The notes under the pieces are model-generated. The model made no database searches. It was given only the letters and a program-made list of their open reading frames with translations, and was not told the DNA's origin. A stretch of 64,000 bases of DNA from an uncultured Holophaga sp. (GTDB lineage: Bacteria; Acidobacteriota; Holophagae; Holophagales; Holophagaceae): positions 1,248,001 to 1,312,000 of the forward strand of contig OY761614.1 of the NCBI GenBank assembly GCA_963664825.1, read 5' to 3'. Position numbers and translations under genes: made by a program. Shown here piece by piece: positions 1 through 64,000 of this stretch; within the stretch, counting starts at the first letter, position 1; each line of letters begins with the position of its first letter.

Positions 1-53
1 TGGAATTGGGTGCGCCGATACCTCGGCTAGGCTGGTAGTCACCGAGGCCCAGA

Positions 54-998
54 ATGCCCATCCCTACCTTCACCGACATGATCCCCCCGCTGCTGACCGT
101 CTTGGCGGCTCACCCGGATGGCATCGAGGTCGCCAAGGTATACGCGCTCGTGGCGGAAGCCGTGAATCTCACGGATGAGGAGAAGGCCCAGTTGGTCCCC
201 AGCAAGAGCCAGGCGGTCTACAAGAACCGGATCGGCTGGGCCCAGGACAGCCTCAAGCGCATGGCGTGGTCGTCCTCGCCAAGATACGGGGTCTGGAAGA
301 TCCTCCCCGCAGGTGTGGACGCCTTGAGCCGCCACACAAGTGGCTTCACGTCGGCAGAGTTGAAGACCATCGGCACATCGAACTCTAGAATCAAGATGGC
401 GGACCTGTTCCCCTCGAGTGAGGCGGCCTCGACCAACTCGGAAAAGGTGCCCCTCGCCCAGGACACCTCATTGCTGGCTGCGGAGTCCGACTCCCCCGAC
501 GACATGATGCAGAAGGCCCTGGCCCAGATCCAGGGCAGCGTTGAACGGGATGTCCTTGAACGTCTACGGCAGGTGTCACCCCAGAAGTTCGAGACCCTCG
601 TCCTCGACCTCCTACACGCCATGGGCTACGGGCTGAACCGCGAGTCCCTGAAGCGAGTCGGTGGCTCCGGCGATGGCGGCATCGACGGGATCGTTCCCCT
701 CGACCGCCTTGGGCTTAACAAGGTCTACGTGCAGGCCAAGCGGTGGCAGGGGTCCGTAGGTAGCCCGGAGGTCCAGACCTTCATGGGTGCCCTCCAGCTC
801 CACAACGCGGACCGTGGTGTCCTGATGACCAGCGGGGACTTTTCCAAGCCTGCGATCGACATCGCCGCCAGGGCCAAGGGCGTCATCGTCCTGATCGACG
901 GGCCGGAGATGGCCCGGTTGATGGTTGAGTTCGAAGTCGGAGCCGAGCACCGGGCGATGAAGGTGCCAACCCTGCGGGCAGATGCCTTCGAGGAGTAG
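54..998 (+). CDS. mrr: Mrr restriction endonuclease (type IV)
   Basis: Mrr_N segment (YKNRIGWAQDSLKR) plus catalytic motifs FETLVLDLL, GGSGDGGIDG, VYVQAKRW. Confidence 0.92.
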   Translation: MPIPTFTDMIPPLLTVLAAHPDGIEVAKVYALVAEAVNLTDEEKAQLVPSKSQAVYKNRIGWAQDSLKRMAWSSSPRYGVWKILPAGVDALSRHTSGFTSAELKTIGTSNSRIKMADLFPSSEAASTNSEKVPLAQDTSLLAAESDSPDDMMQKALAQIQGSVERDVLERLRQVSPQKFETLVLDLLHAMGYGLNRESLKRVGGSGDGGIDGIVPLDRLGLNKVYVQAKRWQGSVGSPEVQTFMGALQLHNADRGVLMTSGDFSKPAIDIAARAKGVIVLIDGPEMARLMVEFEVGAEHRAMKVPTLRADAFEE

Positions 999-1044
999 CC
1001 ACGTTTCGCCAGCCTCACGAATCTGATGGCCCCTCTCCTCGGAC

Positions 1045-1764
1045 CTAAAGGTTCATTCTCTCGATTAACCCGCTGAGGTCATAGGGGGGAGGTTCCATCG
1101 TCACCGTCACCATCCCCGGGCTCAGCCAGTCCAAAACCCCGGGGCCCAGCTCTGGGTGATCCCAACGAAAGACCAGAGATGGGAGGAGGCAGGTCCCGTC
1201 CAATGCCCGGGTCAGGACATAGACCCATACTAAGGCCAGCTCTGGTCGAAGATCAGAGAACAGCCCATCGGGGACAGGTTCAGCGACCCCGGCAATCAGA
1301 CCCACCATGAGGGCTGGGAGGGATTCCTTCTCTGCTTTGTGCAGGCCCAGCAATAGCCCTGTGGGTTGACTCTTCAGAGGGCCGCCTGTGACATCGGCAT
1401 TGAACTTATCCTCGTACTTATTAATGGCTTTCCCAACCAGCTTCCTTACCAGTTGAGCCTTCGACATGGCCGGGAACGATGCCCGTGGCAAGGGCGATTT
1501 CTCCCGAGCGGGGGGTGAAAGCTCCATGGAGTTCACATCCAGCCAGAGCCCGGCGCCTCGCGGTCCAATCAGGAAGTCGGCATTCGCACGCTTGGTCGGT
1601 TCGAGGAAGAAGCGGGCCTCGGATTCAAACGCGATATCCCGTCGGTGAAACAGCAATGCCCAAGCTAGCTCGGACATGGTGTCAAGGAACATGCTCTGGT
1701 TCCCGGTGCTGAGCCTGCGCCACAGCTCAGTGGTTGGGATGGGCACGGACCATTGGATCGACAA
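1045..1764 (-). CDS. Hypothetical PD-(D/E)xK-like protein, probably 5'-truncated
   Basis: 239-aa ORF with SEL..., ADFLI..LWLDV pattern; TTG start without RBS only 41 bp from a divergent ORF. Confidence 0.55.
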   Translation of the reverse strand: MSIQWSVPIPTTELWRRLSTGNQSMFLDTMSELAWALLFHRRDIAFESEARFFLEPTKRANADFLIGPRGAGLWLDVNSMELSPPAREKSPLPRASFPAMSKAQLVRKLVGKAINKYEDKFNADVTGGPLKSQPTGLLLGLHKAEKESLPALMVGLIAGVAEPVPDGLFSDLRPELALVWVYVLTRALDGTCLLPSLVFRWDHPELGPGVLDWLSPGMVTVTMEPPPYDLSGLIERMNL

Positions 1765-1805
1765 GTAGGTATTAATCGTCGAGAGGTAAGGGTGACGGCA
1801 AGGAG

Positions 1806-3200
1806 GTGGTAGACCTGCTGGTGGTCTTTGGCAACGATGTGCTGCTTTTCTCCGATAAGCACTGCGCGTTTCAGCCGGATGTGGACATCAAGGTTGCTTG
1901 GCCCCGTTGGTACAAGCGGGCTATTGAGAAGTCCGCAAGGCAGCTTGCCGGAGCTGAAAGTTTCCTCCGTCGGTTCCCTGAACGCGTGTTCATCGACAAG
2001 TCATGTCACACCAGGTTGCCCGTGGCACTCCCGGACCCCACCCTAGCCCGCTACTTCCTGATTGCTGTTACGCGAGGTGGCCATGATGCAGCGGTTCAAC
2101 ACTTTGGCGGAGGAAGCAGCGGCAGCTTGATGCTCAACAGCATGCTCGAGGGGGATGCCCACCACGAACACCCGTTCGAAGTTGGCTTCCCTTTGAAAGG
2201 TCGCCGATTCATCCACGTCCTCGATGAGGTGACAGTCGACGCTCTCCTGGAAGAACTGGATACCGTCCCGGACCTTGTCAACTACCTCGCTTGCAAGGAG
2301 CGGTATTTCGGTGCGAGCAACGTCATCACGCACGTTGCCGGTGAAGAAGAGCTGCTAGCGCATTACATGTGCACGATAGAGAATGGCGAGCATACGTTGC
2401 CCCAGGTGCCGCCAGGAACGGATTCAGTCCTCATCATGGAGGGGCATTGGCATCCCTATCGCTCAAGCCCTCAACGAACGGTCAAGCGTGAGGCCGATCA
2501 GGACAGCTACATGTGGGATGCACTCATTGATTACCAAGCGTCCTTCGTCCGCGCAGGGACAGCGATTGGGCTCCCGGGGATCCCCGAGATGCCACCGGAG
2601 CCCAGCGACCACGAGCGAATCCTGCGCGCCCTCGCAGCAGAGTCCCGACTGGCAAGACGGGTGCTCGCCAACCACCTCCGCTTGGCGCTCTCTAGGAGCG
2701 AGCCCGGTCAGAAATTCGCACAAATAGTTCTGAGCCGCGACAACGTTGCCCGAGCGTACGTTTTCCTAACGGCCCCGAAGCCGCCGGATGTGGACTATCA
2801 GGCTTACCGGGAGGTGCGTTCGGCTTCACTGCTCGCTTACTGCCACGGGATCAAGGTGCGATTCCCTCACGTGACCGAAGCGATCGGTATCGCGTCTGAG
2901 CCTTTCTCGGAGAAGGCAGCCTCCATAGACTTCCTATACGTCGATCTCACTAAAGAAATGAGTCAAGAGGAATCCACCCTTGGGAAGGAGATGATGGAGG
3001 AGCTTGATGTAATGCAGACACCGGCCAAGGATGTGCGTTTCTTTGGAAGTAGGAGTCACGAGTTCCCGATGCCTTTCAACTTCGGCGGACCGAAGTCCTA
3101 CGACTACCAGTCTTGTGCCCAAATGAACCGGGCGGAGCGACGCCGGATGGCCAGAGAAGCTCGGAAAGAAGCGAATAAGGCGAACAAGCAGAGGCGCTAA
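1806..3200 (+). CDS. NERD/PD-(D/E)xK-like nuclease domain protein, N-terminally truncated
   Basis: Frame reads *SSRGKGDGKEVVDLLVVFGNDVLLFSDK, so the conserved motif starts right after an in-frame stop; 464-aa ORF with a basic C-terminal tail. Confidence 0.65.
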   Translation: MVDLLVVFGNDVLLFSDKHCAFQPDVDIKVAWPRWYKRAIEKSARQLAGAESFLRRFPERVFIDKSCHTRLPVALPDPTLARYFLIAVTRGGHDAAVQHFGGGSSGSLMLNSMLEGDAHHEHPFEVGFPLKGRRFIHVLDEVTVDALLEELDTVPDLVNYLACKERYFGASNVITHVAGEEELLAHYMCTIENGEHTLPQVPPGTDSVLIMEGHWHPYRSSPQRTVKREADQDSYMWDALIDYQASFVRAGTAIGLPGIPEMPPEPSDHERILRALAAESRLARRVLANHLRLALSRSEPGQKFAQIVLSRDNVARAYVFLTAPKPPDVDYQAYREVRSASLLAYCHGIKVRFPHVTEAIGIASEPFSEKAASIDFLYVDLTKEMSQEESTLGKEMMEELDVMQTPAKDVRFFGSRSHEFPMPFNFGGPKSYDYQSCAQMNRAERRRMAREARKEANKANKQRR

Positions 3201-3226
3201 CCGCATTAAGCGAGTCCCGGAGCACC

Positions 3227-3508
3227 ATGACCAGCGAAGCGGAGCTGAAGGAGAAACTGAGGCAGATTGAGGGCCTCTTCGCCGGGGCTGCCACCGCCGG
3301 GGAGCGGGATGCCGCCCAGGCGGCCAGGGAGCGCATTCAGGTCAAGCTGCGGGGCCCGGAAGGTCAGGAGCCCCCCATCGAGATGCGCTTCACCCTTGGC
3401 GACGGGTGGAACCTCAAACTCTTCCTGGCCCTCTGCCGCCGCTATGGGCTCAAGCCCTACCGCAAGAATGGTCAGCGTCGGACAACCTCGCCGGAATCCG
3501 CCAGGTGA
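3227..3508 (+). pseudogene. Truncated hypothetical protein (helical N-terminus LRQIEGLFAGAATAGERDAA)
   Basis: Coding-like sequence ends abruptly after QRRTT, where it joins unrelated RCC1-like sequence. Confidence 0.5.
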
Positions 3509-3657
3509 GCGCATGGGACGATCATTCCTTCGCGGTGGGCCTGGATGGCACGCTGTGGGTGTGGGGTTCCGACGCCCCCGCTGGCCAGCTAGGGCTTGGC
3601 CGGACCTTCCCGACCCTCGGCCTGGGCGAGGTAAAGGCGGGGTTCCACCTACCCTGA
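3488..3657 (+). pseudogene. C-terminal fragment of an RCC1-repeat protein
   Basis: IRQVSAWDDHSFAVGLDGTLWVWGS..GQLGLG matches the RCC1 repeat consensus; no start codon of its own. Confidence 0.65.
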
Positions 3658-3991
3658 GGCGGCGTTGCTACGATCGGCTCTTCAGCCAGTAGTACGTTGC
3701 CTCTGCCACCGTCAGATTTCTCTCCAGGCCCTCCTGCTGACGGAGCAAGTCGTCACGAACTTGGATGCGTGGCGCTGTTGGCGGTGATTGGGGCCATGGT
3801 CGTGAATGCCGAGGGGAAGCGGGAAGGGCTGGGGCTGGGCTCGACCTCCGTCTCCCACCTGGGCTGGGGCGCAGGGGCCTCAAAGTAGATCCATACCCCT
3901 CTTCAGAACTTGAAACAACCGGTCTCACTATTTTAAAAACTTGCGCCATCGCAAAATAAGGTCCATCCTTGTTTTAATTCTGGGGGGGACC

Positions 3992-5152
3992 ATGAAGCGG
4001 GATATCTCAGGCCGCTATGTCGTTCAATCCACCCAAGGAGAGGAGGTCCGGGCTTTCGTCCCAACCCCCCTTCCCCCCAGCCCGGGCATCGAGTGGACAC
4101 CCTCCCTTCTGGCTGCCCAGCAACGGGCCGCTCTGGCACTTGGCCGTCTTGACGGAGTCACAGCCCTCCTGCCAGAACCTGCCCTGTTCCTCTATAGCTA
4201 CATCCGCAAAGAGGCCGTGCTCTCCAGCCAGATCGAGGGGACGCAATCCTCCCTCTCGGATCTGTTGGCCTACGAGAACCAGCACGCTCCGGGGGTCCCC
4301 CTCGACGATGTGGTCGAGGTATCCAACTATGTCGCCGCCTTGAACCACGGATTGAAGCGGCTCAAGGAGGGCTTCCCCCTCTGCCTGCGACTCATTCGTG
4401 AGATCCATGAGGTCCTGCTCTCCTCGGGCCGAGGCAGCGGGAAGCAGCCCGGGAAGTTCAGGACGAGCCAGAATTGGATCGGTGGAAGCCGCCCCGGCAA
4501 CGCCAAGTTCGTTCCACCCCCCCACGAGGAACTCCTCGGCTGCCTGGGTGCTTGGGAAGCATTCCTGCACGAGGACGCGGCCATCGCCGATCCCCTCACC
4601 AGGGCGGCCCTGGCACACATCCAGTTCGAGACCATGCACCCCTTCCTGGACGGCAACGGGCGCGTTGGGCGTCTACTCATCACCCTGCTCCTCAGCGCGG
4701 ACGGCGTGCTGCGCGAACCTCTCCTCTACCTCAGCCTCTTCCTGAAACAGCACCGGGAAACCTACTACGAGCTGCTGCAGAAGGTTCGCCTTGAGGGTGA
4801 CTGGGAAGCATGGCTCGACTTCTTCTTTCAGGGTGTCGCTGAGACCTCCGACAGCGCGGTCAGCACGGCCCAACGGCTGCTCCAGCTCTTCACCGACGAC
4901 CGGAAGCGCATTCAGGGAAAAGGCAAGATCGCGGGCTCCGTGTTGCAGGTCCACCACTACTTGAAGGGACGACCCATCGCTTCTGCCTCCGCCGTCGGGA
5001 ACGCGGAGAACCTATCCCCAGCCACGGTGAACAAGGCACTGAAGGCCCTGGTCGAGATGGGCATCGTCCGTGAGATCACCGGAGGGCGACGAAACCGGTT
5101 GTTCGCCTACGAGCAAGTCTTACAGATACTGTCTGAGGGTACGGAACAGTAG
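3992..5152 (+). CDS. Fic family protein with C-terminal HTH
   Basis: Canonical HPFLDGNGRVGR motif, N-terminal SSQIEG inhibitory motif; ATG at 3992 after a G-rich RBS. Confidence 0.92.
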   Translation: MKRDISGRYVVQSTQGEEVRAFVPTPLPPSPGIEWTPSLLAAQQRAALALGRLDGVTALLPEPALFLYSYIRKEAVLSSQIEGTQSSLSDLLAYENQHAPGVPLDDVVEVSNYVAALNHGLKRLKEGFPLCLRLIREIHEVLLSSGRGSGKQPGKFRTSQNWIGGSRPGNAKFVPPPHEELLGCLGAWEAFLHEDAAIADPLTRAALAHIQFETMHPFLDGNGRVGRLLITLLLSADGVLREPLLYLSLFLKQHRETYYELLQKVRLEGDWEAWLDFFFQGVAETSDSAVSTAQRLLQLFTDDRKRIQGKGKIAGSVLQVHHYLKGRPIASASAVGNAENLSPATVNKALKALVEMGIVREITGGRRNRLFAYEQVLQILSEGTEQ

Positions 5153-5365
5153 GTGCTGTGCCCCCGGGTTAGCATCACACTTCTGCCGTTGATAAACTGA
5201 TGCACAACCTCCCCTCCCCAAGCCCAGGTCTGGCCGAGCCAAGGAGACCAAATCCCACTCGCGGACTGTCGATTGATGCAAGTCTGTGGCGTATGTGTGG
5301 GGCACCTGCAAAGGTGTCCCGTCAAACCCTCACCATCACTAGCTCTAGCAATTTCGGGACCTTTC

Positions 5366-5410
5366 TTGTGATTCCAGGTGTCGTGGGTTCGAATCCCATC
5401 AGCCGCCCCA
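5366..5410 (+). other. att site: 3' half of tRNA-His(GTG)
   Basis: TTGTGATTCCAGGTGTCGTGGGTTCGAATCCCATCAGCCGCCCCA = anticodon loop, T arm, acceptor strand and CCA; upstream sequence does not form the D arm or 5' acceptor strand. Confidence 0.88.
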
Positions 5411-5445
5411 GATCAAAGGCCCCGCCCAGCGGGGCCTTTTTGATC
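5411..5445 (+). terminator. Rho-independent terminator of the original tRNA-His gene
   Basis: AAAGGCCCCGC-CCA-GCGGGGCCTTTTT hairpin with T tract. Confidence 0.85.
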
Positions 5446-5536
5446 CATGGGGGCGGCCGACGGGATTCGAAATCCGCCGCGCCACCTGCTTGAACAGGCG
5501 GTCCGGTAGAATGAAGGACCTCGGATCGGAGCCGCA

Positions 5537-6889
5537 GTGGAAGTCTTGAACACCAATGAATTCATGGAGGGCCTGCTCGCGGGTTTAGACCCCGGCGTAC
5601 TAAGCGCTTGGCGTGAAGCGGTGGAAGCGGAGAAGGCCCGCCTGTCACGGACCCTCCCCATTCCGGACGCCGTGACCCTCCAGGACCGCCATCGGCTCGC
5701 CACCTTCGCCCCGGATGACGCAGGGGAATGGGGTGAGACCCTGGTAGGCAATCGGAAATACCCCGTCCTGACCCGGGAATTCTGGACTTCGCGGCAGCGC
5801 CAGGCCTCCAACCTCCACGAGGTGAGCTATCGTGCCTGCTACAAGCCGCAGTTGCCCGGGCTGTTCATCGAGAAGCTCACCCAACCGGGGGACTTGGTAT
5901 ACGACCCTTTCGGGGGCCGGGGCACGACCGCCGTCGAAGCGGCCTTGCGGGGACGCCGGGTCATCAGTAACGACATCAATCCCCTTTCCCGGATGCTGGC
6001 GCAGCCAAGGCTCACCCTACCTGAACCGGAGGCCGTCAGAGCACGGCTGGAAGAGATCCCCCTCTCCGGCACGGCCACCGACGACCTCGATCTCACGATG
6101 TTTTACCATGCGGATACGGAAGCGGAGATCCGGGCCCTGCGGGCCTACCTCATCGAACGCCAGGAGGGGGGCAATGAGGATGATCTGGACCGGTGGATCC
6201 GTATGGTGGCCACCAACCGCCTGACCGGTCACAGCCCTGGTTTCTTCAGCGTCTACACGCTCCCTCCCAACCAGGCCGCCAGCGCCAAGCGCCAGGTCCT
6301 GATCAACCTCAAGCGGGACCAGGTGCCCCCCTATCGGAGCACCCACGCCTTGATCATGAAGAAGACCCGCCAGCTCCTGAAGGGGATCACCCCGGAGGAA
6401 CGCCGAAACCTGAGCGAAGCGGCATCCTCGGCCCGATTCCTTACGGGTGACGCCAGGAGGACGCCCGAGATCCCCAACGACACGGTCGCCCTCACGGTGA
6501 CCTCGCCGCCGTTCCTCGACGTTGTGCAATATACACCGGACAACTGGCTGCGCTGCTGGTTCAACGGCCTCGATTCCGATGCCATCGGGGAGGGCATCAC
6601 GATGGCCAAGACCCTTCGGATCTGGAGCGGGGTCATGCAGGACGTCCTCCACGAGTTATTCCGCATCACCCACCCAGGGGGCCATGTTGCCTTCGAGGTG
6701 GGGGAAGTCCATGGAGGATCGGTCTGCCTTGAAGATGCCGTGCTTCAGGTGGGGGTGGCCGCAGGCTTCGAAGGACTGGGGATCCTTGTGAACGAGCAAG
6801 TCTTCACCAAGACCTCGCACATCTGGGGCGTCGACAACCAGGACAAGGGGACCAATACCAACCGGATCGTCATGTTCAAGAAGAGCTGA
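5537..6889 (+). CDS. Orphan DNA amino-methyltransferase (N4C/N6A)
   Basis: Motif I DPFGGRGTT followed later by motif IV TSPPF. Confidence 0.88.
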   Translation: MEVLNTNEFMEGLLAGLDPGVLSAWREAVEAEKARLSRTLPIPDAVTLQDRHRLATFAPDDAGEWGETLVGNRKYPVLTREFWTSRQRQASNLHEVSYRACYKPQLPGLFIEKLTQPGDLVYDPFGGRGTTAVEAALRGRRVISNDINPLSRMLAQPRLTLPEPEAVRARLEEIPLSGTATDDLDLTMFYHADTEAEIRALRAYLIERQEGGNEDDLDRWIRMVATNRLTGHSPGFFSVYTLPPNQAASAKRQVLINLKRDQVPPYRSTHALIMKKTRQLLKGITPEERRNLSEAASSARFLTGDARRTPEIPNDTVALTVTSPPFLDVVQYTPDNWLRCWFNGLDSDAIGEGITMAKTLRIWSGVMQDVLHELFRITHPGGHVAFEVGEVHGGSVCLEDAVLQVGVAAGFEGLGILVNEQVFTKTSHIWGVDNQDKGTNTNRIVMFKKS

Positions 6890-7039
6890 CCGAGGTCGGC
6901 GGCACCCAGCCCTGAGCGCCTTTCCAACCCCACCTTCCAACCCGAAGTCCTTCAGGGTCCAAGTTGCCGACGGCCTCCATGGTGTGTCGCCAGACATTCA
7001 TCTCTATCGTCAGGGCCCACGGGGAGTACAGGAGGCATC

Positions 7040-7654
7040 ATGAAAGCCATCGCCATCAACGGAAGCCCGAGAAAGGGCGGCAATACCCACAGGCTCTTGG
7101 AAGCCGTGCTGGAGCCACTGACCGAGGCGGGATGGACCACGGAGATCGTGCAGATCGGCGGCAGGAATATCCATGGGTGCCGCGCGTGCAACCAGTGCTG
7201 GGAGCATCGGAACAACCGCTGCCTGTTCGCCAAGGACGATTTCAACGGGGTTTTCGAGAAGATGCTGGCGGCCGATGCCATCCTCCTGGGCTCGCCGACC
7301 TACTTCGCGGATGTGAGCAGTGACATGAAGGCGCTCATCGATCGGGCGGGCTTCGTGGCCATGGCCAACGGTTCGGCCCTGGCGGGGAAGATCGGCGCGG
7401 CGGTGGTGACCGCGAGGCGCGGCGGATCCATCCATGTCTTCGACACCATGAATCACCTTTTCTTCATCTCCCAGATGATCGTGCCGGGCTCCACCTACTG
7501 GAACATGGGCTACGGCCTGGGGCCGGGGGAGGTGGAGGGCGATGCCGAGGCCCTGAGCAACATGGCCCACCTGGGGCGGGCCATCGATTGGCTGGGCCAG
7601 GCCCTACAGAAAAGCGCCGCACCCTACCCCACGCATGGGAGGGGGGAGGCGTAG
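7040..7654 (+). CDS. Flavodoxin family / iron-sulfur flavoprotein
   Basis: INGSPRKGGNT, CRACNQC..C, GSPTYF; AGGAGG RBS. Confidence 0.9.
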   Translation: MKAIAINGSPRKGGNTHRLLEAVLEPLTEAGWTTEIVQIGGRNIHGCRACNQCWEHRNNRCLFAKDDFNGVFEKMLAADAILLGSPTYFADVSSDMKALIDRAGFVAMANGSALAGKIGAAVVTARRGGSIHVFDTMNHLFFISQMIVPGSTYWNMGYGLGPGEVEGDAEALSNMAHLGRAIDWLGQALQKSAAPYPTHGRGEA

Positions 7655-7669
7655 GCACTGGGCCTGTAA

Positions 7670-7946
7670 CTAACCCTTGAGGCCCTTGGCGGCCCTGACT
7701 CGGCGCTCCGCGCCTCGCCCCTTCGGGGCGGCAATGGCCCTACGGGCCATTCCGTCCCATCCTCCCTCCGCTCTGCTTCGGTCGGATGGTGAAGACGACC
7801 TCGCACGGCCGCAAGGTCGTTTCCCACAACGACGGAGGCCGCCTTACGGCGGCCTCCTGCGAGCTATCCCACTCGTGGCATAAGCTCCTCGCCGGGTCCC
7901 GACTTCGAACGCGCCACTGGCGCGTCCTCCGTCACCCGGCGGTCGC
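7670..7946. repeat. Hairpin-rich REP-like region containing partial duplicates of the hup 3' end
   Basis: Several GC stems (e.g. GGAGGCCGCC-TTAC-GGCGGCCTCC) plus direct and inverted matches to 7962-7998. Confidence 0.65.
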
Positions 7947-8246
7947 TTACATCTGGTCTTTCAGGCCCTTGGCGGCCTTGAAGACGACCTTGCGGCCGGC
8001 GGGAATCTGGATGCTCTCGCCGGTCTTGGGGTTGCGACCGACCTTCGCCTTGGTGTCACGCACTTCGAAAGTGCCCAACCCGAAGAGATTGACGCGCTTG
8101 CCCACCAGGAGGTTCGCGACGATATCGTCACGGAGACCGTCCAACATGGCCTTGGCACGAGCCTTGGTCAGATCATGGGCCTCGGCGAGAGATGCGGCCA
8201 GTTCGGGGATGCCCAGGGTTTCGGGCTTGGGGGTCGTGATGCTCAT
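7947..8246 (-). CDS. hup: HU family DNA-binding protein
   Basis: FGLGTFEVR..KVGRNPKTGESIQIPA..VVFKAAKGLK. Confidence 0.93.
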   Translation of the reverse strand: MSITTPKPETLGIPELAASLAEAHDLTKARAKAMLDGLRDDIVANLLVGKRVNLFGLGTFEVRDTKAKVGRNPKTGESIQIPAGRKVVFKAAKGLKDQM

Positions 8247-8285
8247 GGGTGTCCTTTCAACGTGAGGATGGATGCTTAAAACCGA

Positions 8286-8732
8286 CTACTCGGCGAGGGC
8301 GGCGACTTCGAGGTTCAGCTTGGCATGGACTCCGGTATAGACGCGGATCTCCACGACGTAGGTGCCGAGGTCCTTGACATGGGGCAGGGTGATCGACTGC
8401 TTGTCGATCTCGAAGCCCTTGCCCTTGAGCAAGTCGGCCACGTCTGCGTTGGTCACGGAACCGAACAGATGTCCCTGCTCGCCGGTCTTGCGGGCGGTAC
8501 GTAGGCTCAGGACCTCGAGCTTCTCCTTGAGGGACTCGGCCGCAGCCAGTTCCTTGGCGCGGAGCTTCAGGTTCCGCTCCTTCTCCAGCTCGATCTGGCG
8601 CTTGTTGCCCGCGGTGACGGGCAAAGCCTTCTTCCGGGGAAGCAGGAAGTTGCGGGCATAGCCGTCCTTGACGTTGACCACGTCGCCACGAACGCCAAGG
8701 TGGGGGATGTTCTCGATGAGGAGGACTTCCAT
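8286..8732 (-). CDS. rplI: 50S ribosomal protein L9
   Basis: LGVRGDVVNVKDGYARNFLLP, HLFGSVT. Confidence 0.96.
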   Translation of the reverse strand: MEVLLIENIPHLGVRGDVVNVKDGYARNFLLPRKKALPVTAGNKRQIELEKERNLKLRAKELAAAESLKEKLEVLSLRTARKTGEQGHLFGSVTNADVADLLKGKGFEIDKQSITLPHVKDLGTYVVEIRVYTGVHAKLNLEVAALAE

Positions 8733-8934
8733 GATTTACTCCGAATTAGGTGTGGCCAGCGCGATTGCGTCGTCCCCGTTTGGTTAGGCAGGGTACCAAT
8801 CCCTGCCAGGGCTCCCCGGTGGGGCCCCTGTCCCTCGTTGGGTTAGGCCGTTTTCCGTGCCCCTTAGTCTACCCGCTCCGCCCCTCCCGGGAAAGGGTGT
8901 AAGCTTCGGCCTCACCCCTTCCGCAAGGCCCACC

Positions 8935-9306
8935 ATGGACTCCTCCGATGAACGCAGGGATGGCCGCCGCCTGTTTCTGGGCCCGGAGCATTCCATTCAC
9001 TTTCTGGTGAAAGGCCACCCTTTCCGCCAGGTCCGGATCACCAATGTGAGCCTGGGTGGATGCTTCGCGATGGTCGGCCTACGGGACCAGGGCCTCTTCG
9101 CGCCTGAGACGATCCTGGAACAACTGGGCTTCGAACACCCCGATCTGCCCCAGGGCTCCATCACCGCCCAGGTCCGCTACGCCATCGGCGCCCAGACGGG
9201 GCAGCCCGGCCTGGAATTCATGGGAATCGGCATCGGCTTCACCACCATGCCCCCGGAAGCCCGGGAGGGCCTTGCGGCCTTCCTGGCGGCCTCCCTGGGG
9301 GCCTAG
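8935..9306 (+). CDS. PilZ domain protein
   Basis: RxxxR (RRDGRR) and NVSLGG c-di-GMP binding motifs. Confidence 0.8.
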   Translation: MDSSDERRDGRRLFLGPEHSIHFLVKGHPFRQVRITNVSLGGCFAMVGLRDQGLFAPETILEQLGFEHPDLPQGSITAQVRYAIGAQTGQPGLEFMGIGIGFTTMPPEAREGLAAFLAASLGA

Positions 9307-10109
9307 TGGGTGTCGCTCCAGGCCTTGGCGGCCTGGAGATCGGCCCAGACCGCACGCCGCACCTCCTGGGTGTACTGGCGCAGCACATAGGCGGGATGGA
9401 AGGTGGGCATGACGGGAATGCCCCCCAGCATCTCCAGACGCTGCCACTGGCCGCGGGTCCGCGTGATGCCTGTCGTCACGCCCAGGAGCTCCCGCAGGGG
9501 TGTGGCTCCCAGTGTGATGATCACGGCCGGATGCACCAGTTCGATCTGCCGCCGGAGGTAGCCCATGCAGCGCTGGGCCTCCTGGGGAGTGGGGGTGCGA
9601 TTATCCGGGGGACGGCATTTCACGATATTGGAGATATAGACATCGGCGCGCTGGAGGCCGAGGGCTCCGATCATCTTGTCCAGCAGCTCGCCGGCCTTCC
9701 CCACGAAGGGACGGCCCTGCAGATCCTCATCCCGGCCCGGGCCCTCCCCGATGAACATGAGTCTCGAGGTGGCGCTGCCTTCCCCGAAGACGAAGCGGAG
9801 GCGACCCGGGCCCAGGGGGCAGGCCAGGCACCCCTGGATGCAGCCCTCCAAGGCCTCCAGGCTCGAGGCGGCGGCGAGGGCCTCCGGAGGCGGACAACCC
9901 ACGGGATCCGTGGGAGGCGCGAAGGCAGGGGGAGCCACTGGCCGCCTTGGGGGCACGGGAGTGGGCTCACTGGGCCGGGATGCGGGCTCCGGTTGAGACT
10001 CCAGGGGAGGCGGCACCAGCCCCATCAGGCCCAGGTCCTCCAGGGCGTCGCGCCAGGGTCCCAGGGGCCCTTCCCAAGTTGCACGCTCGTGACCCTTCCC
10101 GTTCCCCAT
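9303..10109 (-). CDS. Uracil-DNA glycosylase family 4
   Basis: CLACPL, GEGPGRDED..GRPFVG, KCRPPDNR, TFHPAY. Confidence 0.93.
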   Translation of the reverse strand: MGNGKGHERATWEGPLGPWRDALEDLGLMGLVPPPLESQPEPASRPSEPTPVPPRRPVAPPAFAPPTDPVGCPPPEALAAASSLEALEGCIQGCLACPLGPGRLRFVFGEGSATSRLMFIGEGPGRDEDLQGRPFVGKAGELLDKMIGALGLQRADVYISNIVKCRPPDNRTPTPQEAQRCMGYLRRQIELVHPAVIITLGATPLRELLGVTTGITRTRGQWQRLEMLGGIPVMPTFHPAYVLRQYTQEVRRAVWADLQAAKAWSDTH

Positions 10110-10198
10110 GTCCCCTAGACTACTTGGTCTCGGGGCTCTCGACCCCGGGGCCGGGGAACATTGTCCACCCCAGGCGCATTGGATTGCCGGAGCCCCGC

Positions 10199-10717
10199 AT
10201 GCAGCTTCTGAACAACAGCACCACTCCCTTTGGCCCCCATTCCCAATTCCATGAGGCCTTTGCAGCGCTCTATCCCCGTCTCGTCAGCTACGCCCTCCGC
10301 TATGGCGCGAGGTATCCCGAGGATATCGCCCAGGAGGCCTTCGTCATCCTCATGCAGCGTGAAGTCGCCGTGGATCACCCCACGGCCTTCCTCTATGGCA
10401 CCGTGCGCACCCTGGCTCTCACCGAACGCCGCCCCATGAAGAACAAGAACCTCAGCCTGGAATCCGTGATGGAACCCGGTCGCCCGGCCGAGGCCGACGA
10501 GATGCTGCTCAGCGCCGAGGTTCGCGAACGCATGCGCACCCTGTCCCCCACCTTCCGCGAAGCGCTCTGGCTCTTCGTGGTGGAAGGCCTGTCCATCAAG
10601 GAAATCGCCGATATCCTGGCCATTCCCCAGGCCACCGTCAAGACCCGCATCTTCAGGGCCAAGGCCCAGCTTCGCGATCTATTGAATCCATCTGGAGGCA
10701 TCCATGTCCTGGCTTGA
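10199..10717 (+). CDS. ECF RNA polymerase sigma factor
   Basis: EDIAQEAF (region 2); GLSIKEIADILAIPQATVKTRIFRAK (region 4). Confidence 0.88.
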   Translation: MQLLNNSTTPFGPHSQFHEAFAALYPRLVSYALRYGARYPEDIAQEAFVILMQREVAVDHPTAFLYGTVRTLALTERRPMKNKNLSLESVMEPGRPAEADEMLLSAEVRERMRTLSPTFREALWLFVVEGLSIKEIADILAIPQATVKTRIFRAKAQLRDLLNPSGGIHVLA

Positions 10718-11210
10718 TCCCGCCCGCATTGGCGAATCCGCCGAAGATCGCGCACTCCGCGAGGAGCTCCGCGGGCTCCTGGGCGGCCCCGCCGCCAACT
10801 TCTTCCAGGCCGAGGCCACCCCTGAGATCATCGCCCTGGCCGAGGATCTCCGCCGGGAAGCCGAGCGCCGTCGGCGCACCTCTCGCCAGCGGCCCAGCTG
10901 GATGCTCCTGGCCGCGGCCCTTCCCTTCGCCCTTGTGCTCACGGGCATGGGCCTCTGGGGCTTCCACCAAAAGCAGCGCGCCGATATCCTCGCCCAGAAT
11001 CTCGTTCATCAGGACCAGGAACACCGCGCCCAGCTCGTGGCCGTGAGTGACCAGCTCAAGACCGAACGCGAGGCCCGGGAGGCATTCATCCGCACCCTGC
11101 AGAAGGAAGGCCCCAAGAGCCCCCGACGCCAAGGCAAGGAACTGGTGATCCCCGTGAACCGCAGTCCCCTTCCCTCCGCCGCCGACACCCAGATGGTGAA
11201 GGGCCACTGA
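10704..11210 (+). CDS. Putative single-pass anti-sigma factor
   Basis: Overlaps the end of the sigma gene; one TM helix followed by a coiled coil. Confidence 0.6.
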   Translation: MSWLDPARIGESAEDRALREELRGLLGGPAANFFQAEATPEIIALAEDLRREAERRRRTSRQRPSWMLLAAALPFALVLTGMGLWGFHQKQRADILAQNLVHQDQEHRAQLVAVSDQLKTEREAREAFIRTLQKEGPKSPRRQGKELVIPVNRSPLPSAADTQMVKGH

Positions 11211-11232
11211 TCGAGGAGCACCCATTCAAGCG

Positions 11233-11418
11233 AAGGGCGGCGTAGCGCTGGGAGACCAGGTTCGCCGCCCTTTGTGATTCATGCCGATTCGCACTCAATA
11301 ATCGAGAATGTAGTCGGGCGTTCGAAGTCGCTCCGCATCGCAGCCTCGGCCCCTGGCCGGTCTGCGCTGCTGCGCTTGACGCGCTCTGCTTCGCAGATCG
11401 CTATCTTCGAACGCACCC
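11233..11418. repeat. REP-like nested palindromes
   Basis: AAGGGCGGCG/CGCCGCCCTT and GGGCGTTCGAAG/CTTCGAACGCACCC inverted arms. Confidence 0.55.
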
Positions 11419-11469
11419 TGGTATCAAGCCCCGGCGAAGCCGCTACGATGAAGGAAACGGAGGCGTTCC

Positions 11470-11754
11470 ATGAGCAACGGCCTGCTCTTCCTCATCCTGA
11501 TGGTCTCGGCTCTGGCCGCAGTCCTCGCGGGCATGGCGGTCTTCAGCAATAGCCGCCCCCCTGATTCCCGAGTCAACCAACTCATGGACGACATGGATGA
11601 GATCAAGGGGCTGGTCAACCAGCTCCAGAAATCCGTGCTCCAGATCGAGCGGAAGATGGACAAGGACACCAAGGATGGCCGCGCCGAGCTGAAGGATCTC
11701 CTCGAGCGCATGGCTGATCGCATCGACAAGCGCCTTCAGGAAACGGCTGGCTGA
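11470..11754 (+). CDS. Small membrane-anchored coiled-coil protein
   Basis: N-terminal TM helix, GGAGG RBS, typical codon usage. Confidence 0.7.
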   Translation: MSNGLLFLILMVSALAAVLAGMAVFSNSRPPDSRVNQLMDDMDEIKGLVNQLQKSVLQIERKMDKDTKDGRAELKDLLERMADRIDKRLQETAG

Positions 11755-11884
11755 ATCCCTTTGCGCTCGTTGCGTTCTTTGCGGTGACAGGACGCTGCCG
11801 GAGGGGGCTCTCACCGTCCAGAACGCCAAGAAAAGACTGCGATCACCAGGAGGGCTGGCCTCAGCCCCAAAACCTCGAGGGTGG

Positions 11885-13795
11885 CTAGCCCGCCTGGGAC
11901 TGAAGTCCCGGCGTCCAACCCTTCTCGTTGAGCAGGCGGACCCCCACGATGCGGCTCAGGCGGAAGGACATCTCCTCCTGATGTAGGTGGCAGAAGGCGC
12001 GGAGATGCTCGCCATCCACGGCCTGGGGCGTGACGCGGCGCAGCTGGCTCCGGTGGGCGGCCAGGGGCATGTAGGTCAGTTCGGCCATCAGGTTGTAGGT
12101 GACACCGTATTCCAGGATGCGCTGGGTCTCTTCGGTGGCCTGGGGACCACCCCCCAGGTTCAGCATGGGAATCCGGCGCTGGACCTCGGTGTAGAGGGCG
12201 GGATCCTCGCTCTGGATGCGCTGAAGGGCGGCCTGGATCATCTGCCTCACGGGCTCCAGGTAGTGGTTCATGCCCTTCTCGTTGACGAAGGCGAGGCAGG
12301 CCAGGGCCCAGAGATACAGCGATTCGTCGCCATCTAGGCTGAGGGGCAGGAAGCGGCCCGGCTTGGGCAGGAAGCCCGCCTGCTTGAGCAGGGCGAAGGC
12401 ATTGCCGGGGCCGCTGGCCTGCAGCACCGTCTCCGAGATCGCCTTGAGACCCAGGGGGGCCATTTCTGGCCGGAGCAGCAGTTCCTCGGCCAATTCCTTC
12501 GTGCGGGCCTTCACGAGCCTCACACCCTGGACCACCTCCACCTCGCCGAGGCGGTTACCCAGATCGTCCAGCAGCTGCGTTAGGGTCTGGGGAATGCCCG
12601 TGTTCCCGCTCCCCAGGCGCATCCTCAATTCCTCGATGCTCAACCCAGCATCCAGGGCGCGGATGAGGGTATCGGGCCCCAGACGCAGGCCCATCATGGT
12701 GTCCATGGATTCCACGTCGCCAAGCTGGGCCAGGCGCAGGAGCCGGTGAGGGTTCTGACCCATGGGCGTGAGGAGTTCGAGATTGGGCTGGACCACCAGG
12801 GGCTGCTCGGCCAGGAAGGGCACCCAGTGGGCCTCCGTGCCCCTGTGATCCCGCAGCAGGTATTCCTGGGCCAGGGCTTCGCCATGGGCCGTGAGCATCA
12901 CGTGCTCCCGCTCCGCATCCATGGCCACGATCCCCATCCGGCGGAGGAAGGGCAGGAAGACATCCCGGGTGCGGTCCACATTCAACGCGTGCAGGGTCCT
13001 GAGGAAGGCCAGGAAGGGATGGATGGAGAGGATCTGCCCCCGGCGTTCCAGGAGGTGACGCATGAGGAAGGCCCGATCCTCCGCTGGAGGCATGGTCCAG
13101 AGCTTGAGATCGTCCTCCAAGAGCTTGGCGAAGGCCCGCTCCGCCACCCAGCGGGGGGGGTGCAGCAGCACGGCTGGCAGCAGGGTATCGACGCGGCCCT
13201 CCCGGCTCCAGAGCAGACCCAGGCGGTGCAGAAGGGCGAAGGCCAGGGTGGCATCCCGCTCTTCCTTGAGATGGGAATTGCGATTCAGGAGCTGGCCCAG
13301 TTCCTTCTTGGCCGGCAGGCCCCCCTTGAGGACCCGGATGCCCCCCATGCAGCGGAGCAGCACCGAAGTCAGCGCCAGGGAGAATCCGTAGAGGGGCGCC
13401 TCTTCCACCTGGGTGCCGAGTTCGGCCTGAAAGTTGAGGGCGCTCTCGTCGAAGTCCGCCAGGGCATCGGCAATGCGGGCTGCGAGCGTCCAGCCCTCCG
13501 GAGCAGGCAGTACCAGGCCGAGATCGGCCAGGAGGGGCACGAAAGCCTCGGCGGGCTGGGCGCCATCCTCGGCCAGCCGCTTGAGGGCCTTCAGATGAGC
13601 GCTATCGAGATCGGCCAGGGCGTTGGTGAGGTTCCGATTTTCCTCGAGATGGAAGGCCATGGTCTTGAGCAGGCGCACGCGCCCCTCGGCCCCCTCTTCC
13701 CAATGTTGAGGCAGCGGCAACTTCCTGCGCTCACAGATCCTGCGAAGTTGCTCATCACTGCAATGGGACAGCAACTGGTAGTGGGTCTGAGCCAT
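11885..13795 (-). CDS. Helicase-associated (Helicase_C_3-like) protein with C-terminal WYL domain
   Basis: PLVVQPNLELL..TLIRALDAGLS..IPQTL; C-terminal RRVTPQAV..LRAFCHL..SFRLSRI. Confidence 0.8.
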   Translation of the reverse strand: MAQTHYQLLSHCSDEQLRRICERRKLPLPQHWEEGAEGRVRLLKTMAFHLEENRNLTNALADLDSAHLKALKRLAEDGAQPAEAFVPLLADLGLVLPAPEGWTLAARIADALADFDESALNFQAELGTQVEEAPLYGFSLALTSVLLRCMGGIRVLKGGLPAKKELGQLLNRNSHLKEERDATLAFALLHRLGLLWSREGRVDTLLPAVLLHPPRWVAERAFAKLLEDDLKLWTMPPAEDRAFLMRHLLERRGQILSIHPFLAFLRTLHALNVDRTRDVFLPFLRRMGIVAMDAEREHVMLTAHGEALAQEYLLRDHRGTEAHWVPFLAEQPLVVQPNLELLTPMGQNPHRLLRLAQLGDVESMDTMMGLRLGPDTLIRALDAGLSIEELRMRLGSGNTGIPQTLTQLLDDLGNRLGEVEVVQGVRLVKARTKELAEELLLRPEMAPLGLKAISETVLQASGPGNAFALLKQAGFLPKPGRFLPLSLDGDESLYLWALACLAFVNEKGMNHYLEPVRQMIQAALQRIQSEDPALYTEVQRRIPMLNLGGGPQATEETQRILEYGVTYNLMAELTYMPLAAHRSQLRRVTPQAVDGEHLRAFCHLHQEEMSFRLSRIVGVRLLNEKGWTPGLQSQAG

Positions 13796-13950
13796 GGAAC
13801 CTCGCCCGCACCCGCATGTACAGGTGATCGATCAGGCTCTCACGGAAGGCCCGCAAAAGCCAGTTTTCTTCTCCATCGGTATCCTCCTACACCCTTCGTT
13901 GACCCTCTTGGAATCCCGCTCTAGGCTCAAGGGTTTGAGTAGGTCTTCCA

Positions 13951-15696
13951 TTGATCGCACTCCGTCCAGAGAATCCCCTGATCGTCCAGAGCGATCGCAC
14001 GCTGCTATTGGAGGTCGCCCATCCGGCTTTCGAGCAGGTGCGGGACGAACTGGCCCGCTTCGCCGAACTGGTGAAGAGCCCCGAGCACATCCATACCTAC
14101 CGCATCACGCCCCTTTCCCTCTGGAACGCCTCGGCCTCGGGCGTCCCCTGCGATGAGATCCTGGAGACCCTCGAGCGCTGGTCCAGATACCCCCTACCTC
14201 AGAATCTCCTCCAGGAGATCCGGGACCATGCCACGCGCTACGGGAAGTTGAAGCTCGTGCGCAGGGGTGAGCGCCTAGCCCTGGAGACTTCCGACCGGGG
14301 CCTCTTCTGGGAGCTCGAAAACCAGAAGAACCTCCAGGGCCTCCTGGCCGAACCCTATCCCGACCAGCGGGGCGTCTATTTGCAGGAGGGCATGAGGGGC
14401 GAGGCCAAGCTCCAGCTCGTCCGCCTGGGCCATCCCGTGCAGGACATGGCCGGCTACAAGGATGGCGACGCCCTGCCCTTCCAACTTTCCGCGAATTTGG
14501 CAGGCACCGGACGCCCCTTCCGCCTCCGGGCCTACCAGAAGGCCGCGGCGGACGTCTTCCATGCGGGAGGTGGGCCCGAGGGCGGCGCTGGGGTATTGGT
14601 GCTGCCCTGCGGCGCGGGCAAGACCGTCATCGGCATCGCCTGCATGGCCCGGCTCCAGACCCATACGCTGGTGCTCACCACCAATGTGACGGCCGTGAAG
14701 CAGTGGAAGCAGGAGCTTCTCGACAAGACCACCCTCACCGAGGACCAGATCGGGCTCTACACCGGCGACACCAAGGAGATCAAGCCCGTCACCATCGCCA
14801 CCTACCAGATCCTCACCTATCGCCGCAGCAAGGGCGCGGCCTTCGAACACTTTAAGATTTTCGAGGCCGCCAACTGGGGTCTGGTGATCTATGACGAAGT
14901 GCACATGCTCCCCGCGCCGATCTTCCGCGCCGTGGCCGAGCTCCAGGCCAAACGCCGCCTGGGCCTCACAGCCACGCTGGTGCGCGAGGATGGCAAGGAG
15001 GAGGATGTCTTCTCGCTGATCGGCCCGAAGCGGGTCGATGTGCCCTGGAAGACGCTGGAGAAGGACGGCTTCATCGCCACGGCCCACTGCCTGGAGATCC
15101 GCGTCCCCCTGCCGACCGACGAGCGCATGGAATACGCCGTGGCCGACCAGCGTCAGCGCTTCCGCATCGCCAGCGAGAACAGCATGAAGCTGATGGTCGT
15201 CGACGAACTGCTGAAGGGCCATCCCCACGATCCCGTGCTCGTCATCGGCCAGTACCTCGAGCAGCTCAGGATCCTGGGCGAACGCCTGAAGGCCCCGGTC
15301 CTCACGGGCCAGACGCCCGAGAAGGAACGGGAGCGCCTCTTCGGGGAATTTCGCTCCGGTCACCTCAAGGTCCTCATCGTCAGCAAGGTGGCCAATTTCG
15401 CCATCGATCTGCCCGACGCCTCCGTGGCCATCCAGGTGAGCGGCACCTTCGGCTCTAGGCAGGAAGAAGCCCAGCGCCTGGGGCGCATCCTCCGCCCCAA
15501 GGGCGAACGCAATGTTTCGTACTTCTACAGCCTCATCAGCCGGGACACCAGCGAACAGGAATTCGCTCGCAACCGCCAGCTCTTCCTCACCGAACAGGGC
15601 TACCGCTACCTCATCGAGAGCCGCCACTTCGAGGAGAGCGGACTCCTCAGCGCACCGGTGGTCTGGCCCCAGCTGCTGGAGGAAACCGGCGCCTGA
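13951..15696 (+). CDS. XPB/ERCC3-like DNA repair helicase
   Basis: PLIVQSDRTLLLE, LPCGAGKT, DEVH, SRQEEAQRLGRILRPK. Confidence 0.93.
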   Translation: MIALRPENPLIVQSDRTLLLEVAHPAFEQVRDELARFAELVKSPEHIHTYRITPLSLWNASASGVPCDEILETLERWSRYPLPQNLLQEIRDHATRYGKLKLVRRGERLALETSDRGLFWELENQKNLQGLLAEPYPDQRGVYLQEGMRGEAKLQLVRLGHPVQDMAGYKDGDALPFQLSANLAGTGRPFRLRAYQKAAADVFHAGGGPEGGAGVLVLPCGAGKTVIGIACMARLQTHTLVLTTNVTAVKQWKQELLDKTTLTEDQIGLYTGDTKEIKPVTIATYQILTYRRSKGAAFEHFKIFEAANWGLVIYDEVHMLPAPIFRAVAELQAKRRLGLTATLVREDGKEEDVFSLIGPKRVDVPWKTLEKDGFIATAHCLEIRVPLPTDERMEYAVADQRQRFRIASENSMKLMVVDELLKGHPHDPVLVIGQYLEQLRILGERLKAPVLTGQTPEKERERLFGEFRSGHLKVLIVSKVANFAIDLPDASVAIQVSGTFGSRQEEAQRLGRILRPKGERNVSYFYSLISRDTSEQEFARNRQLFLTEQGYRYLIESRHFEESGLLSAPVVWPQLLEETGA

Positions 15697-15704
15697 GCCT
15701 CATT

Positions 15705-17207
15705 TCACCGCGACACTTCGAAGCTCACGGCATGCACGGGTCCCTCGCCGCAGTCGATCCAGGCCACCTGGGCCCCGAAGGCGCGAGCCAGCTGATGCAC
15801 GCCATCCCGGGTCTCGGGCAAGAGGGCCAGCCTGTACTCGGGGTGCATGGAGATCCTCAGGGTGCCGCCCCGCAGGGTCTCGCCCAGGCGGGCGATCTCC
15901 CGATACACCGCCAGGAGGGCGGTCTCGGGACTGAGGCGGCGCCCCGAACCATCACAGTGGGGGCAGGGAGCGGTCAGGATGCGGTCCAGGCTGGGACCCG
16001 TGCGCTTGCGGGTCATCTCTACCAGGCCGAAGTCGCTTATCTCCACGGCCCGCGCGTGATTGCGGTCTCGCTGGAGCTCCTCCTGGAGGCGGTTCATGAC
16101 GGTCTCCCGATGAGCGGCCTCCATCATGTCGATGAAATCGATGACGATGATGCCGCCCATGTTGCGCAGGCGCAGCTGGCGCACCACCTCGGGAATGGCC
16201 TCCAGGTTGGTGAGGAAGACCGTCTCCTCCAGATCCTTTTTGCCCACGAACTTGCCGGTGTTCACATCCACGCTCACCAGCGCTTCGGTCTGGTTGATGA
16301 CCAGGGAGCCTCCCTGCTTGAGGAAGACCTTGGGGTGGCGCGCCAGTTCGACTTCCTTCTCAATGCCGAAGGCGTCGAAGATGGGCAGATCGCTGGTGAA
16401 ATGTTTCACGCGACTGACCCATTCCGGGTGCAGCCGGGCCACGAAATCCACCACCTCCTGATAGGTATCCGGACTATCCACCCAGAAGCTGGCCACCTCC
16501 TCCCGGAAGAGATCCCGCAATACCTTCTGGAGCAGGCGCGAATCCTGCCACACGAGGCAGGGCGCATGGCACTGGCCACTGCGGGCGCGCACCTCGGCCC
16601 AGAGTTCCCGGAGGAAGGCCACGTCGGCCACCAGGTCCTCGTCCTTTTCGCCGATGGCCGCGGTGCGCACGATGAAGCCCTCGCCGGCCTGGGTGTGGCT
16701 CTTGATGAGCTGGCGCAGCCGGTCCCGTTCCATGGGGTCCGTGATCTTGCGGCTGATACCCACGTGTTCCACGCCCGGCATGAATACGAGAAAGCGCCCG
16801 GGGAAACTGATATGCCGCGAGAGCCTGGGCCCCTTGGTGCCGATGGGGTCCTTCACCACCTGCACCAGCACGTCCTCGCCTTCCTTCACGGGAGGGAGCA
16901 CCACCGGGAGCGCTTCGAACTCGAGAACCGCCTCGGGATCCTCCTCTTCGGCGCTCTCCTCAATCCCCAGCCGGTGGGCCTCGGGCTCATCCAGGTAGAG
17001 GAAGCCATCCTTGGGGCCGCCGATGGCCACGAAGGCGCTCTGCATGCCCTGCAGCAGCTTGGCCACCCGGCCCTTGTAGACATCCCCCACCTGACTGATA
17101 TGGGAACTGCGTTCAATAAAGAGCTCGCACACCTGCCCATTCTCAAGAAGGGCGATGCGCGTCTCCAGGGGGGTCGCATTGACCACCAGGGATCGGCGGA
17201 CTTCCAT
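15705..17207 (-). CDS. rng: Ribonuclease G (Rne/Rng family)
   Basis: S1 domain, KDPIGTKGPRL, VDVNTG, GGIIVIDFIDM, CPHCDG. Confidence 0.92.
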   Translation of the reverse strand: MEVRRSLVVNATPLETRIALLENGQVCELFIERSSHISQVGDVYKGRVAKLLQGMQSAFVAIGGPKDGFLYLDEPEAHRLGIEESAEEEDPEAVLEFEALPVVLPPVKEGEDVLVQVVKDPIGTKGPRLSRHISFPGRFLVFMPGVEHVGISRKITDPMERDRLRQLIKSHTQAGEGFIVRTAAIGEKDEDLVADVAFLRELWAEVRARSGQCHAPCLVWQDSRLLQKVLRDLFREEVASFWVDSPDTYQEVVDFVARLHPEWVSRVKHFTSDLPIFDAFGIEKEVELARHPKVFLKQGGSLVINQTEALVSVDVNTGKFVGKKDLEETVFLTNLEAIPEVVRQLRLRNMGGIIVIDFIDMMEAAHRETVMNRLQEELQRDRNHARAVEISDFGLVEMTRKRTGPSLDRILTAPCPHCDGSGRRLSPETALLAVYREIARLGETLRGGTLRISMHPEYRLALLPETRDGVHQLARAFGAQVAWIDCGEGPVHAVSFEVSR

Positions 17208-17341
17208 GGCTAAAACCTCTCTTCGAACTCGGCGAAGATGCGGCGCGCATCCCCCCAGGTTCCCGCGGGCGTACCAGTCCGTAGGACATCCTTTTTTTAC
17301 CAGGACCCGAGAAACCTGGGAAGGCCTTCGTTCAAGTATTT

Positions 17342-17737
17342 TCAGGCGAAGGCGTCGGTCACGCCTGGAGTCCTCTCCTGGTGTGCCTTCGAAGTGATCC
17401 TGTTCCGCTCGTCCACGAACACCACCCTGGGCTCGTGATGCTGGGCCTCGGCCTCGGTCAGGTAGCCATAGGCCGCCAGGATCACCAGATCTCCCTTGGT
17501 GACCAGATGGGCCGCGGCGCCATTGATCCCCACTTCACCGGAGCCTGGCTGACCCGGGATGACGTAGGTCGAGAGGCGCGACCCGTTGGTGATGTCATAG
17601 ATATCGATTTTCTCGTTTTCCATGAAGCCGGCCGCTTCGATGAGGAGGGGATCGATGGTGATCGAACCCACATAGTCCAGATCGGCCCGGGTGACGGTGA
17701 CGCGATGGATCTTGCCGAGCAGGAATTGTCGAAGCAT
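17342..17737 (-). CDS. panD: Aspartate 1-decarboxylase
   Basis: [24 protein letters not shown]. Confidence 0.96.
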
Positions 17738-17842
17738 GGTGGCCTCCGGGTCCAGGCCTCCCCAGGAGGTCCCGGCCTATCTAAATCATCGCGCCTTGAA
17801 GGATTCCCGTCCAGGACGCCGTGACCAGCATCCGCGCGGGCC

Positions 17843-18733
17843 CTAGTCCATCTCCAGATGGCTTGTGAAATGGGCCGAATCGGGATCGGGAGCCAGGAGC
17901 ACGTTATCGATGAGGCGGGTCTTGCCGATGATGGCCGCCACGCACATGGCGGCGGTCCGCGTCACCTCTTGACCCAGGGGGTCTAAGCTCTGGGCATCCA
18001 CCAATGCCAGGTACTGCAGCTCGTCGACTTCCCCCAGGTGGGGGCGGGCCAATTCCAGAAGGCGTTCCGAACGACGCTCCCCTGCCTGGAAGGCCTCCTC
18101 GGCCGCGAAGAGACCCCGGCTCAGACAGAGGGCCCGCTTGCGATCCGCCGGGCTGAGATAGGCATTCCGGCTGCTGAGGGCCAACCCGTCGGCCTCCCGC
18201 ACGATGGGCGCCACCACGATATCGACGGGCATGTTCAGGTCCCGGACGATACGGCGGATCACGACGGTCTGCTGCAGATCCTTCTGGCCGAAGAAGGCCA
18301 GATCCGGCAGCACCATGTTGAAGAGCTTGGCCACGACGGTGGCGACCCCCCGGAAATGCCCGGGCCGGAAGGCCCCGCAGAGTTCATTGCCGAGCTGGCC
18401 GGGTTCCACGAAGGTGCAGAAACCCGTGGGATAGACCTCGGAGACCTCAGGTAGGAAGAGCACGCTGACGCCCAGTTTGAGGCAGAGGGCCTGATCCCGG
18501 TCCAGGTCCCGGGGATAGTTGGCAAGATCTTCCGTGGGACCGAATTGGGCGGGGTTCACGAAGATGGAGACCACGGTGTGATCGCAGCGGGCTGTGCTCT
18601 GCCGGATCAGCGCGGCATGGCCCTCGTGGAGAAAGCCCATGGTAGGCACGAAGCCGATGCGGCTACCATTCTCCCGCAGCGCCTTGAGAACAGCACGCAG
18701 CTCAGGGATGGTACGAACGATTCGCATGGACAA
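17843..18733 (-). CDS. panC: Pantoate-beta-alanine ligase
   Basis: PTMGFLHEGH, RPGHFRGV, FGQKD, LALSSRN. Confidence 0.96.
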   Translation of the reverse strand: MSMRIVRTIPELRAVLKALRENGSRIGFVPTMGFLHEGHAALIRQSTARCDHTVVSIFVNPAQFGPTEDLANYPRDLDRDQALCLKLGVSVLFLPEVSEVYPTGFCTFVEPGQLGNELCGAFRPGHFRGVATVVAKLFNMVLPDLAFFGQKDLQQTVVIRRIVRDLNMPVDIVVAPIVREADGLALSSRNAYLSPADRKRALCLSRGLFAAEEAFQAGERRSERLLELARPHLGEVDELQYLALVDAQSLDPLGQEVTRTAAMCVAAIIGKTRLIDNVLLAPDPDSAHFTSHLEMD

Positions 18734-18748
18734 TGGGGGGACTCCCGT

Positions 18749-19642
18749 TCAATCGGTGGCTTCGGGTTCAGTATGGGCCGAAGGGCGCCATGTGCTCAAA
18801 AGCTTCCGAGTAGCCTCTGGAAGCATATAGGATTCCGCAGGTTCCGGGAACCCACCTTCACGGATGTCGCTGGCCCACTTAGACATGGCCTCCACCATCA
18901 AGCCGTACCCATCGAGGTACTTCCGAACAAATTTAGGCCCGGTCCCGGGCAGGATGCCCAGCAGGTCATGGAAGACCAGCACCTGCCCCGAGCAGCCGGC
19001 TCCCGCCCCGATGCCGATGGTGGGGATCTCCAGGATCTCGGTGACCTTGGCGGCCAGTTCGGCTGGAATGCCCTCCAGGAGGAGGCCGAAGCAGCCTGCA
19101 TCCTGGAGCCGCAGGGCATCCTCCAGGAGTTCGAGGGCATGCTGGCCATCCTTGGCCTGCACCCTGTAGCCGCCCATGGCGTTGAGGGATTGGGGCGTGA
19201 GCCCCAGGTGGCCCATCACGGGGATTTCCGCATCCACCAGCGCACGGACCACGGGGACCCGCTTAACGCCGCCCTCCAGCTTCACGCCCTGGGCCCCCAC
19301 TCGGATGAAGGCTCCCGCATTGCGGATCGCGTCTTCTTTTCCCAGGTGGTAGCTAAGATAGGGCATGTCCCCCAGGAGCAGGGCCCTGGGTTGGGTCCGG
19401 GCCACGGCCTCCAGATGGTGCTGCATCATCGCCATGGTGACCGGAAGGGTGCTTTCAAAGCCCAGGCACACGTTCCCGAGGCTATCGCCCACCAGGATCG
19501 AATCGACCCCTGCGGCGTCGGCGATGCGGGCCGTGGGCGCGTCGTAGGCCGTGGTCATCACGATCTTCCGCCCCTGGGCCTTTAACTTCGCCAGTTCCGG
19601 AATCGTCACCTGGGATCTGGACTCGGACGCGTGGCTCATCAT
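18749..19642 (-). CDS. panB: 3-methyl-2-oxobutanoate hydroxymethyltransferase
   Basis: TAYD, LVGDSLG, VKLEGG, GHLGLTPQ; ATGA overlap with the upstream gene. Confidence 0.95.
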   Translation of the reverse strand: MMSHASESRSQVTIPELAKLKAQGRKIVMTTAYDAPTARIADAAGVDSILVGDSLGNVCLGFESTLPVTMAMMQHHLEAVARTQPRALLLGDMPYLSYHLGKEDAIRNAGAFIRVGAQGVKLEGGVKRVPVVRALVDAEIPVMGHLGLTPQSLNAMGGYRVQAKDGQHALELLEDALRLQDAGCFGLLLEGIPAELAAKVTEILEIPTIGIGAGAGCSGQVLVFHDLLGILPGTGPKFVRKYLDGYGLMVEAMSKWASDIREGGFPEPAESYMLPEATRKLLSTWRPSAHTEPEATD

Positions 19643-22600
19643 TTCCCCCGAACAGCCTTCACCACCGGCAGATTCACCAGGGTGGGAGTCCAGTCTGCCA
19701 GAGGGTCCACCCGCTCGGGGAGGATGAAGCGCAGACCGGCATCTTCCACCGCCTGCCTGAACCGGTGCATATCGGGCCGCCCCAGGAAGGCCATGGAATG
19801 CTCCTCGGGAACCCGGGACCAGAGTTCCTGGAAGGTGCCGTAGGCGTCCTGGAGCCGGGAGCGCGCCCCCAGTTTTTCGTGGCGCTTGAGGAGCAGGGCC
19901 GCGCTCTGGGAACTGGCCTCCAGGGCCACCGCCGGGAAGCGGAGTTCCCGGGCCGCGGCCTGGACCTCGCTCCAGGCCGCAAGGGCCTCCGAGGCCACCG
20001 ATTCGGTGGGTTCCAGGGCCATCATCAGGAGGAGGGCATGGGCCCTGTGCCACTCCATCTCCAGCCACCGGGATCCGGCACCTTCCACAGGGGCCTTCAG
20101 TTCCTCGAGGCGGGCCCAGGCCCCTTCGAGGCGCCCTCCATCCCCCTTCTCCATAGAAAAAGAGGCCTCGGCCTGAACGTGGCGGAGCCGCGCGAAGCGT
20201 TCCCGCCAGACCAGCCCGGCCCCCTCGAAGATCTCCCCAGCGGAACGGAAGAGCCGTATGGCGTCCTCCAAGGCCCCTCGGAAGACCGAGATCTCGCCCT
20301 GGAGGAAGGCGAAGTCCCCACGTTCCGCAGCGGTGAGCCCCTCGGGAGGCATGCTCAGGGCATTCAGGAGCTCCATTTCCGCATCCAGGGCTTCCCCCAG
20401 GGCGGCCAGGGTGCGCGCCTTCCAAACCCGCACCCGGGCTGAACCTACGGAATCGCCGATGGCGTTGAAGCGCTGGAGGGCGCTATCCAGGTGTTGCAGG
20501 GAGGGCGCCAGGTTCTGTTCCAGGCTCCGGAAGCTGCCCAGCAGGAGATGGCACTCCCCCTGCTTCTCTTGATCGTCCAGGAGGCGGGCCATCCGAAGGG
20601 CTTCCCGCAGATGTTCGTAGGCCACATCCGGCTGGCCGAGGGCGAGACGCACCTGGGCCAACACACCGAGCACCTCCACCTGTCTTCCCGGATCCTGACC
20701 GTGCCCCAGGAGACGCTGGGCCGACTGGAGCGAGCCCAAGGCCCTCTGGAATTGGCAGCGCTGCCCTTGGGCGCGCCCCAATTCCAGCAGGAGTGCCACC
20801 CGATCCTGCTGATCTCCCAAGGGGCCTTCGGGCCCCAGGATCTGCAGCCCCTCCTCCAGGGCCTTGACCCCCTTGGAATGGAAGCCCTCCAGCAGATGGA
20901 CCCGGCCCAAGGCCAATCGCAACCGGGCCTGCTCCGGGTGGCCGGGCCATTCCGCGAGCACTTCGGCGGCCGCCTGGATGGCCCCAAGAGCCATGGGGAG
21001 ATTGCGCAGACGGATCTGCAGGAGGGCCCGCTTCCGCATCACCCGCGCCAACTGAGTCCGGAAGGGTTCCTCCCGCTCCAGGCATTCCCCCAGAGCCACT
21101 TCGGCCAGACCCAAGGATTCCAGGGCGAATTCGTACGGAGAGCGCTGGGCCAGCACCTCGGCGGGCACCCGTCCCTCCAGGGTTCCCAGGGTCCAGGCAT
21201 CGGCCAGGAACTCCCAGAGCCGGGCCCGCTGGGCCGGATTCGGATGAAACGCCAGCGTCTGTTGCACCACGAGTTCCGCCTCCAGGGGCGGAGGGGGATC
21301 CTGTTCGATGGCTTGCAGGACGTGAGCCAGGGCGGTCTTCTCGTCGGAGGCCAGGAACTGGAGATGCACCGCCAGCACGGGGCGGCCCGCTTCCTCCTGG
21401 AGGGCCCGGAGAAGGGCCTTGGCCATGCGCCGGGTCTCGGCCTGGGAACTGCCATTCAGGGCCAGGGAGGCTAGGCGGGGGTCCGCCAGGGAGGCCCGTC
21501 CCTCCTTGAGATGGACCAACCGGGCACTGGTGACGGTCCGCAGGGCCTCATCCAGAGGATCGCCCGCGATCCCGAGGGCCATGCCCAAGGTCCTCTGTTC
21601 CAGGGGGCGGTCCACCAAGGCCAGGGCCCGGGTGACGGCCAGCCCCACCGGACCGATGCGCTGGAGGCGGCCCGCCAGGATCTGGACCACCAGGTCTTCG
21701 TGGACCCGAATGGTGCCGGGGTTGCCCTTGGCCAGACGCCAGCCCTGGGGCCCCCAGACCAGGGTTCCATCCAATTGGGCCTTTTCCAGGATCCCCCGCA
21801 GGAGCCCGGGATTGCCGAGGCTGGCCTGGAGGAGATCCCGGGTAAAGGCCTCGGGGAACCCGTGGGGGCCCAGGAGATCCGAGATCACCTCCAGGAGCCC
21901 CGCATCCTCCAGACGATGGAGCGTCATGAAGGAGACCGCCGATTCGCCCTTCAGGGGGCCCAGGAAGCCCCGGAGGGTACCCGGCTGTCCGGTGAGGGTG
22001 AAGAACCAGGGGAGGGAAGAACCCAGGGCCAGTGCGGAGAGAATCCGCTGTAGATCCCCGTCCCCTCGATCCACATCCCTCACGAAGAGCATGCGCGGAT
22101 GCAGCTCGGCGGCGAAGATCAGGACCTGGAGAGCGGCCTCGATCTCCTCGGCATCCACCGGGGTCTCTTCGCAGGAGGCCTTCCGCCCTCCCCGCAGGAA
22201 GGCGAAGGTGGACAGGCGCCGGGCCAGGATCCGGGAGGCCTCCGCGTGGTCGGCATAGAAATCGGCCTCCAGGCCCCGCAGGAGATCCAGGAGCATGCGG
22301 GCGAGAAAACAGCCCGCCTTCTCCTGGTGTTGCACCTCAAAGGCCGCCACCCAGAGGCCCTCGGTCTCCACGGCTGCGGCGGCCCAATGGGCCAGGGAAT
22401 CCTGGCCGAGACCCTCCTCGCCCTGGAGCACTAGGATGCGTTCCCTGGGGCCCGGGGCGCCCAGGCCGAAGACCAGGGACTTGAGATAGGTGAGTTCCTG
22501 GGAGCGACCCCGGATGGGGCGGGCCACATCATCGGAGATCCCGGGGGCCTCCTCCCAGGGACGCTCCCCCTCCTGGAGGCCCGATCCCCCCAATGCGTCC

Positions 22601-23076
22601 AGGGCCGTCTTCAGGTCCTCCAGACCAAAGGGGGCTTCCCCCAGCACCCGAGGAATCAGGGTGCGACCGGGCAGGAACCTCAGGGCGGCAGGGGAGAGGA
22701 AACGAGGGTGGCTGCTGCCCCGGAGGAGACCCTTCACGTGATCCAGGAAGGCCGCTCGATACGAGAGACCCGATTCTGGCCAACACTCCCCCAATTCCCG
22801 CCCCGGCAGTGCCTGGAGGAACCAGGCGCGGTCGGCGTCGAAACCGAAGCTGCAGGAAACCGGATCCAGGGGCTCCGCATCGAGGAATCGCTGAAGATAT
22901 ATTTCCCGGAGCTTGTCGAGTTCCCGATCGCTGGGCCTGGGGGTCCAGAGCTGGAGGAGCAGGGAGTCCCCACCCTCCTCGGCCCGCACCAGTTGCCAGG
23001 AGCATCCCCGCCCCGTGCCCCCCAGATCCGATACGAGACAGTAGGCGCGACCGCCCAGTAGCAGGTTCCGACTCAC
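19639..23076 (-). CDS. Large protein: degenerate Ser/Thr kinase-like domain, degenerate STAND/AAA ATPase and TPR repeats
   Basis: IRGRSQEL, GEEGLGQD (altered Walker A), GNPGLL, long TPR-like helical repeats. Confidence 0.75.
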   Translation of the reverse strand: MSRNLLLGGRAYCLVSDLGGTGRGCSWQLVRAEEGGDSLLLQLWTPRPSDRELDKLREIYLQRFLDAEPLDPVSCSFGFDADRAWFLQALPGRELGECWPESGLSYRAAFLDHVKGLLRGSSHPRFLSPAALRFLPGRTLIPRVLGEAPFGLEDLKTALDALGGSGLQEGERPWEEAPGISDDVARPIRGRSQELTYLKSLVFGLGAPGPRERILVLQGEEGLGQDSLAHWAAAAVETEGLWVAAFEVQHQEKAGCFLARMLLDLLRGLEADFYADHAEASRILARRLSTFAFLRGGRKASCEETPVDAEEIEAALQVLIFAAELHPRMLFVRDVDRGDGDLQRILSALALGSSLPWFFTLTGQPGTLRGFLGPLKGESAVSFMTLHRLEDAGLLEVISDLLGPHGFPEAFTRDLLQASLGNPGLLRGILEKAQLDGTLVWGPQGWRLAKGNPGTIRVHEDLVVQILAGRLQRIGPVGLAVTRALALVDRPLEQRTLGMALGIAGDPLDEALRTVTSARLVHLKEGRASLADPRLASLALNGSSQAETRRMAKALLRALQEEAGRPVLAVHLQFLASDEKTALAHVLQAIEQDPPPPLEAELVVQQTLAFHPNPAQRARLWEFLADAWTLGTLEGRVPAEVLAQRSPYEFALESLGLAEVALGECLEREEPFRTQLARVMRKRALLQIRLRNLPMALGAIQAAAEVLAEWPGHPEQARLRLALGRVHLLEGFHSKGVKALEEGLQILGPEGPLGDQQDRVALLLELGRAQGQRCQFQRALGSLQSAQRLLGHGQDPGRQVEVLGVLAQVRLALGQPDVAYEHLREALRMARLLDDQEKQGECHLLLGSFRSLEQNLAPSLQHLDSALQRFNAIGDSVGSARVRVWKARTLAALGEALDAEMELLNALSMPPEGLTAAERGDFAFLQGEISVFRGALEDAIRLFRSAGEIFEGAGLVWRERFARLRHVQAEASFSMEKGDGGRLEGAWARLEELKAPVEGAGSRWLEMEWHRAHALLLMMALEPTESVASEALAAWSEVQAAARELRFPAVALEASSQSAALLLKRHEKLGARSRLQDAYGTFQELWSRVPEEHSMAFLGRPDMHRFRQAVEDAGLRFILPERVDPLADWTPTLVNLPVVKAVRGK

Positions 23077-23288
23077 AGGCCGACCCCTGAAGCCGGTTTG
23101 ACTTCGAACCTGAATTCCGCTGGAAACATGGGGGGAAGTCTACCAGAGGCCCTCCGCAATCCGATTCTTCCCTTCCTCTACCCGTTCACCGGAAACGGCG
23201 TTCCACTGACCGGAGGCCAGGTGTGTGCCGCCCTAGGCAGGTCATCATGGTGGAAGGCATTTCCCCATCTCAACCCATCCGGTGATCC

Positions 23289-24575
23289 ATGCGCCCAGCC
23301 TCCTTCCTCCTGCCCGGTTTGCTCCTCCCCGCCCTGGTGGCCTCCGCTCCGGAATCCCTCACGCCCCTCCAGCGCAAACAGTTCTCGGAATCCTTCGAAC
23401 GCGTGTGGACTACGGTCCTCGAGCGGCATTGGGACCCCAAACTGGGTGGGCTGGATTGGCAGGGGGTCCATGACGAGCTGAAGCCTCGACTCGACAGGGC
23501 CGAGACCGCTGACAAAGCCCGGGCCATCATCTCCGAGATGCTCTCCCGGCTGGGGCAGAGCCACTTCGGGATCCTGCCCGCAGAGGTCTACTCCGAGCTG
23601 CACGCGGGTCAGAAGGGCGGATGCGCGCCGGGCCTCGATGTGAGGGTGATCGGGGGCAAGGCCCTTGTCACAGGGGTTCAACCCGAAACCTCAGCGGCCC
23701 GGGCGGGCGTGAAGCCCGGCTGGGAAGTGGTCCGGGTGGACGGGAAACCCTGCGAGCCCACCCTTCAGAGGATCGCGGAGCGCTTCAAGGCCTCCACGGA
23801 GCTCGATCTCATGTCCAGTCGCGCCGTGCTCGCCCTCCTGGATGGGGGCGTTGGCACGGAGGCGGAGGTCGCCTTCAACCGGGGCGGCGCCGATATCTTG
23901 ACCCTGAAGTTGCGCCGGGAGCCGCCCAGGGGAAGGGCCATCACCTTCGGCAACCTGCCCTCCATGCCCTTCTGGGTGGTGGCACGGCCCCTCCCTGGAG
24001 GTGTCCGCTACCTCAGCTTCAACGCCTGGTTCGAGCCCGAGACCCTCCAGAGCGCCTTCCAGGCCTCCATGGCAGACCAGGCACACTGCCAGGGCTTCGT
24101 CCTGGATCTGCGGGGCAACCCCGGCGGCCTGGGCGGCATGGCCATGGGTGCCGCCGGATGGTTCGCCACCACCCCCAGCCAGAAGCTGGGCACCATGATC
24201 CTGAGGGGCTCCAGCCTGAATTTCGTCGTCTTCCCCAGGCCCCACAGTTTCAAGGGGCCCCTGGCGATCCTGGTGGACGGGTGCTCGGCCTCCACTTCCG
24301 AAATCTTTGCCGGTGGCATGCAGGACGCGAAGCGGGCCCGCATCTTCGGCACGCGCACGGCGGGCGCCGCCCTTCCCTCTATGTTCGAGCGCCTGCCCAA
24401 CGGGGACGGCTTCCAATACGCCATCGCCAATTACATCTCCGACGGTGGTCAGGCCCTGGAGGGGCGAGGGGTCATCCCGGATCAGGAGGTGCGCCCTTCC
24501 CAGGCTGAACTCCTGGCGGGCAAGGATCCGGTTCTGGACCAGGCCCTCGCCTGGATCCAGCGCGGGTCCCGCTGA
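23289..24575 (+). CDS. S41 family C-terminal processing peptidase with PDZ domain
   Basis: Signal peptide, LDLRGNPGG, SASTSEIF, RTAG, LEGRGVIPD. Confidence 0.9.
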   Translation: MRPASFLLPGLLLPALVASAPESLTPLQRKQFSESFERVWTTVLERHWDPKLGGLDWQGVHDELKPRLDRAETADKARAIISEMLSRLGQSHFGILPAEVYSELHAGQKGGCAPGLDVRVIGGKALVTGVQPETSAARAGVKPGWEVVRVDGKPCEPTLQRIAERFKASTELDLMSSRAVLALLDGGVGTEAEVAFNRGGADILTLKLRREPPRGRAITFGNLPSMPFWVVARPLPGGVRYLSFNAWFEPETLQSAFQASMADQAHCQGFVLDLRGNPGGLGGMAMGAAGWFATTPSQKLGTMILRGSSLNFVVFPRPHSFKGPLAILVDGCSASTSEIFAGGMQDAKRARIFGTRTAGAALPSMFERLPNGDGFQYAIANYISDGGQALEGRGVIPDQEVRPSQAELLAGKDPVLDQALAWIQRGSR

Positions 24576-24654
24576 ACCCTCACCACAAAACACCCCTGTA
24601 GGTCCACAGTCAGCAAGTATGCTGAATTTTCGTCGCGATTTCCAAGGAGAGAAG

Positions 24655-25401
24655 ATGTTCCAGTTCCGGTCCCCCTTCGCACTCAGCGCCATCCTCATGA
24701 TGGGCCCCGTTCTGGCCGCCCAGCAGCTCCCCAAGGCCGAGATCATCCTGGACAAATTCGTCCAGGTCACGGGAGGCCGCGCGGCCTACGCCCAGCAGCA
24801 CTCGGCCATCATCAAGGGGACCATGGAGATCGGGGGCATGGGCCTGAAGGGCACCCTGATCAACTACCGGGCCGAACCCAACCTGAGCTATTCCGAGATC
24901 GATCTGGCGGGCCTTGGCAAGATGCAGGAAGGCTTCGACGGCAAGGTGGCCTGGGCCTTCAACGCAATGCAGGGCCCCCAGGTCAAGACCGGCGACGAGA
25001 AGGCCGCCGCGGCCCGGGAAGCGCGCTTCCATGGCGAAAACTGGAAGGAGGACTTCCAGCAGGTGCAGACCCTCGGCGTCGAGGCCGTGGAGGGCAAGCC
25101 CTGCTACAAGGTCCAGATGACCCCCCATACGGGTTCCCCCAGCATCAACTTCTACGATCAGCAGAGCGGACTCCTACTCAAGAGCGTGGTCACCCTCAAG
25201 ACCGCCATGGGCGAGATCACGGCCGAATCCCTCCCCAGCGATTACCGCAAGGCCGGCAGCGTGCTCATCCCCTTCAAGGTGATTCAGAAGGTGGCCGGCC
25301 AGGTGATCACCATGACCTTCACCAGCATGGAAAACAATGTCCCCATCCCCAAGGGCACCTTCGAACTCCCCGCGGAGATCAAGGCACTCCTGGGGAAATA
25401 G
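24655..25401 (+). CDS. Exported LolA-like / outer membrane lipoprotein-sorting fold protein
   Basis: Signal peptide, EGFDGKVAW, FYDQQSGLL, SDYRK..IPF; AGGAG RBS. Confidence 0.65.
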   Translation: MFQFRSPFALSAILMMGPVLAAQQLPKAEIILDKFVQVTGGRAAYAQQHSAIIKGTMEIGGMGLKGTLINYRAEPNLSYSEIDLAGLGKMQEGFDGKVAWAFNAMQGPQVKTGDEKAAAAREARFHGENWKEDFQQVQTLGVEAVEGKPCYKVQMTPHTGSPSINFYDQQSGLLLKSVVTLKTAMGEITAESLPSDYRKAGSVLIPFKVIQKVAGQVITMTFTSMENNVPIPKGTFELPAEIKALLGK

Positions 25402-25525
25402 CCCTAGGGAGCCGATCGATGAATGACATCTGTCCATTCCGCACCCGAACCCTGACCATCTTCATGCACTGGAAACGCAGACCCGCGCCCGACGCCTGAG
25501 AATGCCGTCGGGCCAAGCCCGAATA

Positions 25526-25571
25526 GTGAACACGAGACGCGGAACCATCAGGTTCCGCGTCTCGTGTTCAC
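25526..25571. terminator. Perfect 21-bp stem hairpin between convergent genes
   Basis: GTGAACACGAGACGCGGAACC-ATCA-GGTTCCGCGTCTCGTGTTCAC. Confidence 0.65.
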
Positions 25572-26176
25572 GGCATGCCCAGCCAGCTCTGCAGGAGACC
25601 CAGCCTGGCCACCAGCTCGGAGAAGCGCTCCACGGGGAAACCCATCACCGTCGAGAAGCTGCCCTCGATGCGCTCGATGAAAAGCGCCGCGATGCCCTGG
25701 GCGGCGTAGGCTCCGGCCTTGTCCATGGGTTCGCCCGTGCCCGCGTACCAGCGCATGCGCGCCTCGCTCACCCGGCGGAGAAAGACTTCGGAGGTGTCCA
25801 CGAGACTATGGATCTCGTCATCCTTTCGCAGGCAGAGGCCCGTATGCACCTCGTGGCGCCTCCCCTGGAGGAGTCCCAGCATCCGGGCGGCATCGGCCTC
25901 GTCGACGGGTTTACCCAGTACATGGTGATCCACGGCCACCGTGGTATCGGCCGCGATGACCCAGCGCCCGGGATTGACCCCGGAGACGACCTCGGCCTTG
26001 GCGCGAGCCAAGCGCTCCACCATGAGCGCGGGATCCTCGTCGGGCAGGGGCGATTCGTCCACCTCCGGGGCACAGATCTCGAAGGGAATCTGGAGGGCCT
26101 CCAGCCATTGGCGCCGCCGAGGAGAGGCCGAGGCCAGGATGGGGGGAAGGAGCATGAGCGTGTGGTCTTCGATCAT
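25568..26176 (-). CDS. maf: Maf family nucleoside triphosphate pyrophosphatase
   Basis: ILASASPRR, IAADT, GKP, DKAGAY. Confidence 0.93.
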   Translation of the reverse strand: MIEDHTLMLLPPILASASPRRRQWLEALQIPFEICAPEVDESPLPDEDPALMVERLARAKAEVVSGVNPGRWVIAADTTVAVDHHVLGKPVDEADAARMLGLLQGRRHEVHTGLCLRKDDEIHSLVDTSEVFLRRVSEARMRWYAGTGEPMDKAGAYAAQGIAALFIERIEGSFSTVMGFPVERFSELVARLGLLQSWLGMP

Positions 26177-27672
26177 CGGGGGGCAACCTTCCTTCTCGCG
26201 CACGTCAGGGTCGCAATGCCAAGGCCCACCAGCAGAACCCAGATGGCCAGGGGGCTCCGGGCCGGTGTCCAGCGGGGACGCCAGACGAGGGAGAAAGCAT
26301 AGACCCCCTCGCTGCGAGGTCCGCCCCAGAGGACCCAGGAACCGTCCTCCCGGAAGACCCCTGATTTGCCTGTGAGGGTGGCCCGCAACAGGGGCACACC
26401 GGCCTCCACCGCCCGCAGACGGATCTGGGCGGCGTGCAGATCGGTGGCGATGCTCTTCTCGAACCAGCCATCGTTGGTGTGATTGCTGAGCAGATCGGCC
26501 CCAGCGATTTCCACGCCCCTGGCCGCCCGCAGGGGAATGAGCGCCTCGCTGCAGATGAGCGGGTGGACCCGCAATTCCCCCGTGGGCGTCGGCATAGAAA
26601 AACTGCTACGAGCGCTCAGGACACCGGGTTCCTGGGACATGCGGTCCAGGAGGTGGTCCAGGGCGTGGCGAAGAGGCGCGGGCCCCGGCATGCGCTCGCC
26701 GAAGGGCATGGGCTCCACCTTGGCCTGGAGGAAGGACTGCCGCCCGGCCACCTCGCCCCGCAGCAGGTTATAGGCCCCCCCCTCGGTCCCGAAGAGCCAC
26801 GCCACACTCCGGCGCTGGGCCTCGTCCTGCATGCGCAGGCTGGGACGCAGATCATCCCGGCCCAGCACCGAACTCTCCGGCCAGAGGACCAGGGTGGCCA
26901 CTCCCAGATGGGGCAGGTGCTCCCTGGCAAGGGCTGCGTCCGTGCGGGCCCACATCTCGGCCTCCATGCCCGGGACCCGGAGGCCGGGTTCGAAATTGGG
27001 CTGCACCATCACCACATCCAGGCCTCGTTCCGCACTCCTGGGCAGCAGGAACCAGGCCGCCGATAGCAGGACCGGCAGGGCCAGCCAAGTCAGGGGCACG
27101 CGCAGGGCCTTCTTGGTGGAACCTTGGGAAAGCCACGCGGCGAAGAGCGCGCCACATCCCCAGCACCAGGCTGAAAGTCCATGGGCGCCCAGGAAGGCGG
27201 CGCTCCGGGCCATCCAGGGCAGGCCTCCCAGGGCCGCGCCCCAATTCCAGGGATAGACATGGAAGATCAGGATCTCCCAGAACGCCACGCCGAAGGCGGC
27301 CGCCAGTGCGCCCGCCCAGGGACCCGAGCGGCGGAAGGCGTAGCGGGCCAGCAGCAGGACGCCCAGATAGCCCAGGGCCTCCCAGGCCATGAGCAGGAGG
27401 GAGGCCCCGAGCGCCATCGGATAGGGCATTGGACCCTGGATCTCCAGGGTGCCGGGCACCCAGTGGAAGAGCATGGCGAACCCGGCCAGCAGGGCCCCAT
27501 AGAGCCATCCCGGGTGGCGGCCCTTGAACAGGGCGTCGAAGATCAGGGCCGGGAAGAGGAAGGCCAGGGCGGCCTCTGCGAAGCCCCAACCCGAGGCCGC
27601 CGGGAAACGGAACGTGAGGGCGAAGAGGGCCCCCAGGATCAAGGCCTCCAAACTGCGGCGCAGGATGGTCAT
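26173..27672 (-). CDS. lnt: Apolipoprotein N-acyltransferase
   Basis: Multiple TM helices plus nitrilase triad LWPES, K..MPFGE, LICSE; TNDGWF. Confidence 0.9.
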   Translation of the reverse strand: MTILRRSLEALILGALFALTFRFPAASGWGFAEAALAFLFPALIFDALFKGRHPGWLYGALLAGFAMLFHWVPGTLEIQGPMPYPMALGASLLLMAWEALGYLGVLLLARYAFRRSGPWAGALAAAFGVAFWEILIFHVYPWNWGAALGGLPWMARSAAFLGAHGLSAWCWGCGALFAAWLSQGSTKKALRVPLTWLALPVLLSAAWFLLPRSAERGLDVVMVQPNFEPGLRVPGMEAEMWARTDAALAREHLPHLGVATLVLWPESSVLGRDDLRPSLRMQDEAQRRSVAWLFGTEGGAYNLLRGEVAGRQSFLQAKVEPMPFGERMPGPAPLRHALDHLLDRMSQEPGVLSARSSFSMPTPTGELRVHPLICSEALIPLRAARGVEIAGADLLSNHTNDGWFEKSIATDLHAAQIRLRAVEAGVPLLRATLTGKSGVFREDGSWVLWGGPRSEGVYAFSLVWRPRWTPARSPLAIWVLLVGLGIATLTCARRKVAPR

Positions 27673-28436
27673 GGGCGGGGGCTCCGGGAGGCTTCATAGC
27701 AGGCGATACCCGCAGCCACGGCGGCGTTCAGGCTCTCCATGCCCTGGATGGGGATGGCCAGGAATTTCACCGTCGGCGGCAGTTCGGTCTCCCGCCATCC
27801 ATGGCCCTCGTTGCCCACGAGGATCCGCAGGGGCACACGGAGATCGGCCTCATTCAGGAGCCCGGCCCCGGGAGCTCCGTGCAGGGCATACCAGCGCCCC
27901 TCGTCCAGGGGCAATGGATCGCAGCGGCGCAGAGGCAGCAGGAAGGCCGCGCCCATGGAACCCCGCAGGGCCTTGGGGCTGAAGGGATCGGCGCACCCTG
28001 GACCCAGCAGGGCCTCCTGGAAGCCGAAGGCCGCCGCGCTGCGGAGCACCGCTCCCAGGTTGCCCGGATCCTGGATGGCCCAGGGCACGATGACCCGATC
28101 CCCCAGGGGACCCGTGGGTTCGGGCCCCAGTTCCATCAGGAGAGCGTAGGCGGGCGGACTGCCGGCCTCGCTCAAATCCCGCATTAGGCCTTCCCCCAGC
28201 AGGAGGACTTCGGTGCCCAGCTCCTCCTCCAGGGGATGGGGCTCGGCTCCCTCCAGGCGCATCCAGAGGACCGGGCGCAGACGCGCTCCCGCGGGGCTCT
28301 TGCGAGCGTCGTGCCAGGCCTCGATGAGCTTTTCCCCCAATAGCAGCGTATGGGTTCGCTTGGTCCCTCCCGGGGAGACCTGGGCGCGAAGGGCCTTGAA
28401 ACGTGGGTTGGCACGGCTGGTGAGGAGCTGGGGCAT
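27669..28436 (-). CDS. TrmH/SpoU family RNA methyltransferase
   Basis: QDPGNLGAVLRSA, VGNEGHG, ESLNAAVA. Confidence 0.9.
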   Translation of the reverse strand: MPQLLTSRANPRFKALRAQVSPGGTKRTHTLLLGEKLIEAWHDARKSPAGARLRPVLWMRLEGAEPHPLEEELGTEVLLLGEGLMRDLSEAGSPPAYALLMELGPEPTGPLGDRVIVPWAIQDPGNLGAVLRSAAAFGFQEALLGPGCADPFSPKALRGSMGAAFLLPLRRCDPLPLDEGRWYALHGAPGAGLLNEADLRVPLRILVGNEGHGWRETELPPTVKFLAIPIQGMESLNAAVAAGIACYEASRSPRP

Positions 28437-28640
28437 ATCCATGGATCCAGGGTAGAGCGTAGTCACGAGAGAATCTTTCCCTTTTAGGGTCTGGCCGGGG
28501 GATAGGGCACCGATCATGTCTCCAGGTGGCGAAAGGGGTTTGAAAGTCAAAGCTCTGGGGAGACAATGAAAGTCTGCTTTTGAAACAGCCCGGCCCGAGT
28601 CGGACATCTATTGTGCCATCCACTCTTTAGGGGGATCTGC

Positions 28641-30770
28641 ATGCAGCCATTCGTTTCCAGCGACCAGAACTTGAAAGAGTTCTCCTTCCGGGCGGTGCTC
28701 ATCGGACTGGTGCTCTGCATCGTCCTGGGGGCCGCCAACGCCTACCTGGGCCTTAAGGCCGGCATGACCATCGCCGCTACCTACCCGGCGGCGGTCATCG
28801 GCATGGCCCTCATCAAGCTCCTCAAGGGCACCATCCTCGAGGAGAACATGGCCCGCACCGTGGGCAGCATCGGTGAGAGCGTGGCGGCAGGCGCCGTCTT
28901 CACCCTCCCCGCCTTCGTCATGAGCGGCATCTGGCCCCGGTTCTTCACGGCCGGGAACTACATGACCTCGGCCTGCATCATGTTCAGCGGCGGTCTCCTG
29001 GGCATCATGTTCGTGGCCCTCCTGCGCCGCGTCATGGTGGAAGATGCGGAACTGCCCTACCCCGAAAGCGTGGCCGCAGCGGAAATCCACAAGGCTGGCC
29101 AGGGCACGGGAGGCGGCACGGGCCTGCTATTTGGCGCCATGGCCTTCGGCGGTTTCATCCAGATTCTCAATCAGCTGAGCCTCTTCAGCACCTCCTGGAA
29201 GAAGTTCGTCTTCTTCAAGGACGCCGCCTTCAACCTGCTGGATAAGGGCAAGGCAGCCGTCGCCAAGGGCGGCATCCTGCTCACGTCCCCGGGCATCAGC
29301 CCGGCCTACATGGGCGTGGGCTACATCATCGGCCCCCAACTCGGCGCTTTGAACTTCGCAGGCGGCGTCCTCGCCTGGGGCCTGCTGGTGCCCATGATCA
29401 CCTACTTCCTGGCCCCGGGCTCCATGCCCGCGGACGCCTCGATGACCGACTGGCTCACCCTAGCCACCAGTGTTTGGCAGAATATTGTCAAGCCCATCGC
29501 CATCGGCGGCATGCTGGTGGGAGCCTGCACCACCCTTTTCAAGATGAGAAATAGCCTCATCACGGGCCTCAAGCGCTCCATCGGGGACGTGAAGAAGGCC
29601 GCCACCGGTGAGCACACGGTCGATCGCGTTAACCAAGACATCCCCTTCAACTGGCTCCTGGTGGGCGTGGCCGTGGCCGCACTCTGCACCTTCCTCATCG
29701 CGGCCTTCATCTTCAAGACGAACCTGCTGGTGGCCTTCGTGGCCGCGCTGTTGGCTGTGATCCTGGGATTCTTCTTCGCGGCCGTCTCCGGATACCTGGT
29801 GGGCATCATCGGGTCTTCCAATAACCCCATGTCCGGTCTGACCCTGACGGCCCTGGTCATTACCGCCCTCGTGATGGTGATGCTGGGCGTCAAGGGCAAT
29901 AGCGGCGTCGCCGCCGTGCTGGGCGTGGCCGCCATCGTCTGCGTCAGCAGCGGCGTGGCAGGTGAAATGCTCCAGGATCTCAAGGCCGGCCATATCCTGG
30001 GCGGCACGCCCTGGCGCATGCAGGTGGGCGATATCTTCGGCGTAGTCCTCGCCGCCAGCCTGCTCTTCCTTCCCCTGGCTTATCTCCACATGGGGGATAT
30101 CAATATCGCCGCAGCCAAGGAACTCGATAGCCGCCAGGCGGCCAAGGTGCAGATCGTCACCTACTCGGGCACCCGCAAGGATCTCCAGAAGGAATACACC
30201 CTGGAACAGGTGAAGGCCCTCGATCCCGAGACCAAGAAGGAAGTCCTGAACCTGCAGGATGCGGGCTTCGGCAGTTCGCGCTTGGCGGCGCCCCAGGCGG
30301 GCCTCATGGCCATGCTCGGCCGCGGCATCGTGGAGGGTCGCATGCCTTGGGCCCTCATCATCGCCGGCATGCTCATGGGCATTGGCTTCGTGCTCATGCA
30401 GGTGAAGAGCCCCATGCTCGTCTCCGTGGGCATGTATCTGCCCCTGGAGACCACCTTCGCCATCTTCCTGGGTGGCTGCATCAAGGGCATCGTCGAGATC
30501 ATCGGCAAGAAGAAGAAACTCACCGATGGCCAGAAGGTGCGAGTCGAGAATAGCGGCGTACTGGTGGCCGCAGGCCTCATCGCCGGTGAAGCCCTGGTGG
30601 GCTTGATCTTCGCGGGGCTCGCCGCCAAGAACATCAACTACGCCATCATCAAGAACCCGGGCATGTTCTTCATCAGCCTGATCATCCTGGCGATCATCGC
30701 CCTGATCCTCATCTTCGTGCCCCTGCGAGACCCCGGTCCCGCCGACGCTCCCGCGCCGCCCAAGGCCTAA
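28641..30770 (+). CDS. OPT family oligopeptide transporter
   Basis: NAYLGLKAG, LPYPES, GSSNNPMSG, QDLKAGH, AAPQA. Confidence 0.92.
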   Translation: MQPFVSSDQNLKEFSFRAVLIGLVLCIVLGAANAYLGLKAGMTIAATYPAAVIGMALIKLLKGTILEENMARTVGSIGESVAAGAVFTLPAFVMSGIWPRFFTAGNYMTSACIMFSGGLLGIMFVALLRRVMVEDAELPYPESVAAAEIHKAGQGTGGGTGLLFGAMAFGGFIQILNQLSLFSTSWKKFVFFKDAAFNLLDKGKAAVAKGGILLTSPGISPAYMGVGYIIGPQLGALNFAGGVLAWGLLVPMITYFLAPGSMPADASMTDWLTLATSVWQNIVKPIAIGGMLVGACTTLFKMRNSLITGLKRSIGDVKKAATGEHTVDRVNQDIPFNWLLVGVAVAALCTFLIAAFIFKTNLLVAFVAALLAVILGFFFAAVSGYLVGIIGSSNNPMSGLTLTALVITALVMVMLGVKGNSGVAAVLGVAAIVCVSSGVAGEMLQDLKAGHILGGTPWRMQVGDIFGVVLAASLLFLPLAYLHMGDINIAAAKELDSRQAAKVQIVTYSGTRKDLQKEYTLEQVKALDPETKKEVLNLQDAGFGSSRLAAPQAGLMAMLGRGIVEGRMPWALIIAGMLMGIGFVLMQVKSPMLVSVGMYLPLETTFAIFLGGCIKGIVEIIGKKKKLTDGQKVRVENSGVLVAAGLIAGEALVGLIFAGLAAKNINYAIIKNPGMFFISLIILAIIALILIFVPLRDPGPADAPAPPKA

Positions 30771-30783
30771 TGCTCCAATAACG

Positions 30784-30811
30784 GAAAAGGGCCCCGCATG
30801 GGGCCCTTTTC
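30784..30811 (+). terminator. Rho-independent terminator
   Basis: GAAAAGGGCCCC-GCAT-GGGGCCCTTTTC. Confidence 0.8.
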
Positions 30812-30837
30812 GTTAAGCCTGAAAAGACGAGAAGAGA

Positions 30838-31182
30838 ATGAACACACCCAAGACACTGAACGAGATGCTGGCCGCAGTGCCCGAACCCGCGGTGGAATGC
30901 CTCGCCCGCGAGGGCGGTCTCCTCACGCTGATGCGGCCCAAGTTCGTGAGCCCCCGGTTTCAATGGCTCCAGCGCCTACTCAAACGGCCCCACTTCAAGG
31001 TGAAGTTGGATGCCGTGGGGAGCTGCCTCTGGGCCCACATGGACGGCACCCGGGACGGCTATGCCCTGGTGGAGATCCTCCACCTCGCCTTCGGCGAACG
31101 GGTGGCGCCCGCCGATGAACGCACGGCCCGCTTCCTGCTCCAGCTCACCGAGGGCGGCTTCGTGCGTTTGAAGCGCCCCTGA
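30838..31182 (+). CDS. PqqD family (RRE-like) protein
   Basis: KLDAVGSCLWAHMDG..ILHLAFGE..FLLQLTEGGFV. Confidence 0.75.
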   Translation: MNTPKTLNEMLAAVPEPAVECLAREGGLLTLMRPKFVSPRFQWLQRLLKRPHFKVKLDAVGSCLWAHMDGTRDGYALVEILHLAFGERVAPADERTARFLLQLTEGGFVRLKRP

Positions 31183-31219
31183 GAGTCTCCAACAACGATC
31201 TGCATCACCCCAGATAACA

Positions 31220-31245
31220 AAGCGCCCCCGTCTCCGGGGGCGCTT
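31220..31245 (-). terminator. Rho-independent terminator of the porin gene
   Basis: AAGCGCCCCCG-TCTC-CGGGGGCGCTT. Confidence 0.7.
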
Positions 31246-31263
31246 CCTGTTGAGGGAATAGGT

Positions 31264-32523
31264 TCAGAACCAGACCTGGAAGGCCGCCACGACGCTATCG
31301 CCACCCTGCTCGCCGGTCTGACCGGTGCGGGGAGCAAGGAAGTTCTTGCTGCGGAAGATGTAGTCGACCTTGATATTGGCCTTGCGGATCAGGGCCGGAT
31401 TGAAGGCGTAGGTGTAGCCTGCGGTGAACTCCGTGTACTTGGGCGTGTAGTCGGCGCCGTCAGTCCGAGCCACGCCGGGCGCGCTTTCCGTGTAGGGATT
31501 GTAGGTGGTGTACCACTTGTCGCCCTGGTTGTAGTTCATGAAGTCGTAGCGCAGGCGGAAGATGTGATGGCCCGTAGTGTAGGCGCCGGTGATCTCGTAG
31601 CCCAGGAACTTCTGATCCAGGTGCTGGCGCTTGGAGCCATTCACCGCCTGGAGGAAGGCAACGTTCCGGCGACCGAGAAGGCCCGTGGCCGCTTCGGCAT
31701 CCGCATGCCAAGGGCCCTGGTTGAACGCGTAGTAGGCGCCGTAGGTGCTCGTCTTGTCCTTGTTGTCATAGATCTCAAGGACAGTGGGCGGCACGTTGGT
31801 GACAGACGGTGCGCCAAAGGCGGCCCCCTGGGTGCTGGCCCCGGTCTTGTCCGTGAGGTTGGTGGAGCCCTGCTGAAGGTAGACACCGAACTTGTGTTCC
31901 GTACCGGCATTCAGATCCAGCCGGGCCGTGACATCCTTCTGGGCATTGACATCATTCTGACGATCCGTGGAACCGTTGAAATAGCCAACGCCCAAGCGAC
32001 CACCGAAGGCCTTGTCCCCGAAGATGTAGGTGCCCTGAAGGCCGCGATCCCGGTAATCGGAGGCGAAGCGGGCCACCTGGGCCCGGTCCGTGAAGAGCAG
32101 ATCGGCGGCGGCCACCATGCTGGCTTCGTAGCCGATGGGCTTGAACTGACCCACCTTGACCTCGAAGGAGGTATTGGGTTTCCAGGTGAGAAAGGCGTCA
32201 TAGAGCATGGGGCTGGGCTGATTGGGATCCAGCATGATATTGCCGCTGAGCTCGTCGGTGATATTGGCGGCCACGTAAATCTCTGCACGACGAAGGCTGA
32301 AGCCATTTTCATTGTAGGGGTTGATGCTGCTGGTGCCCTTCGTGCCACCCAGGGTGTAGTAGGAGAGGTTCCCGCCGGGCGCCGAATTCAGCCTCAGACT
32401 GTTGTCGGTCATCTGGGTGTACCAGGCGATGAGGAGAGCGTTGATCTTGACATCCTGGGCCTGGGAGGTGGCGGATCCGGCGACCACCAGGGTCGCGATG
32501 AGGGCGAGACGGGTTTTTTTCAT
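31264..32523 (-). CDS. Outer membrane porin (OprO/OprP-like)
   Basis: Signal peptide, FSLRRAEI, KVGQFK, C-terminal aromatic residue (QVWF). Confidence 0.75.
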   Translation of the reverse strand: MKKTRLALIATLVVAGSATSQAQDVKINALLIAWYTQMTDNSLRLNSAPGGNLSYYTLGGTKGTSSINPYNENGFSLRRAEIYVAANITDELSGNIMLDPNQPSPMLYDAFLTWKPNTSFEVKVGQFKPIGYEASMVAAADLLFTDRAQVARFASDYRDRGLQGTYIFGDKAFGGRLGVGYFNGSTDRQNDVNAQKDVTARLDLNAGTEHKFGVYLQQGSTNLTDKTGASTQGAAFGAPSVTNVPPTVLEIYDNKDKTSTYGAYYAFNQGPWHADAEAATGLLGRRNVAFLQAVNGSKRQHLDQKFLGYEITGAYTTGHHIFRLRYDFMNYNQGDKWYTTYNPYTESAPGVARTDGADYTPKYTEFTAGYTYAFNPALIRKANIKVDYIFRSKNFLAPRTGQTGEQGGDSVVAAFQVWF

Positions 32524-32597
32524 GAGGACTCCTTCAAGATCCCGGGACCAGCCCGAGTGGGGTACATCGGCCTCCGATGCCCCTCGTGTGAATAACG

Positions 32598-33464
32598 CTA
32601 TCTGTTCGAATCGTCCCGCAGCGTGGCTAGGCGGTAAAGCTCCGAGGCCCCCCGATCGAGATGACGACTCAGGGGCTTCACGGCCTCCCGCAGCGTCATG
32701 CCACCTTCCCGGGCGGCCTCCAGGAAGCGCCAGGCCCATTCCGGCAAGTCCTCCCCTTCCAGGCTCACGGAGAAATCTCCCACCACGCGCTTGGCCGCCG
32801 CCCCGGCGATCACCAGCACCATCTCGCCCCGGTGCTCGGAGCCCAGTTGCTGGTGCACCTGGGCGGGAAGACCTCGGTACCAGGTTTCGTGGAGCTTGGT
32901 GAGTTCCCGGCCCAGGGCGATCTCCCGATCCGGCAGGATCTCTTCCAGCTCGGAGAGGGCCTCGTGGATGCGATGGGGGGTCTCGAAGACCACCGTGGTC
33001 TCCTCTCGTCCCGCCAACTTCTGAAGGAAGGCGCGACGGGGTTCTCCCCGGCTGGGCAGATAGCCGAGGAAACTGAAGGCATGGTTGGGCAGGCCGGAGG
33101 CCACCACCGCCAGGGTGACGGCCGAAGGCCCAGGCAACACCGTCACCTTGATGCCCGCTTCCCGGGCCAGGCGGGCCAGTTCGAAACCCGGATCATTGAC
33201 GCCGGGCATGCCCGCATCCGAACAATAGGCCACGGTCTCGCCCCCAGCCAAGGCCAGGCTGACGGCCTCCACGGAAGCTTCGGGCACATGATCATCGAAG
33301 CGCACCAGGGGCTTGTCGATCCCCAGGTGTTTGAGGAGCCCCCCCGTCCTCCGCGTATCCTCGCAGGCCACGCGGTCACAGGCATGAAGGGCGTCAATGG
33401 CCCTTTGAGTGAGATCGCCCAGGTTTCCGATGGGCGTCGGCACCAGGATGAGATGTCCAGCCAC
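32598..33464 (-). CDS. rsmI: 16S rRNA (cytidine1402-2'-O)-methyltransferase
   Basis: TPIGNLGD, CEDTRRT, SDAGMPGVNDPG, RELTKLHE; GTG start after AAGGAG. Confidence 0.93.
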   Translation of the reverse strand: MAGHLILVPTPIGNLGDLTQRAIDALHACDRVACEDTRRTGGLLKHLGIDKPLVRFDDHVPEASVEAVSLALAGGETVAYCSDAGMPGVNDPGFELARLAREAGIKVTVLPGPSAVTLAVVASGLPNHAFSFLGYLPSRGEPRRAFLQKLAGREETTVVFETPHRIHEALSELEEILPDREIALGRELTKLHETWYRGLPAQVHQQLGSEHRGEMVLVIAGAAAKRVVGDFSVSLEGEDLPEWAWRFLEAAREGGMTLREAVKPLSRHLDRGASELYRLATLRDDSNR

Positions 33465-33586
33465 AGTGGCTCCTTCTCTTCCATTAAACACGGATTGAGC
33501 CTTTCGAGGCGACCACAGGCTGACGCGGCGCCCCGAGCGGCGCCACATCATTCCAAACGGGTGAAAAGCCCTGGGGGCTGGCAGAC

Positions 33587-34633
33587 TCAGTAACCTTCGC
33601 CCTCGGGGGCGGCCTTCACCTTCCCCCGATGAATATGGAAGAGGTAGGCGAAGTAGAGGATCACCAAGGGGAATCCCACCAGCCACCACACGAGCCCAGC
33701 CCGGAGGCCGTGGGGCTCCACGCTGGCATTGAAAGCCGTGAGCGAGCCTGCAGGGTCCAAGGTGGAGCGCAACATCACAGGGAAGACGCAGGCCGCTGTG
33801 GTGGCAAGGATCCCCAGGATGAAGGCCCCCGAGCCCAGGAAGGCCAGGAGGTGCCACTTCCGGGAAAGGCCCAGGAAGACGAGCCCGAGACCCGCCACAT
33901 AGACAACGAAGAAGAGCCAGGCCAGCGGCGCCCTGGGAAACGCATCGAAGATGCCGGGGTTCACGACCTTCGTGGCCAGGGTCGTCATGAGCCAGAGGGC
34001 CAGGGTGGCGATCCAGAGGGGCATGGCGGCTTTCAGACAGCGAGCCTGAAGGGGTCCTTCCGTCTTCCAGGCCAGGAAGGTGGCACCGTGGGCCGTGATG
34101 ACCACCAGGGTGAAGACGCCCACCAGCACGGTGTACCAGTCCAGGATGCCCACGGGGTTGGAGGTTCCCAGGTTCGTGAAGAGGGGGAGATTGAATTCCC
34201 CTCCCACATTCAGGGGCACGCCCCGGATGACATTGCCCAGGGCCGCCCCGAGCAGGATCGGAAGCAGGATGCTGCTGAGGGCGAAGGTGCCATCCCAGAA
34301 GGCCCGCCACATAGCGTCCCGGACATGGCTGCGGAATTCGATGGCGATGCCCCGCAGCAGCAGCGTCCAGAGCACCATGAACATGGCTAGGTAGAAGCCC
34401 GAGAAGCCTGCGGCCAGCACCTTGGGAAAGGCCAGGAACAGTGCGCCGCCCCCGGCCAGCAGCCAGACCTCGTTGCCATCCCAGAGGGGACCGATGGCGC
34501 CGAGCACCTCCCGGCGTTCCGTATTGGTCCGGGCCACGAAGAGATGCAGGATTCCCGAGCCAAAATCGAAGCCATCCATCACGGCGTAGATGGCCACCAT
34601 CACGCTCACGAGCCAGAACCAGAGTGTCTGCAT
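33587..34633 (-). CDS. cydB: Cytochrome bd oxidase subunit II
   Basis: DGFDFG, GPLWDGNEVWL, RGIAIEFR. Confidence 0.95.
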   Translation of the reverse strand: MQTLWFWLVSVMVAIYAVMDGFDFGSGILHLFVARTNTERREVLGAIGPLWDGNEVWLLAGGGALFLAFPKVLAAGFSGFYLAMFMVLWTLLLRGIAIEFRSHVRDAMWRAFWDGTFALSSILLPILLGAALGNVIRGVPLNVGGEFNLPLFTNLGTSNPVGILDWYTVLVGVFTLVVITAHGATFLAWKTEGPLQARCLKAAMPLWIATLALWLMTTLATKVVNPGIFDAFPRAPLAWLFFVVYVAGLGLVFLGLSRKWHLLAFLGSGAFILGILATTAACVFPVMLRSTLDPAGSLTAFNASVEPHGLRAGLVWWLVGFPLVILYFAYLFHIHRGKVKAAPEGEGY

Positions 34634-34643
34634 GGGGATCTCC

Positions 34644-35972
34644 TCAGGCCTTGGGAGCAAGGGGGCCGTGGGAAATCTCTCGGCCGATCAGGAAACAGAA
34701 GAGGAGGCCCAGCACAAAGTAGAGCCCCGCGAAGCCCAGGGTGGTGAAGACGGTCTGACCCGCATGCACCAAGCCGCTGGCGCCATGGGCCGTGCGCATG
34801 AGCCCATAGATGAGCCAGGGTTGGCGGCCCATCTCCGCCACCATCCAGCCCGCCGTATTGGCGATGTAGGGGAAGGGGAAGGCCAGCATGAGAATCCAGA
34901 GCAGCCAACGCTTCCCGTCGAGCCCTCCCCGCCACAGGAAGAGGGCCGAAAGGCCCATGAGGGCGATGAAGAAGGTGCCCAGGGAGATCATGATATGGAA
35001 GCTGTAGTAGAGCATCTCCAGGCTGGTGGGCCACTGATCCTCGGGAAATGCGTTGAGGCCTTTCACATCGCTGGAGAAGGAGCCGTAGGCGATGAAGCTG
35101 AGGAGTCCGGGCATGCGGATTGGGTTATCCACCTTGCGTTCCGGCACATTGGGCTGGCCGATGAAATTCATGGCGGCGTAAGAGCCACTTTCGAAGCGCC
35201 CTTCCATGGCCGCCAGGGCCACGGGCTGGTGTTTGGCCACCAGCTTGCCCTGGAGATCACCGGTGGGAAATGCCACCAGGAGGGCCGAGACCAGACCCGC
35301 CCAGATGCCGATCTTAAGATTGCGCTTCGCGTGTTCGAGATGGATGCCCTTGAGGGTCCAGTAAGCGCCCACGGCGGCCACCACGAAGGAAGCCGTGACG
35401 ACTGCGCCCATCATGTTGTGGAGGTACTGGGTGGGAGCCCAGGGATTCAGGAGGAACCTCCAGAAACTGGCCAATTGCAGCGTGGCATTCGGGCCAACGG
35501 TGTAACCCACGGGATGCTGCATGAAGGCATCCGTGGCCACGATGAAGTACCCCGAGAGCCAACTGCCCACGAAGAGCGCCACCGCCGCCCAGAAGTGGCG
35601 CCTGGGGCCGAGCCTCTTCTCCCCCCAGATCAGGAGGCCCAGGAAAGTGCTCTCCAGGAAGAAGGCGAACATCCCCTCCATGCCCAGGGTCTGGCCGATG
35701 ACGCCTCCCGAGAAGCGGCTGAAGGAGGCCCAGTTGGTGCCGAACTGGAACTCCAGGGGAATGCCCGTCACCACGCCCACTGCGAAATTGATGCCGAAGA
35801 TGCGGATCCAGAAGCGGGCCAGATCGCCATAGGCTTCATCGCCCGTGCGGTGCGCCACCCATTTCAGGATGACGATGAGGAGCGCCAGGCCCATGGTGAG
35901 CTGGGGGAAGAGGTAATGGTAGGCCGCCGTGAAGCCGAACTGAAGCCGGTGCCAGAAGACTGGGTCGCCCAT
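34644..35972 (-). CDS. cydA: Cytochrome bd oxidase subunit I
   Basis: RLQF..HYLF, EFQFGTNW, AAMEG, EMGRQPW. Confidence 0.95.
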   Translation of the reverse strand: MGDPVFWHRLQFGFTAAYHYLFPQLTMGLALLIVILKWVAHRTGDEAYGDLARFWIRIFGINFAVGVVTGIPLEFQFGTNWASFSRFSGGVIGQTLGMEGMFAFFLESTFLGLLIWGEKRLGPRRHFWAAVALFVGSWLSGYFIVATDAFMQHPVGYTVGPNATLQLASFWRFLLNPWAPTQYLHNMMGAVVTASFVVAAVGAYWTLKGIHLEHAKRNLKIGIWAGLVSALLVAFPTGDLQGKLVAKHQPVALAAMEGRFESGSYAAMNFIGQPNVPERKVDNPIRMPGLLSFIAYGSFSSDVKGLNAFPEDQWPTSLEMLYYSFHIMISLGTFFIALMGLSALFLWRGGLDGKRWLLWILMLAFPFPYIANTAGWMVAEMGRQPWLIYGLMRTAHGASGLVHAGQTVFTTLGFAGLYFVLGLLFCFLIGREISHGPLAPKA

Positions 35973-36084
35973 GGGGACTCCGGGAAATGGTGGGATGCAG
36001 TCGGAGGATATCAGAGGCAGGGACTAAGGCCCATGCGCCATGCAATGATTACGATGCCTCTCGGGAATGCGCCGTTCCCCTTGA

Positions 36085-36957
36085 CTACCTTGAGACAGGC
36101 TGGCCCTGGTGCACCACGCGCTGCGGCATGGCAATCTCGATCCCCTCGGCTCTCAGGGCCAGGAGGTAGCGGCGACGCAGCTCCCGGGCCACTTCCCACT
36201 GCTTCCCGGGCATGGTCTTGGTGAGGGTGCGCACCGTGACCCCGTTGGGGCCGATGGCCTCTACCCCCAGCACCTGGGTGGGTTCCAGCACACGCTCCGG
36301 CCAATCCTGGGCGAGCCCTTCCCCCACCTGGCCCAGCAGGGCCATGACCGCATCGATATCGGTACCGAAGGCCACCTCGATATCCACCTGGGCCCGGGCG
36401 AAATCCTTGGTGAGTACCACGACCTGGGTGATGGAGCCGTTGGGCAGATAGTGGGCCTTCCCCTCGGAATCCCGGATCTGGGTGACCCGCAGGGTCATGC
36501 GCTCCACCGTGCCCGAATGCTGGCCCTCCACGCTGATCACATCTCCCACACCAAACTGGTTTTCCATGAGGAGGAAGAAACCGGCGATCCAGTCCTTGAT
36601 GAGGCTCTGGGCGCCGAAGCCCAGGGCCACCCCCGCCACCCCCGCCCCTGCCAGCAGGGGGCCCACGTTCACACCGAATTCCTGAAGGGTACTCAGAGTA
36701 AAGAAGGCTGCCACCAGGACCCAGGCCAGATGGTTGAGGACCGAGGCCAGCGTATCGGCCCGGCGCTCCGCCTCGCTGGTGACGTCCTCGTTCCCGTCAT
36801 CCACGGCCCTGCGAACGGCCCGCCCGATGAGGCGCACGGCCCAGAGCAGCACGAAGCAGGTGATGAGCACCAGCGCCAGCTTCTGCAGTTTGGCCCAGCC
36901 CACCCGCTCGAACCAGATGGCCAAGGATTCCAACTTGGTGTTGAACAACAGACCCAT
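36085..36957 (-). CDS. mscS: Small-conductance mechanosensitive channel
   Basis: GAGVAGVALGFGAQ, QFGVGD, GTVE, PNG. Confidence 0.88.
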   Translation of the reverse strand: MGLLFNTKLESLAIWFERVGWAKLQKLALVLITCFVLLWAVRLIGRAVRRAVDDGNEDVTSEAERRADTLASVLNHLAWVLVAAFFTLSTLQEFGVNVGPLLAGAGVAGVALGFGAQSLIKDWIAGFFLLMENQFGVGDVISVEGQHSGTVERMTLRVTQIRDSEGKAHYLPNGSITQVVVLTKDFARAQVDIEVAFGTDIDAVMALLGQVGEGLAQDWPERVLEPTQVLGVEAIGPNGVTVRTLTKTMPGKQWEVARELRRRYLLALRAEGIEIAMPQRVVHQGQPVSR

Positions 36958-37050
36958 TGCGACCTCAGTTGAAGGGAAAGCGCTTCGACAAGGATTCCGA
37001 TTGTAGCCGGGAGAGTGGCTCACCCACCGGAAGCAGCCTGAATTTGGTGC

Positions 37051-38958
37051 CTACAGCCCCTTCAGAACGGCCCTGGCGAAATCCGGCAGGGAGGGATCCC
37101 GGGCGCCCATGATGAGCACCAGGTCCCCTTCTTGAGCTTCCGAAACGAGGCGCTCCACCAGCCACTCCCGGGAGGGTGCGAATTCAGCCAGGGTGCCCTT
37201 TTCACCTATTTCGCACACGATCTCGGCAGACGAGAAATCCCGGTTCGCCGTCCCCCCCGCGTAGTAGATCTCCAGCATCCAGAGCCGGTCCTGGGGCCGC
37301 AATTCGGCCTGGAAGGTCGCCACGAAATCCGGACGCAGGAAGCGCATGGGGGCGTATCCATGGGGCTGGAAGACGGCCAGCACACGCTTGGCGCGCATCT
37401 GGGCGGTGCGGATTGAAGCGGCCACCTTGGCCGGATTGTGGCCGAAATCGTCCACCACCTGTACGCCCCCCTTCGTGCCCAGGACCTGAAACCGCCGCGC
37501 CACGCCTTGGAAGGCCGCCAGAGGAGCCACCATCTCCTGCAAGGGCACTCCCACCGCGGCGCAGGCGGCGAGCGCCGCCAGGGCGTTCTCCACATTGTGT
37601 CTGCCGGGCACGGGGAGACTGAAGGTGATGCCATTCACCCGGAAGGTCGAGCCCTCAGCCTCCAGGACCAGTTCCTCACCCCGCAGCCCCGCTTCCTTGC
37701 CGAATCCGAAGACCGTGGCCCCCGAGGCCAGCTCCGTCAGGTTCTCGGCCTCGCCCACCACGAAGGCCTCCTGGACGCGGCCCCGGAAGATGCGGAACAT
37801 CTCGGCCACCTCGGATTCGGCCTTGTGGTCCTTCTGGAGGTTCAAGACCACGCCCACGGCAGGTTTGTAGCGCACCACCGAACCATCGCTCTCATCGGCC
37901 TCGATGACCAGCAGATCGGAATCCCCCGCCCAGGCGTTGCCCCAGAGACCTTCCCCCTGAAGGGCCACCAGTTCGCCGCCGGTGATGATCGAAGGGCTGC
38001 GCCCTGCCCCCCGCAGGATTTCAAAGACAAGAGCCGCCGTCGTGGATTTGCCGCTGGTGCCCGTGATGGCCAAGGTGCGATGGGAGGCCACGAGATCGGC
38101 CAGCAGTTCGGAGCGGTGGATGAGCGGCACGCCCAGGCGCCGCGCTTCAGAGAAATCGGGCACTGTATCTTCCACCGCCGTGGAATAGACCACGCCGCTG
38201 CAATCCCCGGCCACGCCGCAGCCATCCTGGGGCAGGATAGAGATGCCCAATTGTGCCAGCCTCCCCCGGGCCGCCGCGTTCTGGCCTCGGTCGAAGGCGC
38301 GATCACTGCCGCTCACGGGCCTCCCCTTCATGGCCCAGAATTGCGCCAGGGCGCTCATGCCGCTGCCGCCCACTCCCGCGAAGTGGAGGCGGCCCGAACC
38401 TGACCCCTCGACCACCACCAGCGCATCACCTTCCCTGGCCAGCCCGAAGAGTTCCACCACATCGGCATTGGCCATGCGCAGGCAGCCGTGGGAGACGGCC
38501 TCCCCCAATCGGTGTTCCTGGTTGGTGCCGTGGATGTAGATGTAGCGCTCCAGCGTGTCGTGATCGGCACCCCGGTTGAGGCCTTCCTCCAGGCCCTCCA
38601 GCGTGAGGACCCGCGTGAGGATCAGGTCCTCCTCCCGGGTTTCGCCCTGCCAGATTTCCCCCGTAGCGATCTGGCTGCGGAAGATCATGCCGCCGGGAGC
38701 GCCCTCTCCAAGCTTGCGATGGATCCTGTGCCAGCCCAGAGGCGTCTGGTACGAGCCCTCCTGATAGCCGAGGCCATTCAGGGCCGTGGAGATGGGGTAG
38801 TCCCCGAGCAGCTCCCCGTGTTCCAGCAGGCCCATGCGCTGCCGCGCCACATCCACCACCAACAGGCGGTTCGGCAGGGCCCGGAAGGGACTTCCGGGTC
38901 TGGAGAGGGCGGCAAGCCCCAGAGATCGGTAGTGGGCGGCGAGAACGGGATTGGCCAT
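37051..38958 (-). CDS. YkuD (L,D-transpeptidase-like) domain fused to a MurC/Mpl-like Mur ligase
   Basis: N-terminal YIYIHGT..SHGCLRM; C-terminal GVGGSGMSALA, GTSGKSTT, EADESD, DDFGHNP; one continuous ORF. Confidence 0.88.
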   Translation of the reverse strand: MANPVLAAHYRSLGLAALSRPGSPFRALPNRLLVVDVARQRMGLLEHGELLGDYPISTALNGLGYQEGSYQTPLGWHRIHRKLGEGAPGGMIFRSQIATGEIWQGETREEDLILTRVLTLEGLEEGLNRGADHDTLERYIYIHGTNQEHRLGEAVSHGCLRMANADVVELFGLAREGDALVVVEGSGSGRLHFAGVGGSGMSALAQFWAMKGRPVSGSDRAFDRGQNAAARGRLAQLGISILPQDGCGVAGDCSGVVYSTAVEDTVPDFSEARRLGVPLIHRSELLADLVASHRTLAITGTSGKSTTAALVFEILRGAGRSPSIITGGELVALQGEGLWGNAWAGDSDLLVIEADESDGSVVRYKPAVGVVLNLQKDHKAESEVAEMFRIFRGRVQEAFVVGEAENLTELASGATVFGFGKEAGLRGEELVLEAEGSTFRVNGITFSLPVPGRHNVENALAALAACAAVGVPLQEMVAPLAAFQGVARRFQVLGTKGGVQVVDDFGHNPAKVAASIRTAQMRAKRVLAVFQPHGYAPMRFLRPDFVATFQAELRPQDRLWMLEIYYAGGTANRDFSSAEIVCEIGEKGTLAEFAPSREWLVERLVSEAQEGDLVLIMGARDPSLPDFARAVLKGL

Positions 38959-39005
38959 GGGTAAGGGTACCGCGGGGAACCCCACCCGGGGACTGCCAGT
39001 GCGCG

Positions 39006-39572
39006 TCAGCCCATGGAAGCGGTGGGTTGCAATTCCAGATGGGATTGTCCGGTCTCCAGCCCGGGCGCAGCCCCAGGGATGTGAGCCTGGATGAAGGAGA
39101 CAACCTCCGCTGGTTTTATGCCGAGAACAATGGCGAATTCGTCGTACAACAGCTTTTCCGCGGTGGTCATGATCTTGGTATCGGTAGCGTTGAGCCTCTT
39201 ACCCGTCCCCTTTTTGCGGTCCTTCTCGAGGTACAGGGTCTTTATCAACTTCACCAATTCATGGCAATCGCCACTGTGAAGTTTCACGGAATACTCCCGA
39301 TCCCGCTCGCGATCATCACTGATCCAGATGGATTCTTCCTCAGGCATCCCTTGGATCAAACTATTTATTTCGTCCCTGGTCAGGATCGGCCGGATCTTGG
39401 CCACGAGTTCCTCATCGGTTGTGGAGACATAGGTGATCGAATTGGAATCAAAAAAAGGTTTAAGAACATAATATTCTTGTTCCTCGGCGGAACGAAATTT
39501 TTCGGTTCTTATATCCACGATCTTGCATACACCTATCGTATTATACACGACACTGTCATTGATATTAAACAT
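39006..39572 (-). CDS. CarD family transcriptional regulator
   Basis: FNINDSVVY..GVCKI..YYVLKP..IRP..LYDEFAIVLG. Confidence 0.85.
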   Translation of the reverse strand: MFNINDSVVYNTIGVCKIVDIRTEKFRSAEEQEYYVLKPFFDSNSITYVSTTDEELVAKIRPILTRDEINSLIQGMPEEESIWISDDRERDREYSVKLHSGDCHELVKLIKTLYLEKDRKKGTGKRLNATDTKIMTTAEKLLYDEFAIVLGIKPAEVVSFIQAHIPGAAPGLETGQSHLELQPTASMG

Positions 39573-39941
39573 TTTTATCACCAGTGCCTGCCTAAAAGCC
39601 ATGTACTTATGGCAGCAAGCAATCCTCTGTAATCAGTATAGCAAAAATGACTCTTCGCTGTAAGGTTCCAGGACAAACCCTGTGGAACCGATTCCCACTT
39701 GGATGTGGAAGTTGTCCCAACCCTGGCTTCGGAATGACCCTGGAGGGAATGGGGTGGGCATGGGAACTCCTGGGCACGACGAGGGCTTGAACGCCTCACG
39801 GAACAGCGAGTAGGGGTTGCGGGAAGCGATGTGTTTGCATGAAACTATCGGTTAACTCCTGCCAAGCAGCCTTGGGAAAGACTCGCGGCAGCTTAAAAGG
39901 CGCATCTCCTTGACGAACCTATATTCCCAGCGAGGACACCC

Positions 39942-41573
39942 ATGCCCAACGCCATCTTCAATCTGCCGGATTCCTACAACGAACCCGTCCTCACGTACGC
40001 CCCCGGCAGCCCGGAACGTGTGCATCTGAAGGCCGAACTGGATCGCCAATACAATCTCGAAGTGGACATCCCACTCATCATCGGCGGCCAGGAAATCCGC
40101 ACGGGACGCCTCCGGGAGGTGGTCTGTCCCCACGAGCACGGCCACGTGCTGGCCCACTACCACGAGGCCGGAGAAGCCGAAATCCAGATGGCCATCGATG
40201 CCGCCCTCCAGGCCAAGAGCGATTGGGAGGCCATGCCCTGGGAGGACCGGGCCGCCATCTTCCAGCGAATGGCCAGCCTCATCTCCACGAAATACCGCTA
40301 CATCCTCAACGCCGCCACCATGCTCAACCAGTCCAAGAACGCCCACCAGGCGGAGGTCGATTCCACCTGCGAGACGGCGGACTTCTTCCGCTACAACGCC
40401 AAGTACATGGAGCAGATCTACCGGAACCAGCCCTTGTCGAACCCCAATATCTGGAACCGCATGCAGTACCGGGCCCTGGAAGGCTTCGTCTTCGCCGTCA
40501 CCCCCTTCAACTTCACCGCCATCGCCGCCAACCTAGCCACGGCACCGGCCATGATGGGCAATACCATCGTGTGGAAGCCCGCTTCCACAGCTATCCTCTC
40601 CAACTACTACCTGATGCAGCTCTACCGGGAAGCCGGTCTGCCGGATGGAGTCATCAACTTCGTGCCCTCTCGGGGTTCGGTCATCGGTCAGATCGTGATG
40701 GGCCACGAGAGCTTCGCGGGCCTTCACTTCACGGGGTCCACGGAGACCTTCCGCTCCATGTGGAAGACCGCCGGGGAAAACCTGGACCGCTACCGCACCT
40801 ATCCCCGCCTGGTGGGTGAGACCGGCGGCAAGGACTACATCTTCGTCCATAACAGTGCGGAACTCCCGGCGGCGGCCACGGCCATCGTGCGGGGTTCCTT
40901 CGAATACCAGGGGCAGAAGTGCTCGGCCTGCTCCCGGGTCTATGTGCCGGCCTCCACCTGGCCCGAGCTGAAGAGGCTCCTCCTGGAGCTCGTGGGCCAG
41001 ATCCAGATGGGCGACGTGCGGGACTTCCGCAATCTCATGAACGCCGTCATCGACGAGACGAGCTTCAATGCCACGATGGGCTACATCGAGAAGGCCCGGG
41101 CATCCGAAAAGGCCGAGATCATCGCCGGAGGCAAGGGCGACAAGTCCACGGGCTACTTCATCGAGCCCACGGTCATCGTCACCACCGATCCCCACTTCCT
41201 CACCATGGAGGAGGAGATCTTCGCCCCCGTGGTCACCATCTACGTCTATGACGACGGGAAGCTGGAAGAGACCCTCCAGACCCTGGATCAGACCTCGCCC
41301 TACGCCCTCACGGGCAGCATCTTCGCCCGGGACCGCCAGGTCATCAATCACCTGTCGGAGGTCCTGGCCAATACCGCCGGGAATTTCTACATCAACGACA
41401 AGTGCACCGGCGCCATGGTGGGCCACCAGCCCTTCGGAGGCGCCCGGGCCTCGGGCACCAACGACAAGGCGGGGAGTTTCCTGAACCTGGTGCGCTGGAC
41501 CTCCCCCCGGGCCATCATGGAAAACTTCGCGTCCCCCACGGGACTCGGATATCCCTCCATGGACGAGGCCTGA
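39942..41573 (+). CDS. pruA: L-glutamate gamma-semialdehyde (P5C) dehydrogenase
   Basis: PFNFTAI, FTGST, GETGGKD, YQGQKCSA, GTNDKAG. Confidence 0.92.
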   Translation: MPNAIFNLPDSYNEPVLTYAPGSPERVHLKAELDRQYNLEVDIPLIIGGQEIRTGRLREVVCPHEHGHVLAHYHEAGEAEIQMAIDAALQAKSDWEAMPWEDRAAIFQRMASLISTKYRYILNAATMLNQSKNAHQAEVDSTCETADFFRYNAKYMEQIYRNQPLSNPNIWNRMQYRALEGFVFAVTPFNFTAIAANLATAPAMMGNTIVWKPASTAILSNYYLMQLYREAGLPDGVINFVPSRGSVIGQIVMGHESFAGLHFTGSTETFRSMWKTAGENLDRYRTYPRLVGETGGKDYIFVHNSAELPAAATAIVRGSFEYQGQKCSACSRVYVPASTWPELKRLLLELVGQIQMGDVRDFRNLMNAVIDETSFNATMGYIEKARASEKAEIIAGGKGDKSTGYFIEPTVIVTTDPHFLTMEEEIFAPVVTIYVYDDGKLEETLQTLDQTSPYALTGSIFARDRQVINHLSEVLANTAGNFYINDKCTGAMVGHQPFGGARASGTNDKAGSFLNLVRWTSPRAIMENFASPTGLGYPSMDEA

Positions 41574-41696
41574 GCCACCTTTCGACCTGGGGGACGGCCT
41601 TCCCCTCTGACCTCCATCACGCTTTTTCCCACCTCGGGGCGCGCCTCCTTCACAATGAAGACTGGTGCGCCCCAAAGGGCGAAACAGGAGCCGGTG

Positions 41697-43538
41697 ATGT
41701 CCCACTGCGTGGTCGAGTGTGTCCCCAATTTCAGCGAAGGCCGCGATATGGCCAAGATGCGGCTCATCACGGGAGCCATTGAGACAGTGGCTGGCGTGAA
41801 GCTGCTGGACGTGGATCCCGGGGCCGACACCAACCGCACGGTGGTGACCTTCGTGGGGGACCCGGATTCGGTCGTGGAGGCCGCCTTCCGGGGCATCCAG
41901 AAGGCGCTCGAAGTCATCGATATGCGCGGCCATAGCGGCGCGCATCCCCGCATGGGCGCCTGCGACGTGTGCCCCTTCATCCCGGTGGAAGGCGTCTCCA
42001 TGGAAGACTGCGCGGGGCTCGCCCGGCGTCTGGGCGAGCGCGTGGGCCGGGAGTTGCAGCTGCCCGTCTACCTCTACGAACATGCCGCCAGCCGCCCGGA
42101 GCGCCAGAACCTGGCCGTGGTGCGCAAGGGCGAGTACGAGGGCCTGGAGGCCAAGCTCCAGGACCCGGACTGGGCGCCGGATTTCGGCCCGGCCACCTTC
42201 GTCCCCGAATTCGGCGCCCTCATCACAGGCGCCCGGGAATTCCTCATCGCCTACAACATCACCCTGAATAGCCGCGACAAGGCCCATGCCACCGATATCG
42301 CCTTCGATCTGCGGGAGAAGGGCCGGGTGGCCCGCCGGGGCCAGACCAGCGCCTTCTACAGCAGCGGCCGAGAACTGCGCTACGCGGAAGGCTGCTTCCC
42401 CTGCGGCAATTGCGAACTGGACTTCCCCACCTATGAGGCTCTGGAAGCCCATTGCCACACCGTCCACGGCTACGATCTGCGCCGCCTCCTCAAGCTCAAC
42501 GATATCGATGCGACGAGGCCCATCCTCGGCAAGAAGGCCTACAAGGCTGGACTCTTCACCGAATGCAAGGCCATCGGCTGGTACGTGGATACCTACAAGC
42601 GGGCCCAGCTCTCCATCAATCTCACCAACTACAAGGTGACGAGCCCCGTGGATGTGCTGGAGACTACGCGCCGCATGGCAGTGGCCCGGGGCCTGGTGGT
42701 GACCGGCAGCGAGATCGTGGGCCTAGTGCCCTTCAAGCCCCTCTTCGATGCGGGTCAGTTCTACCTGCGCCAGCAGGGCAAGTCCCCCTTCGTCCCCGTG
42801 GCCGATGTGCTGGAGAACGCCGTCTTCAGTATGGGGCTGGCCGATGTGGCTCCCTTTGAGATCGAGAAGAAGGTGCTGGGCCTGCCCAAGGTTTTTGAAA
42901 CCGGCCTCATGGCCATGAAGGTAACGGATTTCGTGACGGAGGTGAGTCGCGATACCCCCGCCCCCGGGGGCGGCAGCATCGCGGCCCTGGCCGGAGCCCT
43001 GGGCGCGAGCCTCGCCTCCATGGTGGCCAATCTCACCAAGGCCAAGAACGCCGAACATGGCGCCAGCCTCCTGGCCGCCGCCGACCAGGCCCACCGAGTG
43101 AAGGACGCGCTCGTCCTCGCGGTCGATGAGGACACCAACGCCTTCAACGCCTACATGGACGCCCGGAGACTGCCCCAGGGCAGCCCGGAGGAAAAGGCTC
43201 TGCGCGAGGCGGCCATGCTGGAGGGCCTGAAGATCGCCGTCAATGTGCCCTTCCAGACCGCCGCCCTCTGCCTGGAGGCCATGCAGGCCGCCGGCGCCGT
43301 CATTGAACAGGGCAACCCCGCCTCCATCACCGACGGCATGGTGGGCGTGCAGATGGGCTTCGCCGGTGTGCGGGGCGGCATCTGGAACGTGCTCATCAAC
43401 CTCAAGGATATCGACGACGCCGCCTACAATGCCGACATGAAGGCCCGCTGCGAGAAACTCCTGATGGAGGCCATCGGCCTCATGGATCGCGCCATCAGCG
43501 AAGGCGATGCCCGCCTGGGAGCCATGCTGGCGAAGTAG
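41697..43538 (+). CDS. ftcD: Glutamate formimidoyltransferase / cyclodeaminase (bifunctional)
   Basis: ECVPNFSEGR, HPRMGACD, TPAPGGGS cyclodeaminase domain. Confidence 0.92.
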   Translation: MSHCVVECVPNFSEGRDMAKMRLITGAIETVAGVKLLDVDPGADTNRTVVTFVGDPDSVVEAAFRGIQKALEVIDMRGHSGAHPRMGACDVCPFIPVEGVSMEDCAGLARRLGERVGRELQLPVYLYEHAASRPERQNLAVVRKGEYEGLEAKLQDPDWAPDFGPATFVPEFGALITGAREFLIAYNITLNSRDKAHATDIAFDLREKGRVARRGQTSAFYSSGRELRYAEGCFPCGNCELDFPTYEALEAHCHTVHGYDLRRLLKLNDIDATRPILGKKAYKAGLFTECKAIGWYVDTYKRAQLSINLTNYKVTSPVDVLETTRRMAVARGLVVTGSEIVGLVPFKPLFDAGQFYLRQQGKSPFVPVADVLENAVFSMGLADVAPFEIEKKVLGLPKVFETGLMAMKVTDFVTEVSRDTPAPGGGSIAALAGALGASLASMVANLTKAKNAEHGASLLAAADQAHRVKDALVLAVDEDTNAFNAYMDARRLPQGSPEEKALREAAMLEGLKIAVNVPFQTAALCLEAMQAAGAVIEQGNPASITDGMVGVQMGFAGVRGGIWNVLINLKDIDDAAYNADMKARCEKLLMEAIGLMDRAISEGDARLGAMLAK

Positions 43539-43683
43539 GCGGCTTGTCGTTTTGGAAGCAGGTTCTTTCCAGAATGTGAGTTGGATAAGGATGCCCGAGC
43601 ATGAGGACCTGAAGGCCTTCCCATAACCAGTCGCTGTCCCGCAAAAACCCTACTTCCGCTTCAATCGCCTCAGCCACCAGTCT

Positions 43684-43926
43684 TCAACGAAGGCCTTGCT
43701 CGGAGCGTAAGGGAAACGCATCCGGTTCGTCGGCATTCTTCATGGCCTTGTGCAGGGCTCTGGCCGTCTGGGCGTCATAGGCATGCAAGGCAAATAACCA
43801 GATTTCGCGCAATTCGAAACGCGTAAGCTGCTGTCCCCAGATGGACCTCAGAACCACCTCGACCTGATGCCCTGGTTCCACCACAAGGTGCCGGTAGCTC
43901 TCTTCGACAAGCTGGGTCTGGATCAC
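43684..43926 (-). CDS. Small hypothetical protein (possible pseudogene)
   Basis: GTG start after GAGGAGG; frame continues open beyond the TGA. Confidence 0.35.
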   Translation of the reverse strand: MIQTQLVEESYRHLVVEPGHQVEVVLRSIWGQQLTRFELREIWLFALHAYDAQTARALHKAMKNADEPDAFPLRSEQGLR

Positions 43927-44097
43927 TTTCCCTCCTCGGCAGAGGCCGGACCAGGAAACGGTTTCGACGGTTCGGCGGGGCCCACAGGACCCCAGCCCAG
44001 GCCCCCTATTCCGGACCTGGGCTGGAGACCTCATCCAAGGCCATCTCTCGCACCCGCCCATCAGTAGGCAGGTATTCACAGAGGCGTAGCGCCTTGA

Positions 44098-44742
44098 CTA
44101 CTGCAGTTTGAGGGTTCCCACCTTAAAAGTCACATCCTCCGTCTTGCGCTTGAGGATTGTGCCGATGCTCTTGGGAATGACCCGTGCCTTGATAACAGTC
44201 AAGGGCACGTCTCCTGGCGAGGCATTGAGGCTGGCATCGAAATCGAGGGCCACCTGGAGGACGACGCCGCTGCAGTCCTTGGCCGTGGCACCCTGTTCAG
44301 GCCCGTACAGCTCTTCATCTGTCTTCTGGAAGATTCCCACCATCAGCTTGCCGTTGGAGACCCCTCCCGCCTGCAAATTGGTAGGGATCTCCTTGTGGTC
44401 GGAGGTGAAGGGCTCTTTGTCCAGAAAGACACCGCCGTCCTTGTAGTAGCCCCCCGGCTTTCCCTGGGGATCCGGGAGGCGGGCGAACTTCACCAGGGCG
44501 GGATCCGCCTGGAGCGTGAACCCAATGCCTCGATACGTGCTGCCATCCGATGGACCCACCAAGTTCAATACGAGGTGCGTGTCGGTGCTGGCGGCGTCCT
44601 TGAGTAGCTTCCACTCCCCCGCAGCGGCGGTGGGATCTGTGTAGGAGAGGCTCTTGGCCGGGGCGAGGTGGTGATCACTGCCGCCACACCCCATGAGAAG
44701 AGAAAGGGCCAGAGGAACAACAATGGAATACAGCGTTTTCAT
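44098..44742 (-). CDS. Lipoprotein with cohesin-like beta-sandwich
   Basis: Lipobox LMGC; RGIGFTLQADPALVKF..GVVLQVALD..GDVPLTV. Confidence 0.7.
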   Translation of the reverse strand: MKTLYSIVVPLALSLLMGCGGSDHHLAPAKSLSYTDPTAAAGEWKLLKDAASTDTHLVLNLVGPSDGSTYRGIGFTLQADPALVKFARLPDPQGKPGGYYKDGGVFLDKEPFTSDHKEIPTNLQAGGVSNGKLMVGIFQKTDEELYGPEQGATAKDCSGVVLQVALDFDASLNASPGDVPLTVIKARVIPKSIGTILKRKTEDVTFKVGTLKLQ

Positions 44743-44751
44743 ATATAAACC

Positions 44752-47121
44752 TCAGTGATTGAATGCGTTGTTGAAGCCTTCGAGAAAGAGTTCGAGACAG
44801 ACGTCATCCACCCCAGCGATGCTGTCGTAAAGCTTGGCGGCGGGATAGACGTCGATGCCGTTGTACGCAAGCGCCAAAGCACCCATGTCGCAGGCGTCCG
44901 TATCGGTGTCGCTGTCGCAATCCAGGCTGACCCCGAAGACCATGTTCACGGCATATGCCCTGGGATCCTGCTTGCTGATGGCCTTGACGGGCCAGTAGGC
45001 GCCGTTGGAGGCCACGGGGGCTATGAAATTGCCGTCCACAAACTTGCCGCCCTCTGGATAGCGAGCGGACAGACCGCCCAGATCCCAGGTGACCTCAGTA
45101 TTTTTCGCATTGGCCACCGTGGGTGGGGGCAGGGGCGTCGGCACCAGGGCGGGGGCTACGACAATGTTTGGATTGCGGAACGGCGAATTGGCAACGGCCT
45201 TGAAGGTCACGAGAACGGGATCCTGTCCCACTTCAGCCCGCCCCACATTGATGGCGGCGAAGGCGTTCTTTACTGCGGCCACCTCGGGGGAGTCTGCGGC
45301 TCCCGTCGGTGGGTGGAGTTCGGTTGCCGCAGCCAGGACGGCTTCCCGGATCGCGTGATAGTCCGCCGAGGAATCGGTCACCGTGCTCATGGCCCGGTAC
45401 CAGATGCGTATGGCATTATCGTTGCCGATGCCCGTCATCCCTGCGGGCAGATAGGATGAGTAGGTTTCCTTGGTCGGGTCGCTGGCGGCCCCTTGACTCA
45501 GGAAATAGAAGGCCCGGTTCGCGGGACCGTTGCTGTAGTGGCAATCCTCCATCCCCATCCCGTCAAACCAATGATCGAAGCTGAGCCCATCTTTGCTGGG
45601 CTTGTAGAGCCAGCGCGTGGGAGTGAGTCCGTCCTTGGAAAGCTGGGATCCCAGGGTCCAGAGGTAATCCGCCCTGTTGTGGCCGCCGGGTGCCTTGGTG
45701 GTGGCATCGGGAACGATCGGGCCGGTGCCATCGGCACCCCAGACGTAGTACTTAACCATGGTGGCATGGATGTCCGAATTGCCTTCATTGAGCCCTTGGC
45801 TCTCGCCGCCGCTCAGATTGGCCGTGAAGGTCATGACGCCGTGGCTCATCTCGTGAGCGGCCACGTCGAGGCAGGTGAGCGATCCCGTCGGGGCCCCGTC
45901 TCCGTAGTGCATGACGAACAGGGATGGAATCCATGCCGCGTTATTCAAAACCCGACCTGCCCCCATACCGTCATCCATGTGCACGATACTCACGGGCGAA
46001 GTCCCCTGGCCATCGATGCCGCCATCGCGTCCCAGGACGTTCTTGTAATAGTCCCACGTCATCTGGAGGGCATAGTGGGCGTCCACGGCAGCCGTTTGGC
46101 CGTGAGCATCGTATAGCCGGTCGGGCCATTCATTCTCCCAGTCGAATGGCTGCCCATCGCCCCAGGTGTTGCTGGCGTTGGTGAAGGGCATGGTCCCGCT
46201 ATTGTTTGTCGAGTTATAGTTATCGTAACAGACGGTCTGGAAGCCAATTCCTCCATACTCCGGGAGCGGCAGGCCCTCGGGTGGAGCGATGGACCAAGGA
46301 TGGGGCTTGGTGGCCCGGGTCGTATCGCGGAGGATGAACTGGTTAGAACTGTCCGTCAACTGCACGGTGTTGAGACTCACAGTGCCGTTGTACTGGCTGG
46401 TCCCCGTTCCCACGGCCGGCGTATCCGCGTAATGCACCCCGTCCCACTTCTTCAAGATCTCGCCTGTTTGTCCATCGATGATGAACTCAGTAACTGCAAA
46501 ACCATGTGTTTTTGCCTGTATGGCGCTGATCTGGAAGGCCCAGCGATAGGGATCCGTCTTCTTCGACGTGCCCACGCTGTAGACCGGATCGACCACGAAG
46601 CGCCCGCTGGCGTCGCGCTTCATCTTGATGCCATCCTGGTACTTGGTGGGGAACACCAGGCGCTTGACCTGCAGGGGCCAGAGCTTGCCTTCCTGGGGGA
46701 GGTTCCTGGTGACGATCTCCCGAATCTTGGATTCGTCAAGCAGGGCAACGGAATCGAGACTGATGTCTTTCTGAACGGTGGCGTGGGGGGGCAGCATGCG
46801 ACCCGTCGCGTCCATGTGACCGAGCACGATGCCGTTGTAGACTTCCACTCCACGAAAGGTCTGGTGGCAGCGGACGTGAGTCTGACCAAAGGCATCCGTG
46901 ACCTGGTTGAACGCCTGAAGGCCATCCAGCATTCCAAGCCCCAGGGTGGTTTTGTCTCCTTCCAGGCTGCGGGTGAGTTGAGCCACGCGCTGTGACTGCT
47001 GGCCCCGGATGAATGCGAGCATGTCGTGGGGGAGGGGCCGCAGGCCCTCGCCCGCTGACAGCAGGCCGGTCACTGTTAGCAGTGCCAACAGCGTGAGATG
47101 TGGACGGACGCGACGTGCCAT
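44752..47121 (-). CDS. M4 (thermolysin) family metallopeptidase with FTP/PepSY propeptide and dockerin-like C-terminus
   Basis: NNAAW, HEMSH, GLNEGNSD, DCHYSNG; tail DCDSDTDTDACDMGAL. Confidence 0.9.
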   Translation of the reverse strand: MARRVRPHLTLLALLTVTGLLSAGEGLRPLPHDMLAFIRGQQSQRVAQLTRSLEGDKTTLGLGMLDGLQAFNQVTDAFGQTHVRCHQTFRGVEVYNGIVLGHMDATGRMLPPHATVQKDISLDSVALLDESKIREIVTRNLPQEGKLWPLQVKRLVFPTKYQDGIKMKRDASGRFVVDPVYSVGTSKKTDPYRWAFQISAIQAKTHGFAVTEFIIDGQTGEILKKWDGVHYADTPAVGTGTSQYNGTVSLNTVQLTDSSNQFILRDTTRATKPHPWSIAPPEGLPLPEYGGIGFQTVCYDNYNSTNNSGTMPFTNASNTWGDGQPFDWENEWPDRLYDAHGQTAAVDAHYALQMTWDYYKNVLGRDGGIDGQGTSPVSIVHMDDGMGAGRVLNNAAWIPSLFVMHYGDGAPTGSLTCLDVAAHEMSHGVMTFTANLSGGESQGLNEGNSDIHATMVKYYVWGADGTGPIVPDATTKAPGGHNRADYLWTLGSQLSKDGLTPTRWLYKPSKDGLSFDHWFDGMGMEDCHYSNGPANRAFYFLSQGAASDPTKETYSSYLPAGMTGIGNDNAIRIWYRAMSTVTDSSADYHAIREAVLAAATELHPPTGAADSPEVAAVKNAFAAINVGRAEVGQDPVLVTFKAVANSPFRNPNIVVAPALVPTPLPPPTVANAKNTEVTWDLGGLSARYPEGGKFVDGNFIAPVASNGAYWPVKAISKQDPRAYAVNMVFGVSLDCDSDTDTDACDMGALALAYNGIDVYPAAKLYDSIAGVDDVCLELFLEGFNNAFNH

Positions 47122-47394
47122 GAGGACTCCTTGAAACGGGGAACCCATCCGGAGCCGGAGGACCAGCCCACGGATGGGATACCATACGGAAAGACCTTGC
47201 GGTCTCAGTGACGAATCTCGGCAGAGGCAAAACGGATGGGGATTCACTGACCTTGGTGAACATTAACAAGAGCGGGTGTTACGTTCGGTTACTTTTCAAG
47301 GACCGACCATTCAGGGCGCCTCGGCCTCATGACATCGCCGTATACTCTCTTTATTTACGTGGCCAAGCCACCTTCCCGAACAGAGACCATAATC

Positions 47395-48084
47395 ATGCAC
47401 CGCATCCTCGTGGCCGATGACGAAGCGAACCTGTGCAGCCTGATCGTGCAGACTCTCCAGCAAGCTGGCTATGAGGCCGTGGCAGTGGGTAATGGAGCCA
47501 AAGCACTCGAACTGCACCAAGCCGAGCCTGTGGATCTCATGGTGCTCGATCTCAATATGCCAGTGATGGATGGCTTCGAGGTCCTGAAGGCCTTGCGTCC
47601 AAGGGACGAGGTGCCGGTATTGATGCTCACGGCACAGGGGCTCGAGCAAAAGCGGGTGAAAGGCTTCGGGTTGGGAGCGGATGACTACGTCGTCAAACCC
47701 TTCAGCACCACTGAACTGGTGGCGCGCATCGGGGCTATCCTCCGACGCACAACCCGTTACAAAGAACGCCCCAGACTCCGCACGGGCCCCTTCCTGTTGG
47801 ACTGCATGAACAAGCGCCTCCTCAGGGATGGGGACTTGGTGAACATCACACCGGTGGAGTACTTCATCCTCGAGCTCCTCATCACCCATGCTGGGCAGCA
47901 CCTCACCCGGGAGGCACTGCTAAATCTTGCATGGCCCGCAGATGCTCGGCCGTCACCCCGCACCGTGGACGTGCACTTGGCAAGGTTGCGTCCGAAGATC
48001 ACACTTGAAGGTGATCCCAAATGGATCGTGTCGTCAGGAAGCCACGGCTACTGCTGGACCTGTCCTGTAGAAGCAGAGCAGTAG
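47395..48084 (+). CDS. OmpR family response regulator
   Basis: VADDE, LDLNMP..DG, GADDYVVKPF, RTVDVHL. Confidence 0.93.
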   Translation: MHRILVADDEANLCSLIVQTLQQAGYEAVAVGNGAKALELHQAEPVDLMVLDLNMPVMDGFEVLKALRPRDEVPVLMLTAQGLEQKRVKGFGLGADDYVVKPFSTTELVARIGAILRRTTRYKERPRLRTGPFLLDCMNKRLLRDGDLVNITPVEYFILELLITHAGQHLTREALLNLAWPADARPSPRTVDVHLARLRPKITLEGDPKWIVSSGSHGYCWTCPVEAEQ

Positions 48085-48114
48085 AACTGCCTCGGCGGAA
48101 TCACACGGATCGCG

Positions 48115-51100
48115 TCAAACGATTCGACCATCTGCCTCATTGCGTGCCGCAGGCAATTCGACGAAAAAGGTCGCGCCGCATCCCAGTTCGCTGTCTACCC
48201 AGATGCGGGCTTCCTGGAGTTCGACCAAGTGTTTAACGATGGAAAGTCCGAGACCTGTGGACTTCTCCCCACCCGTGGGCTTGGCGCTTAGTACAGCATA
48301 ACGTTCGAAAAGCCGCGAGCGGTCCTCCGCACTCAACCCCGGTCCCTGGTCCTCCACGGAGCAAATGACCGTCGATCCTCGAGGCTCAACCCGCAACGTG
48401 ACACAGCTACCCGGCGGAGAAAACTTGATGGCGTTAGAGACTAGGTTATCCAGGATTTCCTGGACCAGCCTTGGGTCGGCATAAACGATGTGGCCAGAGG
48501 GAGGCAGAACCGTCAGCAGCGCAATTCGCTTGGATTCCGCGTGTCCCTGGTGGTGGCATTTCACCCAGTCCACCACTTCGGCCAGGGAGACCTCCTCGGA
48601 TTCAACGTGGACTTTCCCAGTATCGAGCGCCGCGATATCGAGGAAGCGTCCCACCAAGGCGCTCATGCCTAGGCTCTCTTCCCGAATCATCTGGGCTTTC
48701 CTGGAGATCTCTTCAAGGTCTTTCTCTCTTGACATCATCTCGGCCGCCACGACGATGGTTGTGAGCGGATTGCGAAGATCGTGGGCAGCCATTCCGAGAA
48801 AGTGCTTTTGCTGTTCGTTCAGTCCCTCCAGTTCGACGTTCACGCGAACCAGTTCCTGGGCCTTGAGTTCGAGTTGGCGTTCGTGCTCGACAATTTCGCG
48901 CGTAGCGTCTGTCACCTGCTCGTGGAGGGTGCGGTTGTGAACCGCCAGGCGATGGGTGCGATACCGCACCATTCCCCAGATTCCGACACACGCCAGGAGG
49001 AGTTCGACCAACCTTGCGGGCCATGTCATCCACCAGGGTGGCCGCACCCGGAAGGCCAAGGTGGCGCAGGAGCCCCACCCCCCCCCCTCATAGCGGGCCC
49101 TGGCTTCGAACCGGTAATTCCCCGCTCCCAGGCCAGGAATGTTGAGAGTCAGCGCTTCACTGGGCCGCCAGACCGGATCCAGGCCCACAAGGCGCGTCTG
49201 GATTTGCCAGCGCGGATTCGCCAAGCCAGGGCTGGAAAACTGGACATGGAGGTTGTTCTGCGAGGAGGGAACAACGATCTCCTTCGATCCATAGAGATCC
49301 AGCCGCTGTTCCCCCAAGGTGGCCTCGAATATTCGGGTGATAGGCGGAAGAGGCCCCAGGTCCATGGCTTTCTCCCGGTAATGGGCCAGCCCACCCGAGG
49401 TGCCGATCCAGATTTCTCCGCTCGGCTCGGCCAGCATGGCTTTGTTGCTGACGTCACACCAGACCAGGCCATCGCCGGATGTGAAACGGGTGATGTTGCC
49501 ATGATCCCGCACTTCCACCCCCAGGCCTCCTCCGAGCCAGATACGGCCCCGGGCATCCATGCAGGTTGCGTAGATGGGATCGCGTTGGCGGCGCTCGCCG
49601 CCTTCATGCTTTTCCAGGATCTCCATGCCCTCTCGCCCCTGCCGGAAGCGGATCCATCCGTTTGTGCTTCGGGAACTCAGGAACATCTCGCCCTTCGCGA
49701 AACGCCCCAGTGTGAACGGGTTGGGCAAGACGCCGTCACGGGTGGTGTAGCGCCGGCAACCCTGTTCATCGAAGTGAAACAGTGCGGACTGCGTGATGAC
49801 CCAGATGCCGCCTTCTGAATCGGCCTCCAGATCCATGAACTCCTCGCCGAACGGGCTCTCGGGCAAGCTGACGGGCCGGAAAACCCAGGTCGTCCCAGTC
49901 TTCTCTCCGACGAACACCCCTGAGCTCTGCATGCAAATCCAGAGGCTTCCCCGGCGGTCCAGACCCATGGCCAAGCACCTGTCGCCCTGGCGCACGGGAA
50001 GCGGGTGTCGAATCACACTCAGGCTTTTGGGGTCCCACTCGAAGAGCACTGTCGGGATTCCCGAAGCCACCAAATGGCCACTCGGTAGTTCCGCCATGCA
50101 GGAGATCAGCGTACGCTCTGTTCCATGTAGGATTTTCCAGCCCGCCGGTGCAGCCCTGGCGATACCTTGGTGGGTGGCTGCCCACATTGTCCCACTGCGG
50201 TCTCGCCGGATGGACCACACGATGTTCGAAGGCAAGCCACTCTGAGTGTTATAGAAAGTCCAGTTTTCACGACCCAGGAGCTGGTATAGACCGCCTATGC
50301 CTCCGATCCATATTGAGCCTTCCGTGTCCTGGTACAGGGAATAGGCCAACGAGGTGGGCAGACCCTGTTTGAGCGTAATGATGGACCATCGATCCCCATC
50401 AAGGATTTCCACTCGGTCTTTGGAAGGAACCCAAAGGCGGCCCAGGCGGTCCGATAGGAGGCTGGCTCCCCGCCGAGAAAAGCCCTCCTTATTGAATTTC
50501 CTTACAGCAGTAAAAGATGAGCCATTGGAAGGGCGCATCCACAGGTGGCTTGCAGTTCGAGCCCAGAACCTCGACTGCCCATCCAGGGCCAAGGCAACAA
50601 TGCCTTCTTCTCCAAGGCCCTGCTCGCGCTCCCAGCGTTTCCAGCGACACCCGGGAAGCCGCACCACGAGACCGGTTTCCGAGCCCACCCAAAGGGCATC
50701 CCCGGCGACCAGCAGGGCCTGCACGGATCCGAAATGCCAATCCGGCACAGCCGTGAAGCCCGTTTCCCGAGATCCCAAGAAAACGCCCTGGTTGGTGCCA
50801 ACCCAAACCTGCCCCCCGGGAGCCATGGCCAAGGCGTTCACGGCAACCCTCCCGATCTCCCCAGCAGCGCATCGGATCCGGCCTTGATGAAGGTAAGCCA
50901 GGCCCTGATCAGTTCCCAGCCAGAGCGTACCTTCGGACGCGCATGCCAGGGAAAAAACCATGCGCCCCGGCAACCCGTCGTCGAGAGAAAATCGCTGGAA
51001 ATGTTTCCCGTCATAGCGGTACAAGCCATTCGCCGTTCCAACCCATAGGAAACCATCCCGATCCTGGGTCAAGCTCGTGACAACAAGGCTCTCAAGTCCT

Positions 51101-51315
51101 TGCTCAATGCCGAAGAAGCGGAAGGGAATGCGTGCAGGTGGCAAGCCCACACCCAACTGCGCAAATGGAATCGGCTGCGAGTCGGGACCACCTGCCATGG
51201 CCAGGCATGAAAGCAGCAGGAGGGACATGGCACGCCTACACCAACGAAAGGCACCGAACAGTCCAACGCTGGATGCCAGGCGTTTCAGCGATCGTTCTGA
51301 GGGGGATTCCATCAT
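48115..51315 (-). CDS. Sensor histidine kinase with beta-propeller and Y_Y_Y periplasmic domains (start uncertain)
   Basis: Repeated D..G.LWVGT..GL units, AHDLRNPL, NLVSNAIKFS, DQGPG, GLGLSIV. Confidence 0.9.
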   Translation of the reverse strand: MMESPSERSLKRLASSVGLFGAFRWCRRAMSLLLLSCLAMAGGPDSQPIPFAQLGVGLPPARIPFRFFGIEQGLESLVVTSLTQDRDGFLWVGTANGLYRYDGKHFQRFSLDDGLPGRMVFSLACASEGTLWLGTDQGLAYLHQGRIRCAAGEIGRVAVNALAMAPGGQVWVGTNQGVFLGSRETGFTAVPDWHFGSVQALLVAGDALWVGSETGLVVRLPGCRWKRWEREQGLGEEGIVALALDGQSRFWARTASHLWMRPSNGSSFTAVRKFNKEGFSRRGASLLSDRLGRLWVPSKDRVEILDGDRWSIITLKQGLPTSLAYSLYQDTEGSIWIGGIGGLYQLLGRENWTFYNTQSGLPSNIVWSIRRDRSGTMWAATHQGIARAAPAGWKILHGTERTLISCMAELPSGHLVASGIPTVLFEWDPKSLSVIRHPLPVRQGDRCLAMGLDRRGSLWICMQSSGVFVGEKTGTTWVFRPVSLPESPFGEEFMDLEADSEGGIWVITQSALFHFDEQGCRRYTTRDGVLPNPFTLGRFAKGEMFLSSRSTNGWIRFRQGREGMEILEKHEGGERRQRDPIYATCMDARGRIWLGGGLGVEVRDHGNITRFTSGDGLVWCDVSNKAMLAEPSGEIWIGTSGGLAHYREKAMDLGPLPPITRIFEATLGEQRLDLYGSKEIVVPSSQNNLHVQFSSPGLANPRWQIQTRLVGLDPVWRPSEALTLNIPGLGAGNYRFEARARYEGGGWGSCATLAFRVRPPWWMTWPARLVELLLACVGIWGMVRYRTHRLAVHNRTLHEQVTDATREIVEHERQLELKAQELVRVNVELEGLNEQQKHFLGMAAHDLRNPLTTIVVAAEMMSREKDLEEISRKAQMIREESLGMSALVGRFLDIAALDTGKVHVESEEVSLAEVVDWVKCHHQGHAESKRIALLTVLPPSGHIVYADPRLVQEILDNLVSNAIKFSPPGSCVTLRVEPRGSTVICSVEDQGPGLSAEDRSRLFERYAVLSAKPTGGEKSTGLGLSIVKHLVELQEARIWVDSELGCGATFFVELPAARNEADGRIV

Positions 51316-51495
51316 TAGGACAAGAGGATTGCTCTGTACATGGACCTGGTTGGTGAGATGACGTTCGGGCAAACCCTTGGGTTGATCATGCCGTGACGGA
51401 TTGGCCTTTGGCGAGGTTTATAGTGCGTCACGATTAAGGGCGTGGCTTGCCGTCCACACTTCGCAAGTAAGGTGCACCTCCCCCAGCGCGATACC

Positions 51496-51780
51496 TCAGC
51501 GCCGAGGTTCCGGTCTGCGCGGGGCGGCCTTGGGCTTGCCCCAGTAGCTGGTCTCGGCCACGAAGCAGATGTTCTCCAGGTCCGTCACCCGCTCCTGCAT
51601 GCAGTTCTGGGCGTCTGCGATGGCCTGGCCATAGATCGCGGGGCCAATCTCCTTCAGGCAGAAATCCAGGAATTGCCCCGCCCCCAGTTCCCCCAGGTCC
51701 TGGCCATAGGATTCCGAGACGAAGCGCTGGATGCGCTCCTTCAGGCGCTTCTGGGTATCGAGGGGAAGCTTGATTTCCAT
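51496..51780 (-). CDS. DUF2164 family protein
   Basis: DLGELGAGQFLDF..EIGPAIYGQAIADAQ. Confidence 0.75.
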   Translation of the reverse strand: MEIKLPLDTQKRLKERIQRFVSESYGQDLGELGAGQFLDFCLKEIGPAIYGQAIADAQNCMQERVTDLENICFVAETSYWGKPKAAPRRPEPRR

Positions 51781-51799
51781 GGGTCTCCCGGGGCGGGCC

Positions 51800-54700
51800 T
51801 CAGTGCTTGCCCAGCAGCTGATCCAGTTCAGCATAGGCCAAGTCCAGACCCAGCCTGGCGGCGAGGGCATCGGCCTGGGCGCTGCGGGCGGAGGCCTCGG
51901 CCTCGGCCATCTTGGCCGCGGAGATGAGGCCCGTCTTCTGTTCGTTGGCCGCGATACGGGCCTTCTCCACGTTCAGGGCACAGGCCTCCTCGGCCACCTC
52001 CACCATGAGCCCGGCCGTCTCCACCTTCCTTCGGAGCTTGCCCAGATCGATCTCCACGCGGTTGCGGACCCGACGCTGGTTCTCGGAGGCCTGGCTCACC
52101 ACGGCGGCCCGCTGGCTCACGACCCCGGCCTTCTTGCCCCAATCGAAGATGGACCAGCTGAGGGTGAGGCCCACCGAGGTGGAGTTGTTCCGCAGGAAGG
52201 GCACGCCGTGCTGATAGGTCTGGCGGGCGAAGGCACTGACCTCCGGGATGTACTCGTTCTTCCCGGCCCTGAGGGCGCTGCGGCTCTTGTCCAGGGATTC
52301 CTTGACCATGGCCAGCTCGGGATTGCCCTTCAGCGCTTGCTCCAGCAGGACATCCTGGGCAGGCAGGGTGCGGGCCTGGAGTTCCACGGGGGCCAGTTCC
52401 AGGGGCGTATCCAGGGCCTGGCCCAGGAGATCGTTCAGCTCCGAACTGAGGTCGCTGATGGAGGCCTCGGCGGAGAGTTCCTGATGACGGTGCTGGAGGA
52501 GCTGGGCGCGACTGCCGGTCTGGAGCACCTTCAGCGCATTGCCCGCCTTCACAGCCACCCGGGCATCCTGGTCCAGGAGCTGAGCGGCCTGGACGCCGGA
52601 GCGAGCGGCCTCCAGTTTCGCCTGGGCGATGAGCAGGCCCATGTAGACCTGGCGGGTCTTGAAGGCGATATCGGCCTCCATCTTCCGCAGCTCGGCCTGG
52701 GACAAGCGCTCTTCGGCCGAGGCCACCTTGTTGCCCTGGTGGATCTTGAAGAGCTGGGTGAGGGGCTGGCCCAGGGTGATGTTCTGGAGGTAGATGGTAT
52801 TGTCCCCCTGGCCCAGGGACGTCTCCTGGGTCGGAAAGGCGCCCAGGCCCGGGATGGTGCCCAGGGCGCCCTTGGGGATCTTCACCAGCTGGTCGCCCGT
52901 GGTATTGACCCACAGGGCATCGGCCCCCAGCTGGGGCAGGTAATCGGCCCACGCTGTGCGGCGCTTGGCCTGGGCCTCCTCCACCTTGGCCCTCGAGATC
53001 TTCACGCCGGAACTGTTCTGGAGCGCTCCCTGGATGGCCGTCTCCACCGTCAGGTGCTTAACGACGGGCGCTTCGGCGCTCGAAAGGGTCGGCGCCACCA
53101 CCAGGAGGAGCACGAGGAGGGCCGTCGTGGCACCAGTGCCAGCTCCCGTTCCAGCGGCGCGCCTCTCCCGGCGCCTGAAGACGAGCACGTAGAGCACGGG
53201 CACCACCAGGAGCGTGAAGAACATGGAGAAGATGAGGCCCACCGCCAGCACGCTGGCCAGGGGGCTCCAGAGTTTGGAACCCGACAGGATCATGGGCGTC
53301 ACGCCCACGGCGGCGGCCATGGTGGTGAGGAAAATGGGGCGCAGTCGGCGCACGCCCGCTTGCATGGCGGCCTCCGGGAGGGGCAGGCCCTCCCGCAGTT
53401 TTTCCTTCATGAAATCGATGAGGATGATGGCGTTGCGCACCACGATGCCGCAGAGGCTGACCATGCCCATGAAGGCCGTGAAGCCGAAGGAATTGCGGGT
53501 GATGATCAGGCCGAACACGACGCCGAAGAGCGAGAGCGGGATGGAGGCCATGACCACCAGGGGTTCCAGGAGGTTCCGGAACTGGATCATGAGGATGAGG
53601 AAAATGGCCAGGAGGCCGATGGAGAGGGCCATGGCCATCTCGGGGAAGGTCTCGTTCTGGTTATCCATCTCGCCGCCCATGTACAGGTTGTAGCCGGGGG
53701 GCAGGGGAAGGGCCTTCAGCTTGGCGAGGTTGTCCTTCAGCAGGGCGGAGGCATAGACCCCGGGAGCGGGAGAACAGCGCACGGTGAGGGTCGGCACCCC
53801 ATTGCGCCGCACGATGCGGCTGGTCTGCCAGGTGGGTTCCAGGCTGGCGATGGCCCGCAGGGGCACCTTGCCCTCGGCAAGGGTGGAGCCCACATAGGTG
53901 TCCCGCACATCGTCGAAGGAGGTGCGGTGCTCCGGATCCACCCGCAGCAGGATATTCACGGCCCGATCCCCCTCCCAGAAGGTGCTCACCGGTGTGCCAT
54001 CGAAGGCGCCCGAGAGGAGCTTGGAGACCCCGGCGTGGGTCATGCCCAGGCGGCTGGCCAGCTCGGTGTTGAGATTCACGTCCACCATGGCCGAATCGTT
54101 GCGGTAATCCGTATGGACGTAACGCGAGCGGCGATCGGCCCGGAAGATATCCTCGATCTGGCGCCCGAGGACCTTGAGCTGGGCGATATCCTCCCCGGAG
54201 ATGCGCACCTCGATGGGGGCCTCCATGACGGAGCCCTGCTGGAGTTCCTTCACGATCACCATGCCCTCGGGCACGAGATGGGCCAGGCGGGTCTGGAGTT
54301 CACTCACCAGGGGCACGGTGGCCTTCACGTGATGGGTGTTGACAATCATCTGCCCGTAGGCTGGATCGGGCTGCTGGGGATTCACGTTGTAGTAGAAGCG
54401 GGGCGCACTCTGGCCGACGAAGCTGGCGAAGTGAGCCACCTCCTTGTCCTGGGAAAGATTCGTCTCGATGCGATGCAAGACCGCATCGGTGGCCTCGATG
54501 CGCGTGCCCTGGGGCATCCAGAGATCGATGACGAACTGGTTGCGCTCGGCGCTGGGGAAGAACTGGCGAGGCACGAAGCGGAAGAGCAGCCCCCCCATCA
54601 GGATGGCGGCGACTCCCAGGCCCACGGCCAGGGAGGGATGGGCCATGAAGTGGGTGATGGCCTTCATGTAGACATCCTGGAGGGCGTCCAGGACGCTGAA

Positions 54701-56227
54701 CTTCTTCGCCTTTTCCGAAGGTTCCGCGCTGTGGTCGTGGAGCCCCTGCTTGATGAAGGTCCTGCAGAGCAGGGGCGTCAGGAAGATGGCCACCAGGAAG
54801 GAAACCGAGAGGGCCACGGCCACGGTGATGGGAAGGGCGATGATGAATTCACCCACGCTGCCCGAGAGGATCACCAGGGGCAGGAATGAGGCGATGATGG
54901 TGAGGGTGGCGGTGAGCACCGGCACGAGCACTTCGGTGGCGGCCCGCCAGGCGGCCTCCGGGCGCGGGACCTTGTGGTCCAGGAGCTCCACGTAGTTGTC
55001 CGCGATGACGATGGCGTCATCGACCACGATGCCCAATACGAGAATCAGGGCGGCGATGGAGACCTGGTGGAGCTGCACGCCAAAGGCGTTCATCACGCCG
55101 ATGGTAGAGAGCATGGTCACGGGGATGGCCACCGCAGCGATGAGGGCCACCCGCATGGGCAGCAGGATCACCGTCACGAGGACTACGCACAGGATGGCGA
55201 TCAGGAACTCGTGGCCCATGCCGGAGATCCGCTCCTGCACGACCTTGGGCTGGTTGGCGATGAAGTCCATCTTGAGATCCGGCGGCAGCAGGGGCCTCAA
55301 TTGATTCAGCGCCTTGCCGACCCGGTCCCCCAGTTCGACGATGTTATTGCCCTTCTGCATCTCCACGGAGATCATCACGGCGGCCTTGCCGTCGAAGCGC
55401 ACCATGAACTCAGGGTCCTGGTAGCGGCGCTCCACGTTGGCGAAGTCCCCGATATAGATGGGCTGGCCGGTGCGGGACATGCCCACCATGACCCTGCGGA
55501 CCTCGTCTTCGGTATTGAAGGCGCCAGTGGTGTGGAGGGGGATCTTCTCGGCCTCCGTGCGCACGCTGCCGGCCCCCTGGACCACGTTGCGCTGACTGAG
55601 GGCGCCCATGACCTTGAGGGGATCGGTGAAGTACTGACTCATGCGCTCCAGACTGCTGGTGACCCAGATCTGCTCGTTTTGTTGGCCGATGGTGGTGATC
55701 TTGCCGACCTCGGGTACGGTACGCAGGGTGTCCTGGATCCGGTCCACGTAGTCCCGCAATTCCCGATAGCCATAGCGCTCGCCGCTGACGGCCACCAGCA
55801 TGGCCACGGTGTCGCCGAAATCGGAATTGACGATGGGGCCCATGACCTCCCGGGGCAGGGAGGTGGCCTTCACCGTGTTCAGCTCGTGGCGCAGCTTGGC
55901 CCAGAACACATCCGGGTTCTTGACGTTCTTCTCCAGCTCCACGTTGATGATGGCCACCCCAGGTCGGCTGGTGGAGAAGGTCTTGGCCCGACGCACCTCC
56001 TGGAACTTGAAGATGGAGGCCTCGAGGGTCTTGGTGACCTGTTTCTCCACCTGCTCGGAGGTGGCTCCCGGATAGGCGGCCATCACCAGACCCGTGCGGA
56101 TGGTGATGGTGGGGTCCTCGGTGCGGGGCATGAACATGAGGGAACGGATGCCCACCGAAACGAGCATCACCGCCAGGATGGCGGTCAGGGTGGGATAGCG
56201 GAGGCAGGCCTTGATCATCTTCTGCAT
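51800..56227 (-). CDS. RND efflux permease fused to a TolC-like outer membrane factor
   Basis: GIVVDDAIV, RLRPIFLTT, then an OEP-like region (YLPQL, LSWSIFDWG). Confidence 0.9.
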   Translation of the reverse strand: MQKMIKACLRYPTLTAILAVMLVSVGIRSLMFMPRTEDPTITIRTGLVMAAYPGATSEQVEKQVTKTLEASIFKFQEVRRAKTFSTSRPGVAIINVELEKNVKNPDVFWAKLRHELNTVKATSLPREVMGPIVNSDFGDTVAMLVAVSGERYGYRELRDYVDRIQDTLRTVPEVGKITTIGQQNEQIWVTSSLERMSQYFTDPLKVMGALSQRNVVQGAGSVRTEAEKIPLHTTGAFNTEDEVRRVMVGMSRTGQPIYIGDFANVERRYQDPEFMVRFDGKAAVMISVEMQKGNNIVELGDRVGKALNQLRPLLPPDLKMDFIANQPKVVQERISGMGHEFLIAILCVVLVTVILLPMRVALIAAVAIPVTMLSTIGVMNAFGVQLHQVSIAALILVLGIVVDDAIVIADNYVELLDHKVPRPEAAWRAATEVLVPVLTATLTIIASFLPLVILSGSVGEFIIALPITVAVALSVSFLVAIFLTPLLCRTFIKQGLHDHSAEPSEKAKKFSVLDALQDVYMKAITHFMAHPSLAVGLGVAAILMGGLLFRFVPRQFFPSAERNQFVIDLWMPQGTRIEATDAVLHRIETNLSQDKEVAHFASFVGQSAPRFYYNVNPQQPDPAYGQMIVNTHHVKATVPLVSELQTRLAHLVPEGMVIVKELQQGSVMEAPIEVRISGEDIAQLKVLGRQIEDIFRADRRSRYVHTDYRNDSAMVDVNLNTELASRLGMTHAGVSKLLSGAFDGTPVSTFWEGDRAVNILLRVDPEHRTSFDDVRDTYVGSTLAEGKVPLRAIASLEPTWQTSRIVRRNGVPTLTVRCSPAPGVYASALLKDNLAKLKALPLPPGYNLYMGGEMDNQNETFPEMAMALSIGLLAIFLILMIQFRNLLEPLVVMASIPLSLFGVVFGLIITRNSFGFTAFMGMVSLCGIVVRNAIILIDFMKEKLREGLPLPEAAMQAGVRRLRPIFLTTMAAAVGVTPMILSGSKLWSPLASVLAVGLIFSMFFTLLVVPVLYVLVFRRRERRAAGTGAGTGATTALLVLLLVVAPTLSSAEAPVVKHLTVETAIQGALQNSSGVKISRAKVEEAQAKRRTAWADYLPQLGADALWVNTTGDQLVKIPKGALGTIPGLGAFPTQETSLGQGDNTIYLQNITLGQPLTQLFKIHQGNKVASAEERLSQAELRKMEADIAFKTRQVYMGLLIAQAKLEAARSGVQAAQLLDQDARVAVKAGNALKVLQTGSRAQLLQHRHQELSAEASISDLSSELNDLLGQALDTPLELAPVELQARTLPAQDVLLEQALKGNPELAMVKESLDKSRSALRAGKNEYIPEVSAFARQTYQHGVPFLRNNSTSVGLTLSWSIFDWGKKAGVVSQRAAVVSQASENQRRVRNRVEIDLGKLRRKVETAGLMVEVAEEACALNVEKARIAANEQKTGLISAAKMAEAEASARSAQADALAARLGLDLAYAELDQLLGKH

Positions 56228-56230
56228 GGC

Positions 56231-57304
56231 CTACTTCCCGGCTTCGGCGAGCATGCCGTTGCGAAGATTGTGCTGACCGGCCACCACGAGGAATTCGTCG
56301 CCCTTGAGGCCCGAGCGGATCTGGATATCCCGACCCAGCACCACGCCCACCTCCACGCGCTTGGAGAAGACACGCTTCTGGTCGGGGTAGTAATGGAAGA
56401 CCAGGGTGGCGCCCTGGGGATCCCGGACGATGGCTTCCGCGGGCACGACGGTCATATCGAGCCTGTGGGTGCCCGTGATGGAGACCTCGGCCACCATGCC
56501 CACCTTGAGTTCCCGGGCGGGGTTGGGGACGCTGATGCGGGTCATGTAGGTGCGGGTAGCAGGATCGGCGGAGATGTTGACCACCTTCACGGTTCCCTTG
56601 AAGGCCTGGCCCGGCAGGGCGGGGAGCGTGACGGTGGCCGACTGGCCCACCTTCACCAGGCGGATATCGGTCTCGGGCACGCCCACGCTGACCTCGATGG
56701 GGTCGAGGGTGGCGATTTCGAAGACGGGCTGGCCTGGGGCCGCCATGGCCCCCGGCTCGATCAGGCGCTTGGCGATGTAGCCTCCGATGGGCGCCACCAG
56801 GCGGGCATCGGCCAGGTTCTTCCGCGCGACGCCCTCCCCTGCCAAGGCCTGCTGGAGCTGCTGATGGGAAGCATCCCGGGCCGCCCTGAATTTGGCAAAA
56901 TCGTTGGGGGCGAGGCTCTGGGTGTCGAAGAGCTGCTGCATGCGCTGGAATTCCCCCTCGGCCCGGGTGGCGGCGGCCCGGGCGGCTTCCGTCTGGGCAT
57001 GGGCGGCTTCCAGGCCATGAGTGAGGTTCACCGCGTCGAGCAAGGCCAGGACCTGGCCTTTCTTGACCGGCTCACCCTCCCGGGGGAACACCTGAAGGGC
57101 CCGGCCCGGCACCAGGAAGGCCACCATGGAAGAGGCCCCGGGAGAGGAGAGGGTCCCACTCACGGAGACCCTTTCCAGTTCCTGGATCCTGCGGGGTTGG
57201 TTCACGCCGATGGTGACGGCGGGGGCTTCCAGGCTGGGGTTCCCCGAGCGGCCGCAGGCCACCAGCAGGAGCAGGGAGAGGGGGAGGATCGGGCAACGGG
57301 ACAT
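56231..57304 (-). CDS. RND periplasmic adaptor (MFP) lipoprotein
   Basis: Lipobox LVAC, EGEPVKKGQVLA, LVAPIGG, GLKGDE. Confidence 0.92.
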   Translation of the reverse strand: MSRCPILPLSLLLLVACGRSGNPSLEAPAVTIGVNQPRRIQELERVSVSGTLSSPGASSMVAFLVPGRALQVFPREGEPVKKGQVLALLDAVNLTHGLEAAHAQTEAARAAATRAEGEFQRMQQLFDTQSLAPNDFAKFRAARDASHQQLQQALAGEGVARKNLADARLVAPIGGYIAKRLIEPGAMAAPGQPVFEIATLDPIEVSVGVPETDIRLVKVGQSATVTLPALPGQAFKGTVKVVNISADPATRTYMTRISVPNPARELKVGMVAEVSITGTHRLDMTVVPAEAIVRDPQGATLVFHYYPDQKRVFSKRVEVGVVLGRDIQIRSGLKGDEFLVVAGQHNLRNGMLAEAGK

Positions 57305-57369
57305 GGAATTCCTCGCAGGAGGCAATGGAAGGGATGGGTTTCGAGTGGGCAGGAACAACGGGGTCTGGA

Positions 57370-57840
57370 TCAGGGTGTGGCCCCAGGCTGGGATTCCAGC
57401 CCGACCAACAGGACCGGGGGCAGGCCCACCATCTTGTCGGCCATGATCGTGAGCGTCCGGAGGGTGGTATCGAAATCCTCGGGGCTGATATTGCGGGATA
57501 GAAGGGCGACATATTTCTCGACCTTCGCGTAGATGGACTCCCGGCATTGACGGCCCTTGGGAGTCGAGAAGACCCTCTTGGCCCGCTTGTCGTCCACGGA
57601 TTGTTCGCGCTTCACGAAGCCCTTGGCCTCCATGGACTTCATGGCCTTGGCCGTGGCCGATTTGTCGATGGCCAGCAGGGTGGAGAGCTGCTCCTGGTTG
57701 ATCCCCTCGTTGACCAGGATGGAAACGAGGAAGGCCGATTCCAGGGCGCTCAGGCCCAATTCCAGCACGGAGGCGTTCATGTAATCCAGGGATTGGCGGT
57801 AGACCACACCGAGCACCCGACTGATATGTTCAACTTCCAT
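57370..57840 (-). CDS. MarR family transcriptional regulator
   Basis: GINQEQLS..IDKSATAK..KGFVKR..DKRAK. Confidence 0.9.
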   Translation of the reverse strand: MEVEHISRVLGVVYRQSLDYMNASVLELGLSALESAFLVSILVNEGINQEQLSTLLAIDKSATAKAMKSMEAKGFVKREQSVDDKRAKRVFSTPKGRQCRESIYAKVEKYVALLSRNISPEDFDTTLRTLTIMADKMVGLPPVLLVGLESQPGATP

Positions 57841-57854
57841 GGACACCCCGAAGG

Positions 57855-57907
57855 AATGGTTGACCAGAACCACCATTTTGACGATTTGGTGGTGCTTGTC
57901 AACCATT
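57855..57907. promoter_or_regulatory. Putative MarR operator pair
   Basis: TGGTT-N6-AACCA (57857-57872) and TGGTG-N6-AACCA (57890-57905), together forming a larger inverted repeat just upstream of the MarR gene. Confidence 0.6.
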
Positions 57908-57921
57908 TCGTCTGCATACCC

Positions 57922-57946
57922 GAAGGGCCCGCCAGGCGGGCCCTTC
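57922..57946 (-). terminator. Hairpin/terminator after the TlpA gene
   Basis: GAAGGGCCCGCC-A-GGCGGGCCCTTC. Confidence 0.55.
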
Positions 57947-57965
57947 TGAGGGGATCCGATCCCAG

Positions 57966-59369
57966 CTACTCAGCCTTGGGCGCTTCCTTGACCGGCTCCT
58001 GGGGGAGCTTGGGTTCTTCGGCCTTGGCCTTCAGCATATTGAGTTCTCCGAGGGCCTTCTCGAGGGTGATGGCGAGGTATTCCCCTCGCAGGCGCATGGT
58101 CTCCCCTTCCAGGATCTTGCCATCGGGCCCCACCAGGATGGGGCGGGGAATGGTGCTCAGATTCACGGCCTTGAGGAGGGGATCCTTGCTCTCCTTGCCC
58201 AGGAAGACATGGGTCCAGGGCATGGGATGGGCGGCATCGGCACGGAAGGGGATGATGTCTCCGGCCAGATTGTCCAGGCTGAGGCTCAGGATCTCGAAAC
58301 CGGCGTCCTTGTACTTGGCATAGGCCTCGTGGAGCTTGGGCATCTCCTTCACGCAGGGGCCGCACCAGGTGGCCCAGAAATCCACCAGGAGGAGCTTGCC
58401 CTTGAAGGTCTCCAGACTCACGTCCTTGCCATCGAGATCCTTGAAGGTGAAGGCAGGGAAGGCGGTGCCCTTGCCCACATACTTGGCAGGATCCAGCTGC
58501 TTGGCAGACCGGGCGGCGGCCGTGTCCTTGTACTCGGTGATCAGGGTCTGATAGAGGGGCTTCATCTTCTCCGTGTCGCCCACCCGGGAGGCCGCGGCCA
58601 GCTGGTAGAAGAGGGCCAGGGCCCGGACCTCGGGATCGGGGTTCTCCTTGGCCACGACCTCCCGGAACCCTGCATAGGCTTCGTTGCGGCCCGCGGCGGC
58701 AAAGGAGGCGCCCATGATCTGGGGGGACATGGCCCAGTAGGGGCTCGTGGCGGGCAGCTTATCCAGGGCCAGGGCGGCGCCCTCGGCGGGCAGCTTGGCG
58801 CCTAGCGAGCCCAGGCTCAGGTAGCTCATGGCCAGCAGGCTCTGGTTATCGGCGTCCGTCTCGGCGGCCAGATCCTTGGCCAGGGCCTCCAGATCGGCAT
58901 TCCAATCGATCTTCTCCTGGCTCTTGAGGGCGGCGCGGCCCTTGGTCTCCCGGGCCTTGAAGGCCGCGTAGATGGCCTCGCGCTTCACAAGCTGGGCATC
59001 GGCGCTGATGGACTTCAACTCACCCTTGGGCTTCTCGGGACGGGGCATCAGATCCATGCCCACCAGGCCATCTTCCCCCAGGAGGACGGGGATCTGGAGG
59101 GTCAGATGACCCTTGGCGCGCACATCCAGCAGGTAGAGGCCGGCCTTGGGGATGGGCAGTTTGAAGCCGGGCTTCTTCTTGCTGGGCATACCCAGGCTCT
59201 CGACGCTCTTGAGGGCCAGGGAGCTGGCGCGGGTGGACATGGGAATCAGGCCCACGGTGGCCTGCAGAGGCTTGCCTGCCTCGTTGTAGATCCAGCCTTC
59301 GATGGCTGGGCCCTTGACTGCGGGAGCGGGTGCGGCAAGAAACGCGGGGGCTAGCAGCAGAGGAAGCAT
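57966..59369 (-). CDS. Exported TlpA family thiol-disulfide oxidoreductase
   Basis: DFWATWCGPC; signal peptide and long N-terminal extension. Confidence 0.85.
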   Translation of the reverse strand: MLPLLLAPAFLAAPAPAVKGPAIEGWIYNEAGKPLQATVGLIPMSTRASSLALKSVESLGMPSKKKPGFKLPIPKAGLYLLDVRAKGHLTLQIPVLLGEDGLVGMDLMPRPEKPKGELKSISADAQLVKREAIYAAFKARETKGRAALKSQEKIDWNADLEALAKDLAAETDADNQSLLAMSYLSLGSLGAKLPAEGAALALDKLPATSPYWAMSPQIMGASFAAAGRNEAYAGFREVVAKENPDPEVRALALFYQLAAASRVGDTEKMKPLYQTLITEYKDTAAARSAKQLDPAKYVGKGTAFPAFTFKDLDGKDVSLETFKGKLLLVDFWATWCGPCVKEMPKLHEAYAKYKDAGFEILSLSLDNLAGDIIPFRADAAHPMPWTHVFLGKESKDPLLKAVNLSTIPRPILVGPDGKILEGETMRLRGEYLAITLEKALGELNMLKAKAEEPKLPQEPVKEAPKAE

Positions 59370-59422
59370 GATGTCTCCGGAATGGAAGCCCCAAGAATAC
59401 TCCAGCCCATGGGAAAACACCC

Positions 59423-59956
59423 TTATAACAACTCGCGCAGCAGGGCCTCCCCCCGGGGCCAGTCACCGAAGCCCGAGGCGGCATTGATATGGCCCCCGAC
59501 ACCGATATCGCTGAGGATCCCGTCCCAGGCCTCGGCGAAGATCCTGGCCCGGTCCAGGGAGAGGTAGGGGTCATCGCTGCTGACCACCACCCGGCTGGGG
59601 AAGGGCAGACCGAAAAGGGGCACGGGCGCAAAGCCCCGGAGAGCCTCCGGTGTCCCAGAGGCCTCCACATCCGGAGGGGCCACCAGCAGGGCGCCATGCA
59701 CGGGTTCTTCGAAGGCTTCGGCCCAGTGGACGATGGCCAGGCAGCCCAGGGAATGGCCCACGAGGAGAGGTGGATCCCCTTCTTCGTTGGCCTTGCGGAT
59801 GGCGTCATCCAAGGCCTCGATCCATTCGACCCGCCGGGGAAACTCCCAATTGGGCATCTCCACCCGATGGGCATTCCGCATCTGGGCCTCCCAGAGGGTC
59901 TGCCAATGGCCGGGGTCGGAATTCAGGTATCCGGGGACGATCAGGATCTGTCGCAT
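59423..59956 (-). CDS. YdeN/RBBP9 alpha/beta hydrolase
   Basis: VPGY..HWQ, GHSLGC, SSDDPY, GHIN. Confidence 0.9.
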   Translation of the reverse strand: MRQILIVPGYLNSDPGHWQTLWEAQMRNAHRVEMPNWEFPRRVEWIEALDDAIRKANEEGDPPLLVGHSLGCLAIVHWAEAFEEPVHGALLVAPPDVEASGTPEALRGFAPVPLFGLPFPSRVVVSSDDPYLSLDRARIFAEAWDGILSDIGVGGHINAASGFGDWPRGEALLRELL

Positions 59957-60010
59957 GGGGCACTCTGGGGAAGCGTCCCCATTATAGTGTTCCCATCGAA
60001 CAGGCGGGAC

Positions 60011-61603
60011 CTACAGCTTGAAGCGCTGGATCATGCCCTGCAGCTTCTCGCCGACCCTGGCCAGATCGGAAGCCGTGCGGGCGATCTCGGTGGTGGTCGC
60101 CGACATCTGGGCCGTGGCCGAGGCCGTCGCGGTGGATTCCTGGACTCCCTGTTCCACCAGGCGCGCCACCTCGGCACCGGCCCGACTCTGTTCCACCGTG
60201 GCCACGGTCACCTGGCGGGTCTGGGAAGCGAACTGTTCCAGGCTGGCGCGGATCTGTTTGAGCAGCTGGGCGGTGGTCTCCACCGTGGAGACCCCCTTGC
60301 CCACCGCCTCCCGGGCCGCCTCGATGTTCTGGGCGATGTCCTTGGCGGAAGTCCCGCTGCGCTCCGCCAGCTTGCGGACCTCCTCGGCCACCACGGCGAA
60401 GCCCTTGCCCTGGTCCCCGGCCTTGGCCGCCTCGATGGCGGCGTTCAGGGAAAGCAGGTTCGTCTGGTTGGCGATCTCCGTGATGACATGGATGGCGCTG
60501 GCGATCCGCTCCGCCGTGGCGGTCACGCCCTTCATGGCCGTCTGGGTCGCGCCCCCGGCCTCATCCCCCTTCTGGGTGGCGTCCAGGGCGCCCTCCATCA
60601 CGCGCAGGGAACCCTGGGCGCTCTGGCTCACTTCGTCGATGGAGGCCGAGAGTTCGGCGATGGCGGAGGCCATGTGCTCCGAGCTACCCCTCTGGGAATC
60701 CGTGGTCCGGGCGATCTGCTCGGTGGTGGCGGCCATCTCCTCGGAGGAGGCGGAGAGCTCCGTGGCGGAGGAGGCCAGGATCTGGACATCGCCCGAGAGC
60801 TCTCGCAGCAGTTTCCGGATGTTTTCGATCATGCTCTGGTAGTTGCGGCCCAGTTCCCCCATCTCATCCCGACGCGAGCGGAAGGCCTCGGGCACATCCA
60901 CGGAGAAATCGCCCTCCTCCAGCATACGGGTCTTGGCGATCACGGCCTTCAGATCGCCCACGTAGAGGCGGGTGATGGTCCTGCCCATCACGGTGGCCAG
61001 GACCCCGCCCAGGAGCAAGGCCAGCACCACCACCAGCCGGGCCTGGGTATGAGCGCGCTCAGCCTGGGCGTTGGCCTCCTGCATAGAGACCTGAAGATGG
61101 TCCAGGTACAGTTTGAGCGCCGCGTCCGTATTGGCCTTGATCCTCCCGCCCTCCTGCAGGTAGATCTCCGCGGCCTGGGCGGACTTGCCGGCATCGGCCA
61201 GGGCGGTCACCTGGTCGTTGGTGGACTTGCCCTCTACCAGTGTGCGTTCGAAGGCCGCCAGCAGCTGCTTGCCCTCCTCCGAGGAGGAGGTACCCTTCAG
61301 TTCCGTGATGGTGGTCTTGTAGGTCCCCCGAAGTTCCTGGATGCGCGCATGGATGGCGCCCCTTTCCGAGGGAGTCTTGGCGGCGGTCAGTTCCCAGGTG
61401 GCCAGATTGATCCGGGAGAGGGCATCGATCATCTCGTGGGTGCGTTCGGAGCGATGGGCCGCCCGCATCACGCTTTCGCGCCCCTGGGACATCCGATCCA
61501 TCCCCCACAGGGCCAGGGCGAAGATCACGAGCATGGCGGCGCCCAGGGAACCGAAGCCGAGGGTGAGCCGCTTCCAGATCGGCATGTTCTTCAGATCGAA
61601 CAT
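60011..61603 (-). CDS. Methyl-accepting chemotaxis protein
   Basis: Two TM helices, HAMP (DEMGEL), [31 protein letters not shown]. Confidence 0.95.
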
Positions 61604-61820
61604 CGCGCGAGTCCTCCAAAATGCACCATGCATGGACCTGATTCTTCGGTCCCTCGGCCTGCATACTTGAGGAAACGGGCGAATTTCGGCCGCAGATGTG
61701 ATCTTTCGCAAAAGGCGGGATCTCCCTACCAAGGCGATAATCCGAGCGCTTCTTTCCATGATTCATCGTGGGTATGCTTCCCCCTCTCGGACGGGCCGCC
61801 GTCCATGCCGCGGAGTCTCC

Positions 61821-63164
61821 ATGGGAAAGCTGCTCACGATCACTGGCACCGCCGCGCTGCTGGCCTCCGCCGGACTCGCGGCCCAGGGGGTCCCGGAGAC
61901 GAATGGCCTCTTCGAGGTAGGCTTCGAGGAGCGGGTACGCAGCGAGGAATACGACGACATCATCGATCATGATGCCGCCAATCCCTCGGATTCGAGGAGC
62001 TTCTACCGCTTCCGCACCCGGGCCTGGATCACCGCCAACCCCACACCAGACTTGGAGATCTCCGCCGGGATCTGCAACGAGAACCGCAAGCTCGTCCGTC
62101 CCGATGCGGCAATCAACGCCCGGGAGATCTTCTTCGATACCCTCTACCTCGACTACCGCTTCTCGAAGGCCTGGTCCGTACGGGTGGGCCGCCAGAACCT
62201 CATGCGTGGGGAGGGGTTCCTGCTCTTCGACGGCAGCTCGGGGGATGGCAGCCGCACCGCCTACTTCAACGCCCTCGATCTCACCTACGCCTGGAGCCGC
62301 TCCACCCTCGAGTTCATGGCCATCTCCGATCCCTCCAAGGACAATTGCCTGCCGAGGATCAACGAGGCGAAGGCCTCCGAGGGCCCCCAGCGCCTCAATG
62401 AATGGGACGAACAGGCCCTTGGCCTCTACTACACCGGCCGGGAATGGACCGGCACGACCCTCGAGGCCTACTACTTCCTCAAGACCGAAACGAACGATTA
62501 TCGCCCGATGACCAACCCACTTTTCCAGCCCGATCGCCGGATCAGCACCCTGGGCAGCCGGGTGAACCAGGAATTCCGAGACGGCTGGAGCGTGAACGGC
62601 GAATTCACCTACCAATGGGGGAACCAGGAAGGCCGCCCGGGCACGACCGAGGGATCCCGGGATATCGCGGCCTGGGGCGGCTATGGCCGGTTCAAGAAGG
62701 CCCTGGACACCCCCTGGACACCCATCCTCTCCGTCGGCTACATCGCCCTCTCGGGCCAGGACCCGAATTCCGGGAGGATCACCGCCTGGGATCCCCTCTT
62801 CAGCCGTTGGCCCCGCTGGAGCGAGCTCTACGTCTATTCGGAGATCCCGGAGAAGGGCGTGGCCTACACCTCCAACACGGGGATGTGGGAGGCGGAGCTG
62901 CGCCTCCGTCCCAGCGTTCCCCTGGAACTGCGCGCCACCTGGTACCGCATGAAGGCCCTGGAAAGCCCGACCCCGGGCGGGACCTTCGGGCAGGGCCGGA
63001 ACCGGGGCGATATTCTCCAGTTCCGCGCCGACTACCGCTTCAGCCCCCAGTTCAAGGGCCACGTCCTGTACGAGCACCTTGCCCCTGGGGACTTCTACGC
63101 GGGCCAGGCCTCGGGCCACTTCCTCCGCTTCGAACTCTCCTACCTGTTCAAGACCCGCTTCTGA
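61821..63164 (+). CDS. Alginate export family outer membrane beta-barrel
   Basis: Signal peptide, RVGRQNL, LSGQD..WDPLF, C-terminal Phe. Confidence 0.75.
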   Translation: MGKLLTITGTAALLASAGLAAQGVPETNGLFEVGFEERVRSEEYDDIIDHDAANPSDSRSFYRFRTRAWITANPTPDLEISAGICNENRKLVRPDAAINAREIFFDTLYLDYRFSKAWSVRVGRQNLMRGEGFLLFDGSSGDGSRTAYFNALDLTYAWSRSTLEFMAISDPSKDNCLPRINEAKASEGPQRLNEWDEQALGLYYTGREWTGTTLEAYYFLKTETNDYRPMTNPLFQPDRRISTLGSRVNQEFRDGWSVNGEFTYQWGNQEGRPGTTEGSRDIAAWGGYGRFKKALDTPWTPILSVGYIALSGQDPNSGRITAWDPLFSRWPRWSELYVYSEIPEKGVAYTSNTGMWEAELRLRPSVPLELRATWYRMKALESPTPGGTFGQGRNRGDILQFRADYRFSPQFKGHVLYEHLAPGDFYAGQASGHFLRFELSYLFKTRF

Positions 63165-63172
63165 CGCTGGCC

Positions 63173-64000
63173 CTACCCCTCCCGCAGGAGGGATAGCAGC
63201 GCCTTGGCGTCCAACCGCGCCGCCGAGGTGCGCGCGTCCAGCAGTTGATCGGCCAGCTGGCGCTTGCTTTGGTGGAGGCCGACGATCTTCTGCTCGATGC
63301 TGCCCTTGATGATGAGGCGGTAGATGGTGACGGGCCGGGTCTGGCCGATGCGATGGGCCCGGTCGGAGGCTTGGTCCTCCACCGCGGGGTTCCACCAGGG
63401 ATCCATGTGGATCACGTAGTCGGCGCCCGTGAGATTGAGGCCCGTGCCCCCGGCCTTGAGGCTGATGAGGAAGAGTTCGCCCTCTCCGCGCTGGAAGGCC
63501 GCCACGGCCTGAGTGCGGGCCTTGGTGGGGGTGGAGCCGTCCAGATACTGATAGGCGAAACCCTGGGCATCCAGGGCCCGGCGGAGGATGGCCAGGTGAT
63601 CCACAAACTGGCTGAAGACCAGGGCGCGATGGTGGTTCTCCCGCAGGTCCTCGGCCAGTTCCATGAAGGCTGTGAGTTTCGAGGATTCGATGCCCAGTTC
63701 CGGCTGGATCAGGCTCGGATTGCAGCAGGCCCGCCGCAGGCGCGTGATGGCGGCCAGCACCTGCATGGTCTGGCCCTCCGCGGGCCTCGCGGCATCCAGG
63801 GCCTCCAGACTCTTCTGGCGCAGGGCCTCCAGGAAGGCGGCTTCCTCTGCGCTGGGCTCGAGCTCCAGGGTGATTTCGGTGCGTGTGGGCAGTTCTTCCA
63901 GCACCTGGGCCTTGGTGCGGCGCAGCAGGAAGGGAGCCGTGAGGCGCCTCAGGCGGTGGAGGGCCTCCGGGTCCTTGTCCCTCTCAATGGGCGTCTGGTA
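63173..64000 (-). CDS. SNF2-family helicase, C-terminal part (starts beyond window)
   Basis: LLRRTK, LVFSQF, LDGST, ISLKAGGTGLNL, PWWNPAVEDQASDRAHRIGQ. Confidence 0.93.
   Translation of the reverse strand, partial: YQTPIERDKDPEALHRLRRLTAPFLLRRTKAQVLEELPTRTEITLELEPSAEEAAFLEALRQKSLEALDAARPAEGQTMQVLAAITRLRRACCNPSLIQPELGIESSKLTAFMELAEDLRENHHRALVFSQFVDHLAILRRALDAQGFAYQYLDGSTPTKARTQAVAAFQRGEGELFLISLKAGGTGLNLTGADYVIHMDPWWNPAVEDQASDRAHRIGQTRPVTIYRLIIKGSIEQKIVGLHQSKRQLADQLLDARTSAARLDAKALLSLLREG

Follow-up and report, generated by a model that had tools for sequence, protein, structure and literature searches.

A Holophagaceae protein joining an ElsL-like domain to a Mur ligase of a third lineage is probably a version of the trim-and-ligate step of peptidoglycan recycling

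In the described recycling systems the tetrapeptide is trimmed by one of the LD-carboxypeptidases LdcA, LdcV or ElsL (PMC8649774; 10.1101/771642). ElsL is reported to be cytoplasmic, to convert M4 to M3 in vitro and to depend on its catalytic Cys138 (PMC8649774). For Mpl, which joins the tripeptide to UDP-MurNAc, the rates given are 260 per min with the tripeptide, 5.9 with the tetrapeptide and 0.7 with L-Ala, and the preference for the tripeptide is put at about 44-fold over the tetrapeptide and about 190-fold over the dipeptide (PMC3060825). Without trimming, a toxic build-up of UDP-MurNAc-tetrapeptide is reported, which is suppressed when mpl or ampG is lost (PMC8649774; 10.1101/771642). 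Ligation of the tetrapeptide is also described as toxic when no carboxypeptidase is present (10.1101/771642; PMC13046382). The absence of Mpl and LdcA homologs has been read as degradation of the wall peptides, which has been suggested for many species (PMC13046382; PMC11980594).

The window analyzed here, a stretch of 64,000 nucleotides from an uncultured Holophaga sp., contains a gene for a single polypeptide that is probably a version of this known step, in which an ElsL-like peptidase is combined with a ligase of a third lineage (Table 1). The initial annotation had described an N-terminal YkuD domain with an intact HGT..SHGC motif joined to a complete Mur ligase, and both parts were confirmed: the YkuD domain scores 69 bits in Pfam against a cut-off of 23.4, and the three Mur ligase domains (residues 191–293, 298–466, and 488–620) are likewise all above threshold. 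The reading frame runs on the minus strand from an ATG at 38958 to a stop codon at 37051–37053 and has no internal stops. An alternative in-frame GTG lies at 38985, and the starts of the homologs fall near the ATG. The AlphaFold2 model (148-row alignment) has a mean pLDDT of 96 and a pTM of 0.93, which suggests that the YkuD and ligase modules are packed in a fixed manner.

Table 1. Features of the fusion gene and its product (window coordinates; residues are those of the 635-aa protein).
Feature	Coordinates	Strand	Remarks
Whole gene, 635 aa (P0001): ElsL-like YkuD domain and third-lineage ligase of the MurC/Mpl superfamily	37051..38958	-	
Amphipathic N-terminal helix, residues 4–18, consensus like AARYRALAL	38905..38949	-	
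YkuD-fold domain, residues 31–182, ElsL-like; predicted cysteine LD-carboxypeptidase	38413..38868	-	Pfam PF03734, NCBIfam NF040925
His143 of HGT, predicted catalytic base	38530..38532	-	121/121 fusions
Cys159 of SHGC, predicted nucleophile	38482..38484	-	121/121 fusions
GSGSG junction, residues 185–189	38392..38406	-	Not conserved, 1/121 fusions
Mur ligase module, residues 190–635, lineage apart from MurC and Mpl	37054..38391	-	Profiles, tree, fold
P-loop GTSGKST, residues 300–306	38041..38061	-	MurC and Mpl: G-T/S-H-G-K-T-T
DDFGHNPAK, residues 503–511	37426..37452	-	His507 kept; Phe505 for MurC Tyr, as in Mpl
FQPHGYAP, residues 530–537	37348..37371	-	Gly534/Pro537 at the E. coli MurC Arg383/Arg386 sites
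MGARD, residues 617–621	37096..37110	-	Lineage-specific invariant Arg620, Asp621

The fusion gene is intact and widely conserved. All 120 homologs listed have the same four-Pfam architecture (sources named Holophaga and Geothrix), and the concern that the fusion might be unique to this assembly is answered by the other 96 genomes of the family, in 68 of which it is found end to end. In several further family genomes the match spans the junction or ends at a contig edge, and about 15 of the 96 have only MurC-level matches or none. No fusion was seen in the class's other two families (13 and 11 genomes), while a divergent form with a ligase identity of 46% occurs in Chitinispirillaceae. A scan of the genome contigs with the single protein gave 8 loci only, and no match at 1e-60 was found in the plasmid collection. 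The YkuD domain and the ligase are adjoining separate genes in L005 (Candidatus Eisenbacteria) and L007; the halves are also separate in L037 and L039 and look split in G090, as would be expected if read-through or misassembly of two adjacent genes had produced the fusion. The probability of such an artefact is nevertheless next to nil: it was ruled out by the listed homologs and by the end-to-end family genomes, some of which are single-contig genomes, and the fusion also occurs in named isolates (Holophaga foetida, Geothrix spp.). The GSGSG linker pointed out in the initial annotation is present in our protein, but it was rejected as a family feature or meaningful linker (Table 1); in the fusion proteins the junction between the domains is of variable length and frequently GLGRL-like.

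The YkuD domain matches the ElsL model of NCBIfam with 137–139 bits (E = 1e-40) over model positions 8–158 of 164, which is about half of the curated threshold of 270 bits. No other NCBIfam family was matched at 1e-8, and the next-best YkuD model, LdtE, scored 21 bits. The motif HGT-x10-SHGC is kept in every one of the 121 fusion proteins examined. In established YkuD chemistry the histidine of this motif serves as the catalytic base, and the Cys/His chemistry allows both hydrolysis and transfer. A signal peptide had been said to be absent, and a crude hydropathy screen agrees, with no hydrophobic N-terminal stretch in any of the 121 fusions (10-residue Kyte-Doolittle maximum below 2.0). One 19-residue window reaches 1.68; from the AlphaFold model we assign it to the interior of the soluble fold. 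By crude hydropathy and Pfam no transmembrane helix or PG-binding domain was found in P0001, nor the export signal and the PG-binding or IgD-like accessory domains of the periplasmic LdtA-E type. With ElsL as the only strong family match, an invariant motif and no hydrophobic leader, these results support a trimming step.

ElsL (LdtK) of Acinetobacter baumannii and the fusion share the YkuD fold, the Cys/His motif, the lack of a signal peptide and a near-full match to the model, and the role of a cytoplasmic recycling LD-carboxypeptidase is predicted for the fusion as well. Unlike ElsL, the fusion has a ligase and an extra N-terminal helix, and its score stays below the family cut-off. The ElsL class is defined by, among other things, conversion in vitro of M4 to M3, not of M5, and by a stand-alone protein of 105–200 aa, while ours is a 635-aa fusion. 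The published ElsL survey left out matches longer than 200 aa (PMC8649774) and could therefore not have listed such fusions.

The missed ElsL cut-off counts against the trim-and-ligate reading, as does the S66 gene present in 19 of the 96 family genomes, mostly alongside the fusion. Since the same Cys/His chemistry serves both reactions, both observations would also fit a YkuD domain that exchanges the terminal D-amino acid before ligation, as an LD-transpeptidase might, or that acts as a non-catalytic substrate trap. We consider such an exchanger or trap highly improbable, because ElsL is the one family matched and because YkuD, both in fusions and in gene pairs, stands where other loci have the serine carboxypeptidase S66, the two never occurring together in the 45 carriers described below.

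The ligase module has the three-domain fold and the GxGGxGM, P-loop, E-x-D-E, DH, RR, and DD motifs of the Mur superfamily. It scores below the cut-offs of both MurC (TIGR01082; 298 bits, cut-off 335.1) and Mpl (TIGR01081; 101 bits, cut-off 388.7) and is ∼32% identical to the MurC of the same genome, and solved MurC proteins match the whole fusion protein with at most about 195 bits. Foldseek ranked MurC structures at the top (H. influenzae MurC, TM 0.86–0.87 by target, rmsd 2.3–2.7 Å) and Mpl 3HN7 at rank 22 (TM 0.66, rmsd 6.0), though domain opening confounds this comparison. All ranks listed were Mur ligases, which bears on the ligase and is silent on the YkuD domain. In a cluster search against 1.84 billion representatives the best 150 matches, all of at least 286 bits, were mostly stand-alone proteins of 440–480 aa.

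Phylogenetic analysis placed the ligase with neither MurC nor Mpl. In the IQ-TREE analysis (LG+G4; 42 rows, drawn from 86 with Mpl and outgroup rows added; 8 outgroups) the lineage forms one branch (13 rows, support 100/99) and Mpl another (9 rows, 100/100), with MurC, Mpl and the lineage in an open fork. A joint clade of the lineage and Mpl was not rejected by the AU test (p = 0.325). FastTree with a single outgroup grouped the lineage with MurC; descent from MurC and not Mpl was discarded as an interpretation, as neither the IQ-TREE fork nor the AU test supports this grouping. Judged by the trees and profiles, the ligase is a third, well-supported lineage and an orthologue of neither enzyme. 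The earlier term "MurC/Mpl-like" thus stands for the superfamily and fails if taken to mean orthology.

Residues were compared across aligned rows of the lineage (54), MurC (26), and Mpl (5); the nucleotide (UDP, ATP) and metal (Mg) residues of the lineage are intact. The residues of H. influenzae MurC reported to bind the incoming amino acid are H376, R377, R380, Y346, and H348 (PMC3060825). The arginines of this set, which bind L-Ala, correspond to Arg383 and Arg386 of E. coli MurC; Arg is found there in 88 and 100% of the MurC rows versus G and P, each in 94% of the rows, in the lineage. The MurC Tyr is mostly Phe (81%) and both histidines (His507 and His533) are kept, which leaves the L-Ala-binding set of His/Arg/Arg/Tyr/His incomplete. 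Gly and Pro also stand at these sites in 23 of 25 pattern-bearing loci (out of 30) in the phylum of genome G124, which we guess to be Verrucomicrobiota, and the other two are probably mis-anchored. Lost arginines together with an intact ATP, Mg, and UDP core support the trim-and-ligate reading.

The lineage has also gained residues of its own. Asn508 and Lys511 are lineage-specific and found in 100% of the 54 rows, Arg620 is likewise invariant, Arg597 is present in 93%, and the invariant set comprises R220, Q244-D-G, E263, K511, and R620. From their conservation, Arg620 and Asp621 are candidate peptide-binding residues. None of the Mpl signatures GI(C/G)GTFM, Tyr182, SAFFDK loop, EPRSNT, and SNG was found in the lineage alignment, which argues against the trim-and-ligate reading.

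Compared with Mpl (PDB 3HN7), the ligase of the fusion belongs to the same superfamily, lacks the L-Ala-binding arginines, has Phe for the MurC Tyr in DDF, is present besides MurC and shares the habit of an ldcA neighbor. It differs in its separate, equally well-supported branch, in its low score and in the missing Mpl motifs, including the Tyr of DEYD. MurC (PDB 1P3D and 2F00) is closest in sequence and fold, with conserved nucleotide, ATP, and Mg residues. Unlike MurC, the fusion ligase has R383→G, R386→P, Y352→F, E358→K, G466→R, and Ser for His in the P-loop, has lost the DxY insert after H199, falls short of the family cut-off and is encoded outside the dcw cluster.

The host genome (G000) is a single contig, 96.55% complete. 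The checks proposed with the initial annotation concerned separate murC, mpl, and ldcA genes. A canonical murC with the motifs HHPTE and QPHRYSR is present at C1:380186, and the fusion ligase is accordingly not the housekeeping copy, while neither mpl nor an S66 ldcA nor a second YkuD protein was found in this genome. This gene content supports the trim-and-ligate reading. AmpG scores above its cut-off and is encoded directly behind ddl, and the genome also has AnmK and a NagZ-like gene of family GH3. The search for MurQ gave nothing above the cut-off, which counts against the reading.

No AmpD-type amidase (Amidase_2) was found in the host genome, which likewise speaks against the reading, and such a gene occurs in 21 of the 96 family genomes and is absent from 75. 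Both Amidase_3 genes of the host have signal-peptide-like N-termini by eye, and a cytoplasmic Amidase_3 in place of AmpD was rejected since both copies look exported. The trim-and-ligate model therefore leaves the supply of free peptide in the cytoplasm unaccounted for. The stem peptide could come from periplasmic amidases via a peptide transporter; only one peptide-binding protein of family 5 was found in the genome.

The lineage and Mpl did not occur together in any of the 60 carrier genomes from two phyla. Among 251 genomes of the phylum of our host, the lineage was found in 20 and an Mpl-type gene in 156 (a count that takes in the unpublished genome G146); among 151 genomes of the phylum of G124 the numbers were 40 and 49. 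This exclusivity is consistent with replacement without proving it, and it is lineage-confounded because both patterns follow families or classes. For the carboxypeptidases, 45 carriers comprised 9 with an ElsL-like protein, 20 with S66, none with both and 16 with neither, in a count that covered the ElsL-like and S66 types (hypergeometric 0.002 for the non-overlap, a value overstated by kinship). That the lineage is never found with Mpl, and ElsL-like never with S66, supports the trim-and-ligate reading.

A separate MurC-type locus was found in 37 of the 40 carriers of the phylum of G124, with canonical motifs confirmed in the 5 checked. It was not found in the other three (G356, G360, and G440), which counts against the trim-and-ligate reading and would suit a ligase that is a spare or specialized MurC acting on L-Ala, Gly, or Ser, the fusion merely placing two cell-wall genes together. 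The best profile and fold matches to MurC, the two retained histidines and a lineage ligase directly behind murD in G108 point the same way. Still, both arginines that bind the L-Ala carboxylate are gone in 94% of the lineage rows, a separate MurC-type locus exists in our host genome as well as in the 37 carriers, and canonical MurC has no carboxypeptidase neighbor in any of the 27 loci discussed next, so that a spare MurC appears very unlikely.

The gene neighborhoods link the ligase lineage to LD-carboxypeptidases of two unrelated folds, YkuD and S66. The ligase is fused to YkuD in P0122, P0133, and P0141, and P0266 (742 aa, on a single 5.8-kb contig) carries an S66 LD-carboxypeptidase fused at the C-terminus of the ligase. 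In L006 from Holophagaceae (with N runs in the ligase) the ligase has no YkuD domain and S66 follows directly. In a metagenome scan, profile scores classified the best 80 of 593 confirmed stretches as 53 lineage and 27 canonical MurC loci, and a partner LD-carboxypeptidase was seen in 29 of the former versus none of the latter. The partners were 5 YkuD fusions (custom HMM only), 2 adjacent YkuD genes and 22 adjacent S66 genes, and all 24 adjacent partners were confirmed by Pfam. When at least 900 nt were available on both sides, a partner was found in 19 of 32 lineage loci versus 0 of 16 MurC loci; as a positive control, true Mpl had an S66 neighbor in 6 of 14 loci.

This repeated pairing with two unrelated folds supports the trim-and-ligate reading, and about four separate arrangements can be told apart: one with YkuD either upstream or fused, one with S66 in divergent orientation, one with S66 either downstream or fused, and that of L006. 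The neighbor counts are lineage-confounded because most S66 pairs belong to one subclade, with about 19 cases in a single alphaproteobacterial-like group, the relatives of which bear the names Rhizomicrobium, Magnetospirillum, and Alphaproteobacteria. The 24 of 53 metagenome loci without a partner count against the reading, as does the phylum of G124, where no carboxypeptidase was found within 1.5 kb of the ligase in any of 30 loci.

Overall, we think it likely that the fusion is a cytoplasmic trim-and-ligate enzyme of peptide recycling with a non-orthologous equivalent of Mpl, its activity being predicted from sequence. The ElsL-like domain, with Cys159 and His143, would cut the terminal D-Ala off the recycled tetrapeptide, as its family suggests, with the substrate being free, sugar-linked or already UDP-linked. 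The ligase would then join the tripeptide to UDP-MurNAc, and the UDP-MurNAc-tripeptide would enter the pathway at MurF, bypassing MurC, MurD, and MurE. Loss of the two L-Ala-carboxylate arginines would make room for the peptide, and the new basic residues K511, R620, and R597 could hold its more distant carboxylates, so that peptide specificity may have been reached through residues other than those of Mpl. Fusing both activities would prevent the build-up of toxic, dead-end UDP-MurNAc-tetrapeptide. The initial proposal that the protein trims the tetrapeptide and re-ligates the product is in this way supported by the ElsL match, the separate murC, the lost arginines and the carboxypeptidase pairings.

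The same pathway might operate on another substrate, for example L-Ala-D-Glu, a tetrapeptide trimmed while on UDP-MurNAc, or a sugar-linked peptide handled without AmpD. AmpD is lacking in the host and in most of its family, the lineage has its own invariants in place of Mpl signatures, and 15 of the 40 carriers in the phylum of G124 have neither ElsL-like nor S66. The repeated pairing with tripeptide-producing enzymes argues for the tripeptide instead, which is also what Mpl itself prefers by the figures given above (PMC3060825), and we regard a different substrate as unlikely.

The predicted pathway resembles the combinations of LdcA (S66) and Mpl in E. coli and of LdcV and Mpl in Vibrio cholerae in trimming the tetrapeptide and ligating the tripeptide to UDP-MurNAc. 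It differs from them in using one polypeptide, an unrelated peptidase fold and a non-orthologous ligase, and in a genome where AmpD was not found. A literature search, with subscription journals mostly outside its scope, found no paper on the fusion or the ligase lineage, and both are apparently undescribed in print.

The lineage was found in Holophagaceae, Eisenbacteria, Fibrobacterota, Alphaproteobacteria, and others. We lean slightly toward a broader view, in which it is an independently evolved murein-peptide ligase that is mis-annotated as MurC across many phyla, the fusion is its single-chain and possibly channelling form, Holophagaceae work without AmpD, and many "Mpl-less" bacteria reuse their wall peptides whole. 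If so, there would be a second wall-peptide recycling route in bacteria without a known recycling ligase, and "MurC" annotations in the thousands would have to be revised. We would also learn by which substitutions the scaffold of an amino-acid ligase can become a peptide ligase along a path other than that of Mpl. Working without AmpD would imply that Holophagaceae release the stem peptide or take it up by other means. If the lineage is equivalent to Mpl, the inference of degradation from missing Mpl and LdcA would fail wherever it occurs. The two steps, the order in which they occur and any channelling are open to assay, since the fusion is one soluble protein.

Finally, the fusion gene has a CarD-like gene upstream and MscS downstream. 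A conserved operon was rejected, as MscS follows the fusion only in two same-genus genomes and the neighbors differ in the other loci examined. Two promoter-like sites lie within the CarD-like ORF or ahead of it, and a terminator-like site lies on the opposite strand, none of them tied to the fusion gene. The amphipathic N-terminal helix was ruled out as a signal peptide by its hydrophobicity, and a similar helix is kept in G108 although the YkuD domain is absent there.

In two genomes the fusion appears in an altered form. Although the G108 ligase has no YkuD domain, a helix-like stretch at its N-terminus and the GLGRL junction are both retained, a form that resembles an internal deletion. 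In this genome murD directly precedes the ligase, and the same contig carries a gene of the S66 (LdcA) fold at a distance of ≈45 kb. In G090 two overlapping ORFs encode the YkuD portion and the ligase, and the YkuD ORF stops before its motif is complete; the split would represent either a frameshift or a sequencing error.

Features in the window, elsewhere in the fusion's own genome (G000) and in other genomes
Feature	Location	Strand
CarD-like gene, ending 47 nt ahead of the fusion's start	window 39006-39602	-
Fused formiminotransferase-cyclodeaminase	window 41655-43538	+
OPT-family oligopeptide transporter, then PqqD-like ORF	window 28611-31182	+
G108 ligase	L127:2864-4321	
G090 split form (L128)	G090:C40:252-2122	
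ORF behind true mpl	L008:6319-7209	
D-Ala-D-Ala ligase-like gene, then ampG	G000 C1:2469613-2472454	
Canonical murC	G000 C1:380186	
murE/murD region	G000 C1:2867044-2873588	
Amidase_2/S66 cluster	G025 C1:926381-951194	
Amidase_2/S66 cluster	G043 C1:92724-114924	
Amidase_2/S66 cluster	G077, G080, others	

The CarD-like gene adjoining the fusion gene is visibly AT-richer than the flanking DNA and was not seen next to the fusion gene in the relatives examined. The formiminotransferase domain contains a Cys/His-rich stretch, CxxC...C...HCxxxH, which resembles a zinc finger, and the OPT-family transporter and PqqD-like ORF are located ≈6 kb from the fusion.

Among 30 loci of the lineage ligase (the third MurC/Mpl lineage) from the phylum of G124, eight (L165, L171-L173, L175, L177, L178 and L181) have a pair of genes just upstream that were recognised by eye, without a Pfam call, as bactofilin-like. 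A MATE-like gene occupies this position in five of the 30. The ORF behind true mpl has motifs that, without a family call, look M14/MpaA-like.

Elsewhere in G000, ampG follows immediately behind a gene on the same strand that was named D-Ala-D-Ala ligase-like by eye from its sequence; this pair would link muropeptide import with D-Ala reuse. The canonical murC is solitary and distant from the murE/murD region.

Roughly one fifth of the Holophagaceae genomes have two Amidase_2 (AmpD-type) genes and an S66 gene, which fall within ≈25 kb in at least four of them. This group is apparently a patchy cell-wall scavenging island.
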